Assembly: GCF_013122565.1 (NCBI RefSeq)
Contig: NZ_CP053258.1
Reading direction: 5' to 3' (one strand)
DNA: 64,000 nt
Source of the DNA: Escherichia coli
GTDB lineage: Bacteria; Pseudomonadota; Gammaproteobacteria; Enterobacterales; Enterobacteriaceae
Part shown: piece by piece, positions 1 through 64,000 of the stretch
Numbering within the stretch: the stretch's first letter is position 1
How the letters are laid out: the number at the start of each line of letters is the position of its first letter
Notes under the pieces: generated by a model
Seen by the model: the letters and a program-made list of their open reading frames with translations, nothing else
Told to the model about the DNA's origin: nothing
Database searches by the model: none
Made by a program: the position numbers and the translations under genes

Positions 1-10617: not shown

Positions 10618-11625
10618 TCATTGATAATCGACGCGTAAATACCCCAGCGCGCTAAACGGCCCTTCGGTCGGTTTTTGACCGGTAATACTGATAGGCCAGG
10701 CGCGAAGTGTGACATTGGCTGCCGCAGCTGCATCCAGACGGAAAGGAATAACGCTATTGAGATCGTTAGGCGTGATCGGCGTATCGTTCTGATCGGCGAC
10801 AATAAAACCTAAATCCTGATTGTCCGACACCATCGCCTGACCAGAAACGGCACTGGCTTCCAGACGCATTGTTAAATAAGCCTGCGCAGCAACATTCGTA
10901 CATTTGACCGCAATGCTCTTGGTTTGCGGCATGACACCAGCAGGCCGATTACCCGGCCCTGCCGCACTAAATAACGATGCGCCGATATCACCAAAATCAA
11001 ATTCAACAATCTGCCCGGCATTTAATTCGCAGTTTTGCGGTACTTCAACCCGGCCACCAAAACTAATGGTATAAACAGGTGTAACCAACGGATCGTAAGG
11101 CGTTGATGTCACATACACGGTAAACATCACCTGTCTGGGGATCTCCACCATGTTAATAAAGGGCCGAATAACCTTTAAACGAAATATCAAACGAGAATCC
11201 ATCACCCCGAACGGAAGGTTTTGCGAAACGTTAGGATCTGTTCCCATACGAATATAATTTTGCGGGGGAAATTGAATATCCATCACACTATCAACCAGAC
11301 TCATCGCACCTAATAGATAATCATTTAATTGCATATATTTATAATTATCGATAGTTTCCTGAACAATAAAGTTAGTGACATAACTACGGTATGTATAATT
11401 CACCAGCGTGCCGGGTGGACAAATTGCTGAGACACCTACCCAGCCGGATTTTTCCGGTAAAACAACAATCTGCCCTGGCTGGTTATTGGTGCTATTAAAG
11501 ACATTTGAGAGATCATAGTGTTCATCTTCTGCTACGCCAGTACTATTTGCACAAACAGTAGCCCAGGATATGTTTGCCAGACACAAACATGCCATCGCCA
11601 ATAATAATCTGCAGATTATCTTCAT
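10618..11625 (-). CDS. sfmH: Fimbrial adhesin-like subunit SfmH (335 aa; alternative start at 11595 gives 325 aa)
   Basis: Signal peptide MKIICRLLLAMACLCLANISWA; two-domain FimH-like organisation. Confidence 0.85.
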   Translation of the reverse strand: MKIICRLLLAMACLCLANISWATVCANSTGVAEDEHYDLSNVFNSTNNQPGQIVVLPEKSGWVGVSAICPPGTLVNYTYRSYVTNFIVQETIDNYKYMQLNDYLLGAMSLVDSVMDIQFPPQNYIRMGTDPNVSQNLPFGVMDSRLIFRLKVIRPFINMVEIPRQVMFTVYVTSTPYDPLVTPVYTISFGGRVEVPQNCELNAGQIVEFDFGDIGASLFSAAGPGNRPAGVMPQTKSIAVKCTNVAAQAYLTMRLEASAVSGQAMVSDNQDLGFIVADQNDTPITPNDLNSVIPFRLDAAAAANVTLRAWPISITGQKPTEGPFSALGYLRVDYQ

Positions 11626-11637
11626 TGATAATTTCCT

Positions 11638-14247
11638 TTATGAGCCAGGATGTGTGCAAACTGCCGAAATAACAGTGACGGCTTGCTGTAAGCTTTGCTT
11701 CGGCAATACATAGTGCGCAATGCAGCGTGAGTTCGCGCCGTCTCCCCACTGAACCAGTAATTCACCAGACAATGGCGCACCACTTAAATAAACTTGCCCG
11801 TCATCACCCACCATACTGGTTATTCCGGTACTGTTTTCCCGTACCAGTGATCCAAACGGCACCGGTTTTCCGCCCTGGGTAACGGTAATGAGCGCCCGCA
11901 CGCCTATGCGGGTATCAAAATTGGCACGAACCAACGCGCCTTGCGTCGGCACAACGCTGCTAATATTTTTTTCAACATCGATGGAATTCCCCATCGTATT
12001 GGTATCAAGCGCGATACGGTTATACCGATAAACCGTGGCATACGGCATCACCGCATAGCCGCGCCAGTCGGTTAAAATGCCAGTTTGATTTTCAATGCGT
12101 ACACCGCCTGCGCCAGGCGCTTTAATCAAAACATTGGTATCCCCTAAAGGCTGGCTCAGCGTTATGCCATTTTCATGCCCGACCACACCGCCAGACAGCT
12201 GCCAGTTAACGTCATGTTGATCGCGGTCGTAGTTATACCCGACTCCCAGCGTACCGTAAGCGGCCTGCCAGTTTGCCGTGGCGCTGCCCGTATACCCATT
12301 ATTCGAGGTATCACCCTGGCTTACGTGATAACTCAGGTTGTGGCCTTCCAGTAAGGTCCCACCTACACCTGCCAGCCAGCTATTTTGCCCGTTGCTGTTA
12401 CGGTTGGCGTTAAAGGAGGCATAAGCGCGGTCGAGCGCATTTTCCCGGGTGTAGCGACGTTTGGTCAAAACATTGAAAGGCACTGAAACATTAAGTCCGA
12501 CAATACGTTCGTTATCGGGGATCCCTACAGATTCATTCCACGAAAATGAGAGCGAATAACTGATGCCAACCCAGCTGCTGGTATACCCCACCTGATACCA
12601 CGTATCTGAATCCGAAGTATTCCAGTATTTTTGATGGGTACCAGAAATATAAAGCGAGCCAAAGTCATTAAGTGATTGTGAAATATTTAACTGCAAACGG
12701 TCTTTACGGCTAAAGCGTAAATTGTGGTAATTCACGATTATCGGTTCATCCCGATGCTCACCGTCATAATCGTAATCATATTCGTACCCCTCCATTCGAC
12801 GATACGCAACATCATCAAGGGTATAAAAACCTTGTGTCGAATAGCGGTAACCCATTAACTGAAAATTGGTGCCGAAGGTGTTCATCGATTTCGCATAGAG
12901 GAAGCGAATGGAATCCCCCTCATGACGACTGTCGTCGGCTAACTGGCTGCGCGCATGGGTCACATCCAGCGACACTGCGCCCCAGTTCCCGAGGTTGCGC
13001 CCCAGCCCTAATAAAAAGGCGGTGTAATTGGCAGATAATTGCGTCCCGCCGTAGGCAGTAAATTCCTGTGGTAAACCGCCGAGTGCCGTGCCCTGAAAAA
13101 AGAAAGGCGATGATTGCTGACTATTACCGCTACGAAAATCGCCCGCCGTCAGGTCAAATTTGAAACGCCCTTCGCGTTGTAAAATTGGCACTGTTGAATA
13201 CGGAATAGTGTAATTCTGCTGATTGCCATCGCGTTCGTCGATGGTGACGTCCAGATCGCCATTTGAAGATGTCGGGTGCAAATCTGTAATTTCAAAAGCG
13301 CCGGGGGAAACATAGCTTTGATAGATAATAAAACCATTTTGCCGAATCGTTAGCTGGGCCGCCGTACGGGCAATCCCACGTACTGTTGGGGCAAACCCTT
13401 GCTGGCTATCAGGATACATATTATCGGAAGAATAAAGCCGTACACCACGAAATCCAACACCATCGAAAATATCACTTCCTGTATTGCCGTCTCCCATTAC
13501 CAGTTCACTTTTCAGCGGAATAATGGCGCGCTGTACCCAGGTGCCAATATTATTCCACTGTTCTGAATGATATCCATTTCCGCGAAAATAGTTCCAGGAA
13601 CCATTGTTGCGTAAACGCCACGGGCCAATATTAATCCCGCTGAGCTCACTAAAAAAATAGCTATCGTTACCATTACCTCTGTTACCGGTGAAATTATAAT
13701 TCAGGAGTAAAGCAGGAATACCTTCATCCCACTCTTCAGGCGGAATGTAACCGTGAGCGCTACTCAACAACGCTATCTGAGGAATAGTGATGTTCAGGCG
13801 CATCGCTGCAAAATCAAAGTTAATTGTGGCATCAGGTACAGCTTTCAGTAAATTGATGCATTTATTGTTTTGCTGCTGGGCTAACTCGGGAAATGCACTG
13901 CTATTAAGGCCAATTCGTTCAAGGAGTACCTGGTTAAAACAGGGCATTAACCCACCTGATTTATCACCTGTATTTTCTGTTGTCGATTCAAATACGATAT
14001 CCTGTGAACCAATGAACTCATCATTACGCCAGAGATCCACCCGATACACGCCCGCAGGTTGATGATTACCTCTCTCAAAGCGCGATAAATCAGCAACGGA
14101 TGTGCCATTCTCTAATAAAAATGCCGGGTTGAAATAACTTTCCGCATAGCTTAAAAAGGAGGGTAAAATGGCAAGAGATGAATAACAAATTCCGGCCAGA
14201 CACCAGGTATACCTCTGCGGAATATCCGTAGTAGTGGGTATTTTCAT
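11638..14247 (-). CDS. sfmD: Fimbrial outer-membrane usher SfmD
   Basis: 869-aa ORF with usher-family features between chaperone and subunit genes. Confidence 0.9.
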
Positions 14248-14277
14248 AATTAGCTCTGATATTGTCAGATGATTCGG

Positions 14278-14970
14278 TTAGTTTAAGTTCACTTCTCTGA
14301 CCGGGGTTACTGAACCATAATCATTAACGGTCTGAAATTTCAGCTTTCCCTGCACTCCTGAGGGTAAGGGAATTTGTGAATTAACTCTGGGTGCAGCCAT
14401 AGCATTCCCCAACTTTTGGCTGCCCACTTGTAAGTTAACCAGGGTGACATAAAAAGGTGATGGATTATGAACATTGATATAGTTACCGGATCGCGAAAAC
14501 TTGAGTGTGTCCGGCGCTTCTGCGGGTAATTCTTGTAATTGAATTGGACGGAGAAATAACTTCATGCGCGATAAAATCGCCAGTTGCAAAACATTCCTGC
14601 CGTTCAATGCATTTTTATCTACCGAAGGGATCGTCTTAACATTCATCCAGAACAGAGACTCACGATCTGCCGCCAGCGGTGGACCGGTGTAAATAATACG
14701 CAAAGTATTTTCGCTTTTGGGTTCACTAACAAACAGTGGAGGTGTAATGATGAATGACTTTTCTTTTACACCGCTGCTGTTTTCAATCCACGAATTGACC
14801 AGAAAGCGCTCATTGGTATGGCTATTTCTAATCCATACCGCAGTCTGTTTAGCATCAGCGGGATAAATAATACGCGTGGCACCTAATGCGATCCCTCCGG
14901 CAGCATGGGCGCTGGCCGAAATGATTAAATAAAATATAATGAGCATCAATAACTTTATTTTAGTCATCAT
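14278..14970 (-). CDS. sfmC: Periplasmic fimbrial chaperone SfmC (230 aa)
   Basis: [23 protein letters not shown] signal peptide; PapD-like chaperone motifs. Confidence 0.9.
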
Positions 14971-15189
14971 AGTTAATACGCCTTGTGTATTCCTGACGGC
15001 AAAAATAAGAAATATAAAGAAATGATTGCTTTGGTTTCTTACAACACATCATTCCCTTTTCATTTAATAAAGCGGCATGATACAAAGTGAACATGATTTC
15101 GATTTACATTGCCACCATACCGCTTCAGACAACCGGTACATTACTTTGTTATAAGACGTGGTATATAATTCAAAACAACGTGGTTTTGA

Positions 15190-15732
15190 TTATTCGTATC
15201 TCATAATAAAAGTCGCGTCAGCATTTGCTTGCCCTGCTGATGCACTTGTACCGGTGCCTTTATAACGTGCAGAAAAATGAAGAACGTTGGTCCCGGGGAT
15301 CAAGTTCTGGTTGGTTGAGAAGCTATTCCCATCAGGTTTGAGAATTGCGGATGTATTATCAAGTATTTCAATACCGACACCCGTTGCTGTTGTTGTATTG
15401 GTACTGGATGCAATGGCCAATAAATTATCATTGATTGCATCAGCCTGACCAGAAAATGCAACGGCAGCATTAGCGGCAACAACAGGATCGCAGTCGTTCA
15501 ACTGTATAGTGAATGGAATTAATGCAGAGGTATTACCAACAGCATTGAAAATATCGGTACGATATTGACCGAGTGTGACAACCTGGTCTGCCGAGTCAGT
15601 ATTCACTGAACAGGCAGCATTCACCAGTTCGCCTTCAAAGTGAATTGTACCGCCATCTACAACGGCAGCATAACTACCCGTAGCGGCGAATAGTGCGGCA
15701 GCCAGCGCAGACGAAATAAATCTTAATTTCAT
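15190..15732 (-). CDS. sfmA: Type-1-like fimbrial major subunit SfmA (180 aa)
   Basis: ATG at 15732 ([22 protein letters not shown]...); C-terminal ...[13 protein letters not shown]-track start at 15765 is an upstream extension. Confidence 0.88.
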
Positions 15733-16210
15733 ATATATTCCTTCAATCTCATTTATCGACTCCACATCCGTATATAACCGATTACTTTATTTAAGACACT
15801 GATAGTAGTAAATTCCTTTTTATCCTCTAAGAATGTCTTAATTGAAAATATGCACTCTATTCTAAAAAATAGAGAGCCCCGTTAGATGAATACTTCCGCG
15901 CAAAATATATTCAACACAAATATAGACCTGAAGCGGTAAATTACCAGGCTGAAAATTCTTTTTATATTGTCAGGTATTTCTTAAATTATCTTAATCCTTT
16001 GACAAGGAAATAAGTCAGTTCCAGATTTACAACGCCATCATGGACGAAAAATGAAGCTTTCAATCTCAGCGACCTCAGCGACGGTGCGCCTAACCTTCGC
16101 AAGAGGCGCTTCACGCGATAAATCTGAAACGAAACCTGACAGCGCGCCCCGCTTCTGACAAAATAGGCGCATCCCCTTCGACCTACGTAACAGATGGAAT
16201 CCTCTCTCTG

Positions 16211-17077
16211 ATGGCAGCAAAGATTATTGACGGTAAAACGATTGCGCAGCAGGTGCGCTCTGAAGTTGCTCAAAAAGTTCAGGCGCGTATTGCAGCCGGA
16301 CTGCGGGCACCAGGACTGGCCGTTGTGCTGGTGGGTAGTAACCCTGCATCGCAAATTTATGTCGCAAGCAAACGCAAGGCTTGTGAAGAAGTCGGGTTCG
16401 TCTCCCGCTCTTACGACCTCCCGGAAACCACCAGCGAAGCGGAGCTGCTGGAGCTTATCGATACGCTGAATGCCGATAACACCATCGATGGCATTCTGGT
16501 TCAACTGCCGTTACCGGCGGGTATTGATAACGTCAAAGTACTGGAACGTATACACCCGGACAAAGACGTAGACGGTTTCCATCCTTATAACGTCGGTCGC
16601 CTGTGCCAGCGCGCGCCGCGTCTGCGTCCCTGCACCCCGCGCGGTATTGTCACGCTGCTTGAGCGTTACAACATTGATACCTTCGGCCTCAACGCCGTGG
16701 TGATTGGCGCATCGAATATCGTTGGCCGCCCGATGAGCATGGAACTGCTACTGGCAGGTTGCACCACCACCGTTACCCACCGTTTCACTAAAAATCTGCG
16801 TCACCACGTAGAAAATGCCGATCTACTGATCGTTGCCGTCGGCAAGCCGGGCTTTATTCCTGGTGACTGGATCAAAGAAGGCGCAATTGTGATTGATGTC
16901 GGCATCAACCGTCTGGAAAATGGCAAAGTTGTGGGCGACGTCGTGTTTGAAGACGCGGCTAAACGCGCCTCATACATTACGCCTGTTCCGGGCGGCGTTG
17001 GCCCGATGACGGTTGCCACGCTGATTGAAAACACGCTACAGGCGTGCGTTGAATATCATGATCCACAGGGTGAGTAA
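16211..17077 (+). CDS. folD: Bifunctional methylene-THF dehydrogenase/cyclohydrolase FolD (288 aa)
   Basis: [19 protein letters not shown]...; conserved FolD motifs. Confidence 0.96.
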
Positions 17078-17078
17078 C

Positions 17079-17291
17079 ATGGCGACATTTTCTTTAGGTA
17101 AACATCCGCACGTTGAGCTGTGCGACTTGCTGAAACTGGAAGGCTGGAGCGAAAGCGGCGCGCAGGCGAAAATCGCGATTGCCGAAGGCCAGGTGAAAGT
17201 TGATGGCGCGGTTGAAACGCGCAAACGCTGCAAAATCGTCGCCGGTCAGACAGTGAGTTTTGCAGGTCACAGCGTACAGGTTGTTGCCTGA
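17079..17291 (+). CDS. ybcJ: S4-like RNA-binding protein YbcJ (70 aa)
   Basis: ATG one nt after folD stop (MATFSLGKHPHVELCDLL...); ORF-track start at 17025 is an extension inside folD. Confidence 0.85.
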   Translation: MATFSLGKHPHVELCDLLKLEGWSESGAQAKIAIAEGQVKVDGAVETRKRCKIVAGQTVSFAGHSVQVVA

Positions 17292-17398
17292 TCCCTTTCC
17301 CGGCCTGTATCAACAGGCCGGTTCTCTTTTCAGACTTTTGCCCTCTACGCCCCGTTCATCCATGCTGATAGCATCGACATTTTGCCGAAGCGACCATC

Positions 17399-17920
17399 AT
17401 GCCAACCGTTATTACGCACGCCGCCGTTCCCCTATGCATTGGTTTAGGGTTGGGTTCGAAAGTCATCCCTCCGCGTCTGTTATTTGCCGGAATCATCCTG
17501 GCGATGCTGCCCGACGCAGACGTATTGTCGTTTAAATTTGGCGTTGCTTACGGCAATGTTTTTGGTCATCGCGGGTTTACCCATTCGCTGGTGTTTGCGT
17601 TTGTTGTCCCGCTGTTATGTGTGCTGATTGGACGCCGATGGTTCAGGGCTGGGCTGATTCGCTGCTGGCTGTTTTTAACCGTCTCGTTGCTATCGCACAG
17701 CATGCTGGATTCGGTAACCACTGGTGGTAAGGGTGTTGGCTGGCTGTGGCCGTGGTCAGATGAACGCTTTTTCGCTCCCTGGCAGGTGATTAAAGTCGCG
17801 CCGTTTGCATTGTCTCGTTACACCACAGCGTACGGGCATCAGGTGATTATTTCTGAATTGATGTGGGTGTGGTTGCCGGGGATGCTACTGATGGGAATGT
17901 TGTGGTGGCGCAGACGATAA
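17399..17920 (+). CDS. ybcI: Inner-membrane protein YbcI (DUF457 family, 173 aa)
   Basis: Multi-TM hydrophobic protein; position conserved between ybcJ and cysS. Confidence 0.85.
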   Translation: MPTVITHAAVPLCIGLGLGSKVIPPRLLFAGIILAMLPDADVLSFKFGVAYGNVFGHRGFTHSLVFAFVVPLLCVLIGRRWFRAGLIRCWLFLTVSLLSHSMLDSVTTGGKGVGWLWPWSDERFFAPWQVIKVAPFALSRYTTAYGHQVIISELMWVWLPGMLLMGMLWWRRR

Positions 17921-17944
17921 CCGGATGCGAAAACTCGCATCCGG
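17921..17944. terminator. Hairpin ccggatgcgaaaactcgcatccgg between convergent ybcI and cysS
   Basis: Perfect 9-bp inverted repeat with 6-nt loop directly after ybcI stop. Confidence 0.6.
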
Positions 17945-17955
17945 CAATAGCGCAA

Positions 17956-19341
17956 TTACTTACGACGCCAGGTGGTCCCTTGCGGGCCATCTTCCAGCAC
18001 GATCCCCATCTCATTAAGACGGTCACGCGCCGCATCTGCCGCCGCCCAGTCTTTCGCTTTACGGGCATCCAGACGCTGTTGAATTAACGCTTCAATCTCA
18101 GCCACTTCGCTGTCGTCTGCCTGCGCGCCGCTTTGCAGGAACGCTTCCGGTTCTTGCTCCAGCAGGCCCAGTACGGCGGAAAGTTTACGCAGGTGAGATG
18201 CCATTGCATTCGCCGCTGCCATATCTTCTGCTTTCAGACGGTTCACTTCACGCGCCATATCAAACAGCACGGAATAGGCTTCCGGGGTGTTGAAATCGTC
18301 GTCCATCGCTTCAATAAAGCGCGCTTCAAACGCTTCGCCACCGGCAGGGGCAACAGATTTATCCGTACCGCGCAGCGCAGTGTAGAGACGCTCCAGCGCC
18401 GCACGCGCCTGCTTCAGGTTCTCTTCGCTGTAGTTCAGTTGGCTGCGATAGTGGCCCGACATCAGGAAGTAACGCACGGTTTCCGCGTCGTAGTATTTCA
18501 GCACATCACGCACGGTGAAGAAGTTACCCAGCGATTTGGACATCTTCTCGCGGTCAACCATCACCATCCCGGAGTGCATCCAGTAGTTCACATACTGGCC
18601 ATCATGCGCACAGGTGGACTGAGCGATTTCGTTCTCGTGGTGCGGGAACATCAGGTCTGAACCGCCGCCGTGGATATCAAAGTGGTTACCCAGCTGCTTG
18701 CAGTTCATTGCCGAACATTCAATGTGCCAGCCTGGACGGCCCGCGCCCCACGGAGACGGCCAGCTCGGTTCGCCCTCTTTCGACATCTTCCACAGAACGA
18801 AGTCCATCGGGTTGCGTTTGTCATCAACCACGTCAACGCGCGCGCCAGCCTGCAACTGGTCGAGATCCTGACGCGACAGCACGCCATAAGTCGGATCGGT
18901 CGGGACGTCGAACATCACGTCGCCGTTGTCCGCCACATAAGCGTGACCTTTGGCGATCAGTTGTTCAGTGAGTTCAATAATTTCTGCGATATGGTGTGTC
19001 GCGCGCGGCTCCATATCCGGGCGCAAAATGTTCAAAGCATCAAAATCTTTGTGCATTTCGGCGATCATGCGATCCACCAGCGCCACAAAGCTTTCGCCAT
19101 TTTCATTGGCGCGTTTGATGATTTTGTCGTCGATATCGGTAATGTTGCGTACATACTTCAGCTTATAGCCGAGGAAACGCAGATAGCGCGCAACCACGTC
19201 AAAGGCAACAAAGGTACGCCCGTGACCGATATGACAGAGATCGTAAACGGTGATTCCACACACGTACATGCCGACTTCCCCGGCGTGAATAGGCTTAAAT
19301 TCCTCTTTTTGGCGTGTCAGAGTATTGAAGATTTTTAGCAT
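17956..19341 (-). CDS. cysS: Cysteinyl-tRNA synthetase (461 aa)
   Basis: HIGH motif (CHIGHGRT) and KMSKS motif present. Confidence 0.97.
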
Positions 19342-19514
19342 CGAAGATTCCGTTTAGACATGTGTGGGTAATTGAGTTGCGTATAATACCCATATTTCCC
19401 GCGCGAATCAGCATACATTGCGTGATGATCCGATCGTGCGGTTATGCTATAACACCACCCTATATATGACCCGAACTGGGTTGAAGCACCAATCAAACGG
19501 AACAGGATGCAAAA

Positions 19515-20009
19515 ATGGTTACTTTCCACACCAATCACGGCGATATTGTCATCAAAACTTTTGACGATAAAGCACCTGAAACAGTTAAAAACTTCCTGGA
19601 CTACTGCCGCGAAGGTTTTTACAACAACACCATTTTCCACCGTGTTATCAACGGCTTTATGATTCAGGGCGGCGGTTTTGAACCGGGCATGAAACAAAAA
19701 GCCACCAAAGAACCGATCAAAAACGAAGCCAACAACGGTCTGAAAAATACCCGTGGTACGCTGGCAATGGCCCGTACTCAGGCTCCGCACTCTGCAACTG
19801 CACAGTTCTTCATCAACGTGGTTGATAACGATTTCCTGAACTTCTCTGGCGAAAGCCTGCAAGGTTGGGGCTACTGCGTGTTTGCTGAAGTGGTTGAAGG
19901 CATGGACGTGGTAGACAAAATCAAAGGTGTTGCAACCGGTCGTAGCGGTATGCACCAGGACGTGCCAAAAGAAGACGTTATCATTGAAAGCGTGACCGTT
20001 AGCGAGTAA
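19515..20009 (+). CDS. ppiB: Peptidyl-prolyl cis-trans isomerase B (cyclophilin, 164 aa)
   Basis: Cyclophilin fold sequence [27 protein letters not shown]... Confidence 0.96.
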
Positions 20010-20011
20010 TC

Positions 20012-20734
20012 GTGGCGACACTCTTTATTGCAGATCTTCATCTCTGCGTGGAAGAACCGGCGATCACCGCCGGTTTTCTGCGTTTTTTAGCGGGGGAAGC
20101 TCGCAAGGCCGACGCGCTGTATATTCTTGGCGATCTGTTTGAAGCGTGGATTGGCGACGACGATCCCAACCCACTCCATCGCCAGATGGCGGCAGCGATC
20201 AAAGCGGTGTCCGATTCCGGCGTTCCCTGTTATTTCATTCATGGCAACCGTGATTTTCTGCTCGGCAAACGCTTTGCCCGTGAAAGCGGCATGACGTTAT
20301 TGCCGGAAGAAAAGGTGCTCGAACTTTATGGTCGTCGGGTGTTGATTATGCATGGCGACACGCTGTGCACCGATGACGCGGGTTATCAGGCTTTTCGCGC
20401 CAAAGTCCACAAACCCTGGCTGCAAACGCTATTCCTCGCCCTGCCGTTGTTTGTGCGCAAACGCATTGCCGCGCGAATGCGCGCGAACAGTAAAGAAGCC
20501 AACAGCAGTAAATCGCTGGCGATCATGGACGTTAACCAAAACGCGGTGGTCAGTGCGATGGAAAAACATCAGGTGCAATGGCTGATCCACGGGCATACCC
20601 ATCGCCCGGCGGTACATGAACTTATCGCCAACCAGCAACCTGCTTTTCGCGTGGTACTGGGTGCCTGGCATACGGAAGGTTCGATGGTGAAAGTCACGGC
20701 GGATGACGTTGAACTGATTCATTTTCCGTTTTAA
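20012..20734 (+). CDS. lpxH: UDP-2,3-diacylglucosamine pyrophosphatase LpxH (240 aa)
   Basis: GTG start 2 nt after ppiB stop; calcineurin-like metallophosphoesterase motifs (DLHL, GDLFE, GNRD, GHTH). Confidence 0.94.
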
Positions 20735-20763
20735 ATACCCACAACTTTGCTGATTTCACAGCC

Positions 20764-20779
20764 ACGCAACCGTTTTCCT
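20764..20779. promoter_or_regulatory. PurR operator (pur box) upstream of purEK
   Basis: ACGCAACCGTTTTCCT closely matches the 16-bp PurR box consensus, about 70 nt upstream of purE. Confidence 0.7.
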
Positions 20780-20850
20780 TGCTCTCTTTCCGTGCTATTC
20801 TCTGTGCCCTCTAAAGCCGAGAGTTGTGCACCACAGGAGTTTTAAGACGC

Positions 20851-21360
20851 ATGTCTTCCCGCAATAATCCGGCGCGTGTCGCCATCGTGATGGGGTCCAA
20901 AAGCGACTGGGCTACCATGCAGTTCGCCGCCGAAATCTTCGAAATCCTGAATGTCCCGCACCACGTTGAAGTGGTTTCTGCTCACCGCACCCCCGATAAA
21001 CTGTTCAGCTTCGCCGAAAGCGCCGAAGAGAACGGTTATCAGGTGATTATTGCGGGCGCAGGCGGCGCAGCGCACCTGCCGGGTATGATTGCCGCCAAAA
21101 CGCTGGTGCCAGTGCTGGGCGTGCCAGTACAGAGCGCCGCACTGAGCGGTGTCGATAGCCTCTACTCCATCGTACAAATGCCGCGCGGCATTCCGGTGGG
21201 TACGCTGGCGATTGGTAAAGCTGGCGCGGCAAACGCGGCGTTACTGGCAGCACAAATTCTTGCGACTCATGATAAAGAACTGCACCAGCGTCTGAATGAC
21301 TGGCGCAAAGCCCAGACCGACGAAGTGCTGGAAAACCCGGACCCGCGAGGTGCGGCATGA
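20851..21360 (+). CDS. purE: N5-carboxyaminoimidazole ribonucleotide mutase PurE (169 aa)
   Basis: ATG at 20851 ([20 protein letters not shown]...); ORF-track start at 20824 is an extension. Confidence 0.96.
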
Positions 21361-22424
21361 AACAGGTTTGCGTCCTCGGGAACGGGCAGTTAGGCCGTAT
21401 GCTGCGTCAGGCAGGCGAACCGTTAGGCATTGCTGTCTGGCCAGTCGGGCTGGACGCTGAACCGGCGGCGGTGCCTTTTCAACAAAGCGTGATTACCGCT
21501 GAGATAGAACGCTGGCCGGAAACCGCATTAACCCGCGAGCTGGCGCGCCATCCGGCCTTTGTGAACCGCGATGTGTTCCCGATTATTGCTGACCGTCTGA
21601 CTCAGAAGCAGCTTTTCGATAAGCTCCACCTACCGACTGCACCGTGGCAGTTACTTGCCGAACGCAGCGAGTGGCCTGCGGTGTTTGATCGTTTAGGTGA
21701 GCTGGCGATTGTTAAGCGTCGCACTGGTGGCTATGACGGACGCGGTCAATGGCGTTTACGCGCCGATGAAACCGAGCAGTTACCGGCTGAATGCTACGGC
21801 GAATGTATTGTCGAGCAGGGCATAAACTTCTCTGGTGAAGTGTCGCTGGTTGGCGCGCGCGGCTTTGATGGCAGCACCGTGTTTTATCCGCTGACGCATA
21901 ACCTGCATCAGGACGGTATTTTGCGCACCAGCGTCGCTTTCCCGCAGGCCAATGCGCAGCAGCAAGCGCAAGCCGAAGAGATGCTTTCGGCGATTATGCA
22001 GGAGCTGGGCTATGTGGGCGTGATGGCGATGGAGTGTTTTGTCACCCCGCAAGGTCTGCTGATCAACGAACTGGCTCCGCGTGTGCATAACAGCGGTCAC
22101 TGGACACAAAACGGTGCCAGCATCAGCCAGTTTGAGCTGCATCTGCGGGCGATTACCGATCTGCCGTTACCGCAACCGGTAGTGAATAGTCCGTCGGTGA
22201 TGATCAATCTGATTGGTAGCGATGTGAATTATGACTGGCTGAAACTGCCGCTGGTGCATCTGCACTGGTACGACAAAGAAGTCCGTCCGGGCCGTAAAGT
22301 GGGGCATCTGAATTTGACCGACAGCGACACATCGCGTCTGACCGCGACGCTGGAAGCCTTAATCCCGCTGCTGCCGCCAGAATATGCCAGCGGCGTGATG
22401 TGGGCGCAGAGTAAGTTCAGTTAA
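21357..22424 (+). CDS. purK: N5-carboxyaminoimidazole ribonucleotide synthetase PurK (355 aa)
   Basis: ATGA start/stop overlap with purE; ATP-grasp fold. Confidence 0.96.
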
Positions 22425-22442
22425 CCTGGTGCTCATTTGATT

Positions 22443-22529
22443 GCCGGATGCGGCGTGAACGCCTTATCCGGCTTAACGCTCCGGTACCCATTGTAGGCCT
22501 GATAAGACGCGTCAAGCGTCGCATCAGGC
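22443..22529. repeat. BIME: two REP palindromic units between convergent purK and arcC
   Basis: gccggatgcggcgtgaacgccttatccggc and gtaggcctgataagacgcgtcaagcgtcgcatcaggc are classic REP sequences. Confidence 0.85.
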
Positions 22530-22560
22530 ATAGTGCACCGATTGCTGGATGCTCTCATCA

Positions 22561-23454
22561 CTACAGCGAAATACAGGTCCCCGCTTCGCCCGCCAGCGTC
22601 TCTTCAATTCGCGATAACGCCCCAATCCACGCGGGTTTACCACGGCTTCTGACATAACCACTCACCGCCGTTACCTTCGGCCCCATCGAACCATCGGCTT
22701 TGGCAAATGGCGCTAACTCATCCGGTGTGGCATGGCGAATGGCACGTTGCTGCGGCGTTCCCCAGTTTTCATATACCGCATCAGCATCGGTGAGGATCAC
22801 CAGTCCATCGGCGTTAATCTGCTCAGCGAGCAACGCAGCAGCGAGATCTTTATCAATCACCGCTTCACTCCCTGCCCCATCTTCCGTCACAGGCACACCG
22901 CCGCCGCCACTGCAAATCACCACATGCCCCTCTTTGAGCAACAACTCAATGGCTTCGCTGTCGAGAATTTTACGCGGTTGCGGAGACGCCACCACCCGGC
23001 GCAAATATTTACCATCACGTTTCATCTGCCAGCCGTAAGCCGCTTCCAGTGCCTTTTGTTCTTCTGGCTGATAAACCGGACCGATAAACTTCTCTGGCTG
23101 CAAAAATGCCGGATCATCAGGCGAAACTTCAATGCGCGTCAGCACTGTCGTGACAGGCGGCATCTGCGGCTGTGCGCTCAAGCTCTGCGCCAGCATATAG
23201 CCAATCATCCCCTGGCTTTCCGCCACCAGCACATCCAGCGGATACGGTTCTACCTCTTTCCACGCCAGATTCTGCAATGCCAGCAGCCCCACCTGCGGCC
23301 CGTTGCCGTGAACAATCGCCAGCCGATAAGAACGGGCCAGGCGCGCCAGCGCGGGTACAGCACTGGCAATATTGCGATATTGATTTTCTGCCGTCAGCGC
23401 CTCACCGCGCTGGAGTAAGGCGTTGCCCCCAAGAGCCACAACCAACGTTTTCAT
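22561..23454 (-). CDS. arcC: Carbamate kinase-like protein (297 aa)
   Basis: [18 protein letters not shown]... amino-acid kinase family; last gene of the fdrA-ylbE-ylbF-arcC unit. Confidence 0.9.
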
Positions 23455-24266
23455 GGTTTTCCTTGTAATAATTGTTGACCAAGCCAGAACCCCAGCAGCG
23501 TATCTGCCCCTGACGTATGCCCCAGCGCCAGCAGCGAATCAATCGCCGCAGCAGTACGTTTCGGGCAACTCAGAGCATGAGCAAAGTGCAGGAGTGGCGA
23601 GGCGAAATATCCTTGCGCGGCATAACGTAAATAACTGACGCTCACCGCTGTGGTAACGAGTTGAAGATTGTCGGAACAGGCAAAAAACGGGCGACCGGCG
23701 CGCGCATCTAAAGCACCATAATACCAGGCCGCCAGCAGCATTCCGCTCAACGTGTCATCATGACTTGGCGTTAATCCGGGGCCTTTACCCAGCCAGTGCC
23801 GCCAGTCGGTCTTAACGCCATTGAGCGCGGCCTGAAAACAGTGACGAAACTGGCGTAATTCAGCGGGCAGCGGATCGCTTGCCGCCATCGCCAGTGGCCC
23901 GAAAAGTCCGGTTTCCTCCGCGCGTTGCATCCATGCAGCTGCAAGCGGTTGAGGATGCGCAGGCGGCGTAATACGCAGCAAACAATAACGCTGTGGCTGT
24001 TTAACCGTGAAACGCCCGAGGCGAATACCTTGAGCCACAACCTGTGGTCGTTCATTGCCGCATAATCCACCGCATAACGCATCGAATTGCGCGCGGCGAA
24101 GCACCCATCCTCCGGGGCCGAAACCACTACCCTGACGATGCAGCGTTAACAGTTCGCCGCTTTCCGTCATCAGGTTAATCGCCCGTCGCCACACTCCCGC
24201 TAACCGCCAGGACTGGCGATAATTCGGTGCGCTACGGCTGGCAAGCAGAGGATGGATGATCGTCAT
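23451..24266 (-). CDS. ylbF: DUF2877-family protein YlbF (271 aa)
   Basis: Start [12 protein letters not shown]... at 24266; 4-nt overlap with arcC; ORF-track extension to 24359 overlaps ylbE. Confidence 0.8.
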
Positions 24267-24276
24267 TGCGCGTTCC

Positions 24277-25536
24277 TCAACCAATACCCATGCTTTCAGC
24301 CAGTGCTTCCAGCGCCTGTTCAAAGCACGCCAGCGGTGCCCGCACGGTGCCTGCGCCAATCTGCCCGATCCCCGCCTCTTTATGGGCGATACCGGTATTG
24401 ATGAGTGGCGTAATGCCGGTTTCTACCACGCGACGAATGTCCAGTCCCAGGCACGCGCCCTGAAAATCCCAGCCTGGGATCTGCAACTGCATATTGCGTT
24501 CAAGGTAAATTTCCGCCATCTCTTCAGATACCGCCCTGGCCGCTTCCATGCCACCCGCACCGACAAAGCGCGTTACGCCAGGCGCTGCGATCATTGCCGC
24601 ACCTCCGATACCAAAGGTTTCGGTAATCGCGCTATCGCCCATATCCGGGTTCGCCTGCTCCTGCGAGAAGCCGGTGAAAAACAGACCTTGCGGAGTGTTT
24701 ACAGGCGCAGTAAACCAGCGTTCGCCCAGCCCGCTTACCCGAATCCCGAACATATTGCCGTTGCGGGTCATTGCCGTGACGATGCTGCCTGCGCGGATCA
24801 TCGCGCCAGCATCCATCGCCGCCTTGCAGTAAGCCATCGCGAGGTTGAGGAAGAACTGATCGGTCACGCTGAGGAAATCCATCACTTCCGCAATGTGCTG
24901 TTTATCATGATCGAGGCGAGCAATTTGTGGGGCCAGCGTACGCATTAACAGTGCTGAGGAAGCAATATTGCGTTGATGGAACTCATCGCCCATGGTAATG
25001 CCCTGCGCCATCATTGCCGTGAGATCGATACCGCGCTCCATGCGCCCCAGCGCCGCGCTTAATACTGGCATTAACACATCGCGCATCCAGCGATGGCGAG
25101 TCAGGACATCTTCGCCGTAAGCGCCAAAACGCATCACTTTGCCGATACCTTCGTTGAGGTTGCAGTACGCCCGATTGCCGTCGGTCACGTTCTCGACCAC
25201 CAGCATCGGCATACTGGCAGAAGTAATGCCGCCCATTGGCCCGACGGCATTCACATGGTGACAAGGAATGAAGTTCACTTCCCCCTGCTCCAGTATTGCC
25301 AGCGCCTGCGCTTCATCTTTCGCCCAGCCTTCGAACAGACATGCGCCCACGCACGCCCCTTTCATGGGTCCGGTCATCTCCTGCCAGCGCATTGGCGGCC
25401 CGGCGTGAAGCAGTGTTTTGCCCTCGTTTAGTTCGCTGATAAGTGAAGAAGCCGGTTGCACATCCAGCCAGTGTGGACGAGCACGACGAATTTGTTCGAT
25501 AACCGCAGCATTGGCTTGCGCCACTGATGTAAACAT
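24277..25536 (-). CDS. ylbE: DUF1116-family protein YlbE, apparently intact (419 aa)
   Basis: Single uninterrupted ORF between fdrA and ylbF. Confidence 0.85.
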
Positions 25537-25545
25537 GGGAACCCC

Positions 25546-27213
25546 TTATTGCAAACGTTCTAATAAACGAGCCAGTTTTTTATTGCCGCCGGCGACTGGC
25601 GACCATTGGTAATGCACAACCGGTTTGCTGGCGCTTTGTAGCTCCAGCGCAAAACTGCGTAATCCGATGTTAATCACGGCGACGTTTTCCAGTAATGACG
25701 GTGTGTGTTGCTGTGCGGCAGGCGAGAGCGGATGAATTAACGCTGCCGCCAGCAAGGTGGCTTCCGGTAGCGAACTCACGACCGCAATCCCCGCATCTTC
25801 CAGCGTGGCGATTTGCTGCGAGCGGCATTGCGGGTCACGTTCGGTACCTGTCACCGTGGCAATGGCGTACAGCGGTTGGCTGTCTGAACGCGCGGCACAG
25901 GCTTTTTGCCAGGCGCTCACCAGCGAGGCGGCAGGATCGGCGGTCGCACCGAAGCCAATCACGACATCAAGCAGCAGCACACGCACTTGCGGTTTAGCGC
26001 CGAGATCGGCAATTAACTGGTTGCGTAAGGTTGGGTCGATCATCGGATGGGGACGCCCGACTGTGTAGAAATCATCGCCGAGGTCAATAATCTGGTGACC
26101 ATCGGCGTCGAGCATCATGCCGTGATGATGGGCATCATCGGCTTCCACGCCAAGGTGTCCGGCAAGTAATCCCGCCGCTTCGGCAGCCAGCGTACCGCCG
26201 GTATACAAACCGCAAATAAATCCGCTGCTGGCAGGCGTTATCGCGTTACGTCGCGCCGTAACGCGTGAAAGCAGGCAAGCCAGGCGTGCGGCCTCATCCA
26301 GCGAGGAGGCAAACCAGACATTCTCGTCGCGGGCCACCGCCGGGGTATAACCTAAAAACAGCGCCACCGTCGGTTTGCCGGTTGCTTTCATGGCATTAAC
26401 AATTTTCAGACGCACAGCTTCGGCAGGTGGTTTTGAAACAAATGCCAGCACTTCGCTTTTCTCGTCTGCACTGAGCATTTCCAGCGCTGTTAGCGCACTG
26501 ATGCCGCCCACTTCACGGCTGAGGTCGCGGCCGCCAAGGCCAATCGCGTGAGTAATTCCCTCCCCTGCCAGCGCAATCTGCGAGCACAGCTCCTGAATCC
26601 CAGTACCGGAAGCGCCAATGACGCCAATGTTGCCTTCCGGCATCACGTTAGCAAAAGCCAGCGGCGTGCCGGCAATCATCGACGTACCGCAGTCCGGCCC
26701 CATCACCAGCAAGCCTTTTTCCCGCGCGCGGGTTTTAAGTTGGATTTCATCTTCCAGCGTGACGTTATCGGAGAACATCATCACGTTGAGGTTGCGATCC
26801 AGCGCCTGCTTCGCCAGCTCCGCCGCATACTCGCCAGCCACTGAAATCAGCGCCAGACTGGCGTCGGGTAATTTCTGACAGGCACTGTCCCAGCGACGCA
26901 CCTGCGTCAACGCCTGGCTGCTGCCTGACCCCTGCGCCAGTTGTTTTAGCGCCTCTTCAAGCTGCTGCATAATCGCCTGCGCGATCCCCGCATCCGCCGC
27001 TTCGCTACGAATTGCCACGCAAATATCGTTCGGCGTGGCGTTATTAAAATCGTCATGCCAGAAACCTGTGGTATCTAATAACGCTTTATTGGCGGGCGTA
27101 CCCATCATTACGGAAACATCATCAACATTTTCTGATTCGCTGAGTTTTCGTGAAATAATCATTAAACTGACCGAATCCTGAAAACACCCTTTTTTAATAA
27201 AGGCGTGGATCAT
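25546..27213 (-). CDS. fdrA: Acyl-CoA synthetase-like (CoA-binding/ligase-CoA domain) protein FdrA (555 aa)
   Basis: Succinyl-CoA-synthetase-alpha-like architecture; first gene of the operon. Confidence 0.88.
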   Translation of the reverse strand: MIHAFIKKGCFQDSVSLMIISRKLSESENVDDVSVMMGTPANKALLDTTGFWHDDFNNATPNDICVAIRSEAADAGIAQAIMQQLEEALKQLAQGSGSSQALTQVRRWDSACQKLPDASLALISVAGEYAAELAKQALDRNLNVMMFSDNVTLEDEIQLKTRAREKGLLVMGPDCGTSMIAGTPLAFANVMPEGNIGVIGASGTGIQELCSQIALAGEGITHAIGLGGRDLSREVGGISALTALEMLSADEKSEVLAFVSKPPAEAVRLKIVNAMKATGKPTVALFLGYTPAVARDENVWFASSLDEAARLACLLSRVTARRNAITPASSGFICGLYTGGTLAAEAAGLLAGHLGVEADDAHHHGMMLDADGHQIIDLGDDFYTVGRPHPMIDPTLRNQLIADLGAKPQVRVLLLDVVIGFGATADPAASLVSAWQKACAARSDSQPLYAIATVTGTERDPQCRSQQIATLEDAGIAVVSSLPEATLLAAALIHPLSPAAQQHTPSLLENVAVINIGLRSFALELQSASKPVVHYQWSPVAGGNKKLARLLERLQ

Positions 27214-27528
27214 AACAACTCCTTAAAAATTGCACCCATGGCAATTGCACGAGCAGTGTTAATGTGGCGATTACGGTATCGATGACAACGGGTAAATAAG
27301 GTGATGAATATCACACAGGGATTATTAACAAAAGAATTCAAATAACCGTCAGGCTATTACGCGTTATTTTTTAATAAGCATGGTTGTTTTAAAAACAGGT
27401 TAAAAGCGCGAAGATTATCAAATAAATTCTAACTATATTTTTTTGCCTGTCTGGATCACATAATCCAGATATTTTCCCTGTATGTTAATTGCAGTCATGC
27501 TTCACACCGTCGTTAAAAAGGAAGACAG

Positions 27529-28578
27529 ATGAAAATCAGTCGGGAAACACTCCACCAGCTAATCGAGAATAAACTCTGCCAGGCTGGGTTAAAACGTGAG
27601 CACGCTGCAACCGTGGCTGAAGTATTGGTTTACGCCGATGCCAGAGGGATCCACTCTCATGGCGCGGTGCGCGTTGAATACTACGCAGAACGCATTTCAA
27701 AAGGCGGCACCAACCGCGAACCGGAATTTCGTCTTGAAGAAACCGGGCCGTGTTCGGCAATTTTACATGCCGACAATGCCGCCGGACAGGTCGCGGCGAA
27801 AATGGGTATGGAACATGCCATCAAAACCGCCCAGCAAAATGGCGTTGCGGTGGTCGGTATCAGCCGGATGGGTCACAGCGGCGCAATCTCTTATTTTGTG
27901 CAGCAGGCCGCCCGCGCCGGATTAATTGGCATTTCGATGTGTCAGTCCGATCCGATGGTGGTGCCGTTTGGCGGCGCGGAAATTTACTACGGTACTAACC
28001 CACTGGCCTTTGCCGCGCCGGGAGAAGGCAACGAGATCCTTACCTTTGATATGGCGACTACCGTACAGGCATGGGGAAAAGTGCTCGATGCCCGCTCGCG
28101 TAATATGTCTATCCCGGATACCTGGGCGGTCGATAAAAACGGTGCACCAACAACCGATCCGTTCGCGGTACATGCTCTGCTCCCCGCCGCCGGGCCGAAA
28201 GGGTATGGCCTGATGATGATGATTGACGTCCTCTCAGGCGTCTTACTCGGCTTACCGTTCGGGCGACAGGTTAGTTCGATGTATGACGATTTACACGCAG
28301 GGCGTAATTTGGGGCAATTACATATAGTTATTAATCCGAACTTTTTCTCCTCCAGCGAATTATTCCGTCAACATCTTAGCCAGACCATGCGCGAATTAAA
28401 TGCCATTACCCCCGCGCCCGGTTTTAATCAGGTTTATTATCCCGGACAGGATCAGGATATTAAACAACGCAAAGCCGCCGTCGAAGGCATCGAAATTGTT
28501 GATGATATTTACCAGTATTTAATTTCCGACGCGCTTTATAACACGTCATACGAAACGAAAAATCCCTTTGCGCAATAA
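27529..28578 (+). CDS. allD: Ureidoglycolate dehydrogenase AllD (349 aa)
   Basis: Ldh_2-family sequence; first gene of allDC-allE. Confidence 0.93.
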   Translation: MKISRETLHQLIENKLCQAGLKREHAATVAEVLVYADARGIHSHGAVRVEYYAERISKGGTNREPEFRLEETGPCSAILHADNAAGQVAAKMGMEHAIKTAQQNGVAVVGISRMGHSGAISYFVQQAARAGLIGISMCQSDPMVVPFGGAEIYYGTNPLAFAAPGEGNEILTFDMATTVQAWGKVLDARSRNMSIPDTWAVDKNGAPTTDPFAVHALLPAAGPKGYGLMMMIDVLSGVLLGLPFGRQVSSMYDDLHAGRNLGQLHIVINPNFFSSSELFRQHLSQTMRELNAITPAPGFNQVYYPGQDQDIKQRKAAVEGIEIVDDIYQYLISDALYNTSYETKNPFAQ

Positions 28579-28599
28579 TTATTGAGACAGGACTTTCTT

Positions 28600-29835
28600 A
28601 TGATTACACATTTTCGCCAAGCCATAGAAGAAACGCTGCCCTGGCTTTCCTCTTTTGGCGCTGACCCAGCGGGTGGGATGACCCGTTTACTTTATTCGCC
28701 GGAATGGCTGGAAACCCAGCAGCAATTTAAAAAAAGAATGGCAGCAAGCGGGCTGGAAACACGTTTCGATGAAGTGGGGAATTTATACGGTCGCCTGAAT
28801 GGCACCGTATATCCACAGGAAGTGGTTCTGAGCGGTTCGCATATCGATACCGTGGTTAACGGCGGTAACCTCGACGGGCAATTCGGCGCGCTGGCGGCGT
28901 GGCTGGCAATTGACTGGTTGAAAACGCAATACGGCGCGCCGTTACGTACGGTTGAAGTGGTGGCGATGGCGGAAGAAGAAGGCAGCCGCTTCCCGTATGT
29001 TTTCTGGGGCAGTAAAAATATCTTTGGGCTGGCGAATCCTGACGACGTGCGGAATATCTGTGATGCCAAAGGAAATAGTTTTGTCGATGCGATGAAGGCT
29101 TGCGGATTTACTCTGCCGAACGCACCACTAACTCCGCGTCAGGATATTAAAGCCTTTGTCGAACTGCATATCGAACAGGGCTGTGTGCTGGAAAGTAATG
29201 GGCAATCAATTGGCGTGGTGAATGCAATTGTCGGGCAGCGTCGCTATACGGTGACGCTGAACGGCGAATCAAACCATGCAGGCACCACGCCGATGGGTTA
29301 TCGTCGTGATACGGTTTACGCTTTCAGTCGCATTTGCCATCAGTCGATCGAAAAAGCGAAAAAGATGGGCGATCCGCTGGTTCTGACCTTTGGGAAAGTA
29401 GAGCCGCGCCCGAATACGGTGAATGTGGTGCCGGGTAAAACCACGTTCACCATTGATTGTCGTCATACCGACGCCGCCGTGCTGCGTGATTTCACCCAAC
29501 AGTTAGAAAACGACATGCGGGCGATTTGCGATGAAATGGACATTGGTATTGATATCGATTTATGGATGGACGAAGAACCCGTGCCGATGAATAAGGACCT
29601 GGTCGCCACCCTGACAGAATTGTGTGAAAGTGAAAAACTGAATTACCGGGTGATGCACAGTGGTGCCGGGCACGACGCGCAAATTTTCGCGCCTCGCGTA
29701 CCAACCTGCATGATTTTTATCCCCAGCATCAACGGGATCAGCCATAACCCGGCGGAACGCACCAATATTACCGACCTTGCCGAAGGGGTCAAAACGTTGG
29801 CACTCATGCTTTATCAACTTGCCTGGCAGAAATAA
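28600..29835 (+). CDS. allC: Allantoate amidohydrolase AllC (411 aa)
   Basis: ATG at 28600 (MITHFRQAIEE...); M20 peptidase family; ORF-track start at 28582 is a TTG extension. Confidence 0.92.
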   Translation: MITHFRQAIEETLPWLSSFGADPAGGMTRLLYSPEWLETQQQFKKRMAASGLETRFDEVGNLYGRLNGTVYPQEVVLSGSHIDTVVNGGNLDGQFGALAAWLAIDWLKTQYGAPLRTVEVVAMAEEEGSRFPYVFWGSKNIFGLANPDDVRNICDAKGNSFVDAMKACGFTLPNAPLTPRQDIKAFVELHIEQGCVLESNGQSIGVVNAIVGQRRYTVTLNGESNHAGTTPMGYRRDTVYAFSRICHQSIEKAKKMGDPLVLTFGKVEPRPNTVNVVPGKTTFTIDCRHTDAAVLRDFTQQLENDMRAICDEMDIGIDIDLWMDEEPVPMNKDLVATLTELCESEKLNYRVMHSGAGHDAQIFAPRVPTCMIFIPSINGISHNPAERTNITDLAEGVKTLALMLYQLAWQK

Positions 29836-29845
29836 GGAGTCATAA

Positions 29846-30631
29846 ATGGGATATTTAAATAACGTCACCGGTTACCGCGATGATTTACTGGCTAACCGTG
29901 CGATTGTGAAACACGGTAATTTCGCACTGTTAACACCAGACGGTCTGGTAAAAAATATTATTCCGGGCTTTGAAAATTGTGACGCGACAATCCTCTCCAC
30001 GCCAAAGCTGGGTGCCTCTTTTGTTGATTATCTGGTCACACTGCATCAAAACGGCGGCAACCAACAGGGCTTCGGTGGTGAAGGCATTGAAACGTTCCTG
30101 TATGTGATTTTCGGGAATGTGGCGGCAGAAGTTGATGGGGAAAAATTTGCCTTAAGTGAAGGCGGTTATCTTTACTGCCCGCCAGGCTCCTTAATGACGT
30201 TTGTTAACGCCCAAGCCGAAGACAGCCAAATCTTTTTATATAAGCGCCGCTATGTTCCGGTAGAAGGCCATGCACCGTGGCTGGTTTCTGGCAATGCCAG
30301 CGAACTGGAACGCATTCATTATGAAGGCATGGACGATGTTATTCTGCTGGATTTTCTGCCCAAAGAGTTAGGTTTTGATATGAACATGCATATCCTCTCT
30401 TTTGCACCAGGTGCCAGCCACGGTTATATCGAAACACATGTTCAGGAACACGGTGCCTATATTCTTTCCGGTCAGGGGGTTTATAACCTCGATAATAACT
30501 GGATCCCGGTGAAAAAAGGCGATTACATCTTTATGGGCGCTTATTCTTTACAGGCTGGTTATGGCGTAGGGCGTGGTGAAGCGTTCAGCTATATTTACTC
30601 GAAAGATTGTAACCGCGACGTAGAGATTTGA
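29846..30631 (+). CDS. allE: (S)-ureidoglycine aminohydrolase AllE/YlbA (261 aa), bicupin
   Basis: Cupin-fold sequence; conserved position after allC. Confidence 0.9.
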   Translation: MGYLNNVTGYRDDLLANRAIVKHGNFALLTPDGLVKNIIPGFENCDATILSTPKLGASFVDYLVTLHQNGGNQQGFGGEGIETFLYVIFGNVAAEVDGEKFALSEGGYLYCPPGSLMTFVNAQAEDSQIFLYKRRYVPVEGHAPWLVSGNASELERIHYEGMDDVILLDFLPKELGFDMNMHILSFAPGASHGYIETHVQEHGAYILSGQGVYNLDNNWIPVKKGDYIFMGAYSLQAGYGVGRGEAFSYIYSKDCNRDVEI

Positions 30632-30673
30632 GTCCTACCACTCGCCTGATTATTTTTAGCTATGTTGGATTTT

Positions 30674-30700
30674 GCCACGGTTTATACCGTGGCTTTTTTT
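30674..30700 (+). terminator. Rho-independent terminator after allE
   Basis: gccacggtttataccgtggc followed by a run of 7 T. Confidence 0.8.
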
Positions 30701-30708
30701 GCAACATA

Positions 30709-30840
30709 GCCTGATGCGCTTCGCTTATCAGGCCTACATGATCTCTGCAATATATAGAATTTACGCGATTTTCAGGAAGGATATGGTACTCATGCCGCAT
30801 CCGGCATGAGTACTGCACTCTTATGCGATATAAATCGCAT
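30709..30840. repeat. REP unit plus two further perfect palindromes between convergent allE and glxK
   Basis: REP gcctgatgcgcttcgcttatcaggcctaca; 12-bp-arm palindrome gtactcatgccgCATCcggcatgagtac (30786-30813); 6-bp-arm palindrome atgcgaTATAAAtcgcat (30823-30840). Confidence 0.75.
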
Positions 30841-30858
30841 CCGCTTTAAAGGTAAGGG

Positions 30859-32004
30859 TCAGTTTTTAATTCCCTGACCTATTTTAATGGCGCAGGCAAT
30901 ATTTCGCGCGCTGTTGAAGAGATTGGTTTCACCGCTGGCGAGCACTTCGGCTAAAGGTGCCAGACGTGGCAAAATGCTGAATACCGCGTCAATGCCGTAC
31001 TGGTGCACCACTTCCACGCCATCACCCAATACGCCAGCAATCCCAATCACCGGTACATTAAACTGCTTCGCCACCGACGCAACGCCCAGCGGCGCTTTAC
31101 CGCCTGCCGTTTGCGAGTCGATGCGCCCCTCCCCGGTGATCACCAGTGCTGCCCCCTGCACTGCCTGCTCCAGGTTGACCGCCCGCAGTACAATCTCAAT
31201 ACCCGGTCTAATATCCGCATTGAGAAATACCGCCGCCGCAATACCCATACCGCCCGCCGCGCCGCCGCCCGCCATCTGACAAACATTAATTTCAGTTTGC
31301 TGTTGTAAAACACGGGCGTAATTTTGCAGCCCCTGTTCCAGCTCTTCGACCATCTCCGGCGTTGCCCCTTTTTGCGGGCCAAACACCGCCGCCGCGCCGC
31401 GTGCCCCGACCAGCGGGTTATCAACGTCACATGCTACTTCAATATGGCAATTCGCCAGACGCGGATCGCATTCATCCATCTCAATGCTTGCCACGCGCGC
31501 TAAATTGCTGCCGTTAGCTGCCAGCACCTGACCGTCGGCATCGAGAAAACGCACACCAAGCGCCTGCGCCATGCCCATACCGCCGTCTACCGTCGCGCTA
31601 CCACCAATGCCGAGAATAATATGGCGAATACCGTTATCCAGCGCATGGCGAATTAACTCCCCCGTACCAAAACTGGAGGCCAGCAACGGATTACGCTTTT
31701 CAGGCGCGACCAGCATCAGGCCACTTGCTGCCGCCATCTCAATCACCGCCGTTTTCCCGTCGCCGGTAAGGCCATAAAAAGCATTCACTTTTTCGCCCAT
31801 CGGCCCGCAGACTTCAAGCGTCACGATGTTGCCGCCCGTCGCGGCGACCATCGCATCCACCGTCCCTTCGCCGCCATCCGCTATCGGTAAACAGATATAG
31901 TGCGCATCGGGAAAGAGGGTCGAAAACCCGGCTTTAATTGCCTGACAACATTTTTCTGCACTTAAGCTCTCTTTAAAAGAGTCTGGCGCAATGACAATCT
32001 TCAT
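30859..32004 (-). CDS. glxK: Glycerate 2-kinase GlxK (381 aa)
   Basis: ATG at 32004 ([16 protein letters not shown]...); ORF-track start at 32010 is a TTG extension. Confidence 0.93.
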
Positions 32005-32025
32005 TATCAATCCTTTTTCAACAAA

Positions 32026-33327
32026 TTATTCGATGCGTTCCCACGGAATAAGGTTATCCATAAGAACAGCCAGTAAAATCCCGACCAATAAGCCGTTACT
32101 GAGCAGAGGACGAAGCGTTAATGGAAGGTCTTGCAGATACACAGGCGGTAATGCCATTAAAAATATGCCGACAAATAACGGCAATGCGAGTCGATAAATA
32201 TTGCGAGCGGTAAACGTTATTTGCTGGCTAAACACCAGCGCGGAAAAGAGTAAAGGCAGATAAGAAACCAGCATGACCGCGCTACTCACGGGTAAAGGGA
32301 TACTGCAAAACAGTCGTGTGAGTGCCGGAACCAGCGCCACCAGCAGGCAAATAACGCTGCCATAAATAAACGAACGCCGCGTGTAATCGCCAGTCTGGGT
32401 TAATAAACCAATGGATGAAACAAACGGTGAAAATGGAATTACTGCCAGCGGCACGGTTATCAGTGTCATAAATCCGGTCGCCACAAAGCTACGACGATAA
32501 CGCGTATTCCCCGCGCCCTGCTGCGGATAAAAAACATCCGTGCCCCGAATCGCACCGTAGGTATTGCTGATATTCACCAGACCTGTAATCACCGCCGTCA
32601 GAATAATCCCCGGAGACAAAGCACCGCCACTGCCGAGCGGGAACCACTGCCAGTGCAACTCACCGGAGAGCGAATGCGAAGAAGGAAAGCAAAAGTACCA
32701 CAACAACCAGCCGGTTATGGTGCCGACCAGCAGGCCATAACGGGCAAAACGTTGCGGCAGGAAAATAATCATCGCCAGTACCAGGCACATCACCGCCACC
32801 GAGAGCGCGAACGGCGGTAACTGAATTTTAAAATTCGGGTCGGCTATGCCAAACGGCAGCCCGAGCATACCTTTGAAAAAGATAGTGGTCAGCTGCGCGC
32901 CCAGCATCAACATAAACAAGACCATCACCGACGGCGTAAATAACCGAGCCAGGCGATGACCTAATCCGCTAAAACCAATCAACATCGTCAGCACGCCGGA
33001 GAGCGCAATCCCCACCGCCAGACTGGTAGCGATATCGTTGATCGGTGTCCCGCGCGATGCTTCGCCAAGGGTGATAGTAAGGATGGTTCCCCACCACAGG
33101 CCGCCTGGCCCTTCCATAATAGCGCGACGATGACCGCAGAACGCCTGAGCGAAGCAGGCCAGTGCGGTAGCAAGAAAAGCATATTGCGTGAGCGTAAGCA
33201 GGCTACTTTGCGGCAACTGAAAAGCAGAAAGTAGCGTAGGAGGAACCACAACCGTGTTGCAAAAAATAAAGAAAAACCACTGAAATCCTGATAACAGGCT
33301 TTCGCGGCTCACTGCAAAATTGAACAT
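32026..33327 (-). CDS. ybbY: Putative purine/xanthine-family permease YbbY (433 aa; alternative start at 33333)
   Basis: Polytopic membrane protein in conserved position between allB and glxK. Confidence 0.85.
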   Translation of the reverse strand: MFNFAVSRESLLSGFQWFFFIFCNTVVVPPTLLSAFQLPQSSLLTLTQYAFLATALACFAQAFCGHRRAIMEGPGGLWWGTILTITLGEASRGTPINDIATSLAVGIALSGVLTMLIGFSGLGHRLARLFTPSVMVLFMLMLGAQLTTIFFKGMLGLPFGIADPNFKIQLPPFALSVAVMCLVLAMIIFLPQRFARYGLLVGTITGWLLWYFCFPSSHSLSGELHWQWFPLGSGGALSPGIILTAVITGLVNISNTYGAIRGTDVFYPQQGAGNTRYRRSFVATGFMTLITVPLAVIPFSPFVSSIGLLTQTGDYTRRSFIYGSVICLLVALVPALTRLFCSIPLPVSSAVMLVSYLPLLFSALVFSQQITFTARNIYRLALPLFVGIFLMALPPVYLQDLPLTLRPLLSNGLLVGILLAVLMDNLIPWERIE

Positions 33328-33383
33328 AAACACACCTTAACCGGAGAATGCCCGCCGCAAGGACGGGCATTGCAGGGGCCAGA

Positions 33384-34745
33384 TTACTGCTGATGTTTAA
33401 GGATAAATTGACCTTTCGGCGCAACAGGGAAGCCCTGTTCGATGTCGTAAATCACATCACCACGTAAGATGGTTTTCGTGATACGCGCGCCAATGGTACG
33501 GCCAACATACGGGCTGACTTTGTGGCGATATTCCAGATCGTCATTGGTAAGAACATAGCTGCTATTCGGCTGAATGAAGACGAAGTCGGCATCTTTTCCT
33601 GGGGCGATACGGCCTTTTTGCTGCAGACCGAAAATATCTGCTGCGTTAGTCGCCATTAATTTGCCGAACATTGGCAGAGACATTCCGCGTTTCTGTACCG
33701 CTTCATCGAACATCACGTCCATGCAGCTTTGCAGACCGGCGATACCGCCCCATGCTTTCATGATGTTTCCGGCTTTCATTTCCGGCGGGCATGGAGAGTG
33801 GTCAGAAACCAGGCAGTCGATTTCACCGTTAAACAGTTTTTCCCACATGCCTTTCTGGTTTTCCAGATCGCGGATCGGCGGTGAACACTTCGCCAGAGTA
33901 CCGATTTCTTCGAACTGATCGGTATCCAGTACAAAATAATGCGGGCAGGATTCACAGGTAACGTCCTGACCTTCCTGACGTGCACGAGTCACTTCCTCAA
34001 CGCCTTCCGGGCTGCTGATATGGCAAACGTGCAGACGGCAACCGGCAACTTTCGCCAGGTACAGCACGCGGCGAATCGCTTCCACTTCGGTAAATACCGG
34101 ACGCGAAGCCACATAGTCATGAGCGGTTACGCGACCTTCACGCTTCGCTTCTTCGCCCAGTTCGTCACAGATCAGCGCGTTTTCGCAGTGCACCAGCACC
34201 GGCTGCCCCAGTTCGCCCAGCTTCTGCGCACCTTTGAAGAACTGCCAGTCATTTACATCACGGAAGTCGTTATCGATACCGCGATCGCCACAGGTCGCAA
34301 CGAAGCATTTGAAGCCGACAACGCCCACTTCATCCAACTCATGCAGACGGTCGATGTTGTAAGACACCAGGCCACCGAGTTGTGCCGCATCGATAGTCAG
34401 CTTGCCTTTAGCGGCATCAAACTTCAGTTCAATTGAAGCGCGGTCAACCGTTGCAGGCAGCTGGTTGAGCGGCATTTCGATCATGGTGGTGATACCACCT
34501 TTTGCCGCTGCGCGAGTACCAGTTTCATAACCTTCCCAGTGGCTACGACCCGGCTCAGAAATATGGGTGTGCGCATCAACCATGCCCGGCGAAACCACCA
34601 GACCAGACGCATCCATAACTTCTTTTGCATCGCCCAGATCCTGACCGATAGCAGCAATTTTCCCGCCTTTAACGGCGATATCTACAACGCGAGCTTCGTT
34701 TTCTAAAATAACGGTGCCGTTTTTAATGATTAAATCAAAAGACAT
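33384..34745 (-). CDS. allB: Allantoinase AllB (453 aa)
   Basis: ATG at 34745 ([17 protein letters not shown]...); amidohydrolase metal-binding motifs; ORF-track start at 34793 is an extension. Confidence 0.94.
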
Positions 34746-34805
34746 AACAAACTCCTTGTAAAATACAGATTGGTTTTTTAACTCAATGTTCAATATCGGG
34801 ATTAA

Positions 34806-36260
34806 TTAACCTGTGACTTTTTGTTCTCCTGTTTTTTCTGCTGCTGTACGTTTTTTTAATAAGGCGTAGGCCACAAAGGCGACAATAACGCCGACAAACC
34901 ATGAAACGCGTGATAAAGGCTCCATGAACGGAATAAATTTACCACCGAGAGATAAAATAACGGCGACCAAAGTTACTGAGAACGCGGTAAGGTTAAAGCC
35001 GTTACCGTAATATTTGAAATCACCTGCTGCGGTATAAAGTTCATCAAGATTAATTTGTCCGCGCATTACCACAAAATAATGCGCCATCATGACACCAATT
35101 ACCGGACCCAGCATCCCGCCGATAATATCGAGGAACAGATAAATACTGTCCTGATTTTCCATTAATTTCCACGGGCAGATCAGCAGGCTGATAATACTGG
35201 CAATCAGTACGCCGTTTTTATAGGTCAGTTTCGTCGGTGCAATAGCGGCAATCTGATAACCGGCCGGAATAATATTACCGGTGGCGTTAGTGGAAATGGT
35301 CGTCATCAGAATAACCAGTACCGCAAAGAACGAGGCAAACAGGCTGTCCCAACGCTGAACAATATCCAGCACGTTCCAGGTGTCAGCGCCGTAATGAATA
35401 CTGGCTCCGGCAATAATACATACCCCCGCGACCGCAAACAGAATATAGGCCACAACTAAACCCAGCGTTTGCCCCAGCGCTTGCTCACGAAACGAGTGGG
35501 CGTTTTGCGTAAAGTCGGATGCGCTCACCGCCGGTGCCGCCCAGACCGCAACTACCGCGTTAATCACCACCAGGAACATGAAGCCACTGTTTTCTGCTTT
35601 CTGAATACCGCTCGGAATGTAGTCAAAGATTGGACCGATCCCGACCAGTGAAATCGCCCAAATCGCCATGCCGCCGAAAACGATATAGATGCACGGGTTA
35701 AGAATGGCAGTGAATTTATTTAAAACTTTGCCACCGCCAAAACCAATACCAACGTTAACCAGCCAGAAGAGTAAGAAAGTAATTAAGCCCGGTAGCGAAA
35801 GGCCTAACAAGGTAAAATCACCACCGAGAGTTAAAAATCCCGGCCAGATTTTGCCAATCAGGATCAAGCAGGCCAGTGATCCGGCGTAACATTGCAGGCC
35901 AAACCACATAATGGCAGCAATACCGCCTCTTAATAATCCGGGAAACAGTGCGCCACGTACGCCGTAAGAAGCACGCAGGATCATGGCAAACGGTACGCCG
36001 TATTTACTGCCCGCAGCACCGTTTAATACCATTACCGCGGCAATGAAAAAGGCGCTGAGGATAATTGCCAACATAATACTAAAGGTAGACAAGCCGAGAA
36101 TAAAAAAGCCGCCGACCATCACATAATTGGGAACGTTATGAACCGAACCCATCCATAAGGTAAAATAGTTAAATGTTTTCCAGGTCCGCTGGCTTTGCGT
36201 TTTCGGCAATAGATCTTCGCTATAGCCGCGTTGCTGGAATAGTTTTCTCTGATGTTCCAT
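34806..36260 (-). CDS. ybbW: Putative allantoin transporter, NCS1 family (484 aa)
   Basis: 12-TM nucleobase-cation-symporter-1 type sequence upstream of allB. Confidence 0.9.
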   Translation of the reverse strand: MEHQRKLFQQRGYSEDLLPKTQSQRTWKTFNYFTLWMGSVHNVPNYVMVGGFFILGLSTFSIMLAIILSAFFIAAVMVLNGAAGSKYGVPFAMILRASYGVRGALFPGLLRGGIAAIMWFGLQCYAGSLACLILIGKIWPGFLTLGGDFTLLGLSLPGLITFLLFWLVNVGIGFGGGKVLNKFTAILNPCIYIVFGGMAIWAISLVGIGPIFDYIPSGIQKAENSGFMFLVVINAVVAVWAAPAVSASDFTQNAHSFREQALGQTLGLVVAYILFAVAGVCIIAGASIHYGADTWNVLDIVQRWDSLFASFFAVLVILMTTISTNATGNIIPAGYQIAAIAPTKLTYKNGVLIASIISLLICPWKLMENQDSIYLFLDIIGGMLGPVIGVMMAHYFVVMRGQINLDELYTAAGDFKYYGNGFNLTAFSVTLVAVILSLGGKFIPFMEPLSRVSWFVGVIVAFVAYALLKKRTAAEKTGEQKVTG

Positions 36261-36429
36261 AAATCCCTCTTAATTTCACGTATCGAATAACGTTGTTTTA
36301 ATCTAGCTATGAGGAACAAATAAAATAAAAATATTATTTTTAATACTGAAGCAACATCTTTGGCTGCTTTCTTTTTTTAATATTGCTGGCCGATTCATTT
36401 TCTGATATCGGCCATTTTTATTGCGGGTA

Positions 36430-37308
36430 TCAGGCCAGTTTATGGTTAGCCATTAATTCCAGCGCCTGCACTAACGCAGAGTGATCCAACTGGCTGCCAC
36501 CGTTTGCAGCACAGGTATTAAATAACTCCTGGCAGGTCGCAGTGTTTGGCAGGTTCAGCGCCAGTGCTTTCGCACTTTGCAGTGCCAGGTTGAGATCTTT
36601 CTGGTGCAGCGCAATTTTGAAACCTGGATTAAAAGTGCGTTTAATCATGCGCTCACCGTGAACTTCCAGAATACGTGAGGAAGCAAAGCCGCCCATCAGC
36701 GCCTGGCGCACACGTACCGGGTCTGCACCGGCTTTTGAAGCAAACAGCAGAGCTTCAGAGACCGCTTCAATATTGAGCGCTACGATAATCTGATTTGCCA
36801 CTTTGCAGGTTTGACCGTCGCCGTTACCGCCCACAAGGGTGATATTTTTACCGAGCAGTTCAAACAGCGGTTTAACACGTTCAAATACCGCTTCGTCACC
36901 GCCAACCATAATTGACAACGTCCCTTCACGCGCGCCGATTTCGCCGCCGGAGACTGGCGCATCGAGATAATCACCGCCCAGTTCATTCACCTGACGAGCG
37001 AAACGTTTAGTTTCAATCGGGGAAATGGAGCTCATATCAACAATGGTTTTGCCCTTCAGCGAGGCTTTGGTACAACCATTTTCACCGAACAGAACTTCTT
37101 CAACCTGTGGTGTATCCGGCACCATAATAAAAATGATGTCCGCTGCTTCCGTTACCTGGCGCGCGGTGTCGACATTAACAGCACCGAGTGACAGTAATTC
37201 ATCAGCAACCGGTCCAATGGTCGTGACATGTAATTGATGACCGGCACGCGCCAGATTAATGGCCATCGGAGTACCCATAATGCCTAAGCCAATAAATCCC
37301 AGTTTCAT
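36430..37308 (-). CDS. glxR: Tartronate semialdehyde reductase GlxR (292 aa)
   Basis: N-terminal Rossmann motif GFIGLGIMG; 3-hydroxyisobutyrate dehydrogenase family. Confidence 0.94.
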   Translation of the reverse strand: MKLGFIGLGIMGTPMAINLARAGHQLHVTTIGPVADELLSLGAVNVDTARQVTEAADIIFIMVPDTPQVEEVLFGENGCTKASLKGKTIVDMSSISPIETKRFARQVNELGGDYLDAPVSGGEIGAREGTLSIMVGGDEAVFERVKPLFELLGKNITLVGGNGDGQTCKVANQIIVALNIEAVSEALLFASKAGADPVRVRQALMGGFASSRILEVHGERMIKRTFNPGFKIALHQKDLNLALQSAKALALNLPNTATCQELFNTCAANGGSQLDHSALVQALELMANHKLA

Positions 37309-37408
37309 AATTAACCTCTTTTTAAATGTCGCTATTCCTGAATTCAGACAACACGATCCCCTGCCAACTTAGCGGCCTAAAAAAGCATTGTCTGAACAGC
37401 GTTACGTT

Positions 37409-38185
37409 TTAACGGTACGGATCCATCCAGCGTAAACCGGCTTCCGTGGTGGTTTGTGGTTTATATTCACACCCAACCCAACCGTTGTAGTCAGAATTTT
37501 CAATTACCGTAAAGAGATATTCGTAATTAATTTCTCCGGTTCCCGGTTCGCCGCGATGCGGATTATCGGCAATTTGCAGGTGACCAATTTTATCGGCCCA
37601 CTGAGTCATGGTGTTGGTTAATTCACCTTCCATCCGCTGCATGTGATAAATGTCATACTGAATTTTCAAATTGCAGCAACCAACATCATCAATCAATTTC
37701 AGCGCCTGCCGAGTTCCGGTGAGATGGAAACCAGGAATATCAAAATGGTTAATAGGTTCAATCAGTAATAAAATATCTTCTTTCATCAGCATATTCGCGG
37801 CATAACGCAGGTTTTCTACAAGCGTTGCGTGAATCTGTTCACTGCTGAAACCAGCCGGCGTTTTACCGACCAGACAGTTAATTTTTTTATTACCCAGCGC
37901 ACGAGCATAACGAATCGCTGCTGCTACGCCATCCCGAAACTCTTCTTCACGGCCAGGAATACAGGCAATACCCCGCTCGCCCGCCGCCCAGTCACCTGCC
38001 GGTAAATTGTGCAGCGTATGTTCGAGTTTATTACTCGCCAGTACCTGTTTTAATTCTTCAATGTCGTAGTCATAAGGGAACATAAATTCAACGCCGCGAA
38101 AACCACACTGCGCAGCTTTCTCAAAACGGACGAGAAAATCATATTCACCAAATAACATCGATAAATTAGCAGAGAAACGTAACAT
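37409..38185 (-). CDS. hyi: Hydroxypyruvate isomerase Hyi (258 aa)
   Basis: TIM-barrel xylose-isomerase-like sequence between gcl and glxR. Confidence 0.93.
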   Translation of the reverse strand: MLRFSANLSMLFGEYDFLVRFEKAAQCGFRGVEFMFPYDYDIEELKQVLASNKLEHTLHNLPAGDWAAGERGIACIPGREEEFRDGVAAAIRYARALGNKKINCLVGKTPAGFSSEQIHATLVENLRYAANMLMKEDILLLIEPINHFDIPGFHLTGTRQALKLIDDVGCCNLKIQYDIYHMQRMEGELTNTMTQWADKIGHLQIADNPHRGEPGTGEINYEYLFTVIENSDYNGWVGCEYKPQTTTEAGLRWMDPYR

Positions 38186-38197
38186 TATTTATCTCCC

Positions 38198-39979
38198 TTA
38201 TTCATAGTGCATGAAGCAGGTTTCAGTCGGTGCATCCGCTGCGTTATCGGCGATATCTTCAAATTCCATGACGTTATCCAGTTCGCTGCCCATCGAAATA
38301 TTTGTCACACGCTCGAGAATAACTTCCACGACTACCGGTACCCGATATTGCGCCATTAAGGCTTTCGCCTGTTCAAAGGCCGGTGCAATATCTTCCGGTT
38401 TGAAGACGCGAATCGCTTTACAACCTAAACCTTCCGCTACTTTTACGTGGTCGACGCCGTAACCGTTCACTTCGCTGGAGTTGATATTCTCGAAAGCGAG
38501 TTGCACGCAGTAGTCCATGTCAAAGGCGCGTTGTGACTGACGAATCAGGCCGAGATAGGCGTTATTCACCAGCACATGGATGTACGGAATGTTGAACTGC
38601 GCGCCAACGGCTAACTCTTCAATCAGGAACTGGAAGTCGAAGTCACCGGAAATCGCCACCACATTGCGTTTCGGATCAGCGGCACAAACCCCCAGCGCCG
38701 CCGGAATCGTCCAGCCTAACGGACCAGCCTGACCACAGTTGATCCAGTGGCGGTCTTTAAAGACATGCAGCATTTGTGCCGCAGCGATTTGTGACAGGCC
38801 AATGGTGGTGACATAACAAACATCGCGACCAAAGGCTTTGTTCATCTCTTCATACACGCGCTGCGGTTTCACCGGCACGTTGTCGAAATGGGTTTTGCGC
38901 AGCAAAGTGCGTTTGCGCTGCTGGCAGTCGGCGACCCATTCTTTACGACACGGCAGACGACCCGCTTTTTGCATCTCCTGCGCCACTTCAACCAGCAGTG
39001 TCAGCGCCGCTTTAGCATCAGAGACAATGCCGAGATCCGGACACAGCACGCGGCCAATTTGCGTCGGCTCAACATCGATATGAACGATTTTGCGCCCTTC
39101 GGTGTATTTCTCTACCGAACCGGTATGACGGTTAGCAAAACGGTTACCGATACCAAACACCATGTCGGACGCCAGCAACGTTGCGTTACCGTAACGATGC
39201 GCGGTTTGCAGACCGACCATCCCGGCCATCAGTTCATGATCGTCCGGGATACAGCCCCAGCCCATCAGCGTTGGGATCACCGGAACGCTGGTCAGTTCAG
39301 CAAACTGTTGTAACAGTGCAGCTGCGTCAGCATTGATTACCCCGCCCCCGGCAACAATCACCGGACGTTCGGCCTGGATTAACATTTCTACAGCTTTTTC
39401 GATCTGCGTACGGCTGGCAGCAGGTTTGTAGACCGGCAGCGGTTCGTACATGTCAGGATCAAACTCGATTTCCGCAACCTGAACGTCGAACGGTAAATCC
39501 ACCAGTACCGGACCCGGACGACCAGAACGCATCAGGTGAAATGCCTGTTGCAGCACGCGAGGCACCAGCGCCGCTTCACGTACTGTAACCGCCATTTTGC
39601 TGACCGGTTTAGCAATTGCTTCAATATCTACGGCCTGAAAATCTTCTTTATGCAGACGGGCGCGCGGAGCCTGGCCGGTAATGCACAGAATAGGAATGGA
39701 ATCAGCAGAAGCAGAATAGAGCGCGGTGATCATGTCCGTGCCCGCAGGACCGGAAGTCCCCAGACATACGCCGATATTCCCTGCCGTTGCGCGGGTATAA
39801 CCTTCCGCCATGTGCGAAGCACCTTCCACATGACGCGCCAGAATGTGACGAATACCGCCGTGCTTACGCATCGCTGAGTAGAACGGATTGATTGCAGCTC
39901 CCGGAACACCGAAGGCGGTGGTGATACCTTCTTTCTCCAGCACATACATTGCCGCGTCAACGGCTCTCATTTTTGCCAT
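38198..39979 (-). CDS. gcl: Glyoxylate carboligase Gcl (593 aa)
   Basis: ATG at 39979 ([21 protein letters not shown]...); ThDP-dependent enzyme; ORF-track start at 40069 is an upstream extension. Confidence 0.95.
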
Positions 39980-39999
39980 TTTATTCCTACCTCTATTTA

Positions 40000-40016
40000 T
40001 TGGAAAAATTTTCCAA
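40000..40016. promoter_or_regulatory. Candidate AllR operator in the gcl promoter
   Basis: Perfect palindrome TTGGAAAAATTTTCCAA about 20 nt upstream of gcl start. Confidence 0.7.
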
Positions 40017-40031
40017 CTTTCAAATTTTGTC

Positions 40032-40056
40032 AAAAAAACCCGCTCCGCAGAGCGGG
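40032..40056 (-). terminator. Rho-independent terminator after allR
   Basis: On minus strand cccgctctgcggagcggg followed by 7 T, 13 nt past the allR stop. Confidence 0.75.
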
Positions 40057-40068
40057 ATGCGACAGACA

Positions 40069-40884
40069 TTATGGATGTGCTTTCAGTCCCAACGCCGTGC
40101 TGATATCGCGGGCGGTGTCTCTGACCAGCTCACCCTGACTGACAAAACGATCTTCTGTCAGTCTTGATGAAGGCCCGGAGATGGAGATAGCGGCAACAAC
40201 GCTACCTACATCATCGTAAATTGCTGAAGCTATGCAATTCAGACCTACAACATGCTCTTCTTTATCTACGGTATAGCCCAGTTCACGCGCTTGTTCCAGG
40301 TCCTTCAGCAAGGTGGGCATATCCACAAGCGTAGTTGGCGTAAACTGCTGCAAACCGGTTTGCAGAATGATGCTCATCAACTCCTCTTCTGCCAGCGGAT
40401 AAAGCAGCGCTTTGCCCGCACCGGAAGCATGCAGCGGCAGACGACTACCCAGTGGCGCGCACATCCTGACCATCGATTTACACTCTAACTGACCAATTAA
40501 TACCGCTTCATTGCCGTTACGGATCGCGACATTGACCGTTTCGCCGGAAAGTAACATCAGGCGGCGCATAAACGGCCCGGCGACGGAGAGGACATCGCGG
40601 TTATGGATGTACGCCGCACCGACGTTAAAGACACCTAATCCTATATGCCACCAGCCTAACTGACTGTCCTGATAGACAAAATCCGCTGCCTGTAAAACCT
40701 TCAGCAAGCGAAAGGTCGTGGAGAGCGGCAAATCCAGATTGAGAGAAATATCGCTAACCGACGAACTTCCCCCACTTTTTTCCAGATATTGCAGAATCGC
40801 AATTCCCCGCTCTAACGCCTGTGCGCCCTTCTGTGCCACAGGCTCCGCCTGTCCTGGCCTGCCGCGCCGTCTAACTTCCGTCAT
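40069..40884 (-). CDS. allR: IclR-family repressor of allantoin/glyoxylate genes AllR (271 aa)
   Basis: IclR-type HTH and effector domain; position between allA and gcl. Confidence 0.93.
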
Positions 40885-40961
40885 ACCTACGTTAACTCCG
40901 ACCTACAAGTGAGCATAAACAATGAACAATTAGTTTATCTTATGCAAGTCGGTTGCAGGCG

Positions 40962-41444
40962 TCACGCAAAACAGAGTTCCTGTTCAGGAATACTTTCAAC
41001 ATCACAGTTGTCACTGCCGCCGCGATCGATGGTCAGAAAATCGGTGACGCGCTGCCAGGCGAAAAGTGGGTGATGCCAGACGTTACGATGGTAATTCACC
41101 CCCTGTTCGCCGTTGGTGATAAACGCCCGCAGCGTTGACAGGTCTGGTTTGTCGTCGCCTAACGCCACGACCACCACAAACACTTCACCTTTCATCGGGA
41201 TAAAGGCCTGAGTACCCAGCGGATGACGTTCGAGTTCGTGAATGGTCAGCGGCAGATTCGCCGGTTGCGCGCGGTTAATGCTGATAAGCGTACGGTCTTG
41301 CTCAAGAATCTCAACCAGCGCCAAATCGTGGTAACGCTCCACCAGGCCATTGTTAATATGGAAAAAATCCCGTTGCTGCGTTTCGATTACGTCGCCATAA
41401 GCACTAAAGGCTTCCTGACTTAACGGTAATACCTGAAGTTTCAT
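40962..41444 (-). CDS. allA: Ureidoglycolate lyase AllA (160 aa)
   Basis: Cupin-like sequence [21 protein letters not shown]... Confidence 0.93.
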
Positions 41445-41549
41445 CTTTTTGTCCTTGTAACATAATTCCGTTAAACCACCGCCGACCGGTCAGCTTGGTT
41501 TCAATAACAGGCAATCTAAAACCTTAAGAGAACAACATCAATACAAAAG

Positions 41550-41566
41550 TTGGAATATTTTTCCAA
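41550..41566. promoter_or_regulatory. Candidate AllR operator in the allS-allA divergent region
   Basis: Palindrome TTGGAATATTTTTCCAA with the same half-sites as the gcl-promoter site. Confidence 0.7.
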
Positions 41567-41673
41567 AACCAGATTTAGTCCACAAATTGAACAGGGTTAT
41601 CATGTAAAAATACTGATAAATTAGAGGATAAGAAAATCACGCAACTTGCGGATTTAAAAGGGGATACCTGAAG

Positions 41674-42600
41674 ATGTTCGATCCAGAAACCTTGCGGACT
41701 TTCATTGCGGTTGCTGAAACAGGAAGTTTTTCAAAAGCGGCAGAACGATTATGTAAAACCACGGCGACGATCAGTTATCGCATTAAACTTCTGGAAGAGA
41801 ATACCGGAGTAGCGCTGTTTTTCCGCACGACTCGCAGCGTGACGTTGACAGCGGCTGGCGAGCATCTACTTTCCCAGGCCAGAGACTGGCTGAGCTGGCT
41901 GGAAAGTATGCCCAGCGAGCTGCAACAGGTGAATGATGGCGTGGAACGCCAGGTGAATATTGTCATCAACAACCTGCTCTACAACCCCCAGGCCGTCGCC
42001 CAGTTGCTGGCGTGGCTGAATGAACGTTACCCCTTTACCCAGTTTCACATCTCCCGACAAATCTATATGGGCGTCTGGGACTCGCTATTGTACGAAGGTT
42101 TTTCACTGGCTATCGGCGTCACGGGAACCGAGGCGCTGGCAAATACCTTTAGTCTTGATCCCTTAGGATCGGTGCAATGGCGATTTGTCATGGCGGCGGA
42201 TCATCCGCTGGCGAACGTTGAAGAGCCGCTAACAGAAGCGCAGTTGCGGCGCTTTCCGGCGGTCAATATTGAAGACAGCGCCCGCACCTTAACCAAACGC
42301 GTCGCCTGGCGATTGCCGGGGCAAAAAGAGATTATTGTTCCCGATATGGAAACGAAAATCGCCGCCCATCTGGCGGGCGTTGGCATTGGTTTTTTGCCAA
42401 AATCACTTTGCCAGTCAATGATCGATAATCAACAACTGGTCAGCCGGGTAATCCCAACGATGCGCCCTCCTTCGCCATTGAGTCTGGCATGGCGCAAATT
42501 TGGCAGCGGCAAAGCGGTAGAAGATATTGTGACCTTGTTTACCCAGCGCAGGCCGGAAATCAGCGGATTTTTAGAAATTTTCGGCAACCCACGCAGTTAA
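41674..42600 (+). CDS. allS: LysR-family activator of allDCE, AllS (308 aa)
   Basis: N-terminal LysR HTH ([17 protein letters not shown]...) and substrate-binding domain. Confidence 0.92.
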
Positions 42601-42653
42601 AAATCAAGTTTCCTTGCGCGTTGGCGCGTAAAATAGCGCGCAAGCTGATTTGA

Positions 42654-43763
<1,110 letters not shown>

Positions 43764-43826
43764 TGGGCGGTATTCTGAAACGGCGATTGTCGTGAGAACA
43801 GAATGGTTGCACCAGAATACAGATAT

Positions 43827-43856
43827 AAAAAAACCGACATGACAGTCGGTTTTTTT
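43827..43856. terminator. Bidirectional rho-independent terminator after selU
   Basis: A7-ccgacATGACAgtcgg-T7; works on either strand. Confidence 0.75.
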
Positions 43857-43914
43857 ATTTTTTCCGCCCAAGACTTGGTGGTTCTGGGCAGAAATGAAAC
43901 AGTCCTCATCTAGC
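43827..43914 (-). ncRNA. Candidate antisense small RNA (putative antitoxin) — hypothesis only
   Basis: Minus-strand sigma70-like promoter (-35 TTGAAT, 17-bp spacer, -10 TATAAT; + coordinates 43921-43949); predicted transcript runs into the 43827-43856 terminator; its 5' end is complementary to a 16-nt element upstream of the 27-codon ORF. Confidence 0.3.
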
Positions 43915-44174
43915 AAGTGAATTATAAGTCAGGATGCCTACATATTCAAACAGCTATGTTGGCGATACAATCCCGACGCTAGTAGTGATACTGCCTCAAG
44001 GGATTACCGCAGTGCGGAAAAGTACTTTTAAGTCCTGGTCAGGATACAGGTGGTGCTGATTCTGGTGCTCTAATTTGGAGAGAGGCAGTCCTCATCTAGC
44101 ACATGAAGAAAATCATAGTTACAGGCAATGTAAGGGTAAGCTGTGATTGTCTTTCTCCCTTAAGGGAGCAACGG

Positions 44175-44258
44175 ATGAAAACTTTTCTCGATAAAGTTCT
44201 CATCGTTCTTAAGGCGCTAATCGCGCTGCTGGAACTGATCCGTCAGTTTATTGAATAA
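44175..44258 (+). CDS. 27-aa hydrophobic peptide MKTFLDKVLIVLKALIALLELIRQFIE; candidate type I toxin (DinQ/TisB/ShoB-like)
   Basis: ATG with SD AGGGAG 7 nt upstream; SD lies inside hairpin ctcccTTAAgggag; stop followed by hairpin ggccgaaggtttaccaccttcggcc; peptide is a single amphipathic TM helix; not in the 60-aa-minimum ORF track. Confidence 0.55.
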   Translation: MKTFLDKVLIVLKALIALLELIRQFIE

Positions 44259-44276
44259 CTGAGGAAACGTAGCTAA

Positions 44277-44301
44277 GGCCGAAGGTTTACCACCTTCGGC
44301 C
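44277..44301 (+). terminator. Hairpin terminator after the 27-codon ORF
   Basis: ggccgaagg-tttaccacc-ttcggcc followed by TTT, then a second hairpin ccgacatgacagttgg with flanking A/T runs. Confidence 0.5.
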
Positions 44302-44370
44302 TTTAAAAAACCGACATGACAGTTGGTTTCATATTTATTGCCAAAATGCACACTGTTCATGCCAGATGCG

Positions 44371-44458
44371 GCGTAAACGCCTTATCTGGCCTACACAATC
44401 TTGCAAAATCAATATATTGCACGATCTTCGTAGACCAGATAAGCGTAGCGCATCAGGC
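44371..44458. repeat. BIME (two REP units) downstream of ybbP
   Basis: gccagatgcggcgtaaacgccttatctggcctaca and gtagaccagataagcgtagcgcatcaggc. Confidence 0.85.
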
Positions 44459-44474
44459 AATCTAACGCCTGTCA

Positions 44475-46889
44475 TCACCCCGCAAACTGCCTGAACAGCG
44501 CCTTACCCTTAACCAGTCGCGCACCCAGCCAGCCGCCGCAAAGCGACAGCAGCAGCGCTCCGCTGCACGGCAGAACAATCCACAATCGCCAGTCTGGCTC
44601 CCACGGGAAATCAAACACTTTCGCCTGCAACACTGCCAGCGCCGTTTCCGCACCAATTGCGGCCACCAGGCCAGAAACAAACCCAAGCATGGCGAACTCA
44701 CACCACAATGTCGTGCGCAGCAGCTTTTTCCCCGCACCGAGTGTGCGCCACACCACCAGCTCCTGATGACGCTGACGCATTCCCACCTGCACCTGTGCCA
44801 GCAACAGCAACATACCGCAGGCGGTGACCAGCACCACCATCACCTCCAGCGCCCGACTTACCTGCTCCAGCACCTGACCGACCTGTTTTAAAATCGCGCC
44901 AATGTCTAACAGGCTAATGGTCGGGAACTGGCGGTTGAGTTGCGTCAACATGCCGTTGCCATTCTCCCAGCGGAAACTGGTAAGCCAGCTCTGCGGTTGC
45001 CCGTCTAATGCCCCTTCAGGGAAAATAAAATAGAAATTAGGCCGCAGACTTTCCCAGTCCACTTTGCGCAGGCTGGTCACTTTAGCGCGGAACTCCTGGG
45101 TATCGCCCATAAAAGTCACGGTATCACCGAGGGCAACGTTTAAGCGTTTCGCCAGCCCCTCTTCCATCGACACTTCATCGGCTTTTGGCGGCCAGTTACC
45201 GGCGACAATCGGATTATGATCGGGCCGCGTATTTTGCCAGGTAAGATTGAGTTCGCGGTTAAGCGCCTCATCTTCATTACCTTCTGTCGGCTTATCGTTA
45301 ATCGCCGTCAGCCGCGCCCGCACCACCGGATAAAACGATTCCGGGACTATCTGATGTTCCGCGAGGAACGCTTTTAGCGGTGCTACCTGTTCTGTGGCGA
45401 TGTTAATTAAAAAGTAGTTCGGGCTTTCTGGAGGTAGCTGCTGCTGCCAGCGGTCGAGCAGATCGCCACGCAACACCAGCAGCAGTGCCAGCAGCATAAA
45501 GGAGAGCGAAAATGCCGAAAGCTGGCTTAACGTTGACCACGGCTGACGTAACAGGCGGCTAACCGCCAGGCGCAGAGGCAGCGATTTCAGCGTCATGCGG
45601 CGAAGTACATTCAGCAGCATCCAGCCCAGCACACCGCACAGCAAAGCCAGTACTACCGCGCCCGCCAGCACCGCCCAAAGCAGCATGCTGCCACCCATTA
45701 ATCCGGCGAGCAGCAGCACAACCACCACACTGACAATCGGCAGATAAAACTTCAGCGGCCAGACGTTCGCTACCACATCATTACGCAATACGCGTAAAGG
45801 CTGCGTTGCCAGCAACAAGCGGTACGGTCGTAGCCCCACCAGCAGCGAGATGACTGTCATGGTGCCCAGCGCCCATAGCCACGGCCAGAGGCTGGCAGGC
45901 GGTAGTGCAGCAGGTAGAACGGGCTTGAGCAGCACCATCAACACGTTTTCGAATAACAGGCCTATCGCCCCACCGGTAACGGCTGAAAGCGACAGCACCA
46001 TCAACCACTGACCGACGATTAGCTTACGCAGCTGCACTCGCCCAGCCCCCAGCGTTTTGAGGATCGCCACCAGATCGTAGCGACTGCGACAGTAATGATT
46101 CATCGCCACCGCCACCGCTGCCACTGCCAGCAGCAAGGTTAGAAGCGCAGAAAGCAGCAGGAACTGTTGCGAGCGTTCCATCGATCGCCCCAGCGCGCCT
46201 TCATCCTGTTCCAGACCATACCAGCGTTGTTCGGGTTTAAGCTGAGGTAACAACCATTTCTCATAGCCGTCGAGCTGGTTCTCGTTGCCGCCGAATTTAT
46301 AGCGCCAGGTGACCCGACTCCCCGGCTGCACGGCTCCGGTTTTATCGACATCCGCCAGATTCATCATCAGACGCGGAGCCATCTGGAAGGGGTTAAAACC
46401 GGAATCCGGTTCCTGAATCACTTCTCCGGCAATCCGCAAGGTGGCATCGCCCACGTCAATGGTGTCGCCCGTTTTCAGGTTAAGCAGTGCCATCAGGCGT
46501 GGGGCCAGCAATACGCTGCCCGTCTGTGGTTTCAGGCCGGGGGGATTGGTTTGCAGATCGCCATACATCGGGTAGATATCATCCACCGCTTTGACATTCG
46601 CCAGCTGCGGTGTGTCGCCTGCAAATGTCATGGTGGCGAAAGTCAGCTGCTTGCCGACTTTCAGGCCGCGCTTTTGCGCTTCCTCCAGCCACGCTTGCGG
46701 CACCTCGCGCGAACTGCGTAGCGCCCGGTCGCCCGCCATAAATTCACGGCTTTGCTGGCTTAAGCCTTTTTCCATGCGATCGCTGATATTACCCAGCGCC
46801 AGCACGCAGGCCACCGCCAGGCTTAACGCCAGCCAGACAATCAATAGCGAAGGCGAGCGCCATTCGCGCCAGAACCAGCGTGCAATCAT
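44475..46889 (-). CDS. ybbP: ABC transporter permease YbbP, FtsX-like (804 aa)
   Basis: Large polytopic FtsX/MacB-type permease; 4-nt overlap with ybbA. Confidence 0.92.
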   Translation of the reverse strand: MIARWFWREWRSPSLLIVWLALSLAVACVLALGNISDRMEKGLSQQSREFMAGDRALRSSREVPQAWLEEAQKRGLKVGKQLTFATMTFAGDTPQLANVKAVDDIYPMYGDLQTNPPGLKPQTGSVLLAPRLMALLNLKTGDTIDVGDATLRIAGEVIQEPDSGFNPFQMAPRLMMNLADVDKTGAVQPGSRVTWRYKFGGNENQLDGYEKWLLPQLKPEQRWYGLEQDEGALGRSMERSQQFLLLSALLTLLLAVAAVAVAMNHYCRSRYDLVAILKTLGAGRVQLRKLIVGQWLMVLSLSAVTGGAIGLLFENVLMVLLKPVLPAALPPASLWPWLWALGTMTVISLLVGLRPYRLLLATQPLRVLRNDVVANVWPLKFYLPIVSVVVVLLLAGLMGGSMLLWAVLAGAVVLALLCGVLGWMLLNVLRRMTLKSLPLRLAVSRLLRQPWSTLSQLSAFSLSFMLLALLLVLRGDLLDRWQQQLPPESPNYFLINIATEQVAPLKAFLAEHQIVPESFYPVVRARLTAINDKPTEGNEDEALNRELNLTWQNTRPDHNPIVAGNWPPKADEVSMEEGLAKRLNVALGDTVTFMGDTQEFRAKVTSLRKVDWESLRPNFYFIFPEGALDGQPQSWLTSFRWENGNGMLTQLNRQFPTISLLDIGAILKQVGQVLEQVSRALEVMVVLVTACGMLLLLAQVQVGMRQRHQELVVWRTLGAGKKLLRTTLWCEFAMLGFVSGLVAAIGAETALAVLQAKVFDFPWEPDWRLWIVLPCSGALLLSLCGGWLGARLVKGKALFRQFAG

Positions 46890-47572
46890 GCTTCCTCCTG
46901 CAACTGCCCATTCACCAGCCGTAAGCAGCGGTCGCAGCGTGCCGCCAGTTGCAGGTCGTGGGTCACCATAATCAACGTGGTGCCATGCTCACGGTTGAGG
47001 GAAAACAGCAGGTCGGCAATTTTATCACCCGTCTGGCGGTCAAGGTTACCGGTGGGTTCGTCGGCAAACAGCACATCAGGTCGACCGTTAAAGGCTCGCG
47101 CCAGCGCCACTCGTTGCTGTTCGCCGCCGGAAAGCTGTGCCGGAAGATGATCAAGACGTTTACCCAGCCCTAACTGTTCGAGCAACGCTTTCGCCCCGTT
47201 ACGACTTTCTGTGCTACTCTCACCGCGCAGCAGCGCAGGAAGCTCGACGTTTTCCAGCGCGTTAAGGGTAGGAATTAACATAAACGACTGAAAAACAAAG
47301 CCGACGTGCTTCGCGCGCAACTTTGCCCGCGCTTCTTCGTCCATATTATGTAGCGGTTGTCCCACCAGACTCACTTCGCCACTGCTGCCGTCATCCAGCC
47401 CTGCGAGGATTGCCAGCAAGGTTGACTTACCCGATCCCGACTCGCCCACCAGCGCGATGGTCTCGCCACGTTTGACAACCAGCTCAACTCCGGTGAGGAT
47501 GGAGAGTTCATGCTCCCCCTGACCGACGGACTTCTTAAGATGATGAACTTCAACAATGTTTTCCGCTGGCAT
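46886..47572 (-). CDS. ybbA: ABC transporter ATP-binding protein YbbA (228 aa)
   Basis: Walker A GESGSGKST, ABC signature LSGGEQQR, Walker B. Confidence 0.94.
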   Translation of the reverse strand: MPAENIVEVHHLKKSVGQGEHELSILTGVELVVKRGETIALVGESGSGKSTLLAILAGLDDGSSGEVSLVGQPLHNMDEEARAKLRAKHVGFVFQSFMLIPTLNALENVELPALLRGESSTESRNGAKALLEQLGLGKRLDHLPAQLSGGEQQRVALARAFNGRPDVLFADEPTGNLDRQTGDKIADLLFSLNREHGTTLIMVTHDLQLAARCDRCLRLVNGQLQEEA

Positions 47573-48166
47573 TTGCCCTTCCTGTTCCTGGTCCTGTTAA
47601 CCTTCCGCGCCGCCGCAGCGGACACGTTATTGATTCTGGGTGATAGCCTGAGCGCCGGGTATCGAATGTCTGCCAGCGCGGCCTGGCCTGCCTTGTTGAA
47701 TGATAAGTGGCAGAGTAAAACGTCGGTAGTCAATGCCAGCATCAGCGGCGACACCTCGCAACAAGGGCTGGCGCGCCTTCCGGCTCTGCTGAAACAGCAT
47801 CAGCCGCGTTGGGTGCTGGTTGAACTGGGCGGCAATGACGGTTTGCGTGGTTTTCAGCCACAGCAAACCGAGCAAACGCTGCGCCAGATTTTGCAGGATG
47901 TCAAAGCCGCCAACGCTGAACCATTGTTAATGCAAATACGTCTGCCTGCAAACTATGGTCGCCGTTATAATGAAGCCTTTAGCGCCATTTACCCCAAACT
48001 CGCCAAAGAGTTTGATGTTCCGCTGCTGCCCTTTTTTATGGAAGAGGTCTACCTCAAGCCACAATGGATGCAGGATGACGGTATTCATCCCAACCGCGAC
48101 GCCCAGCCGTTTATTGCCGACTGGATGGCGAAGCAGTTGCAGCCTTTAGTAAATCATGACTCATAA
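47540..48166 (+). CDS. tesA: Acyl-CoA thioesterase I / protease I / lysophospholipase L1 TesA (208 aa)
   Basis: ATG at 47540 (MMNFNNVFRWHL...); SGNH hydrolase GDSLS motif; 5' end overlaps divergent ybbA start by 33 nt. Confidence 0.93.
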   Translation: MMNFNNVFRWHLPFLFLVLLTFRAAAADTLLILGDSLSAGYRMSASAAWPALLNDKWQSKTSVVNASISGDTSQQGLARLPALLKQHQPRWVLVELGGNDGLRGFQPQQTEQTLRQILQDVKAANAEPLLMQIRLPANYGRRYNEAFSAIYPKLAKEFDVPLLPFFMEEVYLKPQWMQDDGIHPNRDAQPFIADWMAKQLQPLVNHDS

Positions 48167-48965
48167 AGCAACGGAGATCCTGACAGGTAAAGTTATGCAA
48201 AAATCGGTCTTAATTACCGGATGTTCCAGTGGAATTGGCCTGGAAAGCGCGCTCGAATTAAAACGCCAGGGTTTTCATGTGCTGGCAGGTTGCCGGAAAC
48301 CGGATGATGTTGAGCGCATGAACAGCATGGGATTTACCGGCGTGTTGATCGATCTGGATTCACCAGAAAGTGTTGATCGCGCAGCCGACGAGGTGATCGC
48401 CCTGACCGATAATTGTCTGTATGGGATCTTTAACAATGCCGGATTCGGCATGTATGGCCCCCTTTCCACCATCAGCCGTGCGCAGATGGAACAGCAGTTT
48501 TCCGCCAACTTTTTCGGCGCACACCAGCTCACCATGCGCCTGTTACCCGCGATGTTACCGCACGGTGAAGGACGTATTGTGATGACCTCATCGGTGATGG
48601 GATTAATCTCCACGCCGGGTCGTGGCGCTTACGCGGCCAGTAAATATGCGCTGGAGGCGTGGTCAGACGCGCTGCGCATGGAGCTGCGCCACAGCGGAAT
48701 TAAAGTCAGCCTGATTGAACCCGGTCCTATTCGTACTCGTTTTACCGACAACGTCAACCAGACGCAAAGTGATAAACCAGTCGAAAATCCCGGCATCGCC
48801 GCTCGCTTTACGTTGGGACCTGAAGCGGTGGTCGACAAAGTGCGCCATGCTTTTATTAGCGAGAAGCCGAAGATGCGCTATCCGGTAACGCTGGTGACCT
48901 GGGCGGTAATGGTGCTCAAGCGCCTGCTGCCGGGGCGCGTGATGGACAAAATATTGCAGGGGTGA
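48156..48965 (+). CDS. ybbO: Short-chain dehydrogenase/reductase YbbO (269 aa)
   Basis: TGxxxGxG cofactor motif (ITGCSSGIGLE) and YxxxK catalytic motif. Confidence 0.92.
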   Translation: MTHKATEILTGKVMQKSVLITGCSSGIGLESALELKRQGFHVLAGCRKPDDVERMNSMGFTGVLIDLDSPESVDRAADEVIALTDNCLYGIFNNAGFGMYGPLSTISRAQMEQQFSANFFGAHQLTMRLLPAMLPHGEGRIVMTSSVMGLISTPGRGAYAASKYALEAWSDALRMELRHSGIKVSLIEPGPIRTRFTDNVNQTQSDKPVENPGIAARFTLGPEAVVDKVRHAFISEKPKMRYPVTLVTWAVMVLKRLLPGRVMDKILQG

Positions 48966-48983
48966 GTTGAAGCGCGCGCTTAA

Positions 48984-49880
<897 letters not shown>

Positions 49881-49912
49881 GCTTCCGTTGATCGACACAT
49901 GAACCACAACGC

Positions 49913-49938
49913 CGGATGCGATGCTGCGCATCCGGCAT
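49913..49938. repeat. REP-like palindrome / terminator between convergent cnoX and fetB
   Basis: gccggatgcgatgctgcgcatccggc perfect inverted repeat. Confidence 0.7.
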
Positions 49939-49942
49939 TGCA

Positions 49943-50722
49943 TCATTTCTTCTTCAATTGCGTCACCACCAACTGGTGGCGCGAATTATAAAACTTACGA
50001 TAGGTTAAATAGCAGGCAATAATGGTCGACAAGCTGGCGGTTGAGAGCAGCATAAAGGTCACCATAATCTGATATTTAATCGCCTTCACCGGATCAATCC
50101 CGGCAAATATCAGCCCGGACATCATTCCTGGTAAACTCACTAAGCCAACCGTTTTTGCTGAATCAACCGTCGGAATTAAAGCCGCGCGAATACTGTCGCG
50201 AATCAATATCGCTGAAGCCTGTTTTGGTGTCGCGCCAAGACTCAGTTTCTCCTGAATCTGTTGCTGTTCGCTAATGACCCGTTGCCCTAAATTGTTGTAA
50301 CACAACCCCACCGCTACCATGGCGTTACCGGCAATCATCCCGGCGATAGGGATCACCTGCATCGGGATAAATTCAATCGACCCTGAGAGAATCAGCACCG
50401 CCAGGGTAATTCCCGCCCCGACCGTAATGGCAATAAACGATGAGATAAAAGCTTTAGCAATATATTTACTGCGTTTTTGCGCGTTCCACGCCGCATTAAA
50501 GCAGATAAATAACACCATCAATAATGTCAGGCTGGCATCATCCACGCTGAAAATATACTTCAGCACATAGCCAACAATAATCAGCTGAATTATCGCGCGC
50601 CCGACGCTCCAGAGAATATCTTTCTCCAGCGCCAGTTTTTCTTTATGGCTAATTAAGATTGCCACCACCACCAGCATTAATGCCAGTGCTAATGATTCGT
50701 TAGTAATATTATGCGAGTTCAT
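49943..50722 (-). CDS. fetB: Iron-export ABC permease FetB/YbbM (259 aa)
   Basis: Start MNSHNITNESL... at 50722; polytopic membrane protein. Confidence 0.9.
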   Translation of the reverse strand: MNSHNITNESLALALMLVVVAILISHKEKLALEKDILWSVGRAIIQLIIVGYVLKYIFSVDDASLTLLMVLFICFNAAWNAQKRSKYIAKAFISSFIAITVGAGITLAVLILSGSIEFIPMQVIPIAGMIAGNAMVAVGLCYNNLGQRVISEQQQIQEKLSLGATPKQASAILIRDSIRAALIPTVDSAKTVGLVSLPGMMSGLIFAGIDPVKAIKYQIMVTFMLLSTASLSTIIACYLTYRKFYNSRHQLVVTQLKKK

Positions 50723-51386
50723 AGCGTGCTTCCTGCATTTCTCCGGCATGCGGTTGCAGTGTAATCACTTTATCCGCATGATTAATTTCGTCTTTATCGT
50801 GTGTCACCCACAGCACGGCAATATTTTGCTCGCGCACATAACGATGGATCATCTCATTGACGTTATGTTTATTACTTTCATCCAGCGCACTGGTGATTTC
50901 ATCCAGCAATAAAACCTTCGGCATAAATTGCAGGTTACGAATCAATGAGATGCGTTGTTTTTCACCACCAGATAGCTCGGCGATATTCTTCGTCAAAATG
51001 CTGTCCGGTAAAGCGAAGCGTTCAAGAAAATCGAGAAAAATGGCTGGGTCAGGCTGCTGGTTACGGATCTGCCAGGGAAAGATCAGATTATCGTATACCG
51101 TATCGCCAAACAGCGTCGGCGTCTGGGCGCAGTAAGAGACTTGCTGACGGTAGATTTCTGGCTTCAGTGTGCTGACATCCTCACCTTCAAACAGTAACGT
51201 TCCGCTGGTTGGGCTGATCAATGAAGCAACTATTTTTAGCAGCGTACTTTTGCCACAACCAGAAGGACCGGTAATTAACTTAAATTCGCCAGCACGCAGC
51301 GAAAAATTGATGTTATTAAGAATCTTCGTATCACCCGCCAGATATCCTACGTTTTGTAGCTGAAGCAAAGGACTATTTTCCTGCAT
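50709..51386 (-). CDS. fetA: Iron-export ABC ATPase FetA/YbbL (225 aa)
   Basis: Walker A GPSGCGKST and ABC signature LSGGEKQR; 14-nt overlap with fetB. Confidence 0.92.
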   Translation of the reverse strand: MQENSPLLQLQNVGYLAGDTKILNNINFSLRAGEFKLITGPSGCGKSTLLKIVASLISPTSGTLLFEGEDVSTLKPEIYRQQVSYCAQTPTLFGDTVYDNLIFPWQIRNQQPDPAIFLDFLERFALPDSILTKNIAELSGGEKQRISLIRNLQFMPKVLLLDEITSALDESNKHNVNEMIHRYVREQNIAVLWVTHDKDEINHADKVITLQPHAGEMQEARYELA

Positions 51387-51531
51387 CGCTGTTCCCTTTT
51401 TCTGATTTTTACTAAAAACAGTTTATCCTTCGCAGGAATCAGGGGGAACTCTCTTTCAGTAATCAGGTATAATTTGTTTAATCAAGCAGCAATTTTGCTG
51501 ATTATGGACGGTACAACAGGAGGTTTTTCCG

Positions 51532-52449
51532 ATGCTTATCTTTATCCCGATTCTCATTTTTGTCGCGCTGGTCATTGTCGGCGCGGGCGTCAAAATCGTG
51601 CCGCAGGGCTATCAATGGACGGTAGAACGTTTTGGTCGCTATACCAAAACGTTACAGCCGGGGCTCAGTCTGGTGGTACCGTTTATGGATCGCATTGGTC
51701 GCAAGATCAATATGATGGAGCAAGTGCTCGATATCCCTTCCCAGGAAGTTATCTCGAAAGATAACGCCAACGTTACCATCGACGCCGTGTGCTTTATTCA
51801 GGTGATTGACGCGCCGCGCGCGGCTTATGAAGTCAGCAATCTGGAGCTGGCGATCATCAACCTGACCATGACTAACATCCGTACCGTGCTGGGTTCAATG
51901 GAACTTGACGAAATGCTCTCTCAGCGCGACAGCATCAACTCACGCCTGCTGCGTATTGTCGATGAAGCCACTAACCCGTGGGGGATTAAAGTCACCCGTA
52001 TTGAAATTCGCGACGTGCGCCCACCGGCAGAGCTTATCTCTTCAATGAACGCGCAGATGAAAGCGGAACGTACCAAACGCGCTTACATCCTCGAAGCGGA
52101 AGGGATCCGTCAGGCGGAAATCCTCAAAGCTGAAGGTGAAAAACAGTCGCAAATCCTGAAAGCGGAAGGCGAACGTCAGTCGGCGTTTTTACAGGCTGAA
52201 GCGCGTGAACGTTCCGCTGAAGCAGAAGCCCGCGCCACCAAAATGGTGTCTGAAGCCATTGCCTCCGGCGATATTCAGGCGGTGAACTACTTCGTCGCAC
52301 AGAAATACACCGAAGCGTTACAGCAGATCGGTTCGTCCAGTAACAGCAAAGTAGTGATGATGCCATTAGAGGCCAGCAGCCTGATGGGGTCGATTGCCGG
52401 GATTGCCGAGCTGGTGAAAGACAGCGCCAACAAGCGGACTCAGCCATGA
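51532..52449 (+). CDS. qmcA: SPFH/band-7 (stomatin-like) membrane protease modulator QmcA (305 aa)
   Basis: N-terminal TM segment, SPFH domain, coiled-coil C-terminus. Confidence 0.93.
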
Positions 52450-52904
52450 TGGAGTTAATGGTCGTTCATCCACATATTTTCTGGCTCAGTCTCGGCGGGT
52501 TGCTGCTGGCAGCCGAGATGCTGGGCGGAAATGGTTATTTGTTGTGGAGCGGCGTGGCAGCGGTGATTACCGGCCTGGTGGTCTGGCTGGTGCCGCTGGG
52601 TTGGGAGTGGCAAGGGGTGATGTTTGCCATCCTGACGCTGCTCGCCGCCTGGCTGTGGTGGAAATGGTTGTCGCGGCGGGTGCGCGAACAAAAGCACAGC
52701 GACAGTCATTTAAACCAGCGCGGGCAGCAGCTGATTGGCCGACGTTTTGTGCTGGAATCTCCACTGGTCAACGGGCGCGGTCATATGCGCGTCGGCGACA
52801 GTTCATGGCCTGTCAGCGCCAGCGAGGATCTCGGTGCAGGTACGCATGTTGAAGTAATTGCGATAGAAGGGATAACGCTGATCATCCGTGCGGCCATCGC
52901 CTGA
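52446..52904 (+). CDS. ybbJ: NfeD-like membrane protein YbbJ (152 aa)
   Basis: ATGA overlap with qmcA stop; hydrophobic N-terminus plus OB-fold-like C-terminus. Confidence 0.9.
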
Positions 52905-53090
52905 TGCGACGCTGACGCGTCTTATCATGCCTACAAAATATGCCCGAATCGTAGGCCGGATAAGGCGTTTACGCAGCATCCGGCGGTTATGCACCGACGC
53001 CTTATGCGACGCGGGCGCGTCTTATCACGCCTACAAATCTGTGCCCGAATCGTAGGCCGGATAAGGCGCTTGCGCCGCATCCGGCATATA
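52905..53090. repeat. BIME cluster (about four REP units) immediately after ybbJ
   Basis: Repeated gatgcgacgc...gcgtcttatca(t/c)gcctacaaa and cgtaggccggataaggcg...gcatccggc units. Confidence 0.85.
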
Positions 53091-53107
53091 GCCGAGTATA
53101 GGCAAAA

Positions 53108-53470
53108 TTACTCTTCCCGGCCTTTACTCATACTTTTTTGGTCTTCATCCGGATAGTGTTTTTTTAGATATTCCAGGACGTTTTTATTGACCTTGTGTTG
53201 CGTATACACCCACCCTTTCCAGTAATCAGGCTGGTCCAGGTAAACTTCTGGCGGAATGGTGAAATCAGAAAGCGTTAACCATTCGGCTAACAGATCGGGG
53301 TTTCGTTTCTGGATCAACTGCAACAGCATAATCAGCGACATGGCAGAGGCAGGAGCCGTACTATCGCCGCTTAAATACTTCCACACTGTCGACCGGTTCG
53401 AACGAAAAAGGATCGGTAGCAATGCCCGGTCCAGATTCATTTCATTAAAAATCTTCTCAAATTCATTCAT
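53108..53470 (-). CDS. Hypothetical 120-aa protein, possible HTH DNA-binding protein (accessory)
   Basis: ORF with SD AGGA 9 nt upstream; segment RSNRSTVWKYLSG resembles an HTH recognition helix (weak, by eye); divergent from the downstream operon. Confidence 0.6.
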   Translation of the reverse strand: MNEFEKIFNEMNLDRALLPILFRSNRSTVWKYLSGDSTAPASAMSLIMLLQLIQKRNPDLLAEWLTLSDFTIPPEVYLDQPDYWKGWVYTQHKVNKNVLEYLKKHYPDEDQKSMSKGREE

Positions 53471-53836
53471 TTAAATTTTCCTGCCTGGCGTAAACCTCTT
53501 AAAAATTGAGATTTATCAAAGAAACGCATTTTAGCACACATCAGGAACCGCTTCACGTTTAGTCCAGAAACAGAATTTATTTCGCTTATCAAAACAAGTC
53601 TTTACTCTTTTTTACATTGAAAGAGCACGAAATGATTTCCTTTTTTATTTATAAAAGAAACACTTTTTGTTTCTTATTGGTGGTGTTTACGCTTACACCA
53701 AACAAAAATGCGCTTTACATCACACAAATGGCGGCGTAGATTTCGATCAAATTGCAACGTAGTTTATTTCTTAAAACAATATTATTAGTTTCTTATAGAA
53801 ACATTAATGCGACTTATTTTGATCGAGAGAAAATGA

Positions 53837-54853
53837 ATGAAAACTGTAAACGTAGCTTTACTGGCACTCATAATTTCAGCAACATCCAGCCCTGTTGTTT
53901 TAGCTGGTGATACCATTGAAGCGGCGGCAACAGAGCTTTCAGCCATTAACTCGGGCATGTCGCAATCGGAGATTGAGCAGAAGATTACCCGCTTTTTAGA
54001 ACGCACCGACAACAGCCCCGCTGCATATACCTATTTGACTGAACATCACTACATCCCTTCTGAAACACCTGATACCACTCAGACTCCCCCTGTCCAGACA
54101 GATCCTGACGCAGGACAAAAAACCGTTGCCGCTACAGGTGATGTACAGACAACCGCCCGTTATCAGAGCATGATCAACGCCCGACAGTCTGCGGTAACTG
54201 ATGCCCAGCAAACGCAAATTACAGAGCAACAGGCGCAGATCGTAGCCACACAAAAAACGCTCGCCGCGACTGGAGATACGCAAAATACTGCGCATTATCA
54301 GGAGATGATTAATGCCAGACTGGCGGCTCAAAATGAGGCTAATCAGCGCACTACCACGGAACAAGGGCAGAAAATGAATGCACTGACAACCGATGTGGCA
54401 GCACAACAGCAAAAAGAAAGGGCTCAATACGATAAACAAATGCAAAGTCTGGCGCAGAAGTCTGTCCAGGCACATGAGCAAATTGAAAGTCTGAGACAAG
54501 ATTCCGCACAAACGCAGCAACAGTTAACCAACACGCAAAAACGGGTCGCAGATAACAGCCAACAAATTAACACGCTCAATAACCATTTCGATTCTCTGAA
54601 AAACGAAGTTGAGGACAATCGTAAAGAAGCCAATGCGGGAACTGCATCTGCCATCGCTATCGCCTCACAACCACAGGTGAAAACCGGTGACTTGATGATG
54701 GTGTCAGCGGGAGCGGGAACGTTCAACGGTGAATCTGCGGTGTCTGTAGGAACATCTTTTAATGCCGGAACGCATACGGTACTTAAAGCAGGTATTTCTG
54801 CGGATACACAATCTGATTTCGGTGCGGGTGTCGGCGTGGGATATTCGTTCTAA
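53837..54853 (+). CDS. Short trimeric-autotransporter-like outer-membrane protein (338 aa)
   Basis: Signal peptide MKTVNVALLALIISATSSPVVLA; Q/T-rich coiled-coil passenger with two imperfect 45-aa tandem repeats; C-terminal ~70 aa match the YadA-type anchor (AGTASAIAIASQPQ ... GAGVGVGYSF). Confidence 0.8.
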   Translation: MKTVNVALLALIISATSSPVVLAGDTIEAAATELSAINSGMSQSEIEQKITRFLERTDNSPAAYTYLTEHHYIPSETPDTTQTPPVQTDPDAGQKTVAATGDVQTTARYQSMINARQSAVTDAQQTQITEQQAQIVATQKTLAATGDTQNTAHYQEMINARLAAQNEANQRTTTEQGQKMNALTTDVAAQQQKERAQYDKQMQSLAQKSVQAHEQIESLRQDSAQTQQQLTNTQKRVADNSQQINTLNNHFDSLKNEVEDNRKEANAGTASAIAIASQPQVKTGDLMMVSAGAGTFNGESAVSVGTSFNAGTHTVLKAGISADTQSDFGAGVGVGYSF

Positions 54854-54906
54854 TTTTAACAGCAATTTCTTATTCGCAATTTTCCGCACATTATTTAAGG
54901 TTAACA

Positions 54907-55329
54907 ATGATGAATAGCTCCATTAAATCGTTTTCCCTGCTGGCGGTTATATTACTGGCTGGCTGTAGTTCACCCACTTCCCGCATCGCAGATTGCCAGG
55001 CGCAGGGCGTCAGTCATGACACCTGTTATCTCGCAGAACAGCAGCGTCAGACGGCTATTTTAAGTGCATCCGAGGCGCAGGCATTTAAAAATGCAGAAGC
55101 CGCACAACATGCCCAGGCGGCAAAGAAAGCCATTTATAAAGGATTTGGCGTCACCTTCAGAATGAGCAGTAAGGACTTTGCTTATCTCAATGATTCATTA
55201 TGTGCCATAGATGAGGATAATGCCGATGCCACGGTTTATCAGTCGGGTCTGTATAACGTCATTGTTTATCATCACACAGGAAAAATCGCCTTAATGAAAG
55301 AAGGCCAGTTTGTGGGCTATTTAAAATGA
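54907..55329 (+). CDS. Hypothetical lipoprotein (140 aa)
   Basis: Signal peptide with lipobox LLAGC; four Cys in the mature part. Confidence 0.75.
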   Translation: MMNSSIKSFSLLAVILLAGCSSPTSRIADCQAQGVSHDTCYLAEQQRQTAILSASEAQAFKNAEAAQHAQAAKKAIYKGFGVTFRMSSKDFAYLNDSLCAIDEDNADATVYQSGLYNVIVYHHTGKIALMKEGQFVGYLK

Positions 55330-55532
55330 AGGAGCAAAGGAAAATACCCCTGACGCACATTATGATTATCGGTGCGTTTATTTTTGCCTTCTTGCAAGTG
55401 GTGTTATTAGCCTCCCTGGTTCACGCTGTGAATGTTAACAACGAAATCCAGGAAGGCTTATTTCAGTCGGGGCGCATTATGGTAGAAAGTTTGCAGCATA
55501 TTCTTTCGGTGCAAACGGGGATTAATGGGTAA
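55326..55532 (+). CDS. Hypothetical small membrane protein (68 aa)
   Basis: ATGA overlap with upstream stop; one TM helix IMIIGAFIFAFLQVVLLASLVHAV; no independent SD. Confidence 0.5.
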   Translation: MKEQRKIPLTHIMIIGAFIFAFLQVVLLASLVHAVNVNNEIQEGLFQSGRIMVESLQHILSVQTGING

Positions 55533-55620
55533 GGATACCGTTACCATTTCCAGAGCAATAGTCACCAGCGTAATTTTCTGGCACAGTTCAGGGTTCTGAA
55601 TATTCGGCTAAGGAGTGGCC

Positions 55621-64000: not shown

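Follow-up and report, generated by a model that had tools for sequence, protein, structure and literature searches.

The perfect palindrome between the divergent genes fdrA and allD of Escherichia coli lies within the core promoter of allD and is hence regulatory DNA, though its symmetry is ordinary. On balance, its left arm and first spacer bases (ctgGATCACAta) are best regarded as part of a deeply conserved, asymmetric promoter-proximal element of allD, and its right arm as Escherichia-specific spacer that is fortuitously complementary, with class II activation of the CRP type as the favoured mode of action. The dyad as a whole is very probably not the functional unit; the palindrome as such is probably a coincidence confined to Escherichia, because only its left half is conserved and that half resembles a one-sided activator site. 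A preliminary description had proposed the palindrome as a candidate operator, a proposal that survives for the region as cis-regulatory DNA of allD, with its highly conserved core GATCACA, but not for the palindrome as a unit of function. The main value of the analysis is therefore a correction: the palindrome should not be annotated as an operator of AllS or AllR.

The window, a 64,000-nucleotide stretch of E. coli DNA, contains the allantoin (all) cluster in reversed orientation relative to K-12, with gene assignments consistent with the K-12 annotation. Ureidoglycolate dehydrogenase is encoded by allD (27529-28578, + strand, ATG at 27529), the first gene of allDCE, with allC and allE on the same strand, and fdrA/allF (25546-27213, - strand) heads the divergent allFGHK operon. 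The 315-bp intergenic region between them (27214-27528) has a GC content of 35.6% vs 52% for the window, and the palindrome ends 61 nt before the allD ATG, so that its earlier placement in an AT-rich divergent region, about 60 nt upstream of allD, is borne out. Among 5,426 complete E. coli genomes, 5,338 contain a match to the intergenic region, with identities of 90-99%. Mapping of the all promoters is reported in two studies, Rintoul et al. 2002, reportedly the source of the allD start, and Cusa et al. 1999.

The inverted repeat ctggatCACATAatccag is present to the letter at 27451-27468; the 6-nt spacer first ascribed to it is correct, but the symmetry continues for one further base on each side, giving 7-bp rather than 6-bp arms (TCTGGAT-CACATA-ATCCAGA, 27450-27469). 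Such symmetry is no more than chance would yield: counting arms of ≥7 bp and spacers of 0-12 nt, 107 perfect inverted repeats occur in the 64-kb window, 14 of them with a spacer of exactly 6, and in 5000 first-order Markov simulations of the 315-bp intergenic region at least one such 7-bp-arm repeat occurred in 32%, rising to 75% for 6-bp arms. The likeness to the T-N11-A sites of LysR-type regulators that had been attributed to the palindrome is not found either, the dyad being even in length and centred between 27459 and 27460, with symmetric positions that read T-N14-A or G-N12-C.

Conservation of the two arms is sharply unequal. A scan for AllD with one genome per species yielded 80 loci, approximately 40 of which carry GATCACA upstream of allD; these comprise Enterobacterales and one Photobacterium, span six families, and have a divergent fdrA wherever the flank was available. 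GATCACA (27454-27460, + strand), formed by the left arm and the first spacer bases and reading TGTGATC, a CRP-type half-site, on the bottom strand, holds the sole GATC of the intergenic region proper and is among its most conserved non-coding elements. Exact copies precede the allD ATG by 71-87 nt in Escherichia, Citrobacter, Klebsiella, Raoultella, Buttiauxella, Atlantibacter, Serratia, Budvicia, Rahnella, Providencia, Erwinia and Pantoea, and are found farther upstream in Pragia, Proteus and Photobacterium. The right arm (ATCCAGA, 27463-27469), which falls in the spacer between this half-site and the predicted -10 hexamer, is kept in Escherichia only: the cross-genus consensus of its columns is ATTAATT, with column identities of 30-80%, and individual genera read ATCAATT or TTAGATT (Citrobacter) and TTAAGTT (Klebsiella). 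In the upstream alignment, E. coli has all 7/7 arm pairs complementary; an outer A to T change breaks the outer pair in E. whittamii (6/7), three pairs are broken in Citrobacter werkmanii (4/7), and other genera have 1-4/7, against a random expectation of approximately 1.75 of 7. No compensatory arm changes or covariation were found across the approximately 40 aligned allD/fdrA loci. Conservation across the Enterobacteriaceae, which had been put forward as a check, thus extends to the left-arm core and not to the dyad or the right arm; selection appears to act on an asymmetric element rather than on the dyad, because GATCACA is invariant, the right arm is confined to Escherichia and changes go uncompensated.

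Within E. coli, positions 27436-27500 are identical in 4,849 of 5,318 genomes, with the sampled variants differing in the T-run upstream of the palindrome; this near-invariance says little about constraint because divergence is so low, and remains compatible with a lineage-specific function. In E. coli GCEC19 (NZ_CP137765.1, 3697222-3697445), an IS1 element is inserted in the left arm of the palindrome, with its junction directly 5' of CACATAATCCAG, which strips allD of the upstream context of GATCACA and of all upstream activator sites.

A second conserved element lies at a fixed distance from the first. Among 41 loci, all anchored on GATCACA, 39 carry TAnnnT exactly 20 nt downstream of it, with hexamer positions 1, 2, 5 and 6 conserved at 80-99%: TATGTT in E. 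coli (27481-27486, + strand); TATTTT in Klebsiella and Rahnella; TACATT in Serratia, Erwinia, Pantoea, Providencia and Proteus; TATTGT in Budvicia aquatica; TATGGT in Pragia and Budvicia diplopodorum; and TACTAT in Photobacterium. TATGTT is likely to be the -10 hexamer of allD, an assignment made from its sequence and position. A conserved GCAG follows 5-8 nt past the hexamer, and from the two together the transcription start is predicted at its A/G (27493-27494, + strand), with a 5' UTR of approximately 35 nt. No -35 hexamer is present 16-18 bp from TATGTT, and a consensus scan returned zero + strand sigma-70 promoters with a -35; a missing -35 is typical of activator-dependent promoters. With the start predicted at 27493/4, TCACA falls at approximately -38 to -33 and the palindrome centre at approximately -34, and the spacer that separates the upstream element from the -10 therefore contains the right arm. 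On the - strand, promoter-like matches overlapping the palindrome number 2, vs 1.8 expected by chance, and on the allF side no Cappable-seq start sites (+ strand, U00096.2 coordinates) were found at 545,5xx-545,9xx. An ATA-N9-TAT sequence (ATATTTTCCCTGTAT) at 27469-27483, Nac-like or T-N11-A-like, overlaps the predicted -10; it is probably fortuitous, because its left ATA is found in E. coli only (TTA or TTT elsewhere).

A different -10 is available inside the palindrome itself, where CATAAT (27459-27464) matches TATAAT at 5/6 positions; were this the allD -10, transcription would start near 27471 and the palindrome would merely overlap the hexamer. The CAnnnT pattern at these columns is kept in all Enterobacteriaceae and in Serratia, Erwinia and Providencia, and the shifted start would place the annotated AllS site at -78 and the conserved block at 27413-27435 (Box 2, below) at -47, the classical LysR arrangement of recognition (RBS) and activation (ABS) sites; -78 is a typical position for a LysR-type regulator such as AllS. 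However, the conservation of CATAAT is not independent, because its CA belongs to the invariant GATCACA, and Proteus (CAGCAG) and Photobacterium (CAAAAC) have lost the hexamer but retain TAnnnT at +21 to +26. It would also leave the strong conservation of the downstream TTTATTTTCCCnGTATGTTA without explanation, and CATAAT is accordingly an unlikely -10 for allD.

For the predicted promoter built on TATGTT, the best candidate binder of GATCACA suggested by its sequence is CRP, an identification that is plausible but tentative. The consensus around GATCACA, TCTRGATCACAWTW, follows the CRP consensus TCTAGATCACATTT, and a hypothetical 16-bp core, GCCTG-TCTGGA-TCACA (27445-27460), has a perfect proximal half and in E. 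coli a degenerate distal one. Sites were scored with a symmetrised position weight matrix (PWM) derived from 39 in-vitro sites of a Footprint-seq preprint (PMC12871828), the allD/fdrA entry being left out. The proximal half-site with its flanks (frame 27443-27462) scores 12.2 in E. coli and 12.5-13.6 in most genera, of a maximum of 13.59, values that are partly preset since anchoring on GATCACA fixes 7/10 scored half-site positions. The distal half GCCTG of E. coli is at background (-11), and the full site scores 1.38, ranking 244 of approximately 64,000 window positions; stand-alone binding of CRP in E. coli would be weak, because 9.8 is the lowest score among the high-affinity training sites. 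In the same frame, full-site scores reach 7-15 in Klebsiella, Atlantibacter, Rahnella, Providencia, Budvicia and Erwinia; those of Raoultella (9.1), a Citrobacter (9.5), Serratia DD3 (10.9), Erwinia (11.5), Budvicia (11.7), Providencia (13.1), Atlantibacter (14.3) and Rahnella (15.0) lie within the range of bona fide, high-affinity CRP sites.

The centre of the hypothetical CRP site, 27452.5, is at -40.5/-41.5 from the predicted start, a class II position, although this placement is only as good as the predicted -10 from which the start is derived. One textbook class II CRP promoter, galP1, has one consensus and one degenerate half-site. According to PMC12871828, the weakest CRP sites lean mainly on one half-site, and sites with one poor half, such as atTCCGCtggagaTCACAttt and aaTGTGAtccagaTCGTTatc, can have a Kd of ≤10 nM. 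The allD promoter resembles class II CRP promoters with one degenerate half in its TGTGATC half with an A/T-rich flank, its centre at approximately -41 from the predicted start, its degenerate second half and the lack of a recognisable -35; it differs from them in that its strong half is the promoter-proximal one, its weak half is at background in E. coli (PWM -11) and its use of CRP is a prediction.

CRP already acts at this locus, in the sense that a full site on the allF side is bound in vitro. This site, TGTGA-TATTCA-TCACC (27300-27315, - strand; TGTGAtattcaTCACC, minus strand TGTGATATTCATCACC), is the best CRP match in the 64-kb window (PWM 18.86), and its GTGA-N6-TCAC is kept in all Enterobacteriaceae loci. 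It is reported as a novel in-vitro CRP site (K-12 546586, Kd 9.8 nM) in the 2026 preprint (PMC12871828). That it is the one CRP site given for allD/fdrA in the strong-site table of that preprint, which surveyed 1,217 regions in all, counts against a CRP site at GATCACA. The matrix is thereby validated, because an experimentally bound site held out of its training scores highest in the window. The same site lies in the ArcA EMSA fragment -142/-83 (approximately 27296-27355) of Kim & Kim 2025, and is passed over in the available text of that study (PMC12535856). The next-best CRP matches in the window are 53707-53726 (AATGCGCTTTACATCACACA, 15.95) and 30822-30841 (TATGCGATATAAATCGCATC, 14.1), the latter being palindromic and situated where allE and glxK converge.

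The likeliest mechanism for this arrangement, with no -35, the -10-like TATGTT at 27481-27486 and GATCACA fixed 20 bp upstream, can be proposed as follows. An activator on GATCACA, centred at approximately -41, would stand in for the absent -35 contact; if that activator is CRP, it would bind mainly through its one consensus half-site (TGTGATC with an A/T-rich flank), and in E. coli this one-sided site would probably be reliant on cooperation with RNA polymerase and AllS. AllS bound upstream, at its annotated site near 27393 and probably also at Box 2 (27413-27435), would give pathway-specific activation.

Direct binding of AllS to the palindrome, the operator assignment first suggested, does not agree with the positions published for this regulator. 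In Kim & Kim 2025 (PMC12535856), a PRODORIC AllS motif is placed at -181 from the allF ATG, and an AllS-containing lysate shifts a 60-bp fragment covering -203/-144 in EMSA. Allowing for a one-base indel relative to K-12, these map in the window to approximately 27393 and 27357-27416, so that the shifted fragment stops 34 bp short of the palindrome. The palindrome shares with the AllS sites of PMC12535856 the intergenic region and the AllS-dependent operon, and is at a position to which an activation site could extend; in contrast to them, the published motif and fragment lying 34-60 bp upstream, it is not of the T-N11-A form and its dyad is unconserved. Its centre, at approximately -34 from the predicted start (-11 for a start at 27471), is outside the range of LysR recognition sites, approximately -65 to -80, and the dyad that would be expected to persist in orthologous promoters as a LysR-type operator is complete (7/7) in E. 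coli alone. The gene for AllS is outside the 7-kb loci in all cases except for a partial match in one.

Two upstream boxes are better placed. Box 1 (TGTTTTAAAAACA, 27385-27397) forms the centre of the annotated PRODORIC AllS motif, inside the EMSA-positive fragment at approximately 27357-27416 (PMC12535856). The stretch that contains this motif, 27376-27412, is where the intergenic region varies most, even when E. coli strains are compared: an A-run indel and several substitutions distinguish the window, K-12, E69 and E8, and the stretch is unalignable in Klebsiella. Box 2 (GATTATCAAATAAATTCTAACTA, 27413-27435, + strand) is a 23-bp LysR-type-like block that is invariant in the compared E. coli strains and near-invariant across Enterobacteriaceae, forms a clean dyad in Erwinia (TTCAAAgaaaaTTTGAA) and resembles TsttwTCAAwAwwwTTGaaGGCA, the motif of the AllS paralogue AdnB/YdhB. 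It fits a LysR recognition position at approximately -70 from the predicted start, and lies just outside the AllS EMSA fragment published in PMC12535856. Because this box is conserved while the region of the annotated motif is variable, Box 2 may be the real AllS site for allD, or a second one. A full-text search found no paper with the palindrome or Box 2 sequences. A further conserved block, GATTATTAACAAAAGAATTCAAATAAC (27320-27346), begins with the same GATTAT as the box at 27415-27433, matches it at 14/19 positions in direct orientation, and overlaps the predicted ArcA motifs at -117 and -134 from allF.

Such a layout allows AllS to be considered for GATCACA in another way, which is the main alternative to CRP: as the promoter-proximal activation site (ABS) of an AllS tetramer anchored on Box 2 and reaching to approximately -35. 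LysR-type tetramers often protect from approximately -80 to -30, as is known for the family (reviewed in PMC11495319), GATCACA is preceded at a distance of 33 bp by Box 2, with its likeness to the AdnB motif, and AllS is absolutely required for allD (Rintoul 2002, as cited in PMC12535856). The proposal is weakened because GATCACA is unlike the half-sites of the upstream boxes, and because the boxes drift by genus (TATCAAA..TCTAAC, TTCAAA..TTTGAA, TTTAAC..TATAAC), a pattern that suits a co-evolving local regulator, whereas the invariance of GATCACA suits a global factor; moreover, the sole AllS-shifted fragment in that study ends at approximately 27416. An AllS activation site at GATCACA is thus doubtful. 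Less probable still is a role for GATCACA-N20-TAnnTT, which does not vary from Photobacterium to E. coli, in docking a factor other than CRP or AllS that restricts allD expression to anaerobiosis, with the site elaborated in Escherichia into a true dyad operator.

Recognition of the full palindrome by a dimeric regulator specific to Escherichia, such as a repressor that keeps allD off in air, with the right arm recently evolved beside the older element, has in its favour the perfect 7/7 arms, the near-invariance among 5318 E. coli genomes, and a centre at approximately -34, from which a dimer on the DNA would block RNA polymerase; the strictly anaerobic expression of allD is still without an assigned regulator in the available text of PMC12535856. 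However, perfect repeats of this kind occur at chance level, E. whittamii already lacks the outer pair and C. werkmanii three pairs, and E. coli genomes diverge too little for their invariance to signal constraint. Candidate dimers fare no better. AllR, an IclR-family regulator proposed as a possible binder, has operators in the same regulon with TGGA...TCCA arms superficially like those of the palindrome, but the palindrome, TGGA-N8-TCCA, is one base wider than their N7 and differs in its inner bases. The AllR consensus TTGGAAWAWTWTTCCAA (PMC8222616) was searched for in the window at a tolerance of 3 mismatches, and the only matches are the two true operators, 40000-40016 in the gcl promoter and 41550-41566 between allS and allA, both of them perfect. 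In the available text of PMC12535856, no AllR motif is predicted in the allF/allD region and an allR deletion is without direct effect. The same study gives PRODORIC predictions of OxyR and SoxS motifs at -224 and -237 from the allF ATG, which map to approximately 27437 and 27450, on or beside the palindrome; deletion of oxyR or soxS slightly raised allF'-'lacZ, an effect judged indirect by the authors (PMC12535856). Judged by these mutants, SoxS and OxyR did not act as direct regulators of allF'-'lacZ, and the idea that the palindrome coordinates the two operons finds no support in them. An Escherichia-specific dyad operator is on this evidence quite improbable.

An RNA hairpin, acting as an attenuator or terminator in the allD leader or as a structure in a long allF 5' UTR, is extremely unlikely: a terminator-like scan flags 27448-27471, followed by TTTTCCC, and a 61-nt RNA fold reaches -14.8 kcal/mol (z-score -2.9), but just 3 of the 9 pairs are G-C, 4 U are present, right-arm changes are uncompensated and so give no covariation, Rfam returned no match, and the predicted allD start is downstream of the hairpin.

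Several other motifs were considered at this position and rejected. An FNR site does not fit, the half-site being of the GTGAT rather than the TTGAT type and the left half absent; a sigma-54 promoter would have the wrong GG/GC spacing and an unconserved GG; ArcA direct repeats lack the 11-bp repeat partner; and IHF, Fur and Nac motifs are a poor fit or unconserved, the Nac-like ATA-N9-TAT being found in E. coli only. The long spacing of ATCACA-N20-TATGTT recalls a MerR-type spacer operator, but the dyad centre lies at approximately -34, which coincides with the -35-like position, not at -24, and the dyad is unconserved.

For the favoured explanation, a one-sided element under CRP-type class II activation, the result is a testable picture of the allD promoter, with no -35, a conserved -10 (TATGTT), a CRP-type half-site at approximately -41 and a LysR-like box at approximately -70, all at predicted positions. 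Together with the allF-side site bound in vitro, this picture points to a possible carbon/energy input from CRP into each of the two divergent operons of the oxamate branch, one that would add to the inputs of AllS and ArcA.

At the other end of the intergenic region, directly upstream of the fdrA Shine-Dalgarno sequence, AATTGCACCCATGGCAATTGCAC (27228-27250) contains the direct repeat AATTGCAC twice at 15-bp spacing and the inverted repeat AATTGC/GCAATT, with AATTGCACCCATTGCAATTG kept in Citrobacter, Klebsiella and Superficieibacter; this element may serve as a leader structure or as a binding site.

Follow-up and report, generated by a model that had tools for sequence, protein, structure and literature searches.

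The closest described relatives of the element analyzed here are the BIME-1 repeats, in which a z1 and a y REP, arranged in inverse orientation, flank a long and conserved L linker, often with an IHF site; such elements occur as a single copy (PMC3333891). The REP itself is defined by a conserved GTAG 5' of the foot of its palindrome, and REPs have been credited with roles as terminators or mRNA stabilizers (PMC3333891). Among the Rho-dependent transcripts of E. coli, 3' ends are marked by stable stem-loops that lack a U-tract and shield the RNA from PNPase and RNase II (Dar & Sorek 2018, PMC6061677). In addition, template switching in E. coli turns imperfect inverted repeats into perfect ones and can mimic compensation (PMC7202029, PMC5941160, PMC8794818).

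The locus compared here with these systems is the 227-nt spacer between the convergent genes allE and glxK in a 64-kb stretch of Escherichia coli DNA (64,000 nucleotides, analyzed as a whole and hereinafter called the window); the spacer contains two palindromes, pal1 and pal2. The allE gene ((S)-ureidoglycine aminohydrolase; 29846-30631, plus strand) is the convergent upstream neighbor of glxK (glycerate kinase, 381 aa; 30859-32004, minus strand, stop codon at 30859-30861), the final gene of an operon that we take to be poorly expressed. Both genes were delineated as open reading frames, with names taken from near-identical RefSeq records, and the C-terminus of GlxK is homologous across genera. 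Both palindromes fall in the glxK 3' UTR and, as the first-pass annotation of this DNA had placed them, between the allE terminator with its adjacent REP unit (hairpin and T7 at 30674-30700, REP at 30709-30737) and the glxK stop. The spacer probably represents a long allele that consists of the allE terminator, a degenerate BIME-1 and the glxK terminator stem, such that pal1 is a decayed y REP with a passive role at the 3' end and pal2 is a terminator stem whose U-tract has been replaced. The RefSeq records of K-12 MG1655 and five other genomes annotate no feature in the spacer; this silence is uninformative because REPs are unannotated at the paralogous loci as well. Two small open reading frames (30660-30818, minus strand, 52 aa; 30672-30809, plus strand, 45 aa) were rejected, given that they cross REP sequence and are deleted in the short alleles described below, as was a promoter-like site at 30678-30649 on the minus strand (1 such site seen against 1.2 expected).

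Pal1 (30786-30813) reads GTACTCATGCCG-CATC-CGGCATGAGTAC and forms a perfect hairpin whose 12-nt arms, the length reported in the first-pass annotation, are 100% complementary across a 4-nt loop. The stem had been called unusually long, and so it is: perfect hairpins with arms of at least 12 bp and loops of 3-8 nt occur at 3 loci in the 64-kb window, compared to 0.017 on average across 60 dinucleotide-shuffled sequences, and pal1 is far beyond chance. The RNA fold has a predicted energy of -21.2 kcal/mol on the minus (glxK) strand (z = -7.8) and of -19.7 kcal/mol on the plus strand, and pal1 is retained in both the MFE and the centroid folds of the full 230-nt glxK 3' UTR. The remaining two perfect hairpins with arms of at least 12 bp are located at 43825-43858 and 44275-44303; the former is flanked by A7/T7 and resembles a bidirectional terminator.

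Comparison of the spacer with other genomic loci points to the origin of pal1. In a megablast search against 5,426 complete E. coli genomes, spacer positions 78-178 (30709-30809 of the window) also match other loci, with 80-84% identity, and two of these paralogous repeat loci, glnS-chiP and pfkA-sbp, were taken for alignment. The architecture common to all three consists of an inverted Z-type REP ending in CTAC, a linker of ~35 nt and a y-type REP starting with GTAG, the y unit being decayed in the window. The proximal unit (30709-30737, minus strand; GTAGGCCTGATAAGCGAAGCGCATCAGGC in the minus-strand reading) is an intact and correctly oriented Z1-type REP that retains GTAG and is identical to the Z1 units of pfkA-sbp and glnS-chiP at 29/29 and 28/29 positions, respectively. 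It is followed by an L-type linker (30738-30772) that resembles the conserved long linker of BIME-1, with 26-30 of its 35 positions identical to the canonical copies. The IHF-like core of the linker (30748-30760, minus strand; ATTCTATATATTG) shows 2 mismatches to the IHF consensus WATCAANNNNTTR, including CAA to CTA, as against 1 mismatch in the canonical copies, so that IHF binding at this site appears doubtful.

The y unit (30773-30806, plus strand) is a remnant in which the 5' arm has decayed and the apex and 3' arm have been kept. The 5' arm (30773-30789) matches at 10/17 positions, with 7/17 bases lost, whereas glnS-chiP and pfkA-sbp agree with each other at 17/17 in the same stretch; the apex and 3' arm (30790-30806) match the canonical copies at 15-16/17 positions. 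Downstream of the y unit, the sequences of the window and the canonical copies are unrelated. Positions 30772-30775 read TCAG where the canonical paralogs carry GTAG, and instead of an imperfect palindrome of 30-40 nt with the typical stem mismatches there is a perfect 12-bp hairpin with a shifted axis. The 5' arm of this hairpin, its loop and the first 5 nt of its 3' arm derive from the apex and 3' arm of the y REP (30786-30806), and only TGAGTAC (30807-30813) is unique flank. Judging from these alignments, the segment 30709-30806 appears to be a degenerate single-copy repeat of the BIME-1 type, and pal1 is best described not as an independent element but as a REP-derived remnant refolded on a new axis, which is displaced by ~10 nt from the original REP axis. 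The first-pass annotation had offered a REP variant as one possibility; this is apt in that pal1 seems to be a remodeled y-REP remnant of a BIME-1-like element, but an intact REP it is not, both GTAG and the REP stem being lost.

The distribution of the constituent sequences is in agreement with this assignment. The 12-mer GCCGCATCCGGC, which had been singled out as a REP-like core, is indeed REP-derived: it occurs exactly 3 times in the window, and the other two occurrences lie inside canonical y-type REPs. The complete 28-mer, unlike a high-copy REP, is single-copy, being found once in the window and at full length only at the allE-glxK locus across the E. coli genomes, with partial y-REP matches as the second-best places. 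Many identical copies of the 28-nt palindrome genome-wide, which the first-pass annotation had proposed as the sign of a known repeat family, were thus not seen; only the REP-derived half recurs. In the rhaD-rhaA BIME-2 array, a y-REP variant (GGATAAGGCACTCATGCCGCATCCGGCA) includes 20 nt, ACTCATGCCGCATCCGGCA(T), that are identical in pal1. Compared to this variant (GTAGGCCGGATAAGGCACTCATGCCGCATCCGGCA), pal1 makes use of the unique flank and a different axis, lacks the two stem mismatches and GTAG, and is single-copy as a 28-mer. A tandem array of y- and Z-type REPs that is BIME-2-like is also present in the window, at ~52920-53100.

The likeness to the BIME-1 (RIB/RIP) copies at pfkA-sbp and glnS-chiP extends to the order of the parts, the single copy, the near-identical Z1 unit, a linker with ~75-85% identity, location between two convergent genes and polymorphism among strains. 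The window copy differs in that its y unit is devoid of GTAG and of the REP stem, its IHF core contains the extra mismatch, and its match to the Rfam family ES036/CssrF (32.8 bits at 30730-30772, minus strand) is under the gathering score of 37.6, which the pfkA-sbp copy passes at 48.2 bits. No Rfam family covers pal1 or pal2 in a scan of the region: the REP-derived family naRNA4 scores 16.9 bits over pal1 compared to 36-42 bits on canonical y REPs, and its match over pal1 and pal2 was rejected (E = 2.6). The RepRanger supplements contain no match.

Pal2 (30823-30840, minus strand) is a real and perfect palindrome as well, with arms of 7 bp (ATGCGAT/ATCGCAT, loop ATAA) rather than the 6 bp originally assigned to it. 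On its own, this hairpin is marginal (-7.3 kcal/mol, z = -2.9; 4/200 shuffles fold equally well), and in the fold of the 230-nt 3' UTR it is kept only in the centroid. In the window, the minus strand reads AAGAGUGCA / AAGAGUGC past pal2 and CAUAUCCU past pal1. Of the two components of an intrinsic terminator, the GC-containing stem-loop is present in both pal1 (12 bp) and pal2 (7 bp), but no U-tract follows either hairpin on either strand, and therefore neither fits the definition here. In the short alleles of the spacer, in contrast, pal2 leads directly into U6-7, 16-18 nt after the glxK stop; the glxK strand of the short allele reads GGAUGCGAUUUAUAUCGCAUCU-UUUUUUACC, and the same terminator scan that was applied to the window calls a terminator-like site there. 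With a stem of 7-10 bp, a loop of 4-10 nt and U6-7, the short-allele version of pal2 has the make-up of an intrinsic terminator. Three divergent short variants keep a hairpin and U6 by shifted or extended pairing, with energies from -12.8 to -20.8 kcal/mol: one has a 9-bp stem, another has a perfect 10-bp stem, CGGATGCGAT/ATCGCATCCG, and in the third inner pairs are lost and outer C-G pairs gained. In the short alleles, the terminator structure is conserved through compensatory change, and pal2 is most probably the stem of glxK's own terminator, apparently a canonical intrinsic terminator in those alleles. The earlier proposal of a glxK-side terminator holds for pal2, and there only in a historical or allelic sense. 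In ~510 long alleles of the B type (E. coli B/BL21, HS and others), pal2 carries 2-3 pair-breaking substitutions (ATACGAAATAAATAGCAT) and does not fold, a decay that fits relaxed constraint following a loss of the U-tract.

At the opposite side of the spacer, the allE intrinsic terminator (30674-30700, plus strand, identified in the terminator scan) consists of an 8-bp GC-rich stem, GCCACGGT/ACCGTGGC, followed by T7. It belongs to a block that is conserved across genera (30655-30700) and is composed of TTTAGCTATGTTGGATTTT, GCCACGG..CCGTGGC and T6-8; in 18 enterobacterial loci, the stem is invariant or covarying. Across 18-22 enterobacterial loci, the block reads as a hairpin with a U-tract on the plus (allE) strand alone; it lies 5-15 nt from the glxK stop and 25 to 190 nt from the allE stop. 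The Rfam family STnc480 matches 30638-30704 on the minus strand with 85.8 bits (gathering score 72). The strand on which the hairpin and U-tract coincide suggests that the block is a plus-strand allE 3'-end RNA or terminator module, and the Rfam STnc480 model may be in the antisense orientation; a literature search for STnc480 returned nothing. As a separate observation, the allE terminator in the window is bracketed by a 9-nt perfect complement, GCTATGTTG (30659-30667) and CAACATAGC (30702-30710), the left arm of which is the conserved STnc480 motif; the corresponding sequences are TAACATTGC in K-12, with 2 differences, and CAACATTGC in E. whittamii, with 1 difference.

The spacer is polymorphic within E. 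coli. The full-length, long form is present in 2,360 of the 5,426 complete genomes (~43%), and the short junction was found in 1,774 genomes, with ~490 more carrying divergent short variants (~2,260 together). Pairwise and multiple alignments place the polymorphic segment, from the Z1 REP through pal1, at 30702-30822 (approximate limits). In the short allele, this segment is replaced by ~21 nt, TAGTAAATTCAGGTAAAAAAG, that abut pal2, so that the spacer is ~128 nt long; pal1 is accordingly missing from about half of the E. coli genomes. In 751 genomes, nothing matches the spacer better than a paralogous BIME (80-90% identity), and these genomes may lack the allE-glxK junction altogether. The three common alleles, namely the long allele of the K-12/O157 type, the long allele of the B type with a decayed pal2 and the short allele with an intact terminator, provide isogenic-style material with which the effect of REP/BIME insertion on 3'-end formation, mRNA stability and convergent read-through can be tested.

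Outside Escherichia, in Citrobacter, Klebsiella, Raoultella, Buttiauxella, Izhakiella and the Enterobacteriaceae isolate RIT691, the glxK stop is 5-15 nt from the allE hairpin, and GlxK of the non-Escherichia enterics ends at the same homologous residue. These two features imply that the whole spacer, including pal2, is an addition in the Escherichia lineage; neither pal1 nor pal2 was found in any of the non-Escherichia relatives examined that have the same gene pair. In Raoultella, Klebsiella oxytoca and a related MAG (our loci L020-L022, ~2790-2930), inserted REP-like units (GTAGGCCGGGTAAGGCG...) separate the allE stop from the conserved hairpin block, and hence the allE-glxK spacer is a site of repeat insertion in other genera, too.

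Within Escherichia, the segment from the allE terminator to pal2 is hypervariable. The E. whittamii allele (L014, 2856-3000) combines the Z1 REP with a truncated linker, and its right half is different. In the representative of the GTDB species 'E. coli E69' (L012, 2856-3020), a pal2-like hairpin and CCGCTT are duplicated, with an unrelated ~75-nt insert, which includes CCCCTCGCCCCTTTGGGGAGAGGGG, between the two copies; no full-length allele of this type is present among the 5,426 E. coli genomes. In the K-12, E69 and whittamii alleles alike, the right breakpoint adjoins the left foot of pal2, which suggests that the junction between the stem and the U-tract is a recurrent point of rearrangement. 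The A-run block that supplies the U-tract, TTCAGGTAAAAAA, is recognizable in the short, E69 and whittamii alleles and not in those of the K-12 type. From this distribution we infer that the ancestral allele was probably short-like and that the BIME-bearing segment displaced the U-tract, although the long and short alleles differ by a replacement rather than by a clean insertion. The occurrence of the Z1 REP with part of the linker in E. whittamii means that the BIME may be old or might have been transferred by recombination.

Under the interpretation that we favor, a BIME-bearing segment would have come to lie against the foot of pal2, replacing the U-tract of the glxK terminator. The 5' arm and GTAG of the y REP would have mutated, and the apex and 3' arm would have come to pair with 7 nt of unique flank, with palindrome-correcting template switching, and at most weak selection, producing or maintaining the perfect stem. 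Transcripts of glxK would be expected to read through pal2 and to end further downstream, through Rho or where the polymerase meets the REP and the allE hairpin in antisense, after which the RNA might be trimmed back to just downstream of pal1 and/or the Z1 REP, both acting as barriers to 3'-to-5' exonucleases. Most likely, then, pal1 plays a passive part, as a stable stem-loop that halts 3' exonucleases in the glxK 3' UTR, and transcription would terminate at another site. Pal1 shares with the protective stem-loops of Dar & Sorek (PMC6061677) its stability, its position in a 3' UTR and the absence of a U-rich stretch after it, a likeness of predicted structure; stem-loops of this class are characterized by a steady-state 3' end immediately past the stem, Rho dependence and a rut site further downstream. 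Downstream of pal1, the excess of C over G is mild (1.67 over 48 nt), and no rut site is evident in this stretch. There is no entry for glxK, allE or ylbA in the Term-seq supplements of Adams 2021, and a literature search on the glxK/allE terminator found nothing relevant. Both the long and the short hairpin are known kinds of E. coli intergenic element, and the one mildly new point is that a segment bearing a repeat has apparently displaced the U-tract of a terminator; the main value of the analysis is one of clean-up, in that two striking palindromes are explained as a decayed REP/BIME and a terminator stem without its U-tract.

A more active role of pal1 can also be envisaged, namely that the REP remnant was refashioned under selection, after the loss of the U-tract, into a 3'-end determinant of the glxK operon, an mRNA stabilizer or a non-canonical terminator. 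We consider this unlikely, although several features speak for it. Pal1 is a very stable hairpin located 9 nt beyond the disabled pal2, and the protective stem-loops provide a precedent (PMC6061677). All decay of the y REP falls outside pal1: against the rhaD-rhaA variant, the 5' arm of the y unit shows 5 changes, and the 20 nt falling within pal1 show none. At 30787, the window has T in place of the C of the REP, a change that completes the palindrome. K-12 and B have A-T at pair 3 of pal1, E1V33 and LH50c have G-C, and the intermediate state, in RUT3575, WCHEC035148 and EC98, retains a G.U wobble on the glxK strand. Together, the asymmetry of the decay and the compensatory change from A-T to G-C hint at some selection on pal1, beyond a purely passive reading. 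Other observations point the opposite way or are neutral: of the four derived variants of pal1, three pair less well, among them the T-to-C intermediate at pair 3, which occurs in roughly 250 genomes according to a reading of identity bands; a C-to-A change breaks pair 11 in the very genomes in which pair 3 was compensated; and the wobble variants are split by strand, one on the minus strand and another on the plus strand, that of HS being a wobble only on the strand opposite glxK. About half of the E. coli genomes manage without pal1, and template switching can yield both the perfect stem and apparent compensation in the absence of selection. As in the described cases of quasipalindrome correction (PMC5941160, PMC7202029, PMC8794818), an imperfect repeat, here REP-derived, appears to have become perfect over 12 bp, and paired changes are seen in both arms. 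On balance, mutational correction by template switching, with at most weak selection, more likely accounts for the perfection of pal1.

A broader version of the selective scenario, which we put forward tentatively and would not expect to hold, is that the spacer forms a natural allelic series in which the BIME-bearing segment disabled the terminator, and the REP remnant, remodeled through template switching, selection or both, has become the feature that sets the 3' end of the glxK operon and limits antisense read-through into allE. If that is the case, the series would document how one repeat element destroys a 3'-end signal and also supplies its replacement.

It is very improbable that pal1 and/or pal2 serve this genome as a functioning Rho-independent terminator for the glxK operon. 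In its favor, the hairpins lie 18-72 nt past the glxK stop, pal2 is the terminator stem in other alleles, and pal1 is GC-rich and stable; against this, the sequences that follow them on the minus strand (AAGAGUGC and CAUAUCCU) provide no U-tract, the scan that detects the short-allele site finds no minus-strand terminator-like site in 30400-31100 of the window, and pal2 has been lost in ~510 genomes that keep the operon. The first-pass suggestion of a protein-binding site, be it for a dimeric regulator of the allantoin regulon, IHF, gyrase or TnpA-REP, is hardly credible: perfect dyad symmetry, the frequent binding of IHF to BIME-1 linkers and the binding of Pol I, gyrase and TnpA-REP to REPs (PMC3333891) would favor it, but E. 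coli genomes with the short allele lack pal1, none of the non-Escherichia loci with the gene pair has either palindrome, the position of the palindromes at the 3' ends of both operons is far from promoters, the features required by TnpA-REP (GTAG and the stem mismatches) have been lost, and the IHF-like core has its extra mismatch in CAA.

Elsewhere in the window, perfect hairpins that read CCGGATGCG-loop-CGCATCCGG occur at two sites (17921-17944 and 49911-49936); they are REP-head-like and are located at gene ends without strong T-runs. Both resemble the extended pal2 stem of one short allele, CGGATGCGAT..ATCGCATCCG, and may form a class of REP-like 3'-end hairpins.

Follow-up and report, generated by a model that had tools for sequence, protein, structure and literature searches.

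The interval between selU and ybbP in the window (the whole 64,000-nucleotide stretch of Escherichia coli DNA analyzed here) very probably represents one among several alleles that can fill a hypervariable slot, here an allele without the rhsD island that carries an old BIME-1 repeat beside ybbP and a ~571-bp accessory dql type I toxin-antitoxin cassette (Table 1). The two genes, of which selU is annotated as mnmH in 99%-identical genomes, are convergent, with a stop-to-stop spacing of 711 bp (43764-44474) that agrees with the ~710 bp given in the original prediction made on this DNA. The structured non-coding sequence, small-peptide ORF and BIME expected there could all be located, with the non-coding part accounted for by an AgrB-like sRNA and a toxin 5′UTR. 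According to the ORF list, no ORF longer than 88 aa lies in or overlaps the interval; the longest ORFs touching it, of 88 and 74 aa, are on the opposite strand and overlap the 3′ end of selU. The G+C content of the cassette is 0.43 as against 0.56-0.58 in the flanking genes. Inspection of the ORFs and annotation revealed no plasmid, integrase or IS sequence in the slot, nor any Rhs core, YD-repeat ORF or orphan tip, and no ORF there resembles an Rhs core.

Table 1. Features of the selU-ybbP slot and its borders in the window
Feature	Position	Strand	Description	Basis
selU (mnmH, ybbB)	42669..43763	+	tRNA 2-selenouridine synthase; left border of slot	ORF list
Short spacer after selU stop	43764..43775		Common to minimal (BIME-only) alleles	Alignment with NC101, O18:H1, GN02270
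dinQ-like/Agr type I toxin-antitoxin cassette	43776..44346		~571 bp	Alignment with BIME-only alleles
AgrB-like antisense sRNA ("AgrW")	43825..43913	-	Putative antitoxin	Rfam RF02891 AgrB
Direct repeat DR1	43826..43852		Agr terminator stem-loop; stem the same as in K-12 agrA/agrB terminators	
Near-consensus sigma-70 promoter of Agr-like sRNA	43921..43949	-	TTGAAT, 17-nt spacer, TATAAT; 10/12 matches	Consensus scan
Candidate -10 of toxin promoter	43966..43971	+	TACAAT; divergent from Agr promoter, -35 weak	Read from sequence
Predicted dql toxin mRNA	43978..44330	+	~197-nt 5′UTR, ORF, terminator hairpin(s)	5′ end inferred
Agr target site in 5′UTR ("element 2")	44076..44100	+		RNAduplex
SD-sequestering hairpin ("elements 3:4")	44155..44168	+	CUCCC-UUAA-GGGAG	Predicted fold and alignment
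27-aa DinQ-like toxin ORF	44175..44258	+	MKTFLDKVLIVLKALIALLELIRQFIE	
G+C-rich hairpin after toxin ORF	44275..44303	+	Putative dql terminator; AAGGCCGAAGG-TTTACCA-CCTTCGGCCTT	Read from sequence
Direct repeat DR2	44304..44330		Copy of Agr terminator stem-loop; 26/27 identical to DR1	
BIME-1/RIP-type element	44359..44466		Y REP, IHF consensus, inverted Z2 REP	
Y-type REP	44359-44394		Part of BIME	
IHF consensus	44407-44419		AATCAATATATTG; part of BIME	
Z2-type REP, inverted	44428-44466		Part of BIME	
ybbP	44475..46889	-	ABC transporter permease; right border of slot	ORF list and annotation

The same two genes enclose rhsD-ybbC-ylbH-ybbD-ylbI-ylbG (~7.3 kb) in K-12 MG1655, which confirms that rhsD and its associated ORFs occupy the position there, and the site corresponds to Rhs position 3, between ybbA and ybbB (Jackson 2009, PMC2935791). 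When the window was aligned to the K-12 locus using BLASTN, homology ended 2 bp past the selU stop (43765) and resumed at 44469, 6 bp past the ybbP stop, and no part of the 711 bp, BIME included, was present in the K-12 locus on either side of rhsD. The junction is Rhs-free, as had been proposed, and an Rhs element was rejected as its identity on the lack of a large core ORF and of BLASTN similarity to the K-12 rhsD region; the ~700 bp do not lie intact beside rhsD in K-12. The idea that the interval is the empty state of the rhsD site fared less well, as the empty-site sequence was not found split around rhsD in K-12. For the same reason alignment could not be used to define rhsD insertion boundaries within the interval, because K-12 retains none of its sequence. 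The hairpin nearest to ybbP also differs from allele to allele. The alignments indicate that rhsD was not simply inserted into the 711-bp sequence, and that the difference across the whole stop-to-stop spacer is an allelic replacement.

In order to place the window allele in the species, we surveyed 5,426 complete E. coli genomes. The slot had an rhsD junction in 2,865 of them, and in 574 it held an Hcp-toxin island, which upholds the description of the site as an insertion hotspot, while 1,907 had a short gap (≤1.5 kb). The dql cassette, counted on the basis of a 452-bp core, was detected within the short-gap class in 1,325 genomes (~24%), at one place per genome, and its core was never found on plasmids of the same collection. 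Alleles without the cassette had gaps of 240 bp (NC101), 140 bp (an O18:H1 strain), 58 bp (MS15052) and, in E. albertii, 243 bp, and the NC101, O18:H1 and E. albertii gaps (140-243 bp) consist of BIME sequence alone. Of the interval only the ybbP-adjacent BIME is old, being the one part common to E. albertii and the minimal alleles, and the cassette amounts to an indel when compared with BIME-only alleles. The original view of the interval as native intergenic content did not hold, since ~571 of the 711 bp belong to an accessory cassette that is missing from NC101, the O18:H1 strain, MS15052 and E. albertii.

The BIME itself appears to be an ordinary member of the BIME-1/RIP (repetitive IHF-binding palindromic) family, in which the spacer between the Y REP and the inverted Z2 REP of the window contains a perfect IHF consensus (WATCAANNNNTTR). 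In Rfam, the REP-derived families naRNA4 and ES036 matched it in part and below threshold.

Sequence conservation of the cassette is high among its carriers. The core is at least 99% identical in 1,236 of the 1,325, as against only 34 genomes with at least 99% identity over the flanking 2 kb. Divergence is several times lower in the cassette than in the coding genes on either side, and the 27-aa peptide is 100% identical in a genome of another Escherichia clade (L011). This low divergence hints at either recent spread or strong constraint. Deletions were observed in ~200 carriers (~15%), leaving ~1,124 intact, and a 108-bp deletion form (GN02270) has lost the Agr target, the SD and the start codon; the existence of carriers with toxin-destroying deletions shows that the toxin is dispensable. 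In one divergent Escherichia genome (L010), a single repeat copy fuses the left flank of DR1 to the right flank of DR2 and everything between the two direct repeats is absent. This solo-hairpin state was seen in that genome only: among the complete E. coli genomes there was no single-piece full-length match to it, and the full-coverage matches sampled were two-piece cassette alleles. DNA of the canonical dinQ-agrAB locus gave a match in 5,422 of the 5,426 genomes, with coverage of at least 80% in 4,593, and from these counts nearly all carriers should hold the cassette as a second dinQ-type copy.

The assignment of the cassette to the DinQ/AgrB (dql) family is based on its encoded peptide and on the arrangement of its predicted RNAs, namely a DinQ-signature peptide and an upstream, divergent, non-overlapping Agr-type sRNA whose 5′ region would be antisense to the toxin 5′UTR. 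The 27-aa ORF starts at the ATG at 44175, in frame within a 51-aa ORF with its start at 44103. The peptide matched NCBIfam NF041472 (toxin_DinQ) with 40.9 bits (cut-off 30, E = 1.8e-10), and NF041473 (DqlB) with 24.5 bits, under the cut-off of 35. A Pfam search of both the 27-aa and 51-aa peptides returned no matches, so that recognition came from NCBIfam only, and in 99%-identical genomes the peptide is annotated by RefSeq as dinQ (WP_349808740.1). The DqlB subfamily was rejected on the sub-threshold NF041473 score and because the peptide is without the 4-residue insertion of DqlB peptides, a subfamily defined by a 31-aa form with an additional hydrophobic segment. Likewise, SOS-regulated dinQ proper was rejected, given that the locus has no LexA box, does not lie at gor-arsR and lacks tandem agrA and agrB.

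The Agr-like sRNA was identified by a full-model match to Rfam RF02891 (AgrB) of 56.5 bits (gathering score 40, E = 2.5e-8) and is 73-74% identical to both agrA and agrB of K-12, with a single agr copy in the window locus versus the two in K-12. The -10 element of its promoter ends 7 nt upstream of the Rfam-defined 5′ end (43913). DR1 and the A/T runs on both sides of it (43825-43858) have the makings of a bidirectional terminator, which would also end selU transcripts, and DR2 on the minus strand reads as a ybbP terminator. Weaker Rfam matches to STnc370, OrzO-P, STnc50, RNAI, mir-509, rimP and engA all fell below gathering scores and were set aside as reflecting the terminator hairpin or chance.

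The toxin promoter was not picked up by the consensus scan. Most of the predicted 5′UTR together with the ORF (44030-44242) is 70% identical to K-12 dinQ by BLASTN, and conserved 5′UTR blocks are common to the window, dinQ and plasmid dqlB. The predicted 5′ end of the mRNA (43978-43997) pairs with the Agr target at 44081-44100, as in the inert +1 form of dinQ. Across dinQ, plasmid dinQ and dqlB the SD-sequestering hairpin shows compensatory variation, reading CTCCAT/ATGGAG in dinQ but TCCCTT/AAGGGA in an IncI1 dqlB, and the hairpin that follows the toxin ORF matches in position the one after K-12 dinQ. Minimum free energy folds gave the alternative pairings 1:2, 2:3 and 3:4 in the expected mRNA forms, with a predicted 5′ end and processing site, and the ensemble SD accessibility from the partition function was little changed between these forms (0.29, 0.37 and 0.29).

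We then calculated sRNA-mRNA duplex energies for the 5′-terminal 36 nt of each sRNA, as full-length values were inflated by long interior loops. AgrW was the best tested partner for the dql mRNA in RNAduplex, with an energy of -46.7 kcal/mol and 14 contiguous Watson-Crick pairs (CAGUCCUCAUCUAG) in addition to a G·U-rich extension, whereas the cross pairs AgrB:dql (-34.6 kcal/mol) and AgrW:dinQ (-39.1 kcal/mol) were weaker, values that predict specificity for the cognate pair. The cognate value differs little from the -44.4 kcal/mol of K-12 AgrA:dinQ, and AgrA gives no protection against DinQ (PMC5066626). A LexA box (CTG-N10-CAG) was absent throughout 43764-44474, while the K-12 dinQ promoter used as a control was positive (TACTGTATGATTATCCAGT). 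Together with the single agr gene, this makes it probable that the cassette is outside SOS control, and a damage-inducible reading was rejected.

The dql family has been described together with a model of its regulation (Kristiansen 2016, PMC5066626), and toxicity with neutralization by the sRNA has been demonstrated only for dinQ (PMC3567139) and DqlB of pOXA-48 (PMC12365149). By analogy with dinQ-agrB, the weak dql promoter would give rise to a toxin mRNA with a ~197-nt 5′UTR. In the primary transcript the 5′ end may pair with the Agr target site and keep the mRNA inert. After 5′ processing, element 2 would pair with element 3, freeing the Shine-Dalgarno sequence for translation of the 27-aa membrane peptide. 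The Agr-like sRNA, transcribed divergently from its near-consensus promoter, would in turn pair with element 2 so that the SD hairpin re-forms, and this pairing probably triggers RNase III cleavage. At the level of the slot, alleles are likely to be exchanged through homologous recombination in the flanking genes and not through site-specific insertion, which we infer because the alleles share no spacer sequence at all.

Other explanations of the interval have to be weighed against an accessory allele. It is very unlikely that the 711 bp represent a native, unoccupied intergenic region into which rhsD was inserted in the K-12 lineage. Such an origin would account for a junction that is Rhs-free here and filled by rhsD in K-12, and would be consistent with the conclusion that Rhs at position 3 is derived within E. 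coli, having arisen after the split from pathogenic strains without the Clade I rhs expansion (PMC2935791). However, it is contradicted by the cassette-free gaps of 58-243 bp in NC101, the O18:H1 strain, MS15052 and E. albertii, by the absence of all of the 711 bp, BIME included, from both sides of rhsD in K-12, and by the nature of the cassette as a paralogue of a toxin-antitoxin locus with a G+C content below that of its flanks. No cassette remnants were found in E. albertii or in BIME-only E. coli alleles. A scar of plasmid or phage integration appears extremely improbable, even though plasmids of the IncX, IncL/M and IncI types commonly carry dql genes, 1,706 plasmid records contain dql or dinQ relatives, and DqlB-agrB is a plasmid addiction module (PMC12365149). 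The plasmid relatives are only ~67-76% identical, as distant as chromosomal dinQ, with a value of ~69% in the plasmid comparison leading to rejection of a plasmid scar, and the slot is free of plasmid, integrase and IS sequence. Each carrier genome, moreover, has the cassette at a single place, the plasmids of the E. coli collection lack it, and the few full-length "plasmid" matches include a 1.2-Mb record that resembles chromosomal sequence.

The cassette could also be a decaying toxin-antitoxin relic, inactive and kept by chance, although we consider this unlikely. The deletions in ~200 of the 1,325 carriers, including the 108-bp form that destroys the toxin start, would fit with decay, as would the weak toxin promoter, an antisense complementarity that is imperfect and comparable to that of the inactive AgrA, and the loss of everything between the direct repeats in the L010 lineage. 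On the other hand, the window and ~1,124 genomes retain an intact ORF, SD hairpin, Agr promoter and terminator, the peptide is unchanged in the L011 clade, and a divergence several-fold lower than that of the flanking coding genes, with near-identity of the core in so many carriers against so few for the flanking 2 kb, is unexpected for a neutral relic.

Returning to the accessory allele, one may speculate that the dql/Agr cassette is a recently spread, selfish "allele-addiction" module, which stabilizes the Rhs-free allele against type VI effector islands (rhsD and Hcp-toxin), although we regard this as quite improbable. The longer-lived toxin mRNA would then kill any recombinant that had lost both genes. 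Such a role would account for why the cassette is several-fold less diverged than its flanks even across Escherichia clades, why it is strictly confined to a single site and why it never occurs with either island; if true, the cassette would also be a LexA-independent DinQ paralogue.

The short-gap allele with the cassette is a common E. coli variant that has largely been described before: Rhs presence or absence at the position and the toxin family are published and the gene is already annotated in RefSeq, so the discovery value is small. Nevertheless, as it has no LexA box, the selU-ybbP copy has probably been mislabelled in RefSeq as "damage-inducible DinQ". Roughly one complete E. coli genome in four has this second DinQ-type toxin, presumably nearly always beside canonical dinQ, and work outside K-12 on the phenotypes of dinQ or on cross-talk with AgrB should allow for it. 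As a single chromosomal position that holds a toxin-antitoxin cassette in some genomes and either of two types of type VI effector island in others, the slot offers a clear natural example and is convenient for the study of allele replacement by flanking homologous recombination.

The rhsD element of K-12 (Rhs position 3) fills precisely this slot, from the stop codon of selU to that of ybbP, with zero sequence in common with the window interval. The island encoding Hcp-ET (Hcp fused to a toxin domain) and DUF2931 is an alternative occupant of the slot, found in the 574 E. coli genomes noted above and in E. whittamii; its cargo, a type VI secretion effector and putative immunity genes, is unrelated and absent from the window. 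The dinQ-agrAB locus of K-12, which lies between gor and arsR, shares with the cassette a 27-aa hydrophobic peptide with the core ALIALLELIR, a long 5′UTR with conserved blocks and an SD-sequestering hairpin, and a divergent Agr sRNA with its terminator stem and antisense 5′ region, at an overall nucleotide identity of ~70-74%. Compared with K-12 dinQ, the window peptide is 3 residues longer at the N terminus and DqlB-like at the C terminus (ELIRQFIE), the cassette is at another chromosomal site and in ~24% of genomes, and its antisense match comprises 14 perfect base pairs and wobbles versus the 34-bp agrB/dinQ duplex (PMC5066626). The dql genes (dqlA/dqlB), which occur on both chromosomes and plasmids of Enterobacteriaceae, belong by definition to the same family, with similar 5′UTRs, sigma-70 promoters, terminators and SD, and some strains carry dql alongside dinQ (PMC5066626). 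DqlB of an IncX3 plasmid ends in ELIRQFID, resembling the C terminus of the window peptide, and DqlB-agrB of pOXA-48, described in 2025, is toxic and rescued by agrB (PMC12365149). In contrast to plasmid-borne dql genes, the window cassette has one fixed site, on the chromosome.

The original prediction of an Rhs-free selU-ybbP junction of about 710 bp proved accurate. The convergent selU and ybbP genes of the window are separated by a spacer of 711 bp, compared with 7.3 kb in K-12 MG1655, where rhsD, ybbC, ylbH and ybbD, the genes named in the original prediction, do lie in between, together with ylbI and ylbG. We aligned window positions 43300-44900 to the K-12 locus using BLASTN, and homology was confined to selU (ending at 43765, 2 bp beyond the stop codon) and ybbP (starting at 44469, 6 bp beyond the stop codon). 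No trace of the 711 bp was detected in the K-12 selU-ybbP locus even with a word size of 7, and the interval is therefore not preserved intact beside rhsD. The reading as a whole was only partly supported, as the view of the spacer as an empty site displaying native content did not hold: several alleles are shorter, and relative to them a toxin-antitoxin cassette has been inserted. The interval is a common and ordinary allele, holding this cassette, which is of a known type, and a BIME.

Features of the selU-ybbP interval (window coordinates)
Feature	Position	Strand	Remark
selU (mnmH/ybbB)	42669-43763	+	left border of slot
Inverted repeat	43772-43819		GTATTCTG ... CAGAATAC
Cassette	43776-44346		571 bp
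Weak Rfam matches	43799-43861	+	sub-threshold; STnc370 37 bits, OrzO-P 24 bits
Agr-like sRNA	43913-43825	-	full-length match to Rfam AgrB (RF02891), 56.5 bits (gathering 40)
DR1	43826-43852		Agr terminator stem-loop
Toxin mRNA, inferred +1	43978	+	7 nt downstream of TACAAT -10
5' segment of toxin mRNA	43978-43997	+	pairs 44081-44100 in MFE fold
Agr duplex region	44049-44100	+	pairs first 36 nt of Agr-like RNA
Agr target	44081-44100	+	
Pairing in +44 form	44077-44083, 44152-44158	+	MFE fold
Deletion in GN02270	44087-44194		108 bp
Toxin ORF	ATG at 44175	+	27 aa, MKTFLDKVLIVLKALIALLELIRQFIE
DR2	44304-44330		26/27 identical to DR1
IHF consensus	44407-44419		AATCAATATATTG, perfect; predicted site
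ybbP	44475-46889	-	right border of slot

The selU-ybbP gap measures 240 bp in NC101, 140 bp in an O18:H1 strain and 243 bp in E. albertii, each with BIME sequence only, and 58 bp in MS15052, where it holds a hairpin that also borders the Hcp-toxin island. Alignment to the shorter alleles delimits the cassette as the inserted segment, and its G+C content is 0.43, against 0.56-0.58 in the flanks. Only the BIME is common to the window and E. albertii (89.6% identity over 115 bp); it occupies the final ~110 bp of the interval as a Y REP, a spacer carrying the IHF consensus and an inverted Z2 REP, and accounts for partial, sub-threshold Rfam matches to REP-derived families. The terminator stem-loop of the Agr gene (DR1) recurs past the toxin gene as DR2. 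In a divergent Escherichia genome, SCPM-O-B-8794 (L010, 11096-11328), the slot consists of left flank, one hairpin, right flank and BIME, with the left flank of DR1 fused to the right flank of DR2 via a single 25-27-bp repeat, which is exactly the product that DR1/DR2 recombination, and thus repeat-mediated cassette loss, would be expected to leave. As K-12 agrA and agrB have the same terminator stem, the hairpin belongs to agr, and we infer that the solo-hairpin allele is best taken for a deletion derivative; no single-piece match to it turned up in complete E. coli genomes.

Of 5,426 complete E. coli genomes, 5,346 fall into three main slot states, namely the K-12-type ybbP-rhsD junction (2,865), an Hcp-toxin domain fusion (tssD, 666-668 aa) with three DUF2931 genes (574), and a selU-ybbP distance within 1.5 kb (1,907). 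The cassette core is present in 1,325 of these short-gap genomes, with the cassette at least 80% intact in 1,124, and it occupies a single place in each genome (with six additional split places overall) and never occurs on plasmids of the collection. Coverage of the core is partial in about 200 carriers, consistent with 108-bp or similar deletions; in GN02270 (L006, 2651-2887), the stretch lost between near-repeats AGTCCTCATC and AGTTCTCATC comprises the Agr target, the SD and the start codon/first toxin codons, with the Agr gene left intact. Canonical dinQ-agrAB DNA was matched in 5,422 of the 5,426 genomes (at least 80% covered in 4,593), so that the cassette should be a second copy in nearly all carriers.

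The sequence of every slot allele is distinct all the way to both stop codons, as is its ybbP-proximal hairpin. Even the last codon and stop of K-12 selU differ from those of the window, and no shared spacer, duplication or att-like site was found at allele boundaries. This points to allele replacement, presumably via homologous recombination in selU and ybbP. In the Hcp-toxin slot of E. coli and E. whittamii (L007, 17064-21066; L012, 1140-4467), a tssD fusion of ~2 kb is followed by two or three DUF2931-type genes; the selU 3' end is altered in such genomes, the query match ending 9 bp early and the selU ORF being 12 bp longer. IS1 copies lie within the ybbP-rhsD or ybbP-tssD spacers of some genomes (H176, H188: E. 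coli strains C1 and Ecol_AZ153). Across Enterobacteriaceae as a whole, selU and ybbP keep their synteny, with a variable gap: it measures 60-220 bp in Buttiauxella, E. whittamii has the Hcp-toxin island in it, Escherichia sp. E1V33 has the full cassette (98.3% identical), and Citrobacter, Kosakonia and Superficieibacter (L015, L028, L035) have a metNIQ-like ABC transporter with a porin gene, which suggests that the short Escherichia spacer is itself derived.

A TTGAAT-17-TATAAT promoter lies in front of the Agr-like sRNA of the cassette. The sRNA terminates in a 14-bp hairpin flanked on either side by A/T runs, forming a bidirectional terminator. Upstream of this terminator, directly after the selU stop, lies an inverted repeat that may merely be selU 3'UTR structure. 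The 27-aa peptide passes the NCBIfam DinQ model (40.9 bits, cut-off 30) and fails the DqlB model (24.5 bits, cut-off 35), and a Pfam search with the small toxin ORF gave no match. None of the complete E. coli genomes is an exact match to the window, the closest reaching 99.2% identity over the interval and 98.9% over 2 kb of flanking sequence; the window therefore stems from a lineage absent from that collection or from a near relative such as Shigella. In genomes with 99.2% identity over the interval, RefSeq labels the ORF 'dinQ: damage-inducible type I toxin DinQ' (WP_349808740.1). RefSeq applies its names unevenly: damage-inducible DinQ is used both for a copy on an IncX1 plasmid and for the window copy, which is without a LexA box.

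According to the dinQ-family model (PMC5066626), the primary transcript is held inert by pairing of its 5' element 1 to element 2; once the transcript is processed at +44, element 2 is released to pair with element 3, which opens the SD, and AgrB binding to element 2 lets the 3:4 SD hairpin close, after which RNase III cleaves the duplex. Judged by sequence, the window copy contains the parts this model requires, and by analogy with the family its toxicity, processing and antitoxin action would follow dinQ. In MFE folds, the 5' segment of the transcript from the inferred +1 pairs with the Agr target, the form starting at the +44 equivalent adopts an alternative pairing, and blocking the Agr target restores a CUCCC/GGGAG hairpin. 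Ensemble SD accessibility differs little across the mRNA forms (0.29, 0.37 and 0.29), and the folds are therefore consistent with the model rather than proof of it. The predicted sRNA-target duplex (-46.7 kcal/mol) comprises 14 perfect bp and a G·U-rich extension. It is stronger than K-12 AgrB on the window mRNA (-34.6) or the window sRNA on dinQ (-39.1), weaker than AgrB:dinQ (-59.9) and near the inactive AgrA:dinQ pair (-44.4).

The cassette (compared region 43764-44354) is several-fold less diverged than selU and ybbP, even across Escherichia clades. The window and E1V33 differ at 6 positions per 600 bp of cassette and at ~8 for every 200 bp of selU and ybbP (95-96% identity); 1,236 of the 1,325 carriers match the window at 99% identity or more over the 452-bp core, and the flanking 2 kb reaches 99% in only 34 genomes. 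Either recent spread between lineages or strong constraint would explain this. It seems to us improbable that the cassette serves as an addiction module guarding the Rhs-free allele.

Rhs polymorphism and the toxin family are published, and this very ORF is annotated in RefSeq. Rhs 'position 3' between ybbA and ybbB is listed by Jackson et al. (2009, PMC2935791), who inferred that Rhs there postdates the split from the pathogenic group without the Clade I rhs expansion. No paper we found deals with the selU-ybbP cassette itself, its missing LexA box or the way it alternates with type VI effector islands; such points are refinements of known kinds. The dql genes were defined on chromosomes and plasmids, in some strains alongside dinQ (Kristiansen et al., 2016, PMC5066626), and T1TAdb includes DinQ-like loci; experimental toxicity and agrB rescue concern only dinQ and DqlB-agrB of pOXA-48 (PMC12365149). 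Across six aligned 5'UTRs (window, K-12 dinQ, IncX1 plasmid dinQ and three plasmid dqlB genes), the blocks AAGTCCTGG, ACAGGTGGTGCTG, GTGCTCT, GGAG and GACAGGCA are conserved, and the SD hairpin varies in a compensatory manner (CTCCC/GGGAG in the window, CTCCAT/ATGGAG in dinQ, TCCCTT/AAGGGA in an IncI1 plasmid). The toxin 5'UTR and ORF share 70% identity with the K-12 dinQ-agrAB locus, and the sRNA shares 73-74% with each of agrA and agrB, whereas the window cassette has a single agr copy and, anywhere in the interval, no LexA box (CTG-N10-CAG) such as that of K-12 dinQ. The window peptide joins a core of DinQ length to a C-terminus like that of DqlB.

What the first reader, a model, noticed from the sequence alone, without database searches (positions are those of the whole stretch)
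43827..44326. Candidate type I toxin-antitoxin module: 27-aa hydrophobic peptide plus possible antisense sRNA, at the selU-ybbP junction
A 27-codon ORF at 44175-44258, invisible in the ORF track, encodes MKTFLDKVLIVLKALIALLELIRQFIE, a single amphipathic membrane helix. From memory it shares the core ALIALLELIR with the DinQ type I toxin; this is not database-verified. Its SD (AGGGAG) lies in the 3' arm of hairpin ctcccTTAAgggag, a typical translation-occluding structure in type I toxin mRNAs, and a hairpin terminator follows the stop. The 16-nt element cagtcctcatctagca occurs at 44086-44101 (upstream of the ORF) and at 43900-43915. Copy 1 sits just downstream of a well-formed minus-strand sigma70 promoter (-35 TTGAAT, 17 bp, -10 TATAAT) and upstream of a bidirectional terminator. 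The predicted ~88-nt minus-strand RNA would start with 15-16 nt perfectly complementary to the toxin 5' UTR, followed by a stem-loop and terminator: the architecture of trans-acting antitoxins such as OrzO or AgrB.
Basis: partly seen in the sequence, partly recalled or inferred. Interest (0 to 1): 0.85.

Follow-up and report, generated by a model that had tools for sequence, protein, structure and literature searches.

The report
Second DinQ/AgrB toxin-antitoxin copy

Summary

**What it is**
- The 27-aa peptide scores above the curated cut-off of NCBIfam's DinQ model (40.9 vs 30 bits).
- The predicted minus-strand RNA scores above Rfam's gathering threshold for AgrB (56.5 vs 40 bits).
- The ~550-bp module aligns end to end with the K-12 agrA–dinQ locus.
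- RefSeq already annotates this ORF as "damage-inducible type I toxin DinQ" (WP_349808740.1).

**Distribution**
- The module is in 1325 of 5426 complete E. coli genomes and lay between mnmH (selU) and ybbP in all five loci inspected. K-12 has the rhsD island there instead.
- The canonical arsR–gor dinQ locus is in 5422 of 5426 genomes, so the two coexist.

**How this copy differs from dinQ proper**
- It has no credible LexA operator.
- It has one agr gene rather than two.
- The duplex is shorter and locus-specific: 16 perfect bp, about 24 with wobbles, against 31–35 bp.
- The sRNA is not annotated in RefSeq.
- About 14% of carriers have a 108-bp deletion that removes the target, SD and start codon.

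The parts
43825..43914 (-). AgrB-family antitoxin sRNA gene, ~89 nt. The 5' tail is antisense to the toxin 5' UTR, followed by an internal stem-loop and the terminator hairpin.
   Evidence: Rfam RF02891 AgrB, 43913..43825, 56.5 bits (gathering 40), E 2.3e-08, model positions 1-84 of 84. The fold shows a 5' tail, a stem-loop and a terminator. No feature is annotated here in RefSeq records.
43921..43949 (-). Sigma-70 promoter of the sRNA: -35 TTGAAT 43949-43944, 17-bp spacer, -10 TATAAT 43926-43921. Predicted start at G43914 or C43913.
   Evidence: Promoter scan, 10 of 12 matches. The position is homologous to the K-12 agrA/agrB promoters. The Rfam alignment starts at 43913.
43825..43858 (.). 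Bidirectional intrinsic terminator serving selU (+) and the sRNA (-).
   Evidence: 14-bp perfect inverted repeat with T runs on both strands.
43891..43915 (-). Antisense determinant at the sRNA 5' end. The 16-nt core is 43900-43915; the extension to 43891 pairs through G-U pairs and one mismatch.
   Evidence: Exact 16-nt repeat. Register alignment and duplex energy of -35.0 kcal/mol.
43966..43978 (+). Predicted toxin promoter -10 (TACAAT 43966-43971) and transcription start (G43978). The weak -35 overlaps the sRNA -35 back to back. There is no LexA operator.
   Evidence: These positions align with the K-12 dinQ -10 and mapped +1, and with the plasmid dql GTATAAT -10. The 5' end GCUAG pairs with CUAGC, as in the conserved a/a' helix. 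The LexA scan was negative. Inferred, not mapped.
43978..44311 (+). Toxin mRNA, predicted ~334 nt (K-12 dinQ is 331 nt), with a 197-nt 5' UTR.
   Evidence: Collinear alignment with K-12 dinQ and five plasmid dinQ/dql mRNAs.
43978..43997 (+). 5' fold-back element (elements a and 1 of the DinQ model). It pairs with the sRNA target region in the full-length transcript.
   Evidence: In the MFE of the full-length RNA, 43978-43997 pairs with 44082-44100. The a/a' pairs are kept through double changes relative to K-12.
44077..44101 (+). sRNA target site (element 2) in the toxin 5' UTR. The 16-nt exact core is 44086-44101.
   Evidence: It is homologous to the agrB-binding region G88-A119 of dinQ (PMC5066626). 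It is deleted in the 108-bp deletion allele.
44112..44147 (+). Conserved stem-loop SL4 of the DinQ-family 5' UTR.
   Evidence: RNAalifold helix at columns 147-182, with compensatory changes in 5 of 8 pairs across 6 loci.
44145..44168 (+). Element 3 (anti-SD, 44145-44159) and element 4 (SD GGGAG, 44164-44168). The SD hairpin is ctccc-TTAA-gggag, 44155-44168.
   Evidence: Sequence. Element 3 pairs with element 2 in the 5'-truncated RNA and with the SD when the target is blocked. The helix is conserved in the family.
44175..44258 (+). Toxin ORF of 27 aa, MKTFLDKVLIVLKALIALLELIRQFIE, a DinQ-family single-helix membrane peptide.
   Evidence: NCBIfam NF041472 toxin_DinQ, 40.9 bits (cut-off 30). RefSeq WP_349808740.1 'dinQ'. 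The ATG aligns with the experimentally established GTG start of K-12 DinQ (PMC3567139).
44275..44303 (+). Toxin mRNA terminator hairpin with a short U tract.
   Evidence: 12-bp perfect inverted repeat. It is homologous to the terminators of dinQ and the plasmid dql genes.
44305..44342 (+). Degenerate second copy of the sRNA terminator region. Together with 43828-43865 it forms a direct repeat that brackets the module.
   Evidence: 38 nt, 82% identity. A truncated terminator-like hairpin is called at 44308-44329.

Best explanation
This is a chromosomal paralogue of the E. coli dinQ-agrB type I toxin-antitoxin locus, that is, a dinQ-like 'dql'-type module. It sits in the selU(mnmH)-ybbP gap in about a quarter of E. 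coli strains.

**Proposed mechanism, by homology with DinQ/AgrB**
1. A ~334-nt plus-strand mRNA encodes a 27-aa inner-membrane helix that is toxic when made in excess.
2. The primary transcript is translationally inert. Its 5' end folds back on the sRNA target region, and the SD is held in the ctccc/gggag hairpin.
3. 5' processing frees element 2 (44077-44090) to pair with element 3 (44145-44158), which favours SD opening.
4. A constitutively made ~89-nt minus-strand AgrB-like sRNA pairs through its 5' tail with 44077-44101. This returns element 3 to the SD and probably triggers RNase III cleavage, so no toxin is made.

**Differences from dinQ proper**
- The toxin promoter has no LexA operator.
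- There is a single agr copy.
- The antisense determinant is locus-specific.

**What is shown and what is inferred**
- Shown here: family membership of both genes, their arrangement, complementarity, co-variation, and population distribution.
- Inferred by homology: transcription, processing, toxicity and RNase III involvement.
For: **Family membership of both genes**
- The peptide passes the curated DinQ HMM.
- The sRNA passes Rfam AgrB over its full length.
- The module is collinear with K-12 agrA-dinQ over about 550 bp.
- The same ORF is annotated dinQ in RefSeq.

**Conserved architecture**
- All six plasmid homologues fetched have an AgrB-type gene above the gathering score, upstream and divergent.

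**Specific sRNA-target pairing**
- The sRNA 5' ends differ between loci, but each matches its own toxin UTR.
- The cognate duplex is the best in every row and column of the cross matrix. For the window it is -35.0 against -12 to -26 kcal/mol.
- The 16-nt core differs from K-12 at 4 positions, and each change is present in both the sRNA gene and the target.

**mRNA structure**
- The a/a' helix is kept through a double change: GUUAG/CUAAC in K-12 becomes GCUAG/CUAGC here.
- SL4 and the SD hairpin are conserved, with compensatory pairs.
- MFE folds reproduce the 1:2, 2:3 and 3:4 pairing logic of the DinQ model (model in PMC5066626).

**Start codon and population**
- The ATG aligns with the proven GTG start of DinQ.
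- 1135 of 1325 carrier genomes keep the SD and ORF intact (at least 80% of the 111-nt SD+ORF query covered; best-place identity is 95% or more in all 1325).

**Experimental basis for the family**
- DinQ/AgrB: PMC3567139.
- DqlB/agrB on pOXA-48: PMC12365149.
Against: - There are no expression or toxicity data for this locus, and no paper on it was found.
- The duplex is shorter and weaker than in other family members: 16 perfect bp, about 24 in all, -35 kcal/mol, against 31-35 bp and -37 to -45 kcal/mol.
- The toxin promoter has only a weak -35 and was not called by the consensus scan.
- The predicted SD opening on 5' truncation is small: mean P(unpaired) goes 0.18 to 0.26 to 0.17. The K-12 positive control is equally weak in silico, 0.10 to 0.18 to 0.06.
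- 190 of 1325 carriers have lost the target, SD and start codon, so the toxin is dispensable.
- Because the two 16-nt copies are direct repeats on the DNA, gene conversion rather than selection could keep them identical.
Confidence: 0.85

Rival explanations
1. It is a decaying, no longer functional duplicate of the dinQ-agr locus. On this view the sequence homology is real, but the toxin is not expressed or not toxic and the sRNA has no role.
For: - The LexA operator is lost.
- Only 16 perfect bp of antisense remain, and the distal part of the ancestral 31-35-bp duplex has degenerated.
- The toxin promoter has a weak -35.
- 14% of carriers have a 108-bp deletion that kills the toxin, and one strain has lost both promoters.
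- Rare alleles place Q in the hydrophobic core (P0004, P0005).
Against: - 86% of carriers keep an intact SD and ORF.
- Every functional element is retained: both -10 boxes, SD spacing, start codon, terminators, SL4, and the a/a' helix with a compensatory double change.
- The cognate duplex is still clearly the best partner.
- 16-24 bp of pairing is within the range T1TAdb uses to call type I antitoxin-toxin interaction regions (at least 15 nt; PMC8594479).
Confidence: 0.12
2. The sRNA is the selected part. It would act mainly on other targets or cross-regulate the canonical dinQ mRNA, with the linked toxin gene being incidental.
For: - The sRNA is retained intact in the toxin-deletion alleles.
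- 'Antitoxin-only' loci are known for zor/orz (PMC11264685).
- The window sRNA pairs in silico with the K-12 dinQ target at -28.1 kcal/mol.
Against: - -28.1 kcal/mol is far weaker than the cognate AgrB-dinQ duplex at -40.6.
- No other target was sought or found.
- The 190 deletion genomes share one junction, so they may be a single lineage rather than recurrent selection.
Confidence: 0.03

Closest known systems
dinQ-agrAB type I toxin-antitoxin locus of E. coli K-12 (arsR-gor intergenic region; Weel-Sneve 2013, Kristiansen 2016)
   Same: - 27-aa single-helix toxin with an identical ALIALLELIR core (63% identity overall).
- Divergent, non-overlapping AgrB-type sRNA whose 5' tail is antisense to the 5' UTR upstream of the SD.
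- ~195-nt 5' UTR with the a/a' fold-back, SL2/SL4, anti-SD and SD elements.
- Same start-codon position and a homologous terminator.
   Different: - Different chromosomal site, selU-ybbP rather than arsR-gor, and strain-variable: 24% of genomes against 99.9%.
- No LexA operator. K-12 has two, scoring 24.0 and 12.8 on the crude matrix; the best site here scores 6.3.
- One agr gene rather than two.
- ATG start rather than GTG.
- Shorter C-terminus (RQFIE against RFLLQLLN) and longer N-terminus (MKTFLDK against MIDK).
- Antisense core differs at 4 of 16 positions, and the duplex is about 24 bp rather than 31-34 bp.
dql (dinQ-like) genes, classes dqlA and dqlB, of Enterobacteriaceae chromosomes and plasmids (Kristiansen 2016; DqlB/agrB of pOXA-48 validated in 2025, PMC12365149)
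   Same: - It fits the published definition: less similar to dinQ but with the same 5' UTR and signature residues; its own sigma-70 promoter, terminator and SD; coexistence with dinQ in one strain; often annotated with a longer N-terminus (the 51-aa form here).
- The N-terminus resembles the plasmid MGAFIDK-type peptides, and the C-terminus RQFIE resembles DqlB RQFID.
   Different: - It fails the DqlB HMM, 24.5 bits against a cut-off of 35.
- It is chromosomal at a fixed site, not on a conjugative plasmid.
- Whether it is one of the 14 Dql peptides in Kristiansen's Figure 3B could not be checked, because figures and supplements are not held.
tisB-istR1 and zorO-orzO type I systems
   Same: - Divergent trans-encoded sRNA that targets a long 5' UTR.
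- Inert primary transcript activated by 5' processing.
- Small hydrophobic toxin (PMC5066626).
   Different: - No sequence membership. Rfam OrzO-P scores 24.1 and 19.5 against a gathering score of 60.
- The peptide matches only the DinQ and DqlB models.

Membership tests
DinQ/AgrB type I TA family (dinQ plus dql genes) | The toxin peptide matches the DinQ profile above the curated cut-off. | tested here: met
   NF041472 toxin_DinQ, 40.9 bits against a cut-off of 30, profile positions 1-22 of 22.
DinQ/AgrB type I TA family (dinQ plus dql genes) | The antitoxin sRNA matches the AgrB covariance model. | tested here: met
   RF02891, 56.5 bits against a gathering score of 40, full length, on the minus strand at 43913..43825.
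DinQ/AgrB type I TA family (dinQ plus dql genes) | The sRNA gene lies 5' of the toxin gene, is divergent from it, and does not overlap it. | tested here: met
   The sRNA start is about 43914 (-) and the predicted mRNA start is about 43978 (+). The layout is the same in K-12 and in six plasmid loci.
DinQ/AgrB type I TA family (dinQ plus dql genes) | The sRNA 5' tail is complementary to the toxin 5' UTR upstream of the SD, and the pairing is specific to the locus. | tested here: met
   16 nt exact, about 24 bp with G-U pairs, -35.0 kcal/mol. The cognate pair is the best in the cross matrix. It is shorter than the 31-35 bp seen in other members.
DinQ/AgrB type I TA family (dinQ plus dql genes) | The 5' UTR carries mutually exclusive elements 1:2, 2:3 and 3:4 (the SD hairpin) and a conserved a/a' helix. 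| tested here: met
   The elements are present and pair as in the model. The a/a', SL4 and SD helices are conserved with compensatory changes. The size of the predicted SD opening is inconclusive, as it is for the K-12 control.
DinQ/AgrB type I TA family (dinQ plus dql genes) | The peptide is toxic and localises to the inner membrane; the sRNA neutralises it; both RNAs are expressed. | not testable with these tools
   No experimental data were found for this locus.
dinQ proper (the SOS gene; the 'damage-inducible' orthologue) | A LexA operator lies in the toxin promoter. | tested here: not met
   There is no CTG-N10-CAG in the module. On a crude LexA matrix built from boxes recalled from memory, K-12 dinQ scores 24.0 and 12.8, while the best window site scores 6.3 (CTA...CAG at 43936), below all training boxes (12.9 or more).
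dinQ proper (the SOS gene; the 'damage-inducible' orthologue) | Orthologous position between arsR and gor, with tandem agrA and agrB. | tested here: not met
   The module lies between mnmH/selU and ybbP with one agr gene. The canonical locus is present separately in 5422 of 5426 genomes.
DqlB subfamily | The peptide matches the DqlB profile above the curated cut-off. | tested here: not met
   NF041473, 24.5 bits against a cut-off of 35.
Zor/Orz type I family | The sRNA matches the OrzO-P covariance model. | tested here: not met
   RF02083 scores 24.1 and 19.5 bits against a gathering score of 60.
   There are only two copies in 64 kb, and the module has one place per genome. True REPs lie separately at 44355-44443.

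The most novel reading that the evidence does not exclude
The most novel reading has four parts.

1. This is an SOS-independent second DinQ-type module that is insulated from the canonical one. Its AgrB-like sRNA and target have co-diverged so that AgrB does not cross-protect.
2. It is one of two alternative occupants of the selU-ybbP hotspot; the other is the rhsD island.
3. Its own internal repeats drive recurrent loss of the toxin. These are the sRNA/target 16-mers and the AGTCCTCATC/AGTTCTCATC quasi-repeat. Loss leaves an orphan antitoxin sRNA.
4. A speculative extra: the 'functionless' AgrA of the canonical locus pairs with this paralogue's target better than AgrB does (-26.4 against -20.3 kcal/mol), so AgrA might be a weak cross-regulator in strains that carry both loci.
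Probability: 0.35. Interest if true: 0.35.

Novelty: already known. Interest (0 to 1): 0.2.

Why it matters
- **Annotation.** RefSeq names the toxin "damage-inducible DinQ" although this copy has no LexA box. It never annotates the cognate sRNA, and it still calls a "dinQ" CDS in a deletion allele that lacks the SD and a normal start codon.
- **Biology.** Studies of persistence, SOS response or membrane depolarisation that delete dinQ in non-K-12 strains may overlook a second, differently regulated copy carried by about a quarter of E. coli.
- **Limits.** It adds no new mechanism or family.

Tried and rejected
1. **Chance ORF or REP-type repeat: rejected.** The 16-mer occurs only twice, with 0.03 expected. 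The true REPs are separate.
2. **Membership of DqlB or Zor/Orz: rejected.** Scores are below the curated thresholds.
3. **SOS control: rejected on sequence.** There is no CTG-N10-CAG, and the crude LexA matrix gives 6.3 against 24.0 for K-12. The matrix was built from LexA boxes recalled from memory, so the scores are only indicative.
4. **Remnant of the module in K-12: none.** The whole of 43766-44468 is replaced by the 7.3-kb rhsD island.
5. **Thermodynamic test of SD opening: inconclusive.** The changes in P(unpaired) are small and no larger for the experimentally validated K-12 mRNA. In the MFE of the truncated RNA the SD pairs with the conserved upstream GCUCU instead of opening.
6. **Genome-contig scan: mostly wasted.** The scan with the 5' UTR motif AAGTCCTGGN{9,12}GGTGGTGC was too loose. 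Only Pantoea stewartii and a Haemophilus sputorum contig had AgrB above the gathering score, and the Photorhabdus loci had the motif but no AgrB hit. The species range of this particular paralogue outside E. coli/Shigella therefore stays open.
7. **Kristiansen 2016 supplements and figure: not held.** I could not check whether this exact peptide is one of the 14 published Dql sequences.
8. **Literature searches: nothing on this locus.** Searches for the peptide string and for ybbP+dinQ found nothing on this locus.
Full report
**1.

The region 43764-44474 lies between the stop of selU/mnmH (43763) and the stop of ybbP (44475, minus strand).

- The ORF 44175-44258 encodes MKTFLDKVLIVLKALIALLELIRQFIE.
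- GGGAG (44164-44168) lies 6 nt before the ATG and forms the 3' arm of ctccc-TTAA-gggag.
- A 12-bp perfect hairpin at 44275-44303 follows the stop.
- CAGTCCTCATCTAGCA occurs at 43900-43915 and 44086-44101 and nowhere else in 64 kb. 0.03 matches are expected by chance.
- The only sigma-70-like site in 43700-44500 is the minus-strand TTGAAT-17-TATAAT at 43949..43921.
- It is followed by the bidirectional terminator 43825-43858.

Two small corrections apply. The hairpin after the stop has only a 3-U tract, so the simple scan does not call it a terminator. It is homologous to the dinQ-family terminators, which share that feature. The sRNA-mRNA duplex also extends past 16 bp through G-U pairs, to about 24 bp with one mismatch and -35.0 kcal/mol.

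**2. What it is**

- The peptide passes NCBIfam NF041472 "damage-inducible type I toxin DinQ", 40.9 bits against a cut-off of 30. It fails NF041473 DqlB, 24.5 against 35.
- K-12 DinQ translates as (V)IDKAIIVLGALIALLELIRFLLQLLN. The recalled ALIALLELIR core is therefore real, and the two peptides are 63% identical.
- The minus strand 43913..43825 matches Rfam AgrB (RF02891) over the whole model, 56.5 bits against a gathering score of 40.
- The module aligns collinearly with the K-12 agrA-dinQ stretch of the arsR-gor region. The alignment runs from the sRNA terminator, through the sRNA body, promoter region and 5' UTR, to the ORF and terminator.

The locus is therefore a paralogue of dinQ-agrAB with a single agr gene.

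**3. It is already annotated**

- Megablast finds the module in 1325 of 5426 complete E. coli genomes, once per genome and always on the chromosome.
- In every locus inspected it lies between mnmH and ybbP, and the ORF is annotated "dinQ: damage-inducible type I toxin DinQ", WP_349808740.1. Older records carry the 51-aa form.
- No feature is annotated over the sRNA.
- K-12 carries the 7.3-kb rhsD-ybbC-ylbH-ybbD-ylbG island in exactly this place, with no remnant of the module.
- The canonical arsR-gor locus is in 5422 of 5426 genomes, so carriers have two DinQ-type modules.

Kristiansen et al. 2016 defined "dql" (dinQ-like) genes, classes dqlA and dqlB. They occur on chromosomes and plasmids of Enterobacteriaceae, often alongside dinQ, and are often annotated with a longer N-terminus (PMC5066626). 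A DqlB/agrB pair on pOXA-48 was validated experimentally as an addiction module in 2025 (PMC12365149). I found no paper on this specific locus. I could not read the figure that lists the 14 published Dql peptides.

**4. Evidence that the two genes form a cognate pair**

I fetched six diverged plasmid homologues from Citrobacter, Enterobacter, Serratia, Erwinia and two Salmonella plasmids. They are about 70% identical to the window over the toxin mRNA.

- All six carry an AgrB-type gene above the gathering score, upstream and divergent.
- The first ~25 nt of the sRNAs differ widely between loci, for example CUAGAUGAGGACUG, UUAGAUAAGAACUC, UUGGUUGUUGAGAG and UUAGGUAUAGACAG. Each is complementary to its own toxin UTR at the homologous position.
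- In a cross matrix of duplex energies the cognate pair is the best in every row and column. For the window it is -35.0, against -12.2 to -26.4 kcal/mol for foreign sRNAs. K-12 dinQ-AgrB is -40.6.
- Relative to K-12, the 16-nt core differs at four positions, and each change is present in both the sRNA gene and the target.

One caveat applies. The two copies are direct repeats on the DNA, so gene conversion could also keep them identical.

**5. The toxin mRNA**

The alignment places the window's TACAAT (43966-43971) on the -10 of dinQ and the plasmid dql genes. It places G43978 on the mapped +1 of dinQ. This gives a 197-nt 5' UTR and a ~334-nt mRNA; K-12 dinQ is 331 nt.

- **5' end.** GCUAG pairs with CUAGC (44097-44101). 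K-12 has GUUAG/CUAAC and two plasmids have GUUGG/CCAAC, so the published a/a' helix is kept through double changes.
- **Other helices.** SL4 (44112-44147) and the SD hairpin are also conserved, with compensatory pairs.
- **Full-length fold.** In the MFE, 43978-43997 pairs with 44082-44100, which occludes the sRNA target.
- **Truncated fold.** In an RNA truncated at the position equivalent to +44 of dinQ, element 2 (44077-44090) pairs with element 3 (44145-44158).
- **Target blocked.** When the target is blocked to mimic sRNA binding, element 3 returns to the SD.

This is the 1:2, 2:3 and 3:4 logic shown by SHAPE and mutagenesis for dinQ (PMC5066626). The computed change in SD accessibility is small: 0.18, 0.26 and 0.17. 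It is equally small for the K-12 control: 0.10, 0.18 and 0.06. I treat that step as inferred.

The ATG aligns with the experimentally proven GTG start of DinQ (PMC3567139).

**6. How this copy differs from dinQ proper**

- **No LexA operator.** There is no CTG-N10-CAG in the module. On a crude LexA matrix, K-12 shows its two known operators at 24.0 and 12.8. The best window site scores 6.3 and lacks the G of CTG. The matrix was built from boxes I recalled from memory, so it is only indicative. The "damage-inducible" name given by the annotation pipeline is not supported by the sequence for this copy.
- **One agr gene, not two**.
- **A shorter duplex**.
- **Different peptide ends.** The N-terminus is MKTFLDK, like the plasmid MGAFIDK type. 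The C-terminus is RQFIE, like DqlB RQFID.

**7. Population variation**

- 1135 of 1325 carriers keep the SD and ORF.
- About 190 share a 108-bp deletion, 44087-44194, between AGTCCTCATC and AGTTCTCATC. It removes the sRNA target, SD, start codon and six and a half codons, but keeps the sRNA.
- In one such genome the pipeline still calls a 25-aa "dinQ" starting at ATT with no SD.
- Strain E105 has a 186-bp deletion between the two 16-nt copies, which removes both promoters.

The toxin is therefore dispensable, which fits a type I toxin but also gives some weight to the decay hypothesis.

**8. Verdict**

The thing found is a member of a described and annotated family, so novelty is low. The residual interest lies in four points: SOS-independent regulation, orthogonality to the canonical pair, the unannotated sRNA, and the alternation with rhsD at this site.

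I rate the DinQ/AgrB-paralogue explanation at 0.85, a non-functional relic at 0.12, and an sRNA-centred role at 0.03. Interest is 0.2.

Noticed in passing
window 43828-43865 and 44305-44342: A 38-nt direct repeat (82% identity) brackets the module. Copy 1 is the sRNA/selU terminator. Copy 2, just after the toxin terminator, is a truncated terminator-like hairpin. It may be a relic of a second agr gene or of the recombination that placed the module here.
   Followed up: partly
window 44087-44194; loci L004 and L005: A 108-bp deletion allele between the quasi-repeats AGTCCTCATC and AGTTCTCATC occurs in about 190 of 1325 carrier genomes. It removes the sRNA target, SD and start codon but keeps the sRNA. 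In some of these genomes RefSeq still annotates a 25-aa 'dinQ' that starts at ATT.
   Followed up: yes
locus L006 (strain E105), equivalent to window 43902-44087: A 186-bp deletion between the two copies of the 16-nt element removes both the sRNA promoter and the toxin promoter.
   Followed up: partly
window 44077-44101 compared with K-12 AgrA (L002 2564-2645): The canonical locus's AgrA is reported not to control dinQ. In silico it pairs with this paralogue's target better than AgrB does (-26.4 against -20.3 kcal/mol), but far less well than the cognate sRNA (-35.0).
   Followed up: no
window 44355-44443: Two REP-type palindromes (a BIME-like pair) lie between the module and ybbP. Rfam naRNA4 and ES036 give sub-threshold hits there.
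   Followed up: partly
window 43766-44468 compared with K-12 L003 3838-11130: The module plus REPs (703 bp) and the 7.3-kb rhsD-ybbC-ylbH-ybbD-ylbG island are alternative occupants of the same selU-ybbP junction. The flanks are 98% identical right up to the breakpoints.
   Followed up: partly
loci L020, L062-L064, L124 (Photorhabdus chromosomes): Photorhabdus chromosomes carry the conserved DinQ-family 5' UTR motif AAGTCCTGG-N-GGTGGTGC, sometimes in several copies, but give no Rfam AgrB hit at the gathering score. This may be a more distant branch with a diverged antitoxin.
   Followed up: no
window 43936-43955: GCCTACATATTCAAACAGCT is a degenerate LexA-box-like sequence (CTA...CAG). It overlaps the back-to-back -35 elements and may be a relic of the ancestral SOS operator.
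   Followed up: partly

What the first reader, a model, noticed from the sequence alone, without database searches (positions are those of the whole stretch)
43827..44326. Duplicated hairpin module AAAAACCGACATGACAGTYGG flanking the small-peptide locus
Near-identical hairpins with A/T runs occur at 43827-43856 and 44305-44330, about 478 bp apart, bracketing the peptide ORF and its upstream region. Both are oriented to terminate minus-strand transcripts (selU terminator/candidate sRNA on the left, ybbA-ybbP operon on the right). The duplication suggests the locus arose by, or is prone to, tandem duplication, as seen in multi-copy type I toxin loci (zor/orz, sib/ibs, ldr/rdl).
Basis: seen in the sequence. 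Interest (0 to 1): 0.3.

Follow-up and report, generated by a model that had tools for sequence, protein, structure and literature searches.

The report
Antitoxin terminator hairpin and its orphan copy
The two near-identical hairpins are the transcription terminator of an AgrB-type antitoxin small RNA and a decaying orphan copy of it, flanking a known DinQ-like toxin-antitoxin module in E. coli; the pair has occasionally caused clean loss of the module, never its duplication, so the finding is real but ordinary.

Summary
A 25-nt core (43828-43852 and 44305-44329) matches at 24 of 25 positions, 477 bp apart, against 0.01 matches expected by chance.

The hairpins bracket a 570-bp island (43778-44347) between mnmH/selU and ybbP. 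The island holds a known dinQ/agrB-family type I toxin-antitoxin module:
- an AgrB-like sRNA on the minus strand (Rfam 56.5 bits, cut-off 40);
- a 27-aa DinQ-like toxin (NCBIfam 40.9 bits, cut-off 30).

The left hairpin is a perfect 14-bp bidirectional terminator serving the sRNA and mnmH. Its CCGAC/GTCGG stem is the conserved AgrB terminator across genera.

The right hairpin is an orphan copy. It has no flanking homology to the left copy. It is weak (-8.5 kcal/mol on the plus strand; -6.3 on the minus strand, no better than shuffles). It diverges about as fast as unconstrained sequence in a sister Escherichia lineage, where the left copy is 100% conserved.

Among 5,426 complete E. coli genomes:
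- about 1,314 carry the island;
- 5 carry exactly the predicted left-by-right deletion product (a solo hybrid hairpin, on at least two haplotype backgrounds);
- none carries the predicted tandem-duplication junction.

This is a known family with a minor structural twist. Interest is low.

The parts
43778..44347 (.). 570-bp dql-agrB island between mnmH (selU) and ybbP. It is present or absent as a block.
   Evidence: Boundaries come from comparison with empty-site alleles L001 and L002 (TGATGGGGGATTCTG|TGCACGCTGTTCATGC). The island is in about 1,314 of 5,426 E. coli genomes and the empty allele is in 583.
43825..43858 (.). Hairpin L: a perfect 14-bp stem with a 6-nt loop, A-run and T-run. It is a bidirectional intrinsic terminator for the AgrB-like sRNA (minus strand) and mnmH (plus strand).
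   Evidence: terminator-like on both strands; -16.4 and -17.5 kcal/mol. It aligns to the terminator stem of Rfam AgrB. It is 100% conserved in a sister lineage.
43825..43913 (-). AgrB-like antitoxin small RNA gene.
   Evidence: Rfam RF02891 AgrB, 56.5 bits (gathering score 40), E 2.5e-8, full-length model match.
43921..43949 (-). Sigma-70 promoter of the AgrB-like sRNA (TTGAAT-17-TATAAT). The -10 hexamer ends 7 nt before the start of the Rfam match.
44076..44100 (+). Target of the sRNA in the dql 5'UTR (14 nt of perfect pairing at 44086-44099). On the DNA it is a direct repeat of 43900-43921.
   Evidence: Repeat D3. Duplex energy is -34.4 kcal/mol against shuffles at -14.9 +/- 2.5, minimum -26.4.
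44152..44171 (+). Anti-SD/SD hairpin (TTTCTCCCTT/AAGGGAGCAA) just upstream of the toxin start codon, as in dinQ.
   Evidence: Inverted repeat I25, fold, alignment to dinQ and dqlB.
44175..44258 (+). DinQ-like toxin ORF, 27 aa: MKTFLDKVLIVLKALIALLELIRQFIE.
   Evidence: NCBIfam NF041472 toxin_DinQ, 40.9 bits (cut-off 30). RefSeq annotates the orthologue as dinQ.
44275..44303 (+). dql mRNA terminator hairpin (12-bp GC-rich stem), homologous to the dinQ and dqlB terminators.
   Evidence: Inverted repeat I10, fold, alignment. It is 100% conserved in the sister lineage.
44305..44329 (.). Hairpin R: an orphan, weakened copy of the AgrB-type terminator, starting 1 nt after the dql terminator and ending 18 nt inside the island's right edge.
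   Evidence: Its flanks are not homologous to those of L. In the sister lineage it is 86-89% identical, against 100% for L.

Best explanation
The region is a chromosomal member of the dinQ/agrB (dql) type I toxin-antitoxin family. It sits as a 570-bp island between the convergent genes mnmH and ybbP.

The left hairpin is the Rho-independent terminator of the AgrB-like antitoxin sRNA on the minus strand. It is a perfect palindrome flanked by an A-run and a T-run, so it also terminates mnmH on the plus strand. The 5' end of the sRNA pairs with the 5'UTR of the toxin mRNA, as AgrB does with dinQ.

The right hairpin is a duplicate of only the 25-nt terminator core. The copy was made before E. coli split from a sister Escherichia lineage, and it now lies just past the toxin's own terminator at the island's edge. 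It has no gene attached, has lost stem strength, and drifts at about the neutral rate. It is most likely a relic, for example the last remnant of a second agr copy or unit. It is not a working terminator.

The one consequence seen in genomes is that the two copies form short direct repeats. Slippage or recombination between them precisely deletes the whole toxin-antitoxin unit and leaves a solo hybrid hairpin.

Shown: the identity of the parts, the conservation pattern, and the deletion alleles. Inferred: termination activity, the relic origin of R, and the deletion mechanism.
For: Module identity:
- Rfam AgrB hit at 56.5 bits (cut-off 40), covering L as its terminator.
- Near-consensus promoter placed correctly for the sRNA.
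- NCBIfam toxin_DinQ at 40.9 bits (cut-off 30).
- sRNA-to-UTR duplex at -34.4 kcal/mol against -14.9 +/- 2.5 for shuffles.
- Full-length alignment to K-12 dinQ and plasmid dqlB.

L as family terminator:
- The CCGAC/GTCGG hairpin with A and T runs is the agr terminator in K-12, E. albertii, Citrobacter, Cedecea, Buttiauxella and plasmids.
- In the K-12 locus, the pNDM5 plasmid locus and the related loci read in full, none has a copy directly downstream of the toxin.

R as orphan relic:
- The flanks of L and R are not homologous (p 0.69 and 0.78).
- R folds weakly: -8.5 kcal/mol on the plus strand and -6.3 on the minus strand, against -16.4 and -17.5 for L.
- Between E. coli and a sister lineage, identities are L 100%, dql terminator 100%, UTR about 97.5%, ORF 97.6%, but R 86-89% and the 16 nt beyond it 69%.

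Deletion substrate:
- The predicted L-by-R deletion junction is found at full length in 5 of 5,426 genomes.
- It occurs on at least two flank haplotypes, each matching a different full-island haplotype.
- Both C and T occur at the one variable repeat position, although R always carries T in full alleles.
Against: - No transcript data were available, so termination at L and non-function of R are inferred from sequence alone.
- Both lineages changed R's stem by transitions that keep a G.U pair on the plus strand and create a mismatch on the minus strand. This could hint at weak selection for a plus-strand hairpin, but the chance of this outcome is 0.25.
- R has persisted since before the split of two Escherichia lineages. 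That is compatible with neutrality over about 5% divergence but does not prove it.
- The solo-hairpin allele could in principle be ancestral rather than a deletion product.
- Whether the empty site or the island is the ancestral state was not resolved.
Confidence: 0.72

Rival explanations
1. R is a functional element. It could be a back-up terminator or insulator. On the plus strand it would catch read-through of the toxin mRNA, whose own terminator has only a 3-U tail. On the minus strand it would stop ybbA-ybbP transcripts from running antisense into the toxin gene.
For: - R is scored terminator-like on the plus strand (8 pairs, tail CATATTTATT).
- Its stem substitutions in two lineages both preserve plus-strand pairing as G.U.
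- It is retained in essentially all island-bearing genomes (1,327 genomes match R plus its right flank) and in a sister lineage.
Against: - The hairpin is weak: -8.5 kcal/mol on the plus strand; -6.3 on the minus strand with z -0.34.
- The A-run that would give the minus-strand U-tract is interrupted in the sister lineage (AACAAACC).
- R and its tail diverge faster than every functional part of the module.
- The K-12 dinQ locus, the pNDM5 dqlB locus and the related loci read in full lack such a second hairpin.
- Empty-site alleles have no hairpin between mnmH and ybbP at all.
Confidence: 0.18
2. One reading: the duplicated hairpin marks a locus that arose by tandem duplication of the whole toxin-antitoxin unit and is still prone to it, like zor/orz, ldr/rdl and sib/ibs.
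For: - The family does duplicate in tandem: agrA/agrB in K-12 (Weel-Sneve 2013, PMC3567139), three agr copies in Hafnia, and two dqlB plus five agr copies on a Salmonella IncFII plasmid.
- In such arrays the next unit's agr terminator lies downstream of a toxin gene, as R does.
- A truncated second unit is therefore a plausible origin for R.
Against: - No homology exists beyond the 25-nt core, and there is no second toxin or sRNA copy.
- The predicted duplication junction is found in 0 of 5,426 genomes, while the deletion junction is found in 5.
- The extra length in strain 23AR1183 is REP copies, not TA units.
- In 13 metagenome contigs, spacings were 478, 407 or 370 nt, never longer.
Confidence: 0.08
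3. The two hairpins are the ends of a mobile cassette. They would be recombination sites recognised as folded hairpins by a transposase or recombinase acting in trans, which inserts and excises the module. The solo hairpin would then be the empty attachment site.
For: - The island is present or absent as a clean block, without target-site duplication.
- Similar subterminal hairpins lie in direct orientation near both ends.
- Precise solo-hairpin alleles exist.
Against: - The island is found at one site only, with one place per genome.
- It is absent from viral contigs and from plasmids other than mislabelled chromosomes.
- The hairpin is the family's ordinary sRNA terminator.
- The true empty site contains no hairpin.
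- No recombinase gene is associated with it.
- R is decaying.
Confidence: 0.02

Closest known systems
dinQ-agrAB type I toxin-antitoxin locus of E. coli K-12 (gor-arsR intergenic region; Weel-Sneve et al. 2013, PMC3567139; Kristiansen et al. 2016, PMC5066626)
   Same: - A 27-aa single-transmembrane toxin with the DinQ signature.
- A divergently encoded, non-overlapping AgrB-type sRNA whose 5' end pairs with the toxin 5'UTR.
- The sRNA terminator has the same CCGAC/GTCGG stem.
- Conserved UTR blocks, an anti-SD/SD hairpin and a GC-rich toxin terminator.
   Different: - It has one agr copy rather than two.
- It has no LexA box (CTG-N10-CAG) anywhere in the island, so it is probably not SOS-induced.
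- It lies at a different chromosomal site (mnmH-ybbP) and is present in only about a quarter of E. coli genomes.
- It carries an extra orphan copy of the sRNA terminator downstream of the toxin gene, which K-12 lacks.
dql (dinQ-like) genes, including plasmid dqlB-agrB of pOXA-48 (Kristiansen 2016; Nat Commun 2025, PMC12365149)
   Same: Same family and layout. Chromosomal dql paralogues alongside dinQ were reported as a class in 2016. For the pOXA-48 copy, dqlB toxicity and antitoxin rescue by agrB base-pairing were shown experimentally.
   Different: The window's peptide scores as DinQ (40.9 bits) and falls below the DqlB cut-off (24.5 bits against 35). The plasmid locus has no second hairpin after the toxin terminator. 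The closest plasmid relatives are only about 72% identical, and only over the mRNA part.
zor/orz tandem type I loci and orz-only remnants (Fozo 2010; mSystems 2024, PMC11264685)
   Same: Partial or remnant antitoxin pieces and toxin-less alleles are common in E. coli populations. The zor/orz unit aligns with dinQ/agrB over its whole length, including the antitoxin terminator.
   Different: zor/orz shows real copy-number variation of whole units. Here only a 25-nt terminator core is duplicated, and the variation seen is loss, not gain.
Deletion between short direct repeats by replication slippage or short-homology recombination (general bacterial mutational mechanism; from established knowledge, not tested here)
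   Same: Direct repeats of 19-25 bp, 477 bp apart, themselves palindromic. The products are precise and keep one hybrid repeat. The variable position resolves to either allele.
   Different: The mechanism (RecA dependence, slippage versus recombination) was not tested. Frequency is known only as 5 of about 1,330 island-lineage genomes.

Membership tests
dinQ/agrB (dql) type I toxin-antitoxin family | Small hydrophobic single-helix toxin with the DinQ sequence signature | tested here: met
   NCBIfam NF041472 toxin_DinQ, 40.9 bits against cut-off 30. The orthologous CDS is annotated as dinQ in RefSeq.
dinQ/agrB (dql) type I toxin-antitoxin family | AgrB-type sRNA gene upstream of the toxin gene and divergent from it, with its own promoter and Rho-independent terminator | tested here: met
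   Rfam RF02891, 56.5 bits against gathering score 40, minus strand 43913-43825. Promoter TTGAAT-17-TATAAT. Terminator is hairpin L.
dinQ/agrB (dql) type I toxin-antitoxin family | 5' end of the sRNA complementary in trans to the toxin mRNA 5'UTR | tested here: met
   14 nt of perfect pairing, extended to 24 nt. Energy is -34.4 kcal/mol against shuffles at -14.9 +/- 2.5. Seen on the DNA as direct repeat D3.
dinQ/agrB (dql) type I toxin-antitoxin family | Conserved 5'UTR sequence elements and an SD-sequestering stem-loop | tested here: met
   Alignment with dinQ and dqlB shows shared AAGTCCTG, ACRGGTGGTGC, GACAGGCARTGTAAG and anti-SD/SD blocks. The SD hairpin folds. The four-element structural switch was not modelled in detail.
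dinQ/agrB (dql) type I toxin-antitoxin family | Toxicity of the peptide and rescue by the sRNA | not testable with these tools
   Needs expression experiments. These have been done for dinQ (PMC3567139) and for pOXA-48 dqlB (PMC12365149), not for this paralogue.
dinQ proper (SOS-regulated 'damage-inducible' gene) | LexA operator overlapping the toxin promoter | tested here: not met
   No CTG-N10-CAG occurs anywhere in 43778-44347. K-12 has TACTGTATGATTATCCAGT at the aligned position.
Multi-copy tandem type I toxin loci (zor/orz, ldr/rdl, sib/ibs style) | Two or more toxin-antitoxin units in tandem with homology extending across the unit | tested here: not met
   The repeat is limited to a 25-nt core and the flanks are not similar (p 0.69 and 0.78). 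There is one AgrB hit and one toxin ORF.
Multi-copy tandem type I toxin loci (zor/orz, ldr/rdl, sib/ibs style) | Copy-number variation of the unit among strains | tested here: not met
   The duplication junction is in 0 of 5,426 genomes. Only losses were seen: 5 solo-hairpin alleles, a 107-bp toxin deletion, and shorter spacings in metagenome contigs.
Intrinsic (Rho-independent) terminator | Stable GC-containing stem directly followed by a U-tract on the transcribed strand | tested here: met
   This row is for L, which meets the feature on both strands: 14 bp, -16.4 and -17.5 kcal/mol, T7 tails. R is marginal on the plus strand (-8.5 kcal/mol, tail CATATTTATT). On the minus strand R has a U6 tail but its mismatched stem fails the scan's hairpin criteria (A.C mismatch, z -0.34). 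Actual termination was not measured.

The most novel reading that the evidence does not exclude
The hairpin pair makes the toxin-antitoxin module an excisable cassette. AgrB-type terminator hairpins at both ends would act as hairpin-dependent recombination or slippage sites. These would let type I TA modules be lost precisely, and perhaps gained, at intergenic terminators. That could explain how such tiny modules come and go between convergent genes without any mobility gene. The orphan copy would then be maintained because it provides this exit route.
Probability: 0.05. Interest if true: 0.5.

Novelty: new member of a known kind. Interest (0 to 1): 0.15.

Why it matters
The finding mostly tidies up annotation.
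- The 'small-peptide locus' is a DinQ-like type I toxin with an unannotated AgrB-like antitoxin sRNA. The 'duplicated module' is that sRNA's terminator plus a relic copy.
- The modest added value is a natural example of a chromosomal type I TA module deleted cleanly through a 25-bp repeat. This shows that simultaneous loss of toxin and antitoxin is tolerated.
- It also shows that the 'damage-inducible' label is probably wrong for this paralogue, because it has no LexA box.

Tried and rejected
- **Chance repeat:** rejected. There are 2 matches against 0.01 expected.
- **Extended unit homology:** Smith-Waterman alignment with permutation, on the left flanks, the right flanks and the remainder, found nothing.
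- **Dispersed repeat or mobile element:**
  - there is one place per genome;
  - no viral contigs match;
  - plasmid hits with the full island are mislabelled chromosomes;
  - two metagenome hits (L090, L094) are an unrelated chance hairpin.
- **Target-site duplication or att-site origin of the repeat:** rejected, because empty-site alleles contain no hairpin.
- **Longer allele as a tandem duplication:** the extra 200 bp in strain 23AR1183 is extra REP copies.
- **Coding potential:** both hairpin loops carry ATG and open similar short ORFs (MTVGFF..., MTVGFI...). Neither has a Shine-Dalgarno sequence and the right one runs through REP elements. I treated this as a by-product of the repeat.
- **OrzO-P, STnc370, RNAI and other sub-threshold Rfam hits on L:** they match only the generic terminator hairpin.
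- **Technical dead ends:**
  - RNAduplex on the full-length RNAs gave an unrealistically long duplex, so I repeated it with the 5' 24 nt only;
  - the Citrobacter row of alignment A2 used wrong coordinates and should be ignored;
  - a junction query for the 107-bp toxin deletion could not count carriers, because the tool joins split matches.
- **Ancestral state (island versus empty site):** not resolved.

Full report
**What is in the sequence**

The window is E. coli. The genes allS (41674-42600, plus strand), mnmH/selU (42669-43763, plus strand) and ybbP (44475-46889, minus strand) surround the region (names from RefSeq annotation of near-identical genomes).

The reported hairpins are real.
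- The left one (L) is a perfect 14-bp inverted repeat, 43825-43838 and 43845-43858, with loop ATGACA.
- The right one (R) is the stem-loop 44308-44329.
- The direct repeat reported by the tool is 38 nt at 82% identity (43828-43865 versus 44305-44342, spacing 477).
- Read base by base, it is a 25-nt core, AAAAAACCGACATGACAGTYGGTTT, identical at 24 of 25 positions, followed by T-rich sequence of doubtful homology.
- With up to three mismatches, the motif occurs only at these two places in 64 kb, against 0.01 expected.

**What the locus is**

The Rfam scan places a full-length AgrB match on the minus strand, 43913 to 43825 (56.5 bits, gathering score 40, E 2.5e-8). Hairpin L aligns as its terminator stem. 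A near-consensus promoter, TTGAAT-17-TATAAT, lies on the minus strand at 43949-43921, and its -10 hexamer ends 7 nt before the start of the match.

Downstream on the plus strand is a 27-codon ORF (44175-44258), MKTFLDKVLIVLKALIALLELIRQFIE.
- It scores 40.9 bits on NCBIfam toxin_DinQ (cut-off 30).
- It is annotated dinQ in about 1,314 of 5,426 complete E. coli genomes that carry the same segment.
- The first 24 nt of the sRNA pair with the toxin 5'UTR at 44076-44100. The energy is -34.4 kcal/mol, against -14.9 +/- 2.5 for shuffles with a best of -26.4.
- On the DNA, this pairing appears as the 22-nt direct repeat 43900-43921 / 44086-44107.

The whole mRNA region aligns with K-12 dinQ and with plasmid dqlB. 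Shared features are the conserved UTR blocks, an anti-SD/SD hairpin (44152-44171), the post-stop GAAACG..TAAGG motif and a GC-rich terminator at 44275-44303.

This is therefore a member of the dinQ/agrB (dql) type I toxin-antitoxin family. That family was described by Weel-Sneve et al. 2013 (PMC3567139) and Kristiansen et al. 2016 (PMC5066626), who already noted chromosomal dql paralogues. A plasmid member was validated experimentally in 2025 (PMC12365149).

**The island**

Alleles without the module (L001, L002) read TGATGGGGGATTCTG|TGCACGCTGTTCATGC. This fixes the island at 43778-44347 (570 bp). It has no target-site duplication and, importantly, no hairpin in the empty site. Both hairpin copies therefore belong to the island. 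They are not a duplicated target.

The empty allele is in 583 genomes. K-12 and many others have different content at this site: the query matches only the mnmH end.

**What the hairpins are**

The CCGAC/GTCGG stem flanked by A and T runs is the conserved terminator of agr sRNAs. It occurs with varying loops in K-12 agrA and agrB, E. albertii, E. whittamii, Citrobacter, Cedecea, Buttiauxella and plasmids.

L is that terminator for the local sRNA.
- It is a perfect palindrome with T7 on both sides.
- It is scored as a terminator on both strands and folds at -16.4 kcal/mol (plus strand) and -17.5 (minus strand).
- It also serves mnmH, which ends 62 nt upstream on the plus strand.

For R the remark is poorly supported.
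- On the minus strand R carries an A.C mismatch and folds at -6.3 kcal/mol (z -0.34).
- On the plus strand it has a G.U pair and folds at -8.5 kcal/mol (z -2.3).
- The pattern scan picks it up only on the plus strand.

**Is R part of a duplicated unit?**

No. Local alignment with permutation shows that the sequences to the left of L and R, to the right of L and R, and the rest of the module versus the sequence after R are no more similar than shuffles (p 0.69, 0.78 and 0.92).

In the K-12 locus, the pNDM5 plasmid locus and the related loci read in full, none has a CCGAC hairpin directly downstream of the toxin gene. The second copy was found only in this island:
- in E. coli;
- in Escherichia sp. 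E1V33 (L066);
- in three metagenome contigs from a more distant Escherichia lineage (L089, L092, L096). Their mnmH is about 93% identical to the window and their allele is absent from all 5,426 E. coli genomes.

In that lineage R reads AACAAACCGGCATGACAGTCGGTTTCAG. It keeps the C that E. coli lost and has a different stem transition. The ancestral R was therefore identical to L in the core, and the duplication predates the split.

Per-segment identity between the window and that lineage is informative:

| Segment | Identity |
|---|---|
| Hairpin L | 100% |
| dql terminator | 100% |
| dql 5'UTR | about 97.5% |
| dql ORF | 97.6% |
| agr body | 91.5-95% |
| Hairpin R | 86-89% |
| 16 nt from R to the island edge | 69% |

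R behaves like unconstrained sequence, whereas L is under constraint.

The two stem changes in R both leave a G.U pair on the plus strand. This could hint at weak plus-strand function, but the probability of that pattern by chance is one in four.

**Origin of R**

The family does build tandem arrays.
- K-12 has agrA and agrB. The authors themselves proposed tandem duplication with decay of agrA.
- Hafnia paralvei has three agr copies.
- A Salmonella IncFII plasmid has two dqlB genes and five agr copies in a row.

In such an array the terminator of the next unit's agr lies downstream of a toxin gene. A truncated second unit, or the cut point of a piece taken from an array, is therefore a reasonable origin for R. 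Nothing beyond the hairpin survives to prove it.

**What the repeat does in populations**

I wrote out the two products expected from recombination between L and R and searched for them.
- **Deletion junction** (left context of L, hybrid hairpin, right context of R). It is present at full length in 5 of 5,426 genomes: LR-28, AR_0077, PapM-32-1, PapRG-04-4 and GF131. In each, mnmH and ybbP are separated only by the solo hairpin and a REP pair.
- **Haplotypes.** The five fall on at least two flank haplotypes, each matching a different full-island haplotype (compare L004 and L066).
- **Variable position.** It is T in three genomes and C in two. No full allele has C in R: the best hits all carry the mismatch. 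This is what misalignment across the repeat, with either resolution of the mismatch, would give. It argues for recurrent deletion rather than an ancestral solo site.
- **Duplication junction** (right context of L after left context of R). It is found in 0 genomes.

Other length variants are also not gains of units.
- The extra length in strain 23AR1183 is REP copies.
- Strain 3150 has a 107-bp deletion between AGTCCTCATC and AGTTCTCATC. It removes the SD sequence and the start of the toxin gene.
- Metagenome contigs show spacings of 478, 407 and 370 nt.

The locus is therefore prone to loss, not to amplification.

**Verdict**

The left hairpin is the bidirectional terminator of an AgrB-like antitoxin sRNA and of mnmH. 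The right hairpin is most likely a decaying orphan copy of it. The pair acts as a short direct repeat that occasionally deletes the toxin-antitoxin module.

The tandem-duplication interpretation is not supported for the present locus, though it remains a possible remote origin of R. The system belongs to a known, already annotated family. Only the orphan terminator copy and the deletion alleles appear undescribed in the papers consulted, and they are minor. Interest is low.

Noticed in passing
window 43815-44312; loci L057, L065, L076 (Escherichia spp.), L014 (Superficieibacter), L019 (Pluralibacter): zor/orz and dinQ/agrB modules look homologous over the whole unit. A scan with the dql 5'UTR motif AAGTCCTG-N8/9-ACRGGTGGTGC pulled in zorO loci (peptide MDTLTQKL...). 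The alignment shows shared UTR blocks, an anti-SD/SD hairpin, the GAAACG..TAAGG motif and the CCTTTAATAAA tail. The antitoxin terminator shares the loop and has compensatory stem changes (CCGAC-TGGTGAG-GTCGG versus CCTGC-TGGTGAG-GCAGG). A 2024 paper (PMC11264685) says no relationship between the two families had been proposed.
   Followed up: partly
window 43914-44000 (dql promoter region): There is no LexA box (CTG-N10-CAG) anywhere in the island. K-12 dinQ has one over its -10 element. The RefSeq product name 'damage-inducible type I toxin DinQ' is probably inappropriate for this paralogue.
   Followed up: partly
L004 (strain 3150), corresponding to window about 44090-44197; also L100 and L101: Toxin-inactivated, antitoxin-only alleles exist. 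A 107-bp deletion between the near-repeats AGTCCTCATC and AGTTCTCATC removes the SD sequence and the start of the toxin ORF while keeping the sRNA gene. This is analogous to the orz-only loci. The number of carriers could not be counted.
   Followed up: partly
window 43764-44474 (mnmH-ybbP intergenic site): The site is a multi-allelic hotspot among 5,426 E. coli genomes. About 1,314 have the dql island, 5 a solo hairpin and 583 are empty. The remainder have other content; K-12 has the rhsD element here (from my own knowledge, not checked). The number of REP copies next to ybbP also varies from 0 to at least 6.
   Followed up: partly
window 44354-44460: A REP/BIME pair lies between the island and the ybbP stop codon. 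It gives sub-threshold Rfam hits to naRNA4 and ES036. It is absent from the sister-lineage allele.
   Followed up: no
L088 (Salmonella Saintpaul IncFII plasmid NZ_CP022492.1) 79-1673; L029 (Hafnia paralvei) 5373-5690: These are large tandem arrays in the same family. The plasmid has two dqlB genes with two and three agr copies in front of them. The Hafnia chromosome has three agr copies in a row.
   Followed up: partly
L098 (human gut metagenome contig) 1757-2184: This allele has hairpin spacing of 407 nt. The toxin ORF's 3' end and its terminator are missing, and R is joined directly to ...CTGGAACTGA. Contig coverage is below 2x, so it may be an assembly artefact.
   Followed up: no
window 43913-43890 versus K-12 dinQ (L005): The local AgrB-like sRNA is predicted to pair with K-12-type dinQ mRNA at -28.1 kcal/mol. 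K-12 AgrB is predicted to pair with the local dql UTR at -34.6 kcal/mol. Cross-talk between the two paralogous modules in strains that carry both is therefore conceivable.
   Followed up: no

Follow-up and report, generated by a model that had tools for sequence, protein, structure and literature searches.

A conserved head-to-head overlap of the tesA and ybbA coding sequences in Escherichia coli, with expression signals of each gene inside the other

The divergently transcribed Escherichia coli genes tesA and ybbA overlap at their 5' ends, and the same few bases encode the N-termini of both proteins on opposite strands. This head-to-head overlap of two protein-coding genes is genuine, conserved, and rare. 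It was analyzed within a window of 64,000 nucleotides of E. coli DNA (GCF_013122565.1 NZ_CP053258.1), the whole stretch under study, in which all positions given here are counted from the first letter. The explanation as a whole, in which a genuine and conserved two-gene overlap is combined with mutually embedded expression signals, promoters that face each other, and the geometry of a divergent excludon, is given a probability of roughly 0.85. The arrangement itself is already known: it is annotated, it is noted in the paper on the structure of the YbbAP-TesA type VII ABC transporter-lipid hydrolase complex (PMC12646458), and it has been catalogued as a divergent excludon.

The coding features of the locus are as follows:

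46886..47572, minus strand: ybbA coding sequence, the ATPase of the YbbAP type VII ABC transporter (ORF list, RefSeq, Pfam, PDB)
47540..48166, plus strand: tesA coding sequence, thioesterase I / protease I / lysophospholipase L1 (ORF list, RefSeq annotation, Pfam)
47540-47617, plus strand: TesA signal peptide, with the mature protein running from ADTLL (47618)
47543..47572, both strands: core head-to-head coding overlap of 30 nt, encoding TesA residues 2-11 (MNFNNVFRWH, plus) and YbbA residues 1-10 (MPAENIVEVH, minus)

The plus-strand sequence of 47540-47572 is ATGATGAACTTCAACAATGTTTTCCGCTGGCAT. Read on the plus strand, ATGATGAACTTCAACAATGTTTTCCGCTGGCAT yields M-M-N-F-N-N-V-F-R-W-H, the N-terminus of TesA; read on the minus strand, it yields M-P-A-E-N-I-V-E-V-H-H, the N-terminus of YbbA. 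In the ORF list, ybbA occupies 46886..47572 (minus) and the tesA frame is open over 47510..48166 (plus). The initial annotation had set the tesA start at 47540, 33 nt inside the 5' end of ybbA (47572), with 11 codons of each gene shared, and both the sequence and the ORFs agree with it. The extent of the overlap depends on the tesA start that is chosen: ATG 47540 (the K-12 convention) gives 33 nt, ATG 47543 gives 30 nt, ATG 47510 gives 63 nt, and TTG 47573 gives none. Within the overlap, tesA codon positions 1/2/3 lie opposite ybbA positions 3/2/1. Given this phase, a synonymous third-position change in one gene is a first-position change in the other.

TesA matches the Pfam families Lipase_GDSL_2 (E=1.8e-29) and Lipase_GDSL (E=1.8e-27), both above the curated cut-offs, and its GDSLS motif (residues 34-38) is invariant in 81 sequences. 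Its N-terminus contains Arg9 in the n-region, a hydrophobic stretch (LPFLFLVLL), and AAA preceding ADTLL; cleavage of the E. coli TesA signal peptide occurs after residue 26. YbbA matches ABC_tran (E=8e-34) and is nearly identical to the YbbA of PDB 9GE6/7/8 (E=1e-144), and the neighbouring YbbP matches FtsX (E=9e-21). About 5,400 complete E. coli genomes match the stretch at 98-99% identity, and all are annotated ybbP-ybbA <> tesA-ybbO-cnoX, in keeping with the earlier suggestion that the arrangement is conserved with K-12. In E. coli K-12, tesA (b0494) and ybbA (b0495) are the same genes, in the same order and with the overlap, and the proteins are identical or nearly so. The one difference, not a substantive one, lies in the start chosen for tesA: the K-12 annotation takes the first ATG (33 nt), and the second (30 nt) is preferred by RefSeq/PGAP and by phylogenetic conservation.

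The flanking genes of the two divergent units overlap on the same strand. The ybbP gene starts at an ATGA that contains the ybbA stop, a 4-nt overlap (46886-46889), and the last 11 nt of tesA (48156-48166) overlap the start of ybbO, whose ATG is at 48156; both junctions are typical of the translational-coupling type. The cnoX (ybbN) frame is open from ATG 48990, 12 codons upstream of its annotated start at 49026, and its start is thus ambiguous.

To follow the start codons, the locus was taken from 80 species-level Enterobacteriaceae genomes and the region was aligned (82 sequences in the alignment). The ybbA ATG (47570-72) is invariant in 82/82 sequences, as is the second tesA ATG (47543-45); the first tesA ATG (47540-42) is replaced by ACG in 16/82. 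Since the second ATG is invariant and the first is not, the conserved overlap is 30 nt (47543-47572). RefSeq/PGAP likewise places tesA at ATG 47543, and ybbA at 47572, in the closest E. coli genome. Thus the 33-nt overlap stands as the nominal length in this strain but not as the conserved one, the robust overlap being 30 nt, or 10 codons per gene. E. coli and the present strain carry the extra ATG, which stretches the core overlap to 47540, and in this strain TesA may initiate at 47540 too. Only a weak Shine-Dalgarno (SD) sequence (GGA, -3.2 kcal/mol) is found for the two tesA ATGs.

For ybbA, the ATG at 47572 is the only plausible start. A downstream start was considered and rejected: the ybbA frame contains no ATG, GTG, or TTG before Val42, and the structures of LolD, MacB, and MJ0796 align with YbbA from residue 4-10 onward, which puts the beginning of the ABC fold within the overlap.

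The initial annotation had also proposed that the overlap constrains both N-termini, which is borne out by the invariant starts and by the codon positions. As a test of synonymous sites, third-position entropy was determined across the full length of tesA and ybbA in 81 sequences. In ybbA it is 0.14 in the overlap vs 1.06 elsewhere (Mann-Whitney p 6e-6), and in tesA it is 0.14 vs 1.00 (Mann-Whitney p 7e-6). Likewise, invariant third positions make up 7/10 of those in the overlap but only 14/218 elsewhere in ybbA (Fisher p 2e-6), and 8/10 vs 14/197 in tesA (Fisher p 2e-7). Ordinary constraint at the 5' end of a gene is insufficient as an explanation, since the first ~10 codons of the control genes cnoX, ybbO, and ybbP have third-position entropies of 0.66, 0.58, and 0.53, respectively. 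An antisense frame by itself could arise by chance, because the ybbA His-His codons CAT CAT read ATG ATG on the opposite strand. However, chance is ruled out by the invariant starts together with synonymous sites in the overlap that are conserved beyond both the rest of the two genes and the controls.

The protein sequences follow the same pattern. TesA F8-R9-W10-H11 and YbbA M1-P2-A3-E4-N5, which are encoded by the same 12-15 bases, are invariant, and the changes that do occur in the overlap come in pairs (for example, TesA N5K/N6Y with YbbA V7L). In signal peptides, the n-region is usually not less variable than the remainder. TesA shows the reverse, with a variability of 0.31 in the n-region and 0.59 in the rest of the signal peptide. 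By these measures of conservation, selection clearly acts on both reading frames in the shared DNA. A second patch of conserved synonymous sites (entropy 0.35 vs ~1.0) lies near the 3' end of tesA at 48112-48127. This patch precedes the ybbO start by 30-45 nt and adjoins a minus-strand transcription start site (TSS) at 48142.

With no intergenic DNA between the two genes, the expression signals of each sit inside the other:

47472..47477, plus strand: tesA -35 hexamer TTGACA, separated from the -10 by a 17-bp spacer and lying within the ybbA Val-Val-Lys codons
47495..47500, plus strand: tesA -10 hexamer GAGGAT, matching weakly (A2 and T6 are present) and lying 7 nt before the TSS
47508..47542, plus strand: tesA 5' UTR, 32 nt to ATG 47540 and 35 nt to ATG 47543, highly conserved
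47576..47583, minus strand: ybbA SD sequence AGGAAGGG, forming a duplex of -7.0 kcal/mol with the anti-SD
47727..48142, minus strand: zone of mapped ybbA(P) TSSs (47727, 47918, 47959, and 48142), all within tesA
47966..47971, both strands: perfect TATAAT in tesA, with TSSs at 47978 (plus, ybbO-cnoX) and 47959 (minus, towards ybbA), 19 bp apart

That the promoters should lie within each other's coding sequence had been predicted, and published K-12 maps agree, placing the tesA TSS in ybbA and all four mapped ybbA TSSs in tesA. Table S1 of Kim 2012 (PMC3415461) gives 45 reads for a tesA TSS that leaves a 5' UTR of 32 nt, and SMRT-Cappable-seq (Yan 2018, PMC6131387) detected a tesA-ybbO-cnoX transcript that starts at the same base. 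(SMRT-Cappable-seq coordinates were moved from K-12 v2 to v3 by +776, with cross-checks on qmcA, ybbL, and tesA.) Two independent K-12 datasets thus put the tesA TSS at 47508, in ybbA codon 22 and 5' of both ATGs.

The -35 hexamer is invariant in 82/82 sequences even though it spans two four-fold-degenerate Val third positions. The -10 is GAGGAT here and AAGGAT in most relatives, and the ybbA third-position window at 47486-47501 is among the most conserved of the gene. Indeed, after the overlap itself, the most constrained synonymous windows of ybbA are those of the tesA -10 and the tesA leader. The leader is antisense to ybbA codons 11-22, and promoter and leader together occupy ybbA codons 11-34. 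A consensus scan for sigma-70 promoters over 47200-47900, with a rule that demanded at least 4/6 matches in the -10, returned no match; the scan is uninformative, since the mapped tesA promoter itself fails that rule. An Rfam scan of 46800-48300 at E<=1 found no RNA family. One sequence in the collection, from Citrobacter amalonaticus AUH_CA_2023_1 (L041), carries a 1-nt insertion at 47514/47515, within ybbA codon 20 and the tesA leader. The insertion would frameshift ybbA, and it probably reflects either a sequencing error of this long-read assembly or a pseudogene.

On the other strand, the core of the ybbA SD (AGGA, 47580-83) lies 7 nt before the ATG, and its positions are invariant in the 82-sequence alignment. 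It is opposite the TesA signal-peptide codons Pro13-Phe14-Leu15, whose third positions it constrains; the tesA third-position windows at 47569-47590 have entropies among the lowest in the gene. The hydrophobic-core codons of the TesA signal peptide contain the ybbA SD, and weak ybbA promoters lie 155-570 nt deeper in tesA. Of the mapped ybbA TSSs, 47727 and 47959 come from Kim 2012 (2 reads each, PMC3415461), and 47918 and 48142 come from Yan 2018 (PMC6131387). The corresponding 5' UTRs for 47727, 47918, 47959, and 48142 are 155, 346, 387, and 570 nt. These candidate TSSs differ between the datasets and are mostly not conserved, with good conservation only around 47959. The TATAAT at 47966-71, which encodes Tyr-Asn, is unchanged in 79/81 Enterobacteriaceae sequences although two of its sites are synonymous, and it looks like a conserved intragenic bidirectional promoter.

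Because all mapped ybbA TSSs lie inside tesA, the ybbAP leaders are antisense to the tesA mRNA. The tesA and ybbA mRNAs are complementary over at least ~220 nt (47508-47727), a region that includes both ribosome-binding sites. Such divergent transcripts with overlapping 5' ends are the hallmark of divergent excludons, to which tesA-ybbA is assigned on those two features, the divergent orientation and the 5'-overlapping mRNAs. ExcludonFinder (PMC12288877) counts 16 divergent excludons that recur in 50% or more of 58 MG1655 transcriptomes, tesA-ybbA being one of them, and it reports p19-captured dsRNA for 40% of divergent excludons. Most excludons overlap in their UTRs, whereas tesA-ybbA overlaps in the coding sequences and both ribosome-binding sites as well.

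The pair has divergent transcription out of common DNA in common with the bidirectional promoters of Warman/Grainger (PMC12825309), but its layout differs. Those promoters are back-to-back and share a symmetric -10; the tesA and ybbA promoters instead are face-to-face, 220-630 bp apart, and transcribe towards each other. Neither tesA nor ybbA is present in the supplementary lists of the bidirectional-promoter paper (PMC12825309). The internal TATAAT at 47966-71, however, does fit this class, since its opposite-strand TSSs are 19 bp apart and the class spacing is ~18 bp. Among overlapping genes more generally, Huvet and Stumpf 2014 (PMC4161906) counted 663 overlapping adjacent pairs in E. coli, of which 586 are co-oriented and 2 are divergent. 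The tesA-ybbA pair fits their overlaps by upstream shift of a start codon, and it belongs to the rarest, divergent class.

More distant relatives indicate how the overlap may have arisen. TesA representatives at 40-70% identity were collected and their contigs fetched, which yielded 11 informative lineages, including Vibrio, Alcanivoracaceae, and Wenzhouxiangella. In 11/11, an ABC_tran gene is divergent from tesA and is followed by FtsX wherever the contig reaches that far. The called start-to-start distances are -33, -8, -2, -2, -2, 0, +13, +17, +21, +25, and +64 nt. Spacing was also measured independently of annotation, between the glycine codons of Walker A and of GDS. This distance is 193 nt in 79/81 of the E. 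coli and Enterobacteriaceae loci scanned, and in the distant lineages it is 196-238 nt in 10 and 299 nt in one; the two N-termini need ~200-225 nt of coding sequence. In Vibrio (L083, 2499-2502) and in an Alcanivoracaceae MAG (L088, 452-455), the two start codons share a palindromic CATG, a 2-nt overlap, and a third lineage at 40% identity has the -2 spacing as called in its annotation. The E. coli-type overlap (MNFKNVFRWH) is retained in a relative at 70% identity and in an Erwiniaceae TesA.

From these comparisons, the lack of an intergenic region is the ancient conserved feature, and the 30-nt overlap is its Enterobacterales version. The 30-nt overlap probably arose in the Enterobacterales by relocation of the TesA start to a position ~10 codons farther upstream; a divergent overlap needs movement of a start codon, and the relatives show a shared CATG or short gaps. 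One record in the collection, labelled 'Chryseobacterium sp. 18061' (L057, CACSKA010000001.1), carries an Enterobacteriaceae-type tesA-ybbA locus with a TesA 88% identical to that of the window. This record is probably a mislabelled or contaminated assembly. Its row in the start-region alignment has an identical duplicate (n=2), and 'Citrobacter sp. 18056' (L062), from the same project, is without a row of its own.

What the overlap does is a separate matter from its existence. The strongest rival to a functional reading, with a likelihood that falls only a little short of even, holds that the overlap exists but is neutral in function: start codons would have drifted in a gene pair whose head-to-head packing predates the diversification of the Gammaproteobacteria, and the overlap would be a side effect. 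In that case the arithmetic of two frames that share DNA, rather than selection for a regulatory interaction, would account for the strong conservation. Several results are consistent with such drift: the 1-3/2-2/3-1 phase by itself predicts near-invariance, the spacing varies among lineages (-33 to +64), which implies that the exact overlap is not what is conserved, and most of the ybbA TSSs, all of them weak, lack conservation. In addition, TesA and YbbAP, as partners in one complex, are not expected to exclude each other. Yet near-zero spacing is kept in 10/11 distant lineages, even though it forces promoters into coding sequence; apart from this, E. coli has hardly any divergent overlaps (2/663); and the tesA and ybbA transcripts demonstrably overlap.

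On the opposite idea, the near-zero-spacer packing would itself be selected, and RNA occlusion and facing polymerases would set the ratio or the timing of hydrolase and transporter. This idea is considered doubtful. It would hold that mRNAs complementary across both ribosome-binding sites titrate or occlude one another. Within the favoured explanation of the locus, convergent transcription or RNA-RNA pairing may couple the expression of TesA and YbbAP, and the candidate routes are transcriptional interference, RNase III cleavage, and mutual masking of ribosome-binding sites. Mutually exclusive expression, the classical outcome of an excludon, would be counter-intuitive for the partners of a single YbbAP-TesA complex. 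In the genuine two-gene overlap, the first 10 codons of YbbA (MPAENIVEVH) lie opposite the DNA that encodes the long n-region of the TesA signal peptide (MNFNNVFRWH).

The remaining alternatives concern the start of TesA. Public gene calls use all four candidate starts, which correspond to TesA proteins of 218 aa (ATG 47510), 208 aa (ATG 47540), 207 aa (ATG 47543), and 197 aa (TTG 47573), with called lengths ranging over 194-220 aa. Two of these starts lie outside the ATG pair:

47573..47575, plus strand: in-frame TTG, judged not to be the main start, giving TesA forms of 194-197 aa and no overlap
47510..47512, plus strand: upstream in-frame ATG, judged not to be the start, giving a 218-aa TesA and a 63-nt overlap

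If TesA started at TTG 47573, right after the ybbA start codon, then the coding sequences would merely abut and the overlap would be an artefact of annotation. Many gene callers do pick this TTG (KPN_00472, for example, is annotated as 594 nt), and the start codons of Vibrio and Alcanivoracaceae merely touch at their shared CATG. Nevertheless, this reading is very improbable. The mRNA from 47508 contains both ATGs, and the TTG, which has no SD (-1.5 kcal/mol), is lost in ~10/82 sequences, while ATG 47543 is invariant. Initiation at the TTG would leave the signal peptide without a charged n-region. Furthermore, the ybbA third positions in 47543-47572 are more conserved than those of the control gene starts, a difference that makes sense only if this stretch is also read in the tesA frame.

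Initiation at ATG 47510, with a 218-aa precursor, is hardly credible: the frame is open from 47510, the ATG is preceded by a strong SD-like GGAGAG (-8.4 kcal/mol), and some callers give 217-220-aa forms, but TSS 47508 places the ATG at +3 and the SD-like sequence 5' of the TSS and outside the mRNA, the first base of the ATG, a ybbA third position, varies freely (A43/G28/C9/T2 in 82 sequences), GGAG is limited to Escherichia, and the extension would place an acidic residue in front of the signal peptide. The frame from ATG 47510 does explain the 217-220-aa TesA gene calls found in databases. Although not conserved, this ATG makes the tesA mRNA almost leaderless, and in Escherichia it could permit low-level synthesis of a TesA with 10-11 extra residues. 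Together, conservation, the position of the TSS, and the logic of the signal peptide provide a clear recommendation that TesA be taken as translated from ATG 47543, rather than from 47540 or the TTG.

That recommendation matters in practice, since the start annotated for TesA differs from genome to genome (194 to 220 aa) and conservation clearly favours ATG 47543. The consequences for genetic work are direct. Any edit to the opening 10-11 codons of one gene alters the protein of the other, a hazard that covers leaderless 'TesA constructs used in fatty-acid engineering as well as clean ybbA knockouts. Edits in ybbA codons 11-34 can strike the tesA leader or promoter (TSS in codon 22, -10 in codons 25-26, -35 in codons 32-34), and edits in the TesA signal-peptide codons can strike the ybbA ribosome-binding site. 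For the biology of E. coli, the locus means that the rarest class of gene overlap in this organism joins two genes of one envelope machine, YbbAP-TesA.

Follow-up and report, generated by a model that had tools for sequence, protein, structure and literature searches.

Between a small leftward gene and a rightward surface-protein gene, the stretch of Escherichia coli DNA analysed here (64,000 nucleotides, referred to as the window) holds a conspicuously AT-rich gap, which raises the question of what controls the genes that diverge from it. A first-pass annotation had read this gap as typical of horizontally acquired, H-NS-silenced promoters with a local regulator, possibly the 120-aa product of the leftward gene. 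The gap and the genes beside it are located as follows:

53471-53836, no strand: divergent intergenic control region, 366 bp, AT-rich, GC 31.4%
53108-53470, minus strand: gene of a 120-aa XRE/Cro-type helix-turn-helix protein, putative local regulator, orthologue of z0640
53837-54853, plus strand: trimeric autotransporter adhesin gene, 338 aa, orthologue of z0639 ('gmrA') / ECs0548
54907-55329, plus strand: 140-aa lipoprotein gene, orthologue of z0638, annotated as a lipoprotein in O157
55326-55532, plus strand: gene of a 68-aa membrane protein, taken from the list of open reading frames

The bounds given in the annotation are exact, the 120-aa ORF ending at 53470 on the minus strand and the 338-aa gene beginning at 53837 on the plus strand. 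A sliding-window GC scan, which the annotation had proposed as a check, sets the gap clearly apart from its surroundings (31.4% versus 52.0% for the window as a whole): it is the lowest-GC stretch of 366 bp in the 64 kb, and segments of that length with GC this low make up 0.11% of the total, every one of them overlapping the gap. Of the window's 20 intergenic gaps with a length of 100 bp or more, only one has a lower GC, and none of those longer than 200 bp does. The window has five other divergent promoter gaps, four at 35.6-39.6% GC and one at 54.5%; since most of them are only about 4-8 GC points higher, the gap does exceed ordinary promoter DNA in AT content, but moderately. The A/T tracts described by the annotation are also enriched, with 12 tracts of at least 4 nucleotides against 6.4 expected from composition (P = 0.015). 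Low GC is a property of the gap in other lineages as well, amounting to 29-37% in all members of alignment A3 and to 27-32% in the distant loci L025-L027, and gap length is 356-379 bp in nine loci of other lineages and 408 bp beside a 43%-identity homologue of the regulator. Further segments of the window at 30-34% GC lie at 9647-10224, 14844-16107, 27071-27555 and 36261-36429.

The locus is O-island 29 of EDL933, or S-loop43 of Sakai (E. coli O157:H7), whose genes appear in the literature as z0638, z0639 ('gmrA') and z0640 (PMC5826968), with ECs0548 listed as a 'Saa-like protein' in PMC2323221. When the published primers are placed on the O157 locus (L002), whose gap is 96.7% identical to that of the window, those for z0638 coincide exactly with the lipoprotein gene, those for gmrA with the adhesin gene and those for z0640 with the 120-aa gene; by the same mapping, the published gmrA deletion takes out exactly the YadA-anchor coding sequence and the z0640 deletion exactly the 120-aa ORF. 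The inserted genes, which encode the 120-aa ORF, the 338-aa YadA-anchor protein, the 140-aa lipoprotein, the 68-aa membrane protein and a 409-aa protein, are flanked by fetB-fetA, qmcA-ybbJ and cueR. The annotation rightly called the locus accessory: the gap sequence was found in 1413 of 5426 complete E. coli genomes, O157:H7 included, at 84-98% identity. Carriers reported by Yang et al. comprise O55:H7, neonatal-meningitis, avian-pathogenic and uropathogenic strains (PMC5826968 Table S4). The control of this region concerns an island with a reported link to motility that is present in about a quarter of complete E. coli genomes, O157:H7 among them. Both island and genes are already known; as far as the literature searched goes, the control logic, the regulator fold, the operator architecture and the regulator-adhesin linkage described here are new, and the search found nothing on the intergenic region, its promoters or a regulatory role of z0640.

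Several neighbouring elements were noted in passing. Pfam and NCBIfam gave no match for the 409-aa ORF at 55615-56844, which separates the 68-aa gene from cueR. O157:H7 lacks this ORF, and just 135 of the 5426 complete genomes have the 4.4-kb arrangement in full. At the left island edge, a REP cluster at 52865-53122, which corresponds to Rfam naRNA4 (best score 58.5 bits versus a gathering score of 59.5), occupies the DNA from ybbJ up to the 3' end of the regulator gene. Beyond cueR, at 57249-64000, are a type I secretion system (HlyD adaptor, permease/ATPase) and a giant BapA/SiiE-like adhesin gene, siiEA, which is a pseudogene in the O157:H7 record. As this secretion system and siiEA lie on the far side of cueR, two unrelated adhesin systems flank cueR.

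The rightward gene, an 'OMP gene' in the annotation, can be specified as a trimeric autotransporter: its 338-aa product matches Pfam YadA_anchor at 45.6 bits (cut-off 22.7), as well as the PDB anchors of AtaA and Hia. Small genes equivalent to the downstream 140-aa/68-aa pair also follow the adhesin gene in other genera, and the 140-aa lipoprotein gave no sequence match to solved structures at E <= 0.09. The O157:H7 orthologue z0639 (L002 6367-7383) was published as 'GmrA, transcriptional activator of fliA' (PMC5826968). Reading of its sequence shows a Sec-type signal at the N-terminus of GmrA (MKTVNVALLALIISATSSPVVLA/GD), and the protein further comprises a coiled-coil stalk and the YadA anchor, a set of features that suits a cytoplasmic DNA-binding role poorly. 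Its only 'DNA-related' family match is a coiled-coil match to SMC far below threshold (20.9 bits versus a cut-off of 567), and the 'putative DNA-binding domain' described for it (PMC5826968) may perhaps be a coiled-coil match of this SMC kind. The length of the adhesin is highly polymorphic within E. coli, at 338, 579 or about 703-709 aa, and its stalk contains tandem repeats; the regulator protein is near-invariant (L018 3861-5600; L020 3849-5978; L019 about 3866-5282). In L018, L019 and L020, the adhesin start given by RefSeq is internal, lying 600-1060 bp beyond the conserved start adjacent to the gap.

The leftward 120-aa protein belongs to a tiny family, with 23 cluster representatives among 1.84 billion proteins in an exhaustive profile search. 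The window protein itself reaches only the HTH part of MqsA_antitoxin in Pfam, below the cut-off (E = 0.08, 13.5 bits, cut-off 30), and has no NCBIfam or PHROGs match; other family members match MqsA_antitoxin, Xre-like-HTH, HTH_3 and HTH_26 at E = 2.4e-5 to 2.9e-4. A profile search of the family against PDB sequences returned nothing relevant. AlphaFold, run on the 23-sequence alignment, gave an all-helical model (pLDDT 90.9) with a five-helix bundle that contains a helix-turn-helix and is superposable on known XRE members, followed by a helical C-terminal extension of about 60 residues; an earlier model from a shallow 14-sequence alignment was dropped (pLDDT 60.6, meaningless fold matches). 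The protein can be assigned confidently to the XRE/Cro-type helix-turn-helix class by its modelled fold and remote homology, the only ties to that class, and sequence-specific DNA binding is its putative activity. Since no partner toxin gene is present beside it, a toxin-antitoxin pair was ruled out.

Neighbourhoods of twelve family members were inspected, which yielded 13 distinct loci with upstream sequence; a scan of species-representative genomes had given only 4 loci, and lineage diversity came from look-ups of exact proteins. In 12 of the 13 loci, down to 32% identity, the gene transcribed away from the regulator gene is a YadA-anchor gene or encodes another large surface protein. The neighbour is a YadA-anchor gene in 10 loci, which include Pseudocitrobacter, the E. 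coli-like locus L008, metagenomic enterobacteria and the 44%-, 43%- and 32%-identity homologues, which lie at other chromosomal sites, and the divergent neighbour in Symbiopectobacterium (L006) and in L010 encodes a protein without Pfam match. The exception is L023, a 45%-identity homologue whose gene does not stand beside an adhesin gene; the contig of L024 is too short for its neighbour to be judged. Cassette sites differ by lineage (ybbJ/cueR, fetA/qmcA, cnoX/qmcA, ribE/MFS transporter and others). Among L003-L005, L010, L012, L009, L021 and L025-L027, the first three of these sites are junctions within one neighbourhood, and unrelated sites are the one between ribE and the MFS transporter and one beside a RES-Xre toxin-antitoxin pair; mobility genes are absent from the cassette's surroundings in these loci. 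In L008 (GCA_014857685.1, 97.4% identical), the adhesin, qmcA, ybbJ, fetA and T1SS adaptor genes are split into short ORFs and an IS fragment adjoins the regulator gene, which suggests either a pseudogene-rich genome or an error-rich assembly.

An alignment of 15 gap sequences from several genera shows that most of the gap is barely alignable, while discrete blocks are invariant. Some of these blocks coincide with predicted promoter and leader elements:

53528-53536, minus strand: extended -10 element of the regulator gene, TGcTAAAAT; predicted start at about 53521, leader about 50 nt
53714-53742, plus strand: sigma-70 promoter of the adhesin operon, TTTACA-17 bp-TAGATT; predicted start at about 53749, leader about 88 nt
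53811-53836, plus strand: conserved leader and ribosome-binding block of 26 nt, TTATTTTnAAnGAGAAAnnAAnnA before the ATG, defined by conserved columns

The TG and the TA..AT of the extended -10 element are invariant in the 15 gaps (columns A88, T89, T92, A93, C95 and A96), and ATTTTAnCA of the regulator promoter is kept even in the distant loci L025 and L026. The adhesin promoter, the only promoter-like match of a consensus scan, lies within the blocks GCTTTAC.T.ACA and GCGTA..TT, which are invariant in the same 15 gaps, and the leader and ribosome-binding block is almost unchanged in the 43%-identity locus L021. Conserved elements are thus found in both directions, as expected of divergent sigma-70 promoters, although both start sites, at about 53521 (minus) and 53749 (plus), are predictions. 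Published data come from the 96.7%-identical O157:H7 locus, where RNA-seq and qRT-PCR revealed transcripts in both directions in LB and DMEM (PMC5826968). By RNA-seq, z0640, gmrA and z0638 reached 43.5, 96 and 20 RPKM in DMEM, and all three were at 0 RPKM after 3 h on HeLa cells (PMC5826968 Table S3). The presence of the three transcripts in DMEM and their joint loss on host-cell contact show that both promoters are active and co-regulated. Island expression also varies with temperature, pH and osmolarity, falling at 30 C and at high osmolarity (PMC5826968). The literature search found no binding, footprint or start-site data for the gap.

Around these promoters, the gap contains a set of GAAAC repeats with an operator-like arrangement:

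53520-53525, plus strand: AGAAAC half-site over the predicted regulator start, candidate autoregulatory site; in 14 of 15 gaps, columns A82-C85 invariant
53545-53561, no strand: operator-like 17-bp palindrome with 2 mismatches, in 22-bp register with 53567-53583
53567-53583, no strand: operator-like GAAAC-N7-ATTTC with 1 mismatch; half-site at 53567 in 14 of 15 gaps
53655-53675, no strand: perfect palindrome AAGAAACA-N5-TGTTTCTT, core GAAAC-N7-GTTTC at 53657-53673
53754-53770, no strand: degenerate operator GCAAC-N7-ATTTC with 2 mismatches, +6 to +22 of the adhesin promoter
53788-53802, no strand: perfect GTTTC-N5-GAAAC, junction of two operators in 22-bp register, +40 to +54

The short palindrome cited by the annotation is thus present, at 53657-53673 and in the extended form given above. 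It lies at about -92 to -76 from the predicted adhesin start and is perfect in all Escherichia and in Symbiopectobacterium, with 1 mismatch in meta_L010. Counted from the adhesin promoter, one group of sites spans about -115 to -76 and the other +6 to +66. Several of the downstream operators are degenerate in E. coli, with 2-3 mismatches; at the position aligned to 53754, GAAAC is found in E. whittamii, all Pseudocitrobacter, meta_L009 and meta_L010, and the GAAAC at 53798 is common to all 15 gaps.

Each lineage carries 5-8 copies of GAAAC per gap versus about 1 expected, at conserved positions. Over 10 lineages, GAAAC-N7-GTTTC was seen 17 times (0.24 expected), GTTTC-N5-GAAAC 16 times (0.24 expected) and direct GAAAC repeats at N17 20 times (0.46 expected), counts that are not independent trials because the aligned gaps are homologous. 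Together, the N7, N5 and N17 spacings amount to 17-bp palindromes every 22 bp, that is, two helical turns, which places them on one face of the helix. Over-representation of 6-mers was discarded as evidence in its own right, being unconvincing: some 6-mer, mostly an A/T run, reaches 6 copies in 63% of shuffled sequences. The case for operators rests instead on positional conservation and spacing.

The repeats also change together with the regulator. GAAAC arrays adjoin genes for proteins with the recognition helix NRST(V/I)(W/H)KYL. Beside the 32%-identity homologue (helix PRNTIFNYL) GAAAC is absent, and five copies of GAACA are found, including AAGAACA-N5-TGTTCTT, which has the same architecture as the GAAAC palindrome with a half-site one base shorter. 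Likewise, beside the 44%-identity homologue (helix HRSTSHKWL) GAAAC is absent and three copies of GCAGAAA are present. These divergent motifs occupy the same place as the GAAAC repeats, although P-values for them are optimistic, as the motifs were picked after inspection. A motif that changes along with the recognition helix is what would be expected of a cassette-specific operator and not of a host global factor. The annotation's suggestion of a local regulator, possibly the 120-aa protein, therefore gains support from the adhesin pairing in 12 of 13 loci and from this co-variation.

Our preferred reading, which we consider reasonably probable, is that the gap comprises divergent promoters under the control of a local regulator dedicated to them, which is probably a repressor. 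Two back-to-back sigma-70 promoters would fire outward from the shared gap, and the phased palindromes would most likely be bound by the 120-aa XRE-type protein in dimeric or higher oligomeric form. Conservation is strongest at the sites over the regulator's own start and at those to either side of the adhesin promoter, which makes autoregulated repression the most likely mode: the protein is most likely a repressor of its own gene that also brackets the adhesin promoter, possibly with looping between site clusters. A CpxR-type direct repeat (see below) could add an input from host envelope stress, and the low GC of the gap makes it a likely target of H-NS as a further layer. We infer both the binder of each site and the sign of the regulation. 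With respect to the sign, deletion of z0640 did not reproduce the gmrA phenotype, and a gmrA clone without z0640 complemented deletion of the whole island (PMC5826968); by primer mapping, this clone begins at window position 53518. The two results together argue that the 120-aa protein is not an essential activator, the complementation part of the argument being weakened by plasmid copy number and possible read-through from the vector. Additionally, the regulator and adhesin transcripts change together, which is unlike a simple repressor-target pair unless both are autoregulated or a third factor dominates.

A second reading makes H-NS the main regulator: the xenogeneic AT-rich gap would be coated and silenced, and the 120-aa protein would be an anti-silencer or activator, or irrelevant. 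The GC of the gap, the lowest in the window and kept at 27-37% in all lineages, and the excess of A/T tracts favor this reading, as do the accessory distribution and the presence of the cassette at different sites in other genera; GC well below that of the host is thus combined with accessory occurrence. In addition, a sentence in PMC3966885 that cites an EhaG/UpaG study refers to H-NS as a reported repressor of uropathogenic E. coli autotransporter genes, and the lower expression at 30 C and high osmolarity is compatible with H-NS-type control. A scan of the gap for the H-NS high-affinity 10-mer gave two matches with 2 mismatches each, and the literature search found no H-NS occupancy or hns-mutant data for the locus. 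From composition, H-NS silencing of the gap is plausible. However, both divergent genes are transcribed in LB and DMEM, so the locus is regulated rather than silent and the term 'H-NS-silenced' overstates the case: what stands of the annotation's description is a divergent control region on a horizontally distributed island, and not its silence. Moreover, H-NS leaves unexplained the exact N7/N5/N17 spacing of half-sites and their co-variation with the regulator, and the z0640 deletion, which did not mimic loss of the adhesin gene, speaks against an essential anti-silencer role. As the main regulator, H-NS is therefore an unlikely candidate.

OmpR-family proteins use tandem direct repeats, and one such element is present in the gap:

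53601-53615, minus strand: direct repeat GTAAA-N5-GTAAA, candidate response-regulator site, perfect match to the CpxR/OmpR-family consensus

This element, which reads TTTAC-N5-TTTAC on the plus strand and lies at about -80 to -94 from the predicted regulator start, underlies a third reading, in which the conserved repeats are host CpxR/OmpR sites that link the adhesin to envelope stress or osmolarity and the local protein is minor. A tandem GTAAA-N5-6-GTAAA near a promoter is the arrangement expected of a CpxR-type site, and the element matches the CpxR motif as quoted in PMC9600279. It is the single match in the 64-kb window (0.15 expected). The aligned position retains it in 12 of 15 gaps with no more than 1 mismatch, and the distant locus L025, whose other repeats differ, has a perfect copy; the sensitivity of island expression to pH and osmolarity points in the same direction. 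Nonetheless, CpxR/OmpR would account for one element only, as the GAAAC palindromes are inverted and not tandem direct repeats. The box is absent in E. whittamii, Symbiopectobacterium, meta_L009, L021 and L026, and the match was picked out on inspection, when many other consensus sequences could equally have been matched. A genome-wide CpxR-motif screen gave more than 10,000 putative sites (PMC9600279), which makes similarity to the motif weak evidence by itself. Overall, we consider it quite improbable that these host regulators account for the conserved repeats.

A fourth reading, in which the gap encodes a small RNA, a small protein or a structured leader such as a riboswitch or thermometer and the regulation is carried by this element, draws on the long predicted leader of about 88 nt with its conserved 3' part, on GTTTC/GAAAC repeats that could pair as short hairpins, and on the temperature dependence of expression. 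It is very doubtful, given that both predicted leaders fold no better than shuffled sequence (z = 0.09 and 0.05) and that the best Rfam match in the gap, STnc370, scores 24.9 bits against a gathering score of 54 (E = 1.4). The Rfam scan found only the REP/naRNA4 element left of the regulator gene and nothing near threshold in the gap. ORFs of 40-41 aa within the gap were rejected, as they sit in poorly aligned segments with indels of many lengths.

Finally, a phase-variation switch, either Dam-dependent as in pap and agn43 or an invertible segment as in fimS, can practically be dismissed. In its favor are the adhesin target, the GATC pair at 53745 and 53821, which lies in a 9-nt inverted repeat, and an 11-nt perfect inverted repeat flanking the gap (53462-53472 / 53831-53841). 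However, O157:H7, L019, L020 and Escherichia sp. E1V33 have neither GATC site and E. whittamii has only one, the 11-nt repeat consists of ATGAATGAA at each of the two gene starts and is confined to Escherichia, and the island has no recombinase gene.

Control by the cassette's own regulator is the reading that we carry forward: a cassette-borne XRE-type protein probably sets island expression on defined operators. The locus would then illustrate in compact form how an adhesin module moves together with a regulator and operators of its own. The candidate operators are concrete sites to mutate, a z0640 deletion strain exists, and the analysis prompts a second look at which protein of O-island 29 binds DNA.

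Among known systems, small XRE autoregulators (C-proteins, Aca1/Aca2, CI/Cro and HigA/MqsA) are similar in size to the 120-aa protein, at about 110-130 aa, and share with the system proposed here palindromic operators with half-sites about one turn apart, neighbouring operators about two turns apart, and one site on the protein's own promoter. The 120-aa protein differs from them in falling below all Pfam and NCBIfam cut-offs and in carrying the helical C-terminal extension of about 60 residues. It also lacks a toxin, restriction or anti-CRISPR partner, its target being an adhesin operon, and the operators in the gap extend across about 340 bp, flanking the target promoter on either side.

In position, the region is closer to the papI-papB, fim and agn43 regions, where a gap of about 360-400 bp likewise separates a small regulator gene from an adhesin operon; low GC and environmental control are shared with these regions and with H-NS-repressed autotransporters. 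Unlike pap, fim and agn43, the gap has no conserved GATC, invertible element or recombinase, and its regulator is of XRE type, not of the PapB/PapI, Lrp or OxyR type. In Salmonella, the trimeric autotransporter gene sadA is co-transcribed with the small lipoprotein gene sadB. This pairing of an adhesin with a small lipoprotein recurs here in reversed gene order, and we know of no local HTH regulator described for sadBA. O-island 29 with GmrA of EHEC O157:H7 (Yang et al., 2018, PMC5826968) is the identical island, with the same genes and, as noted above, a nearly identical gap. The region resembles the operator-promoter regions of small XRE autoregulators in its proposed function and the long divergent control regions of adhesin operons in its position.
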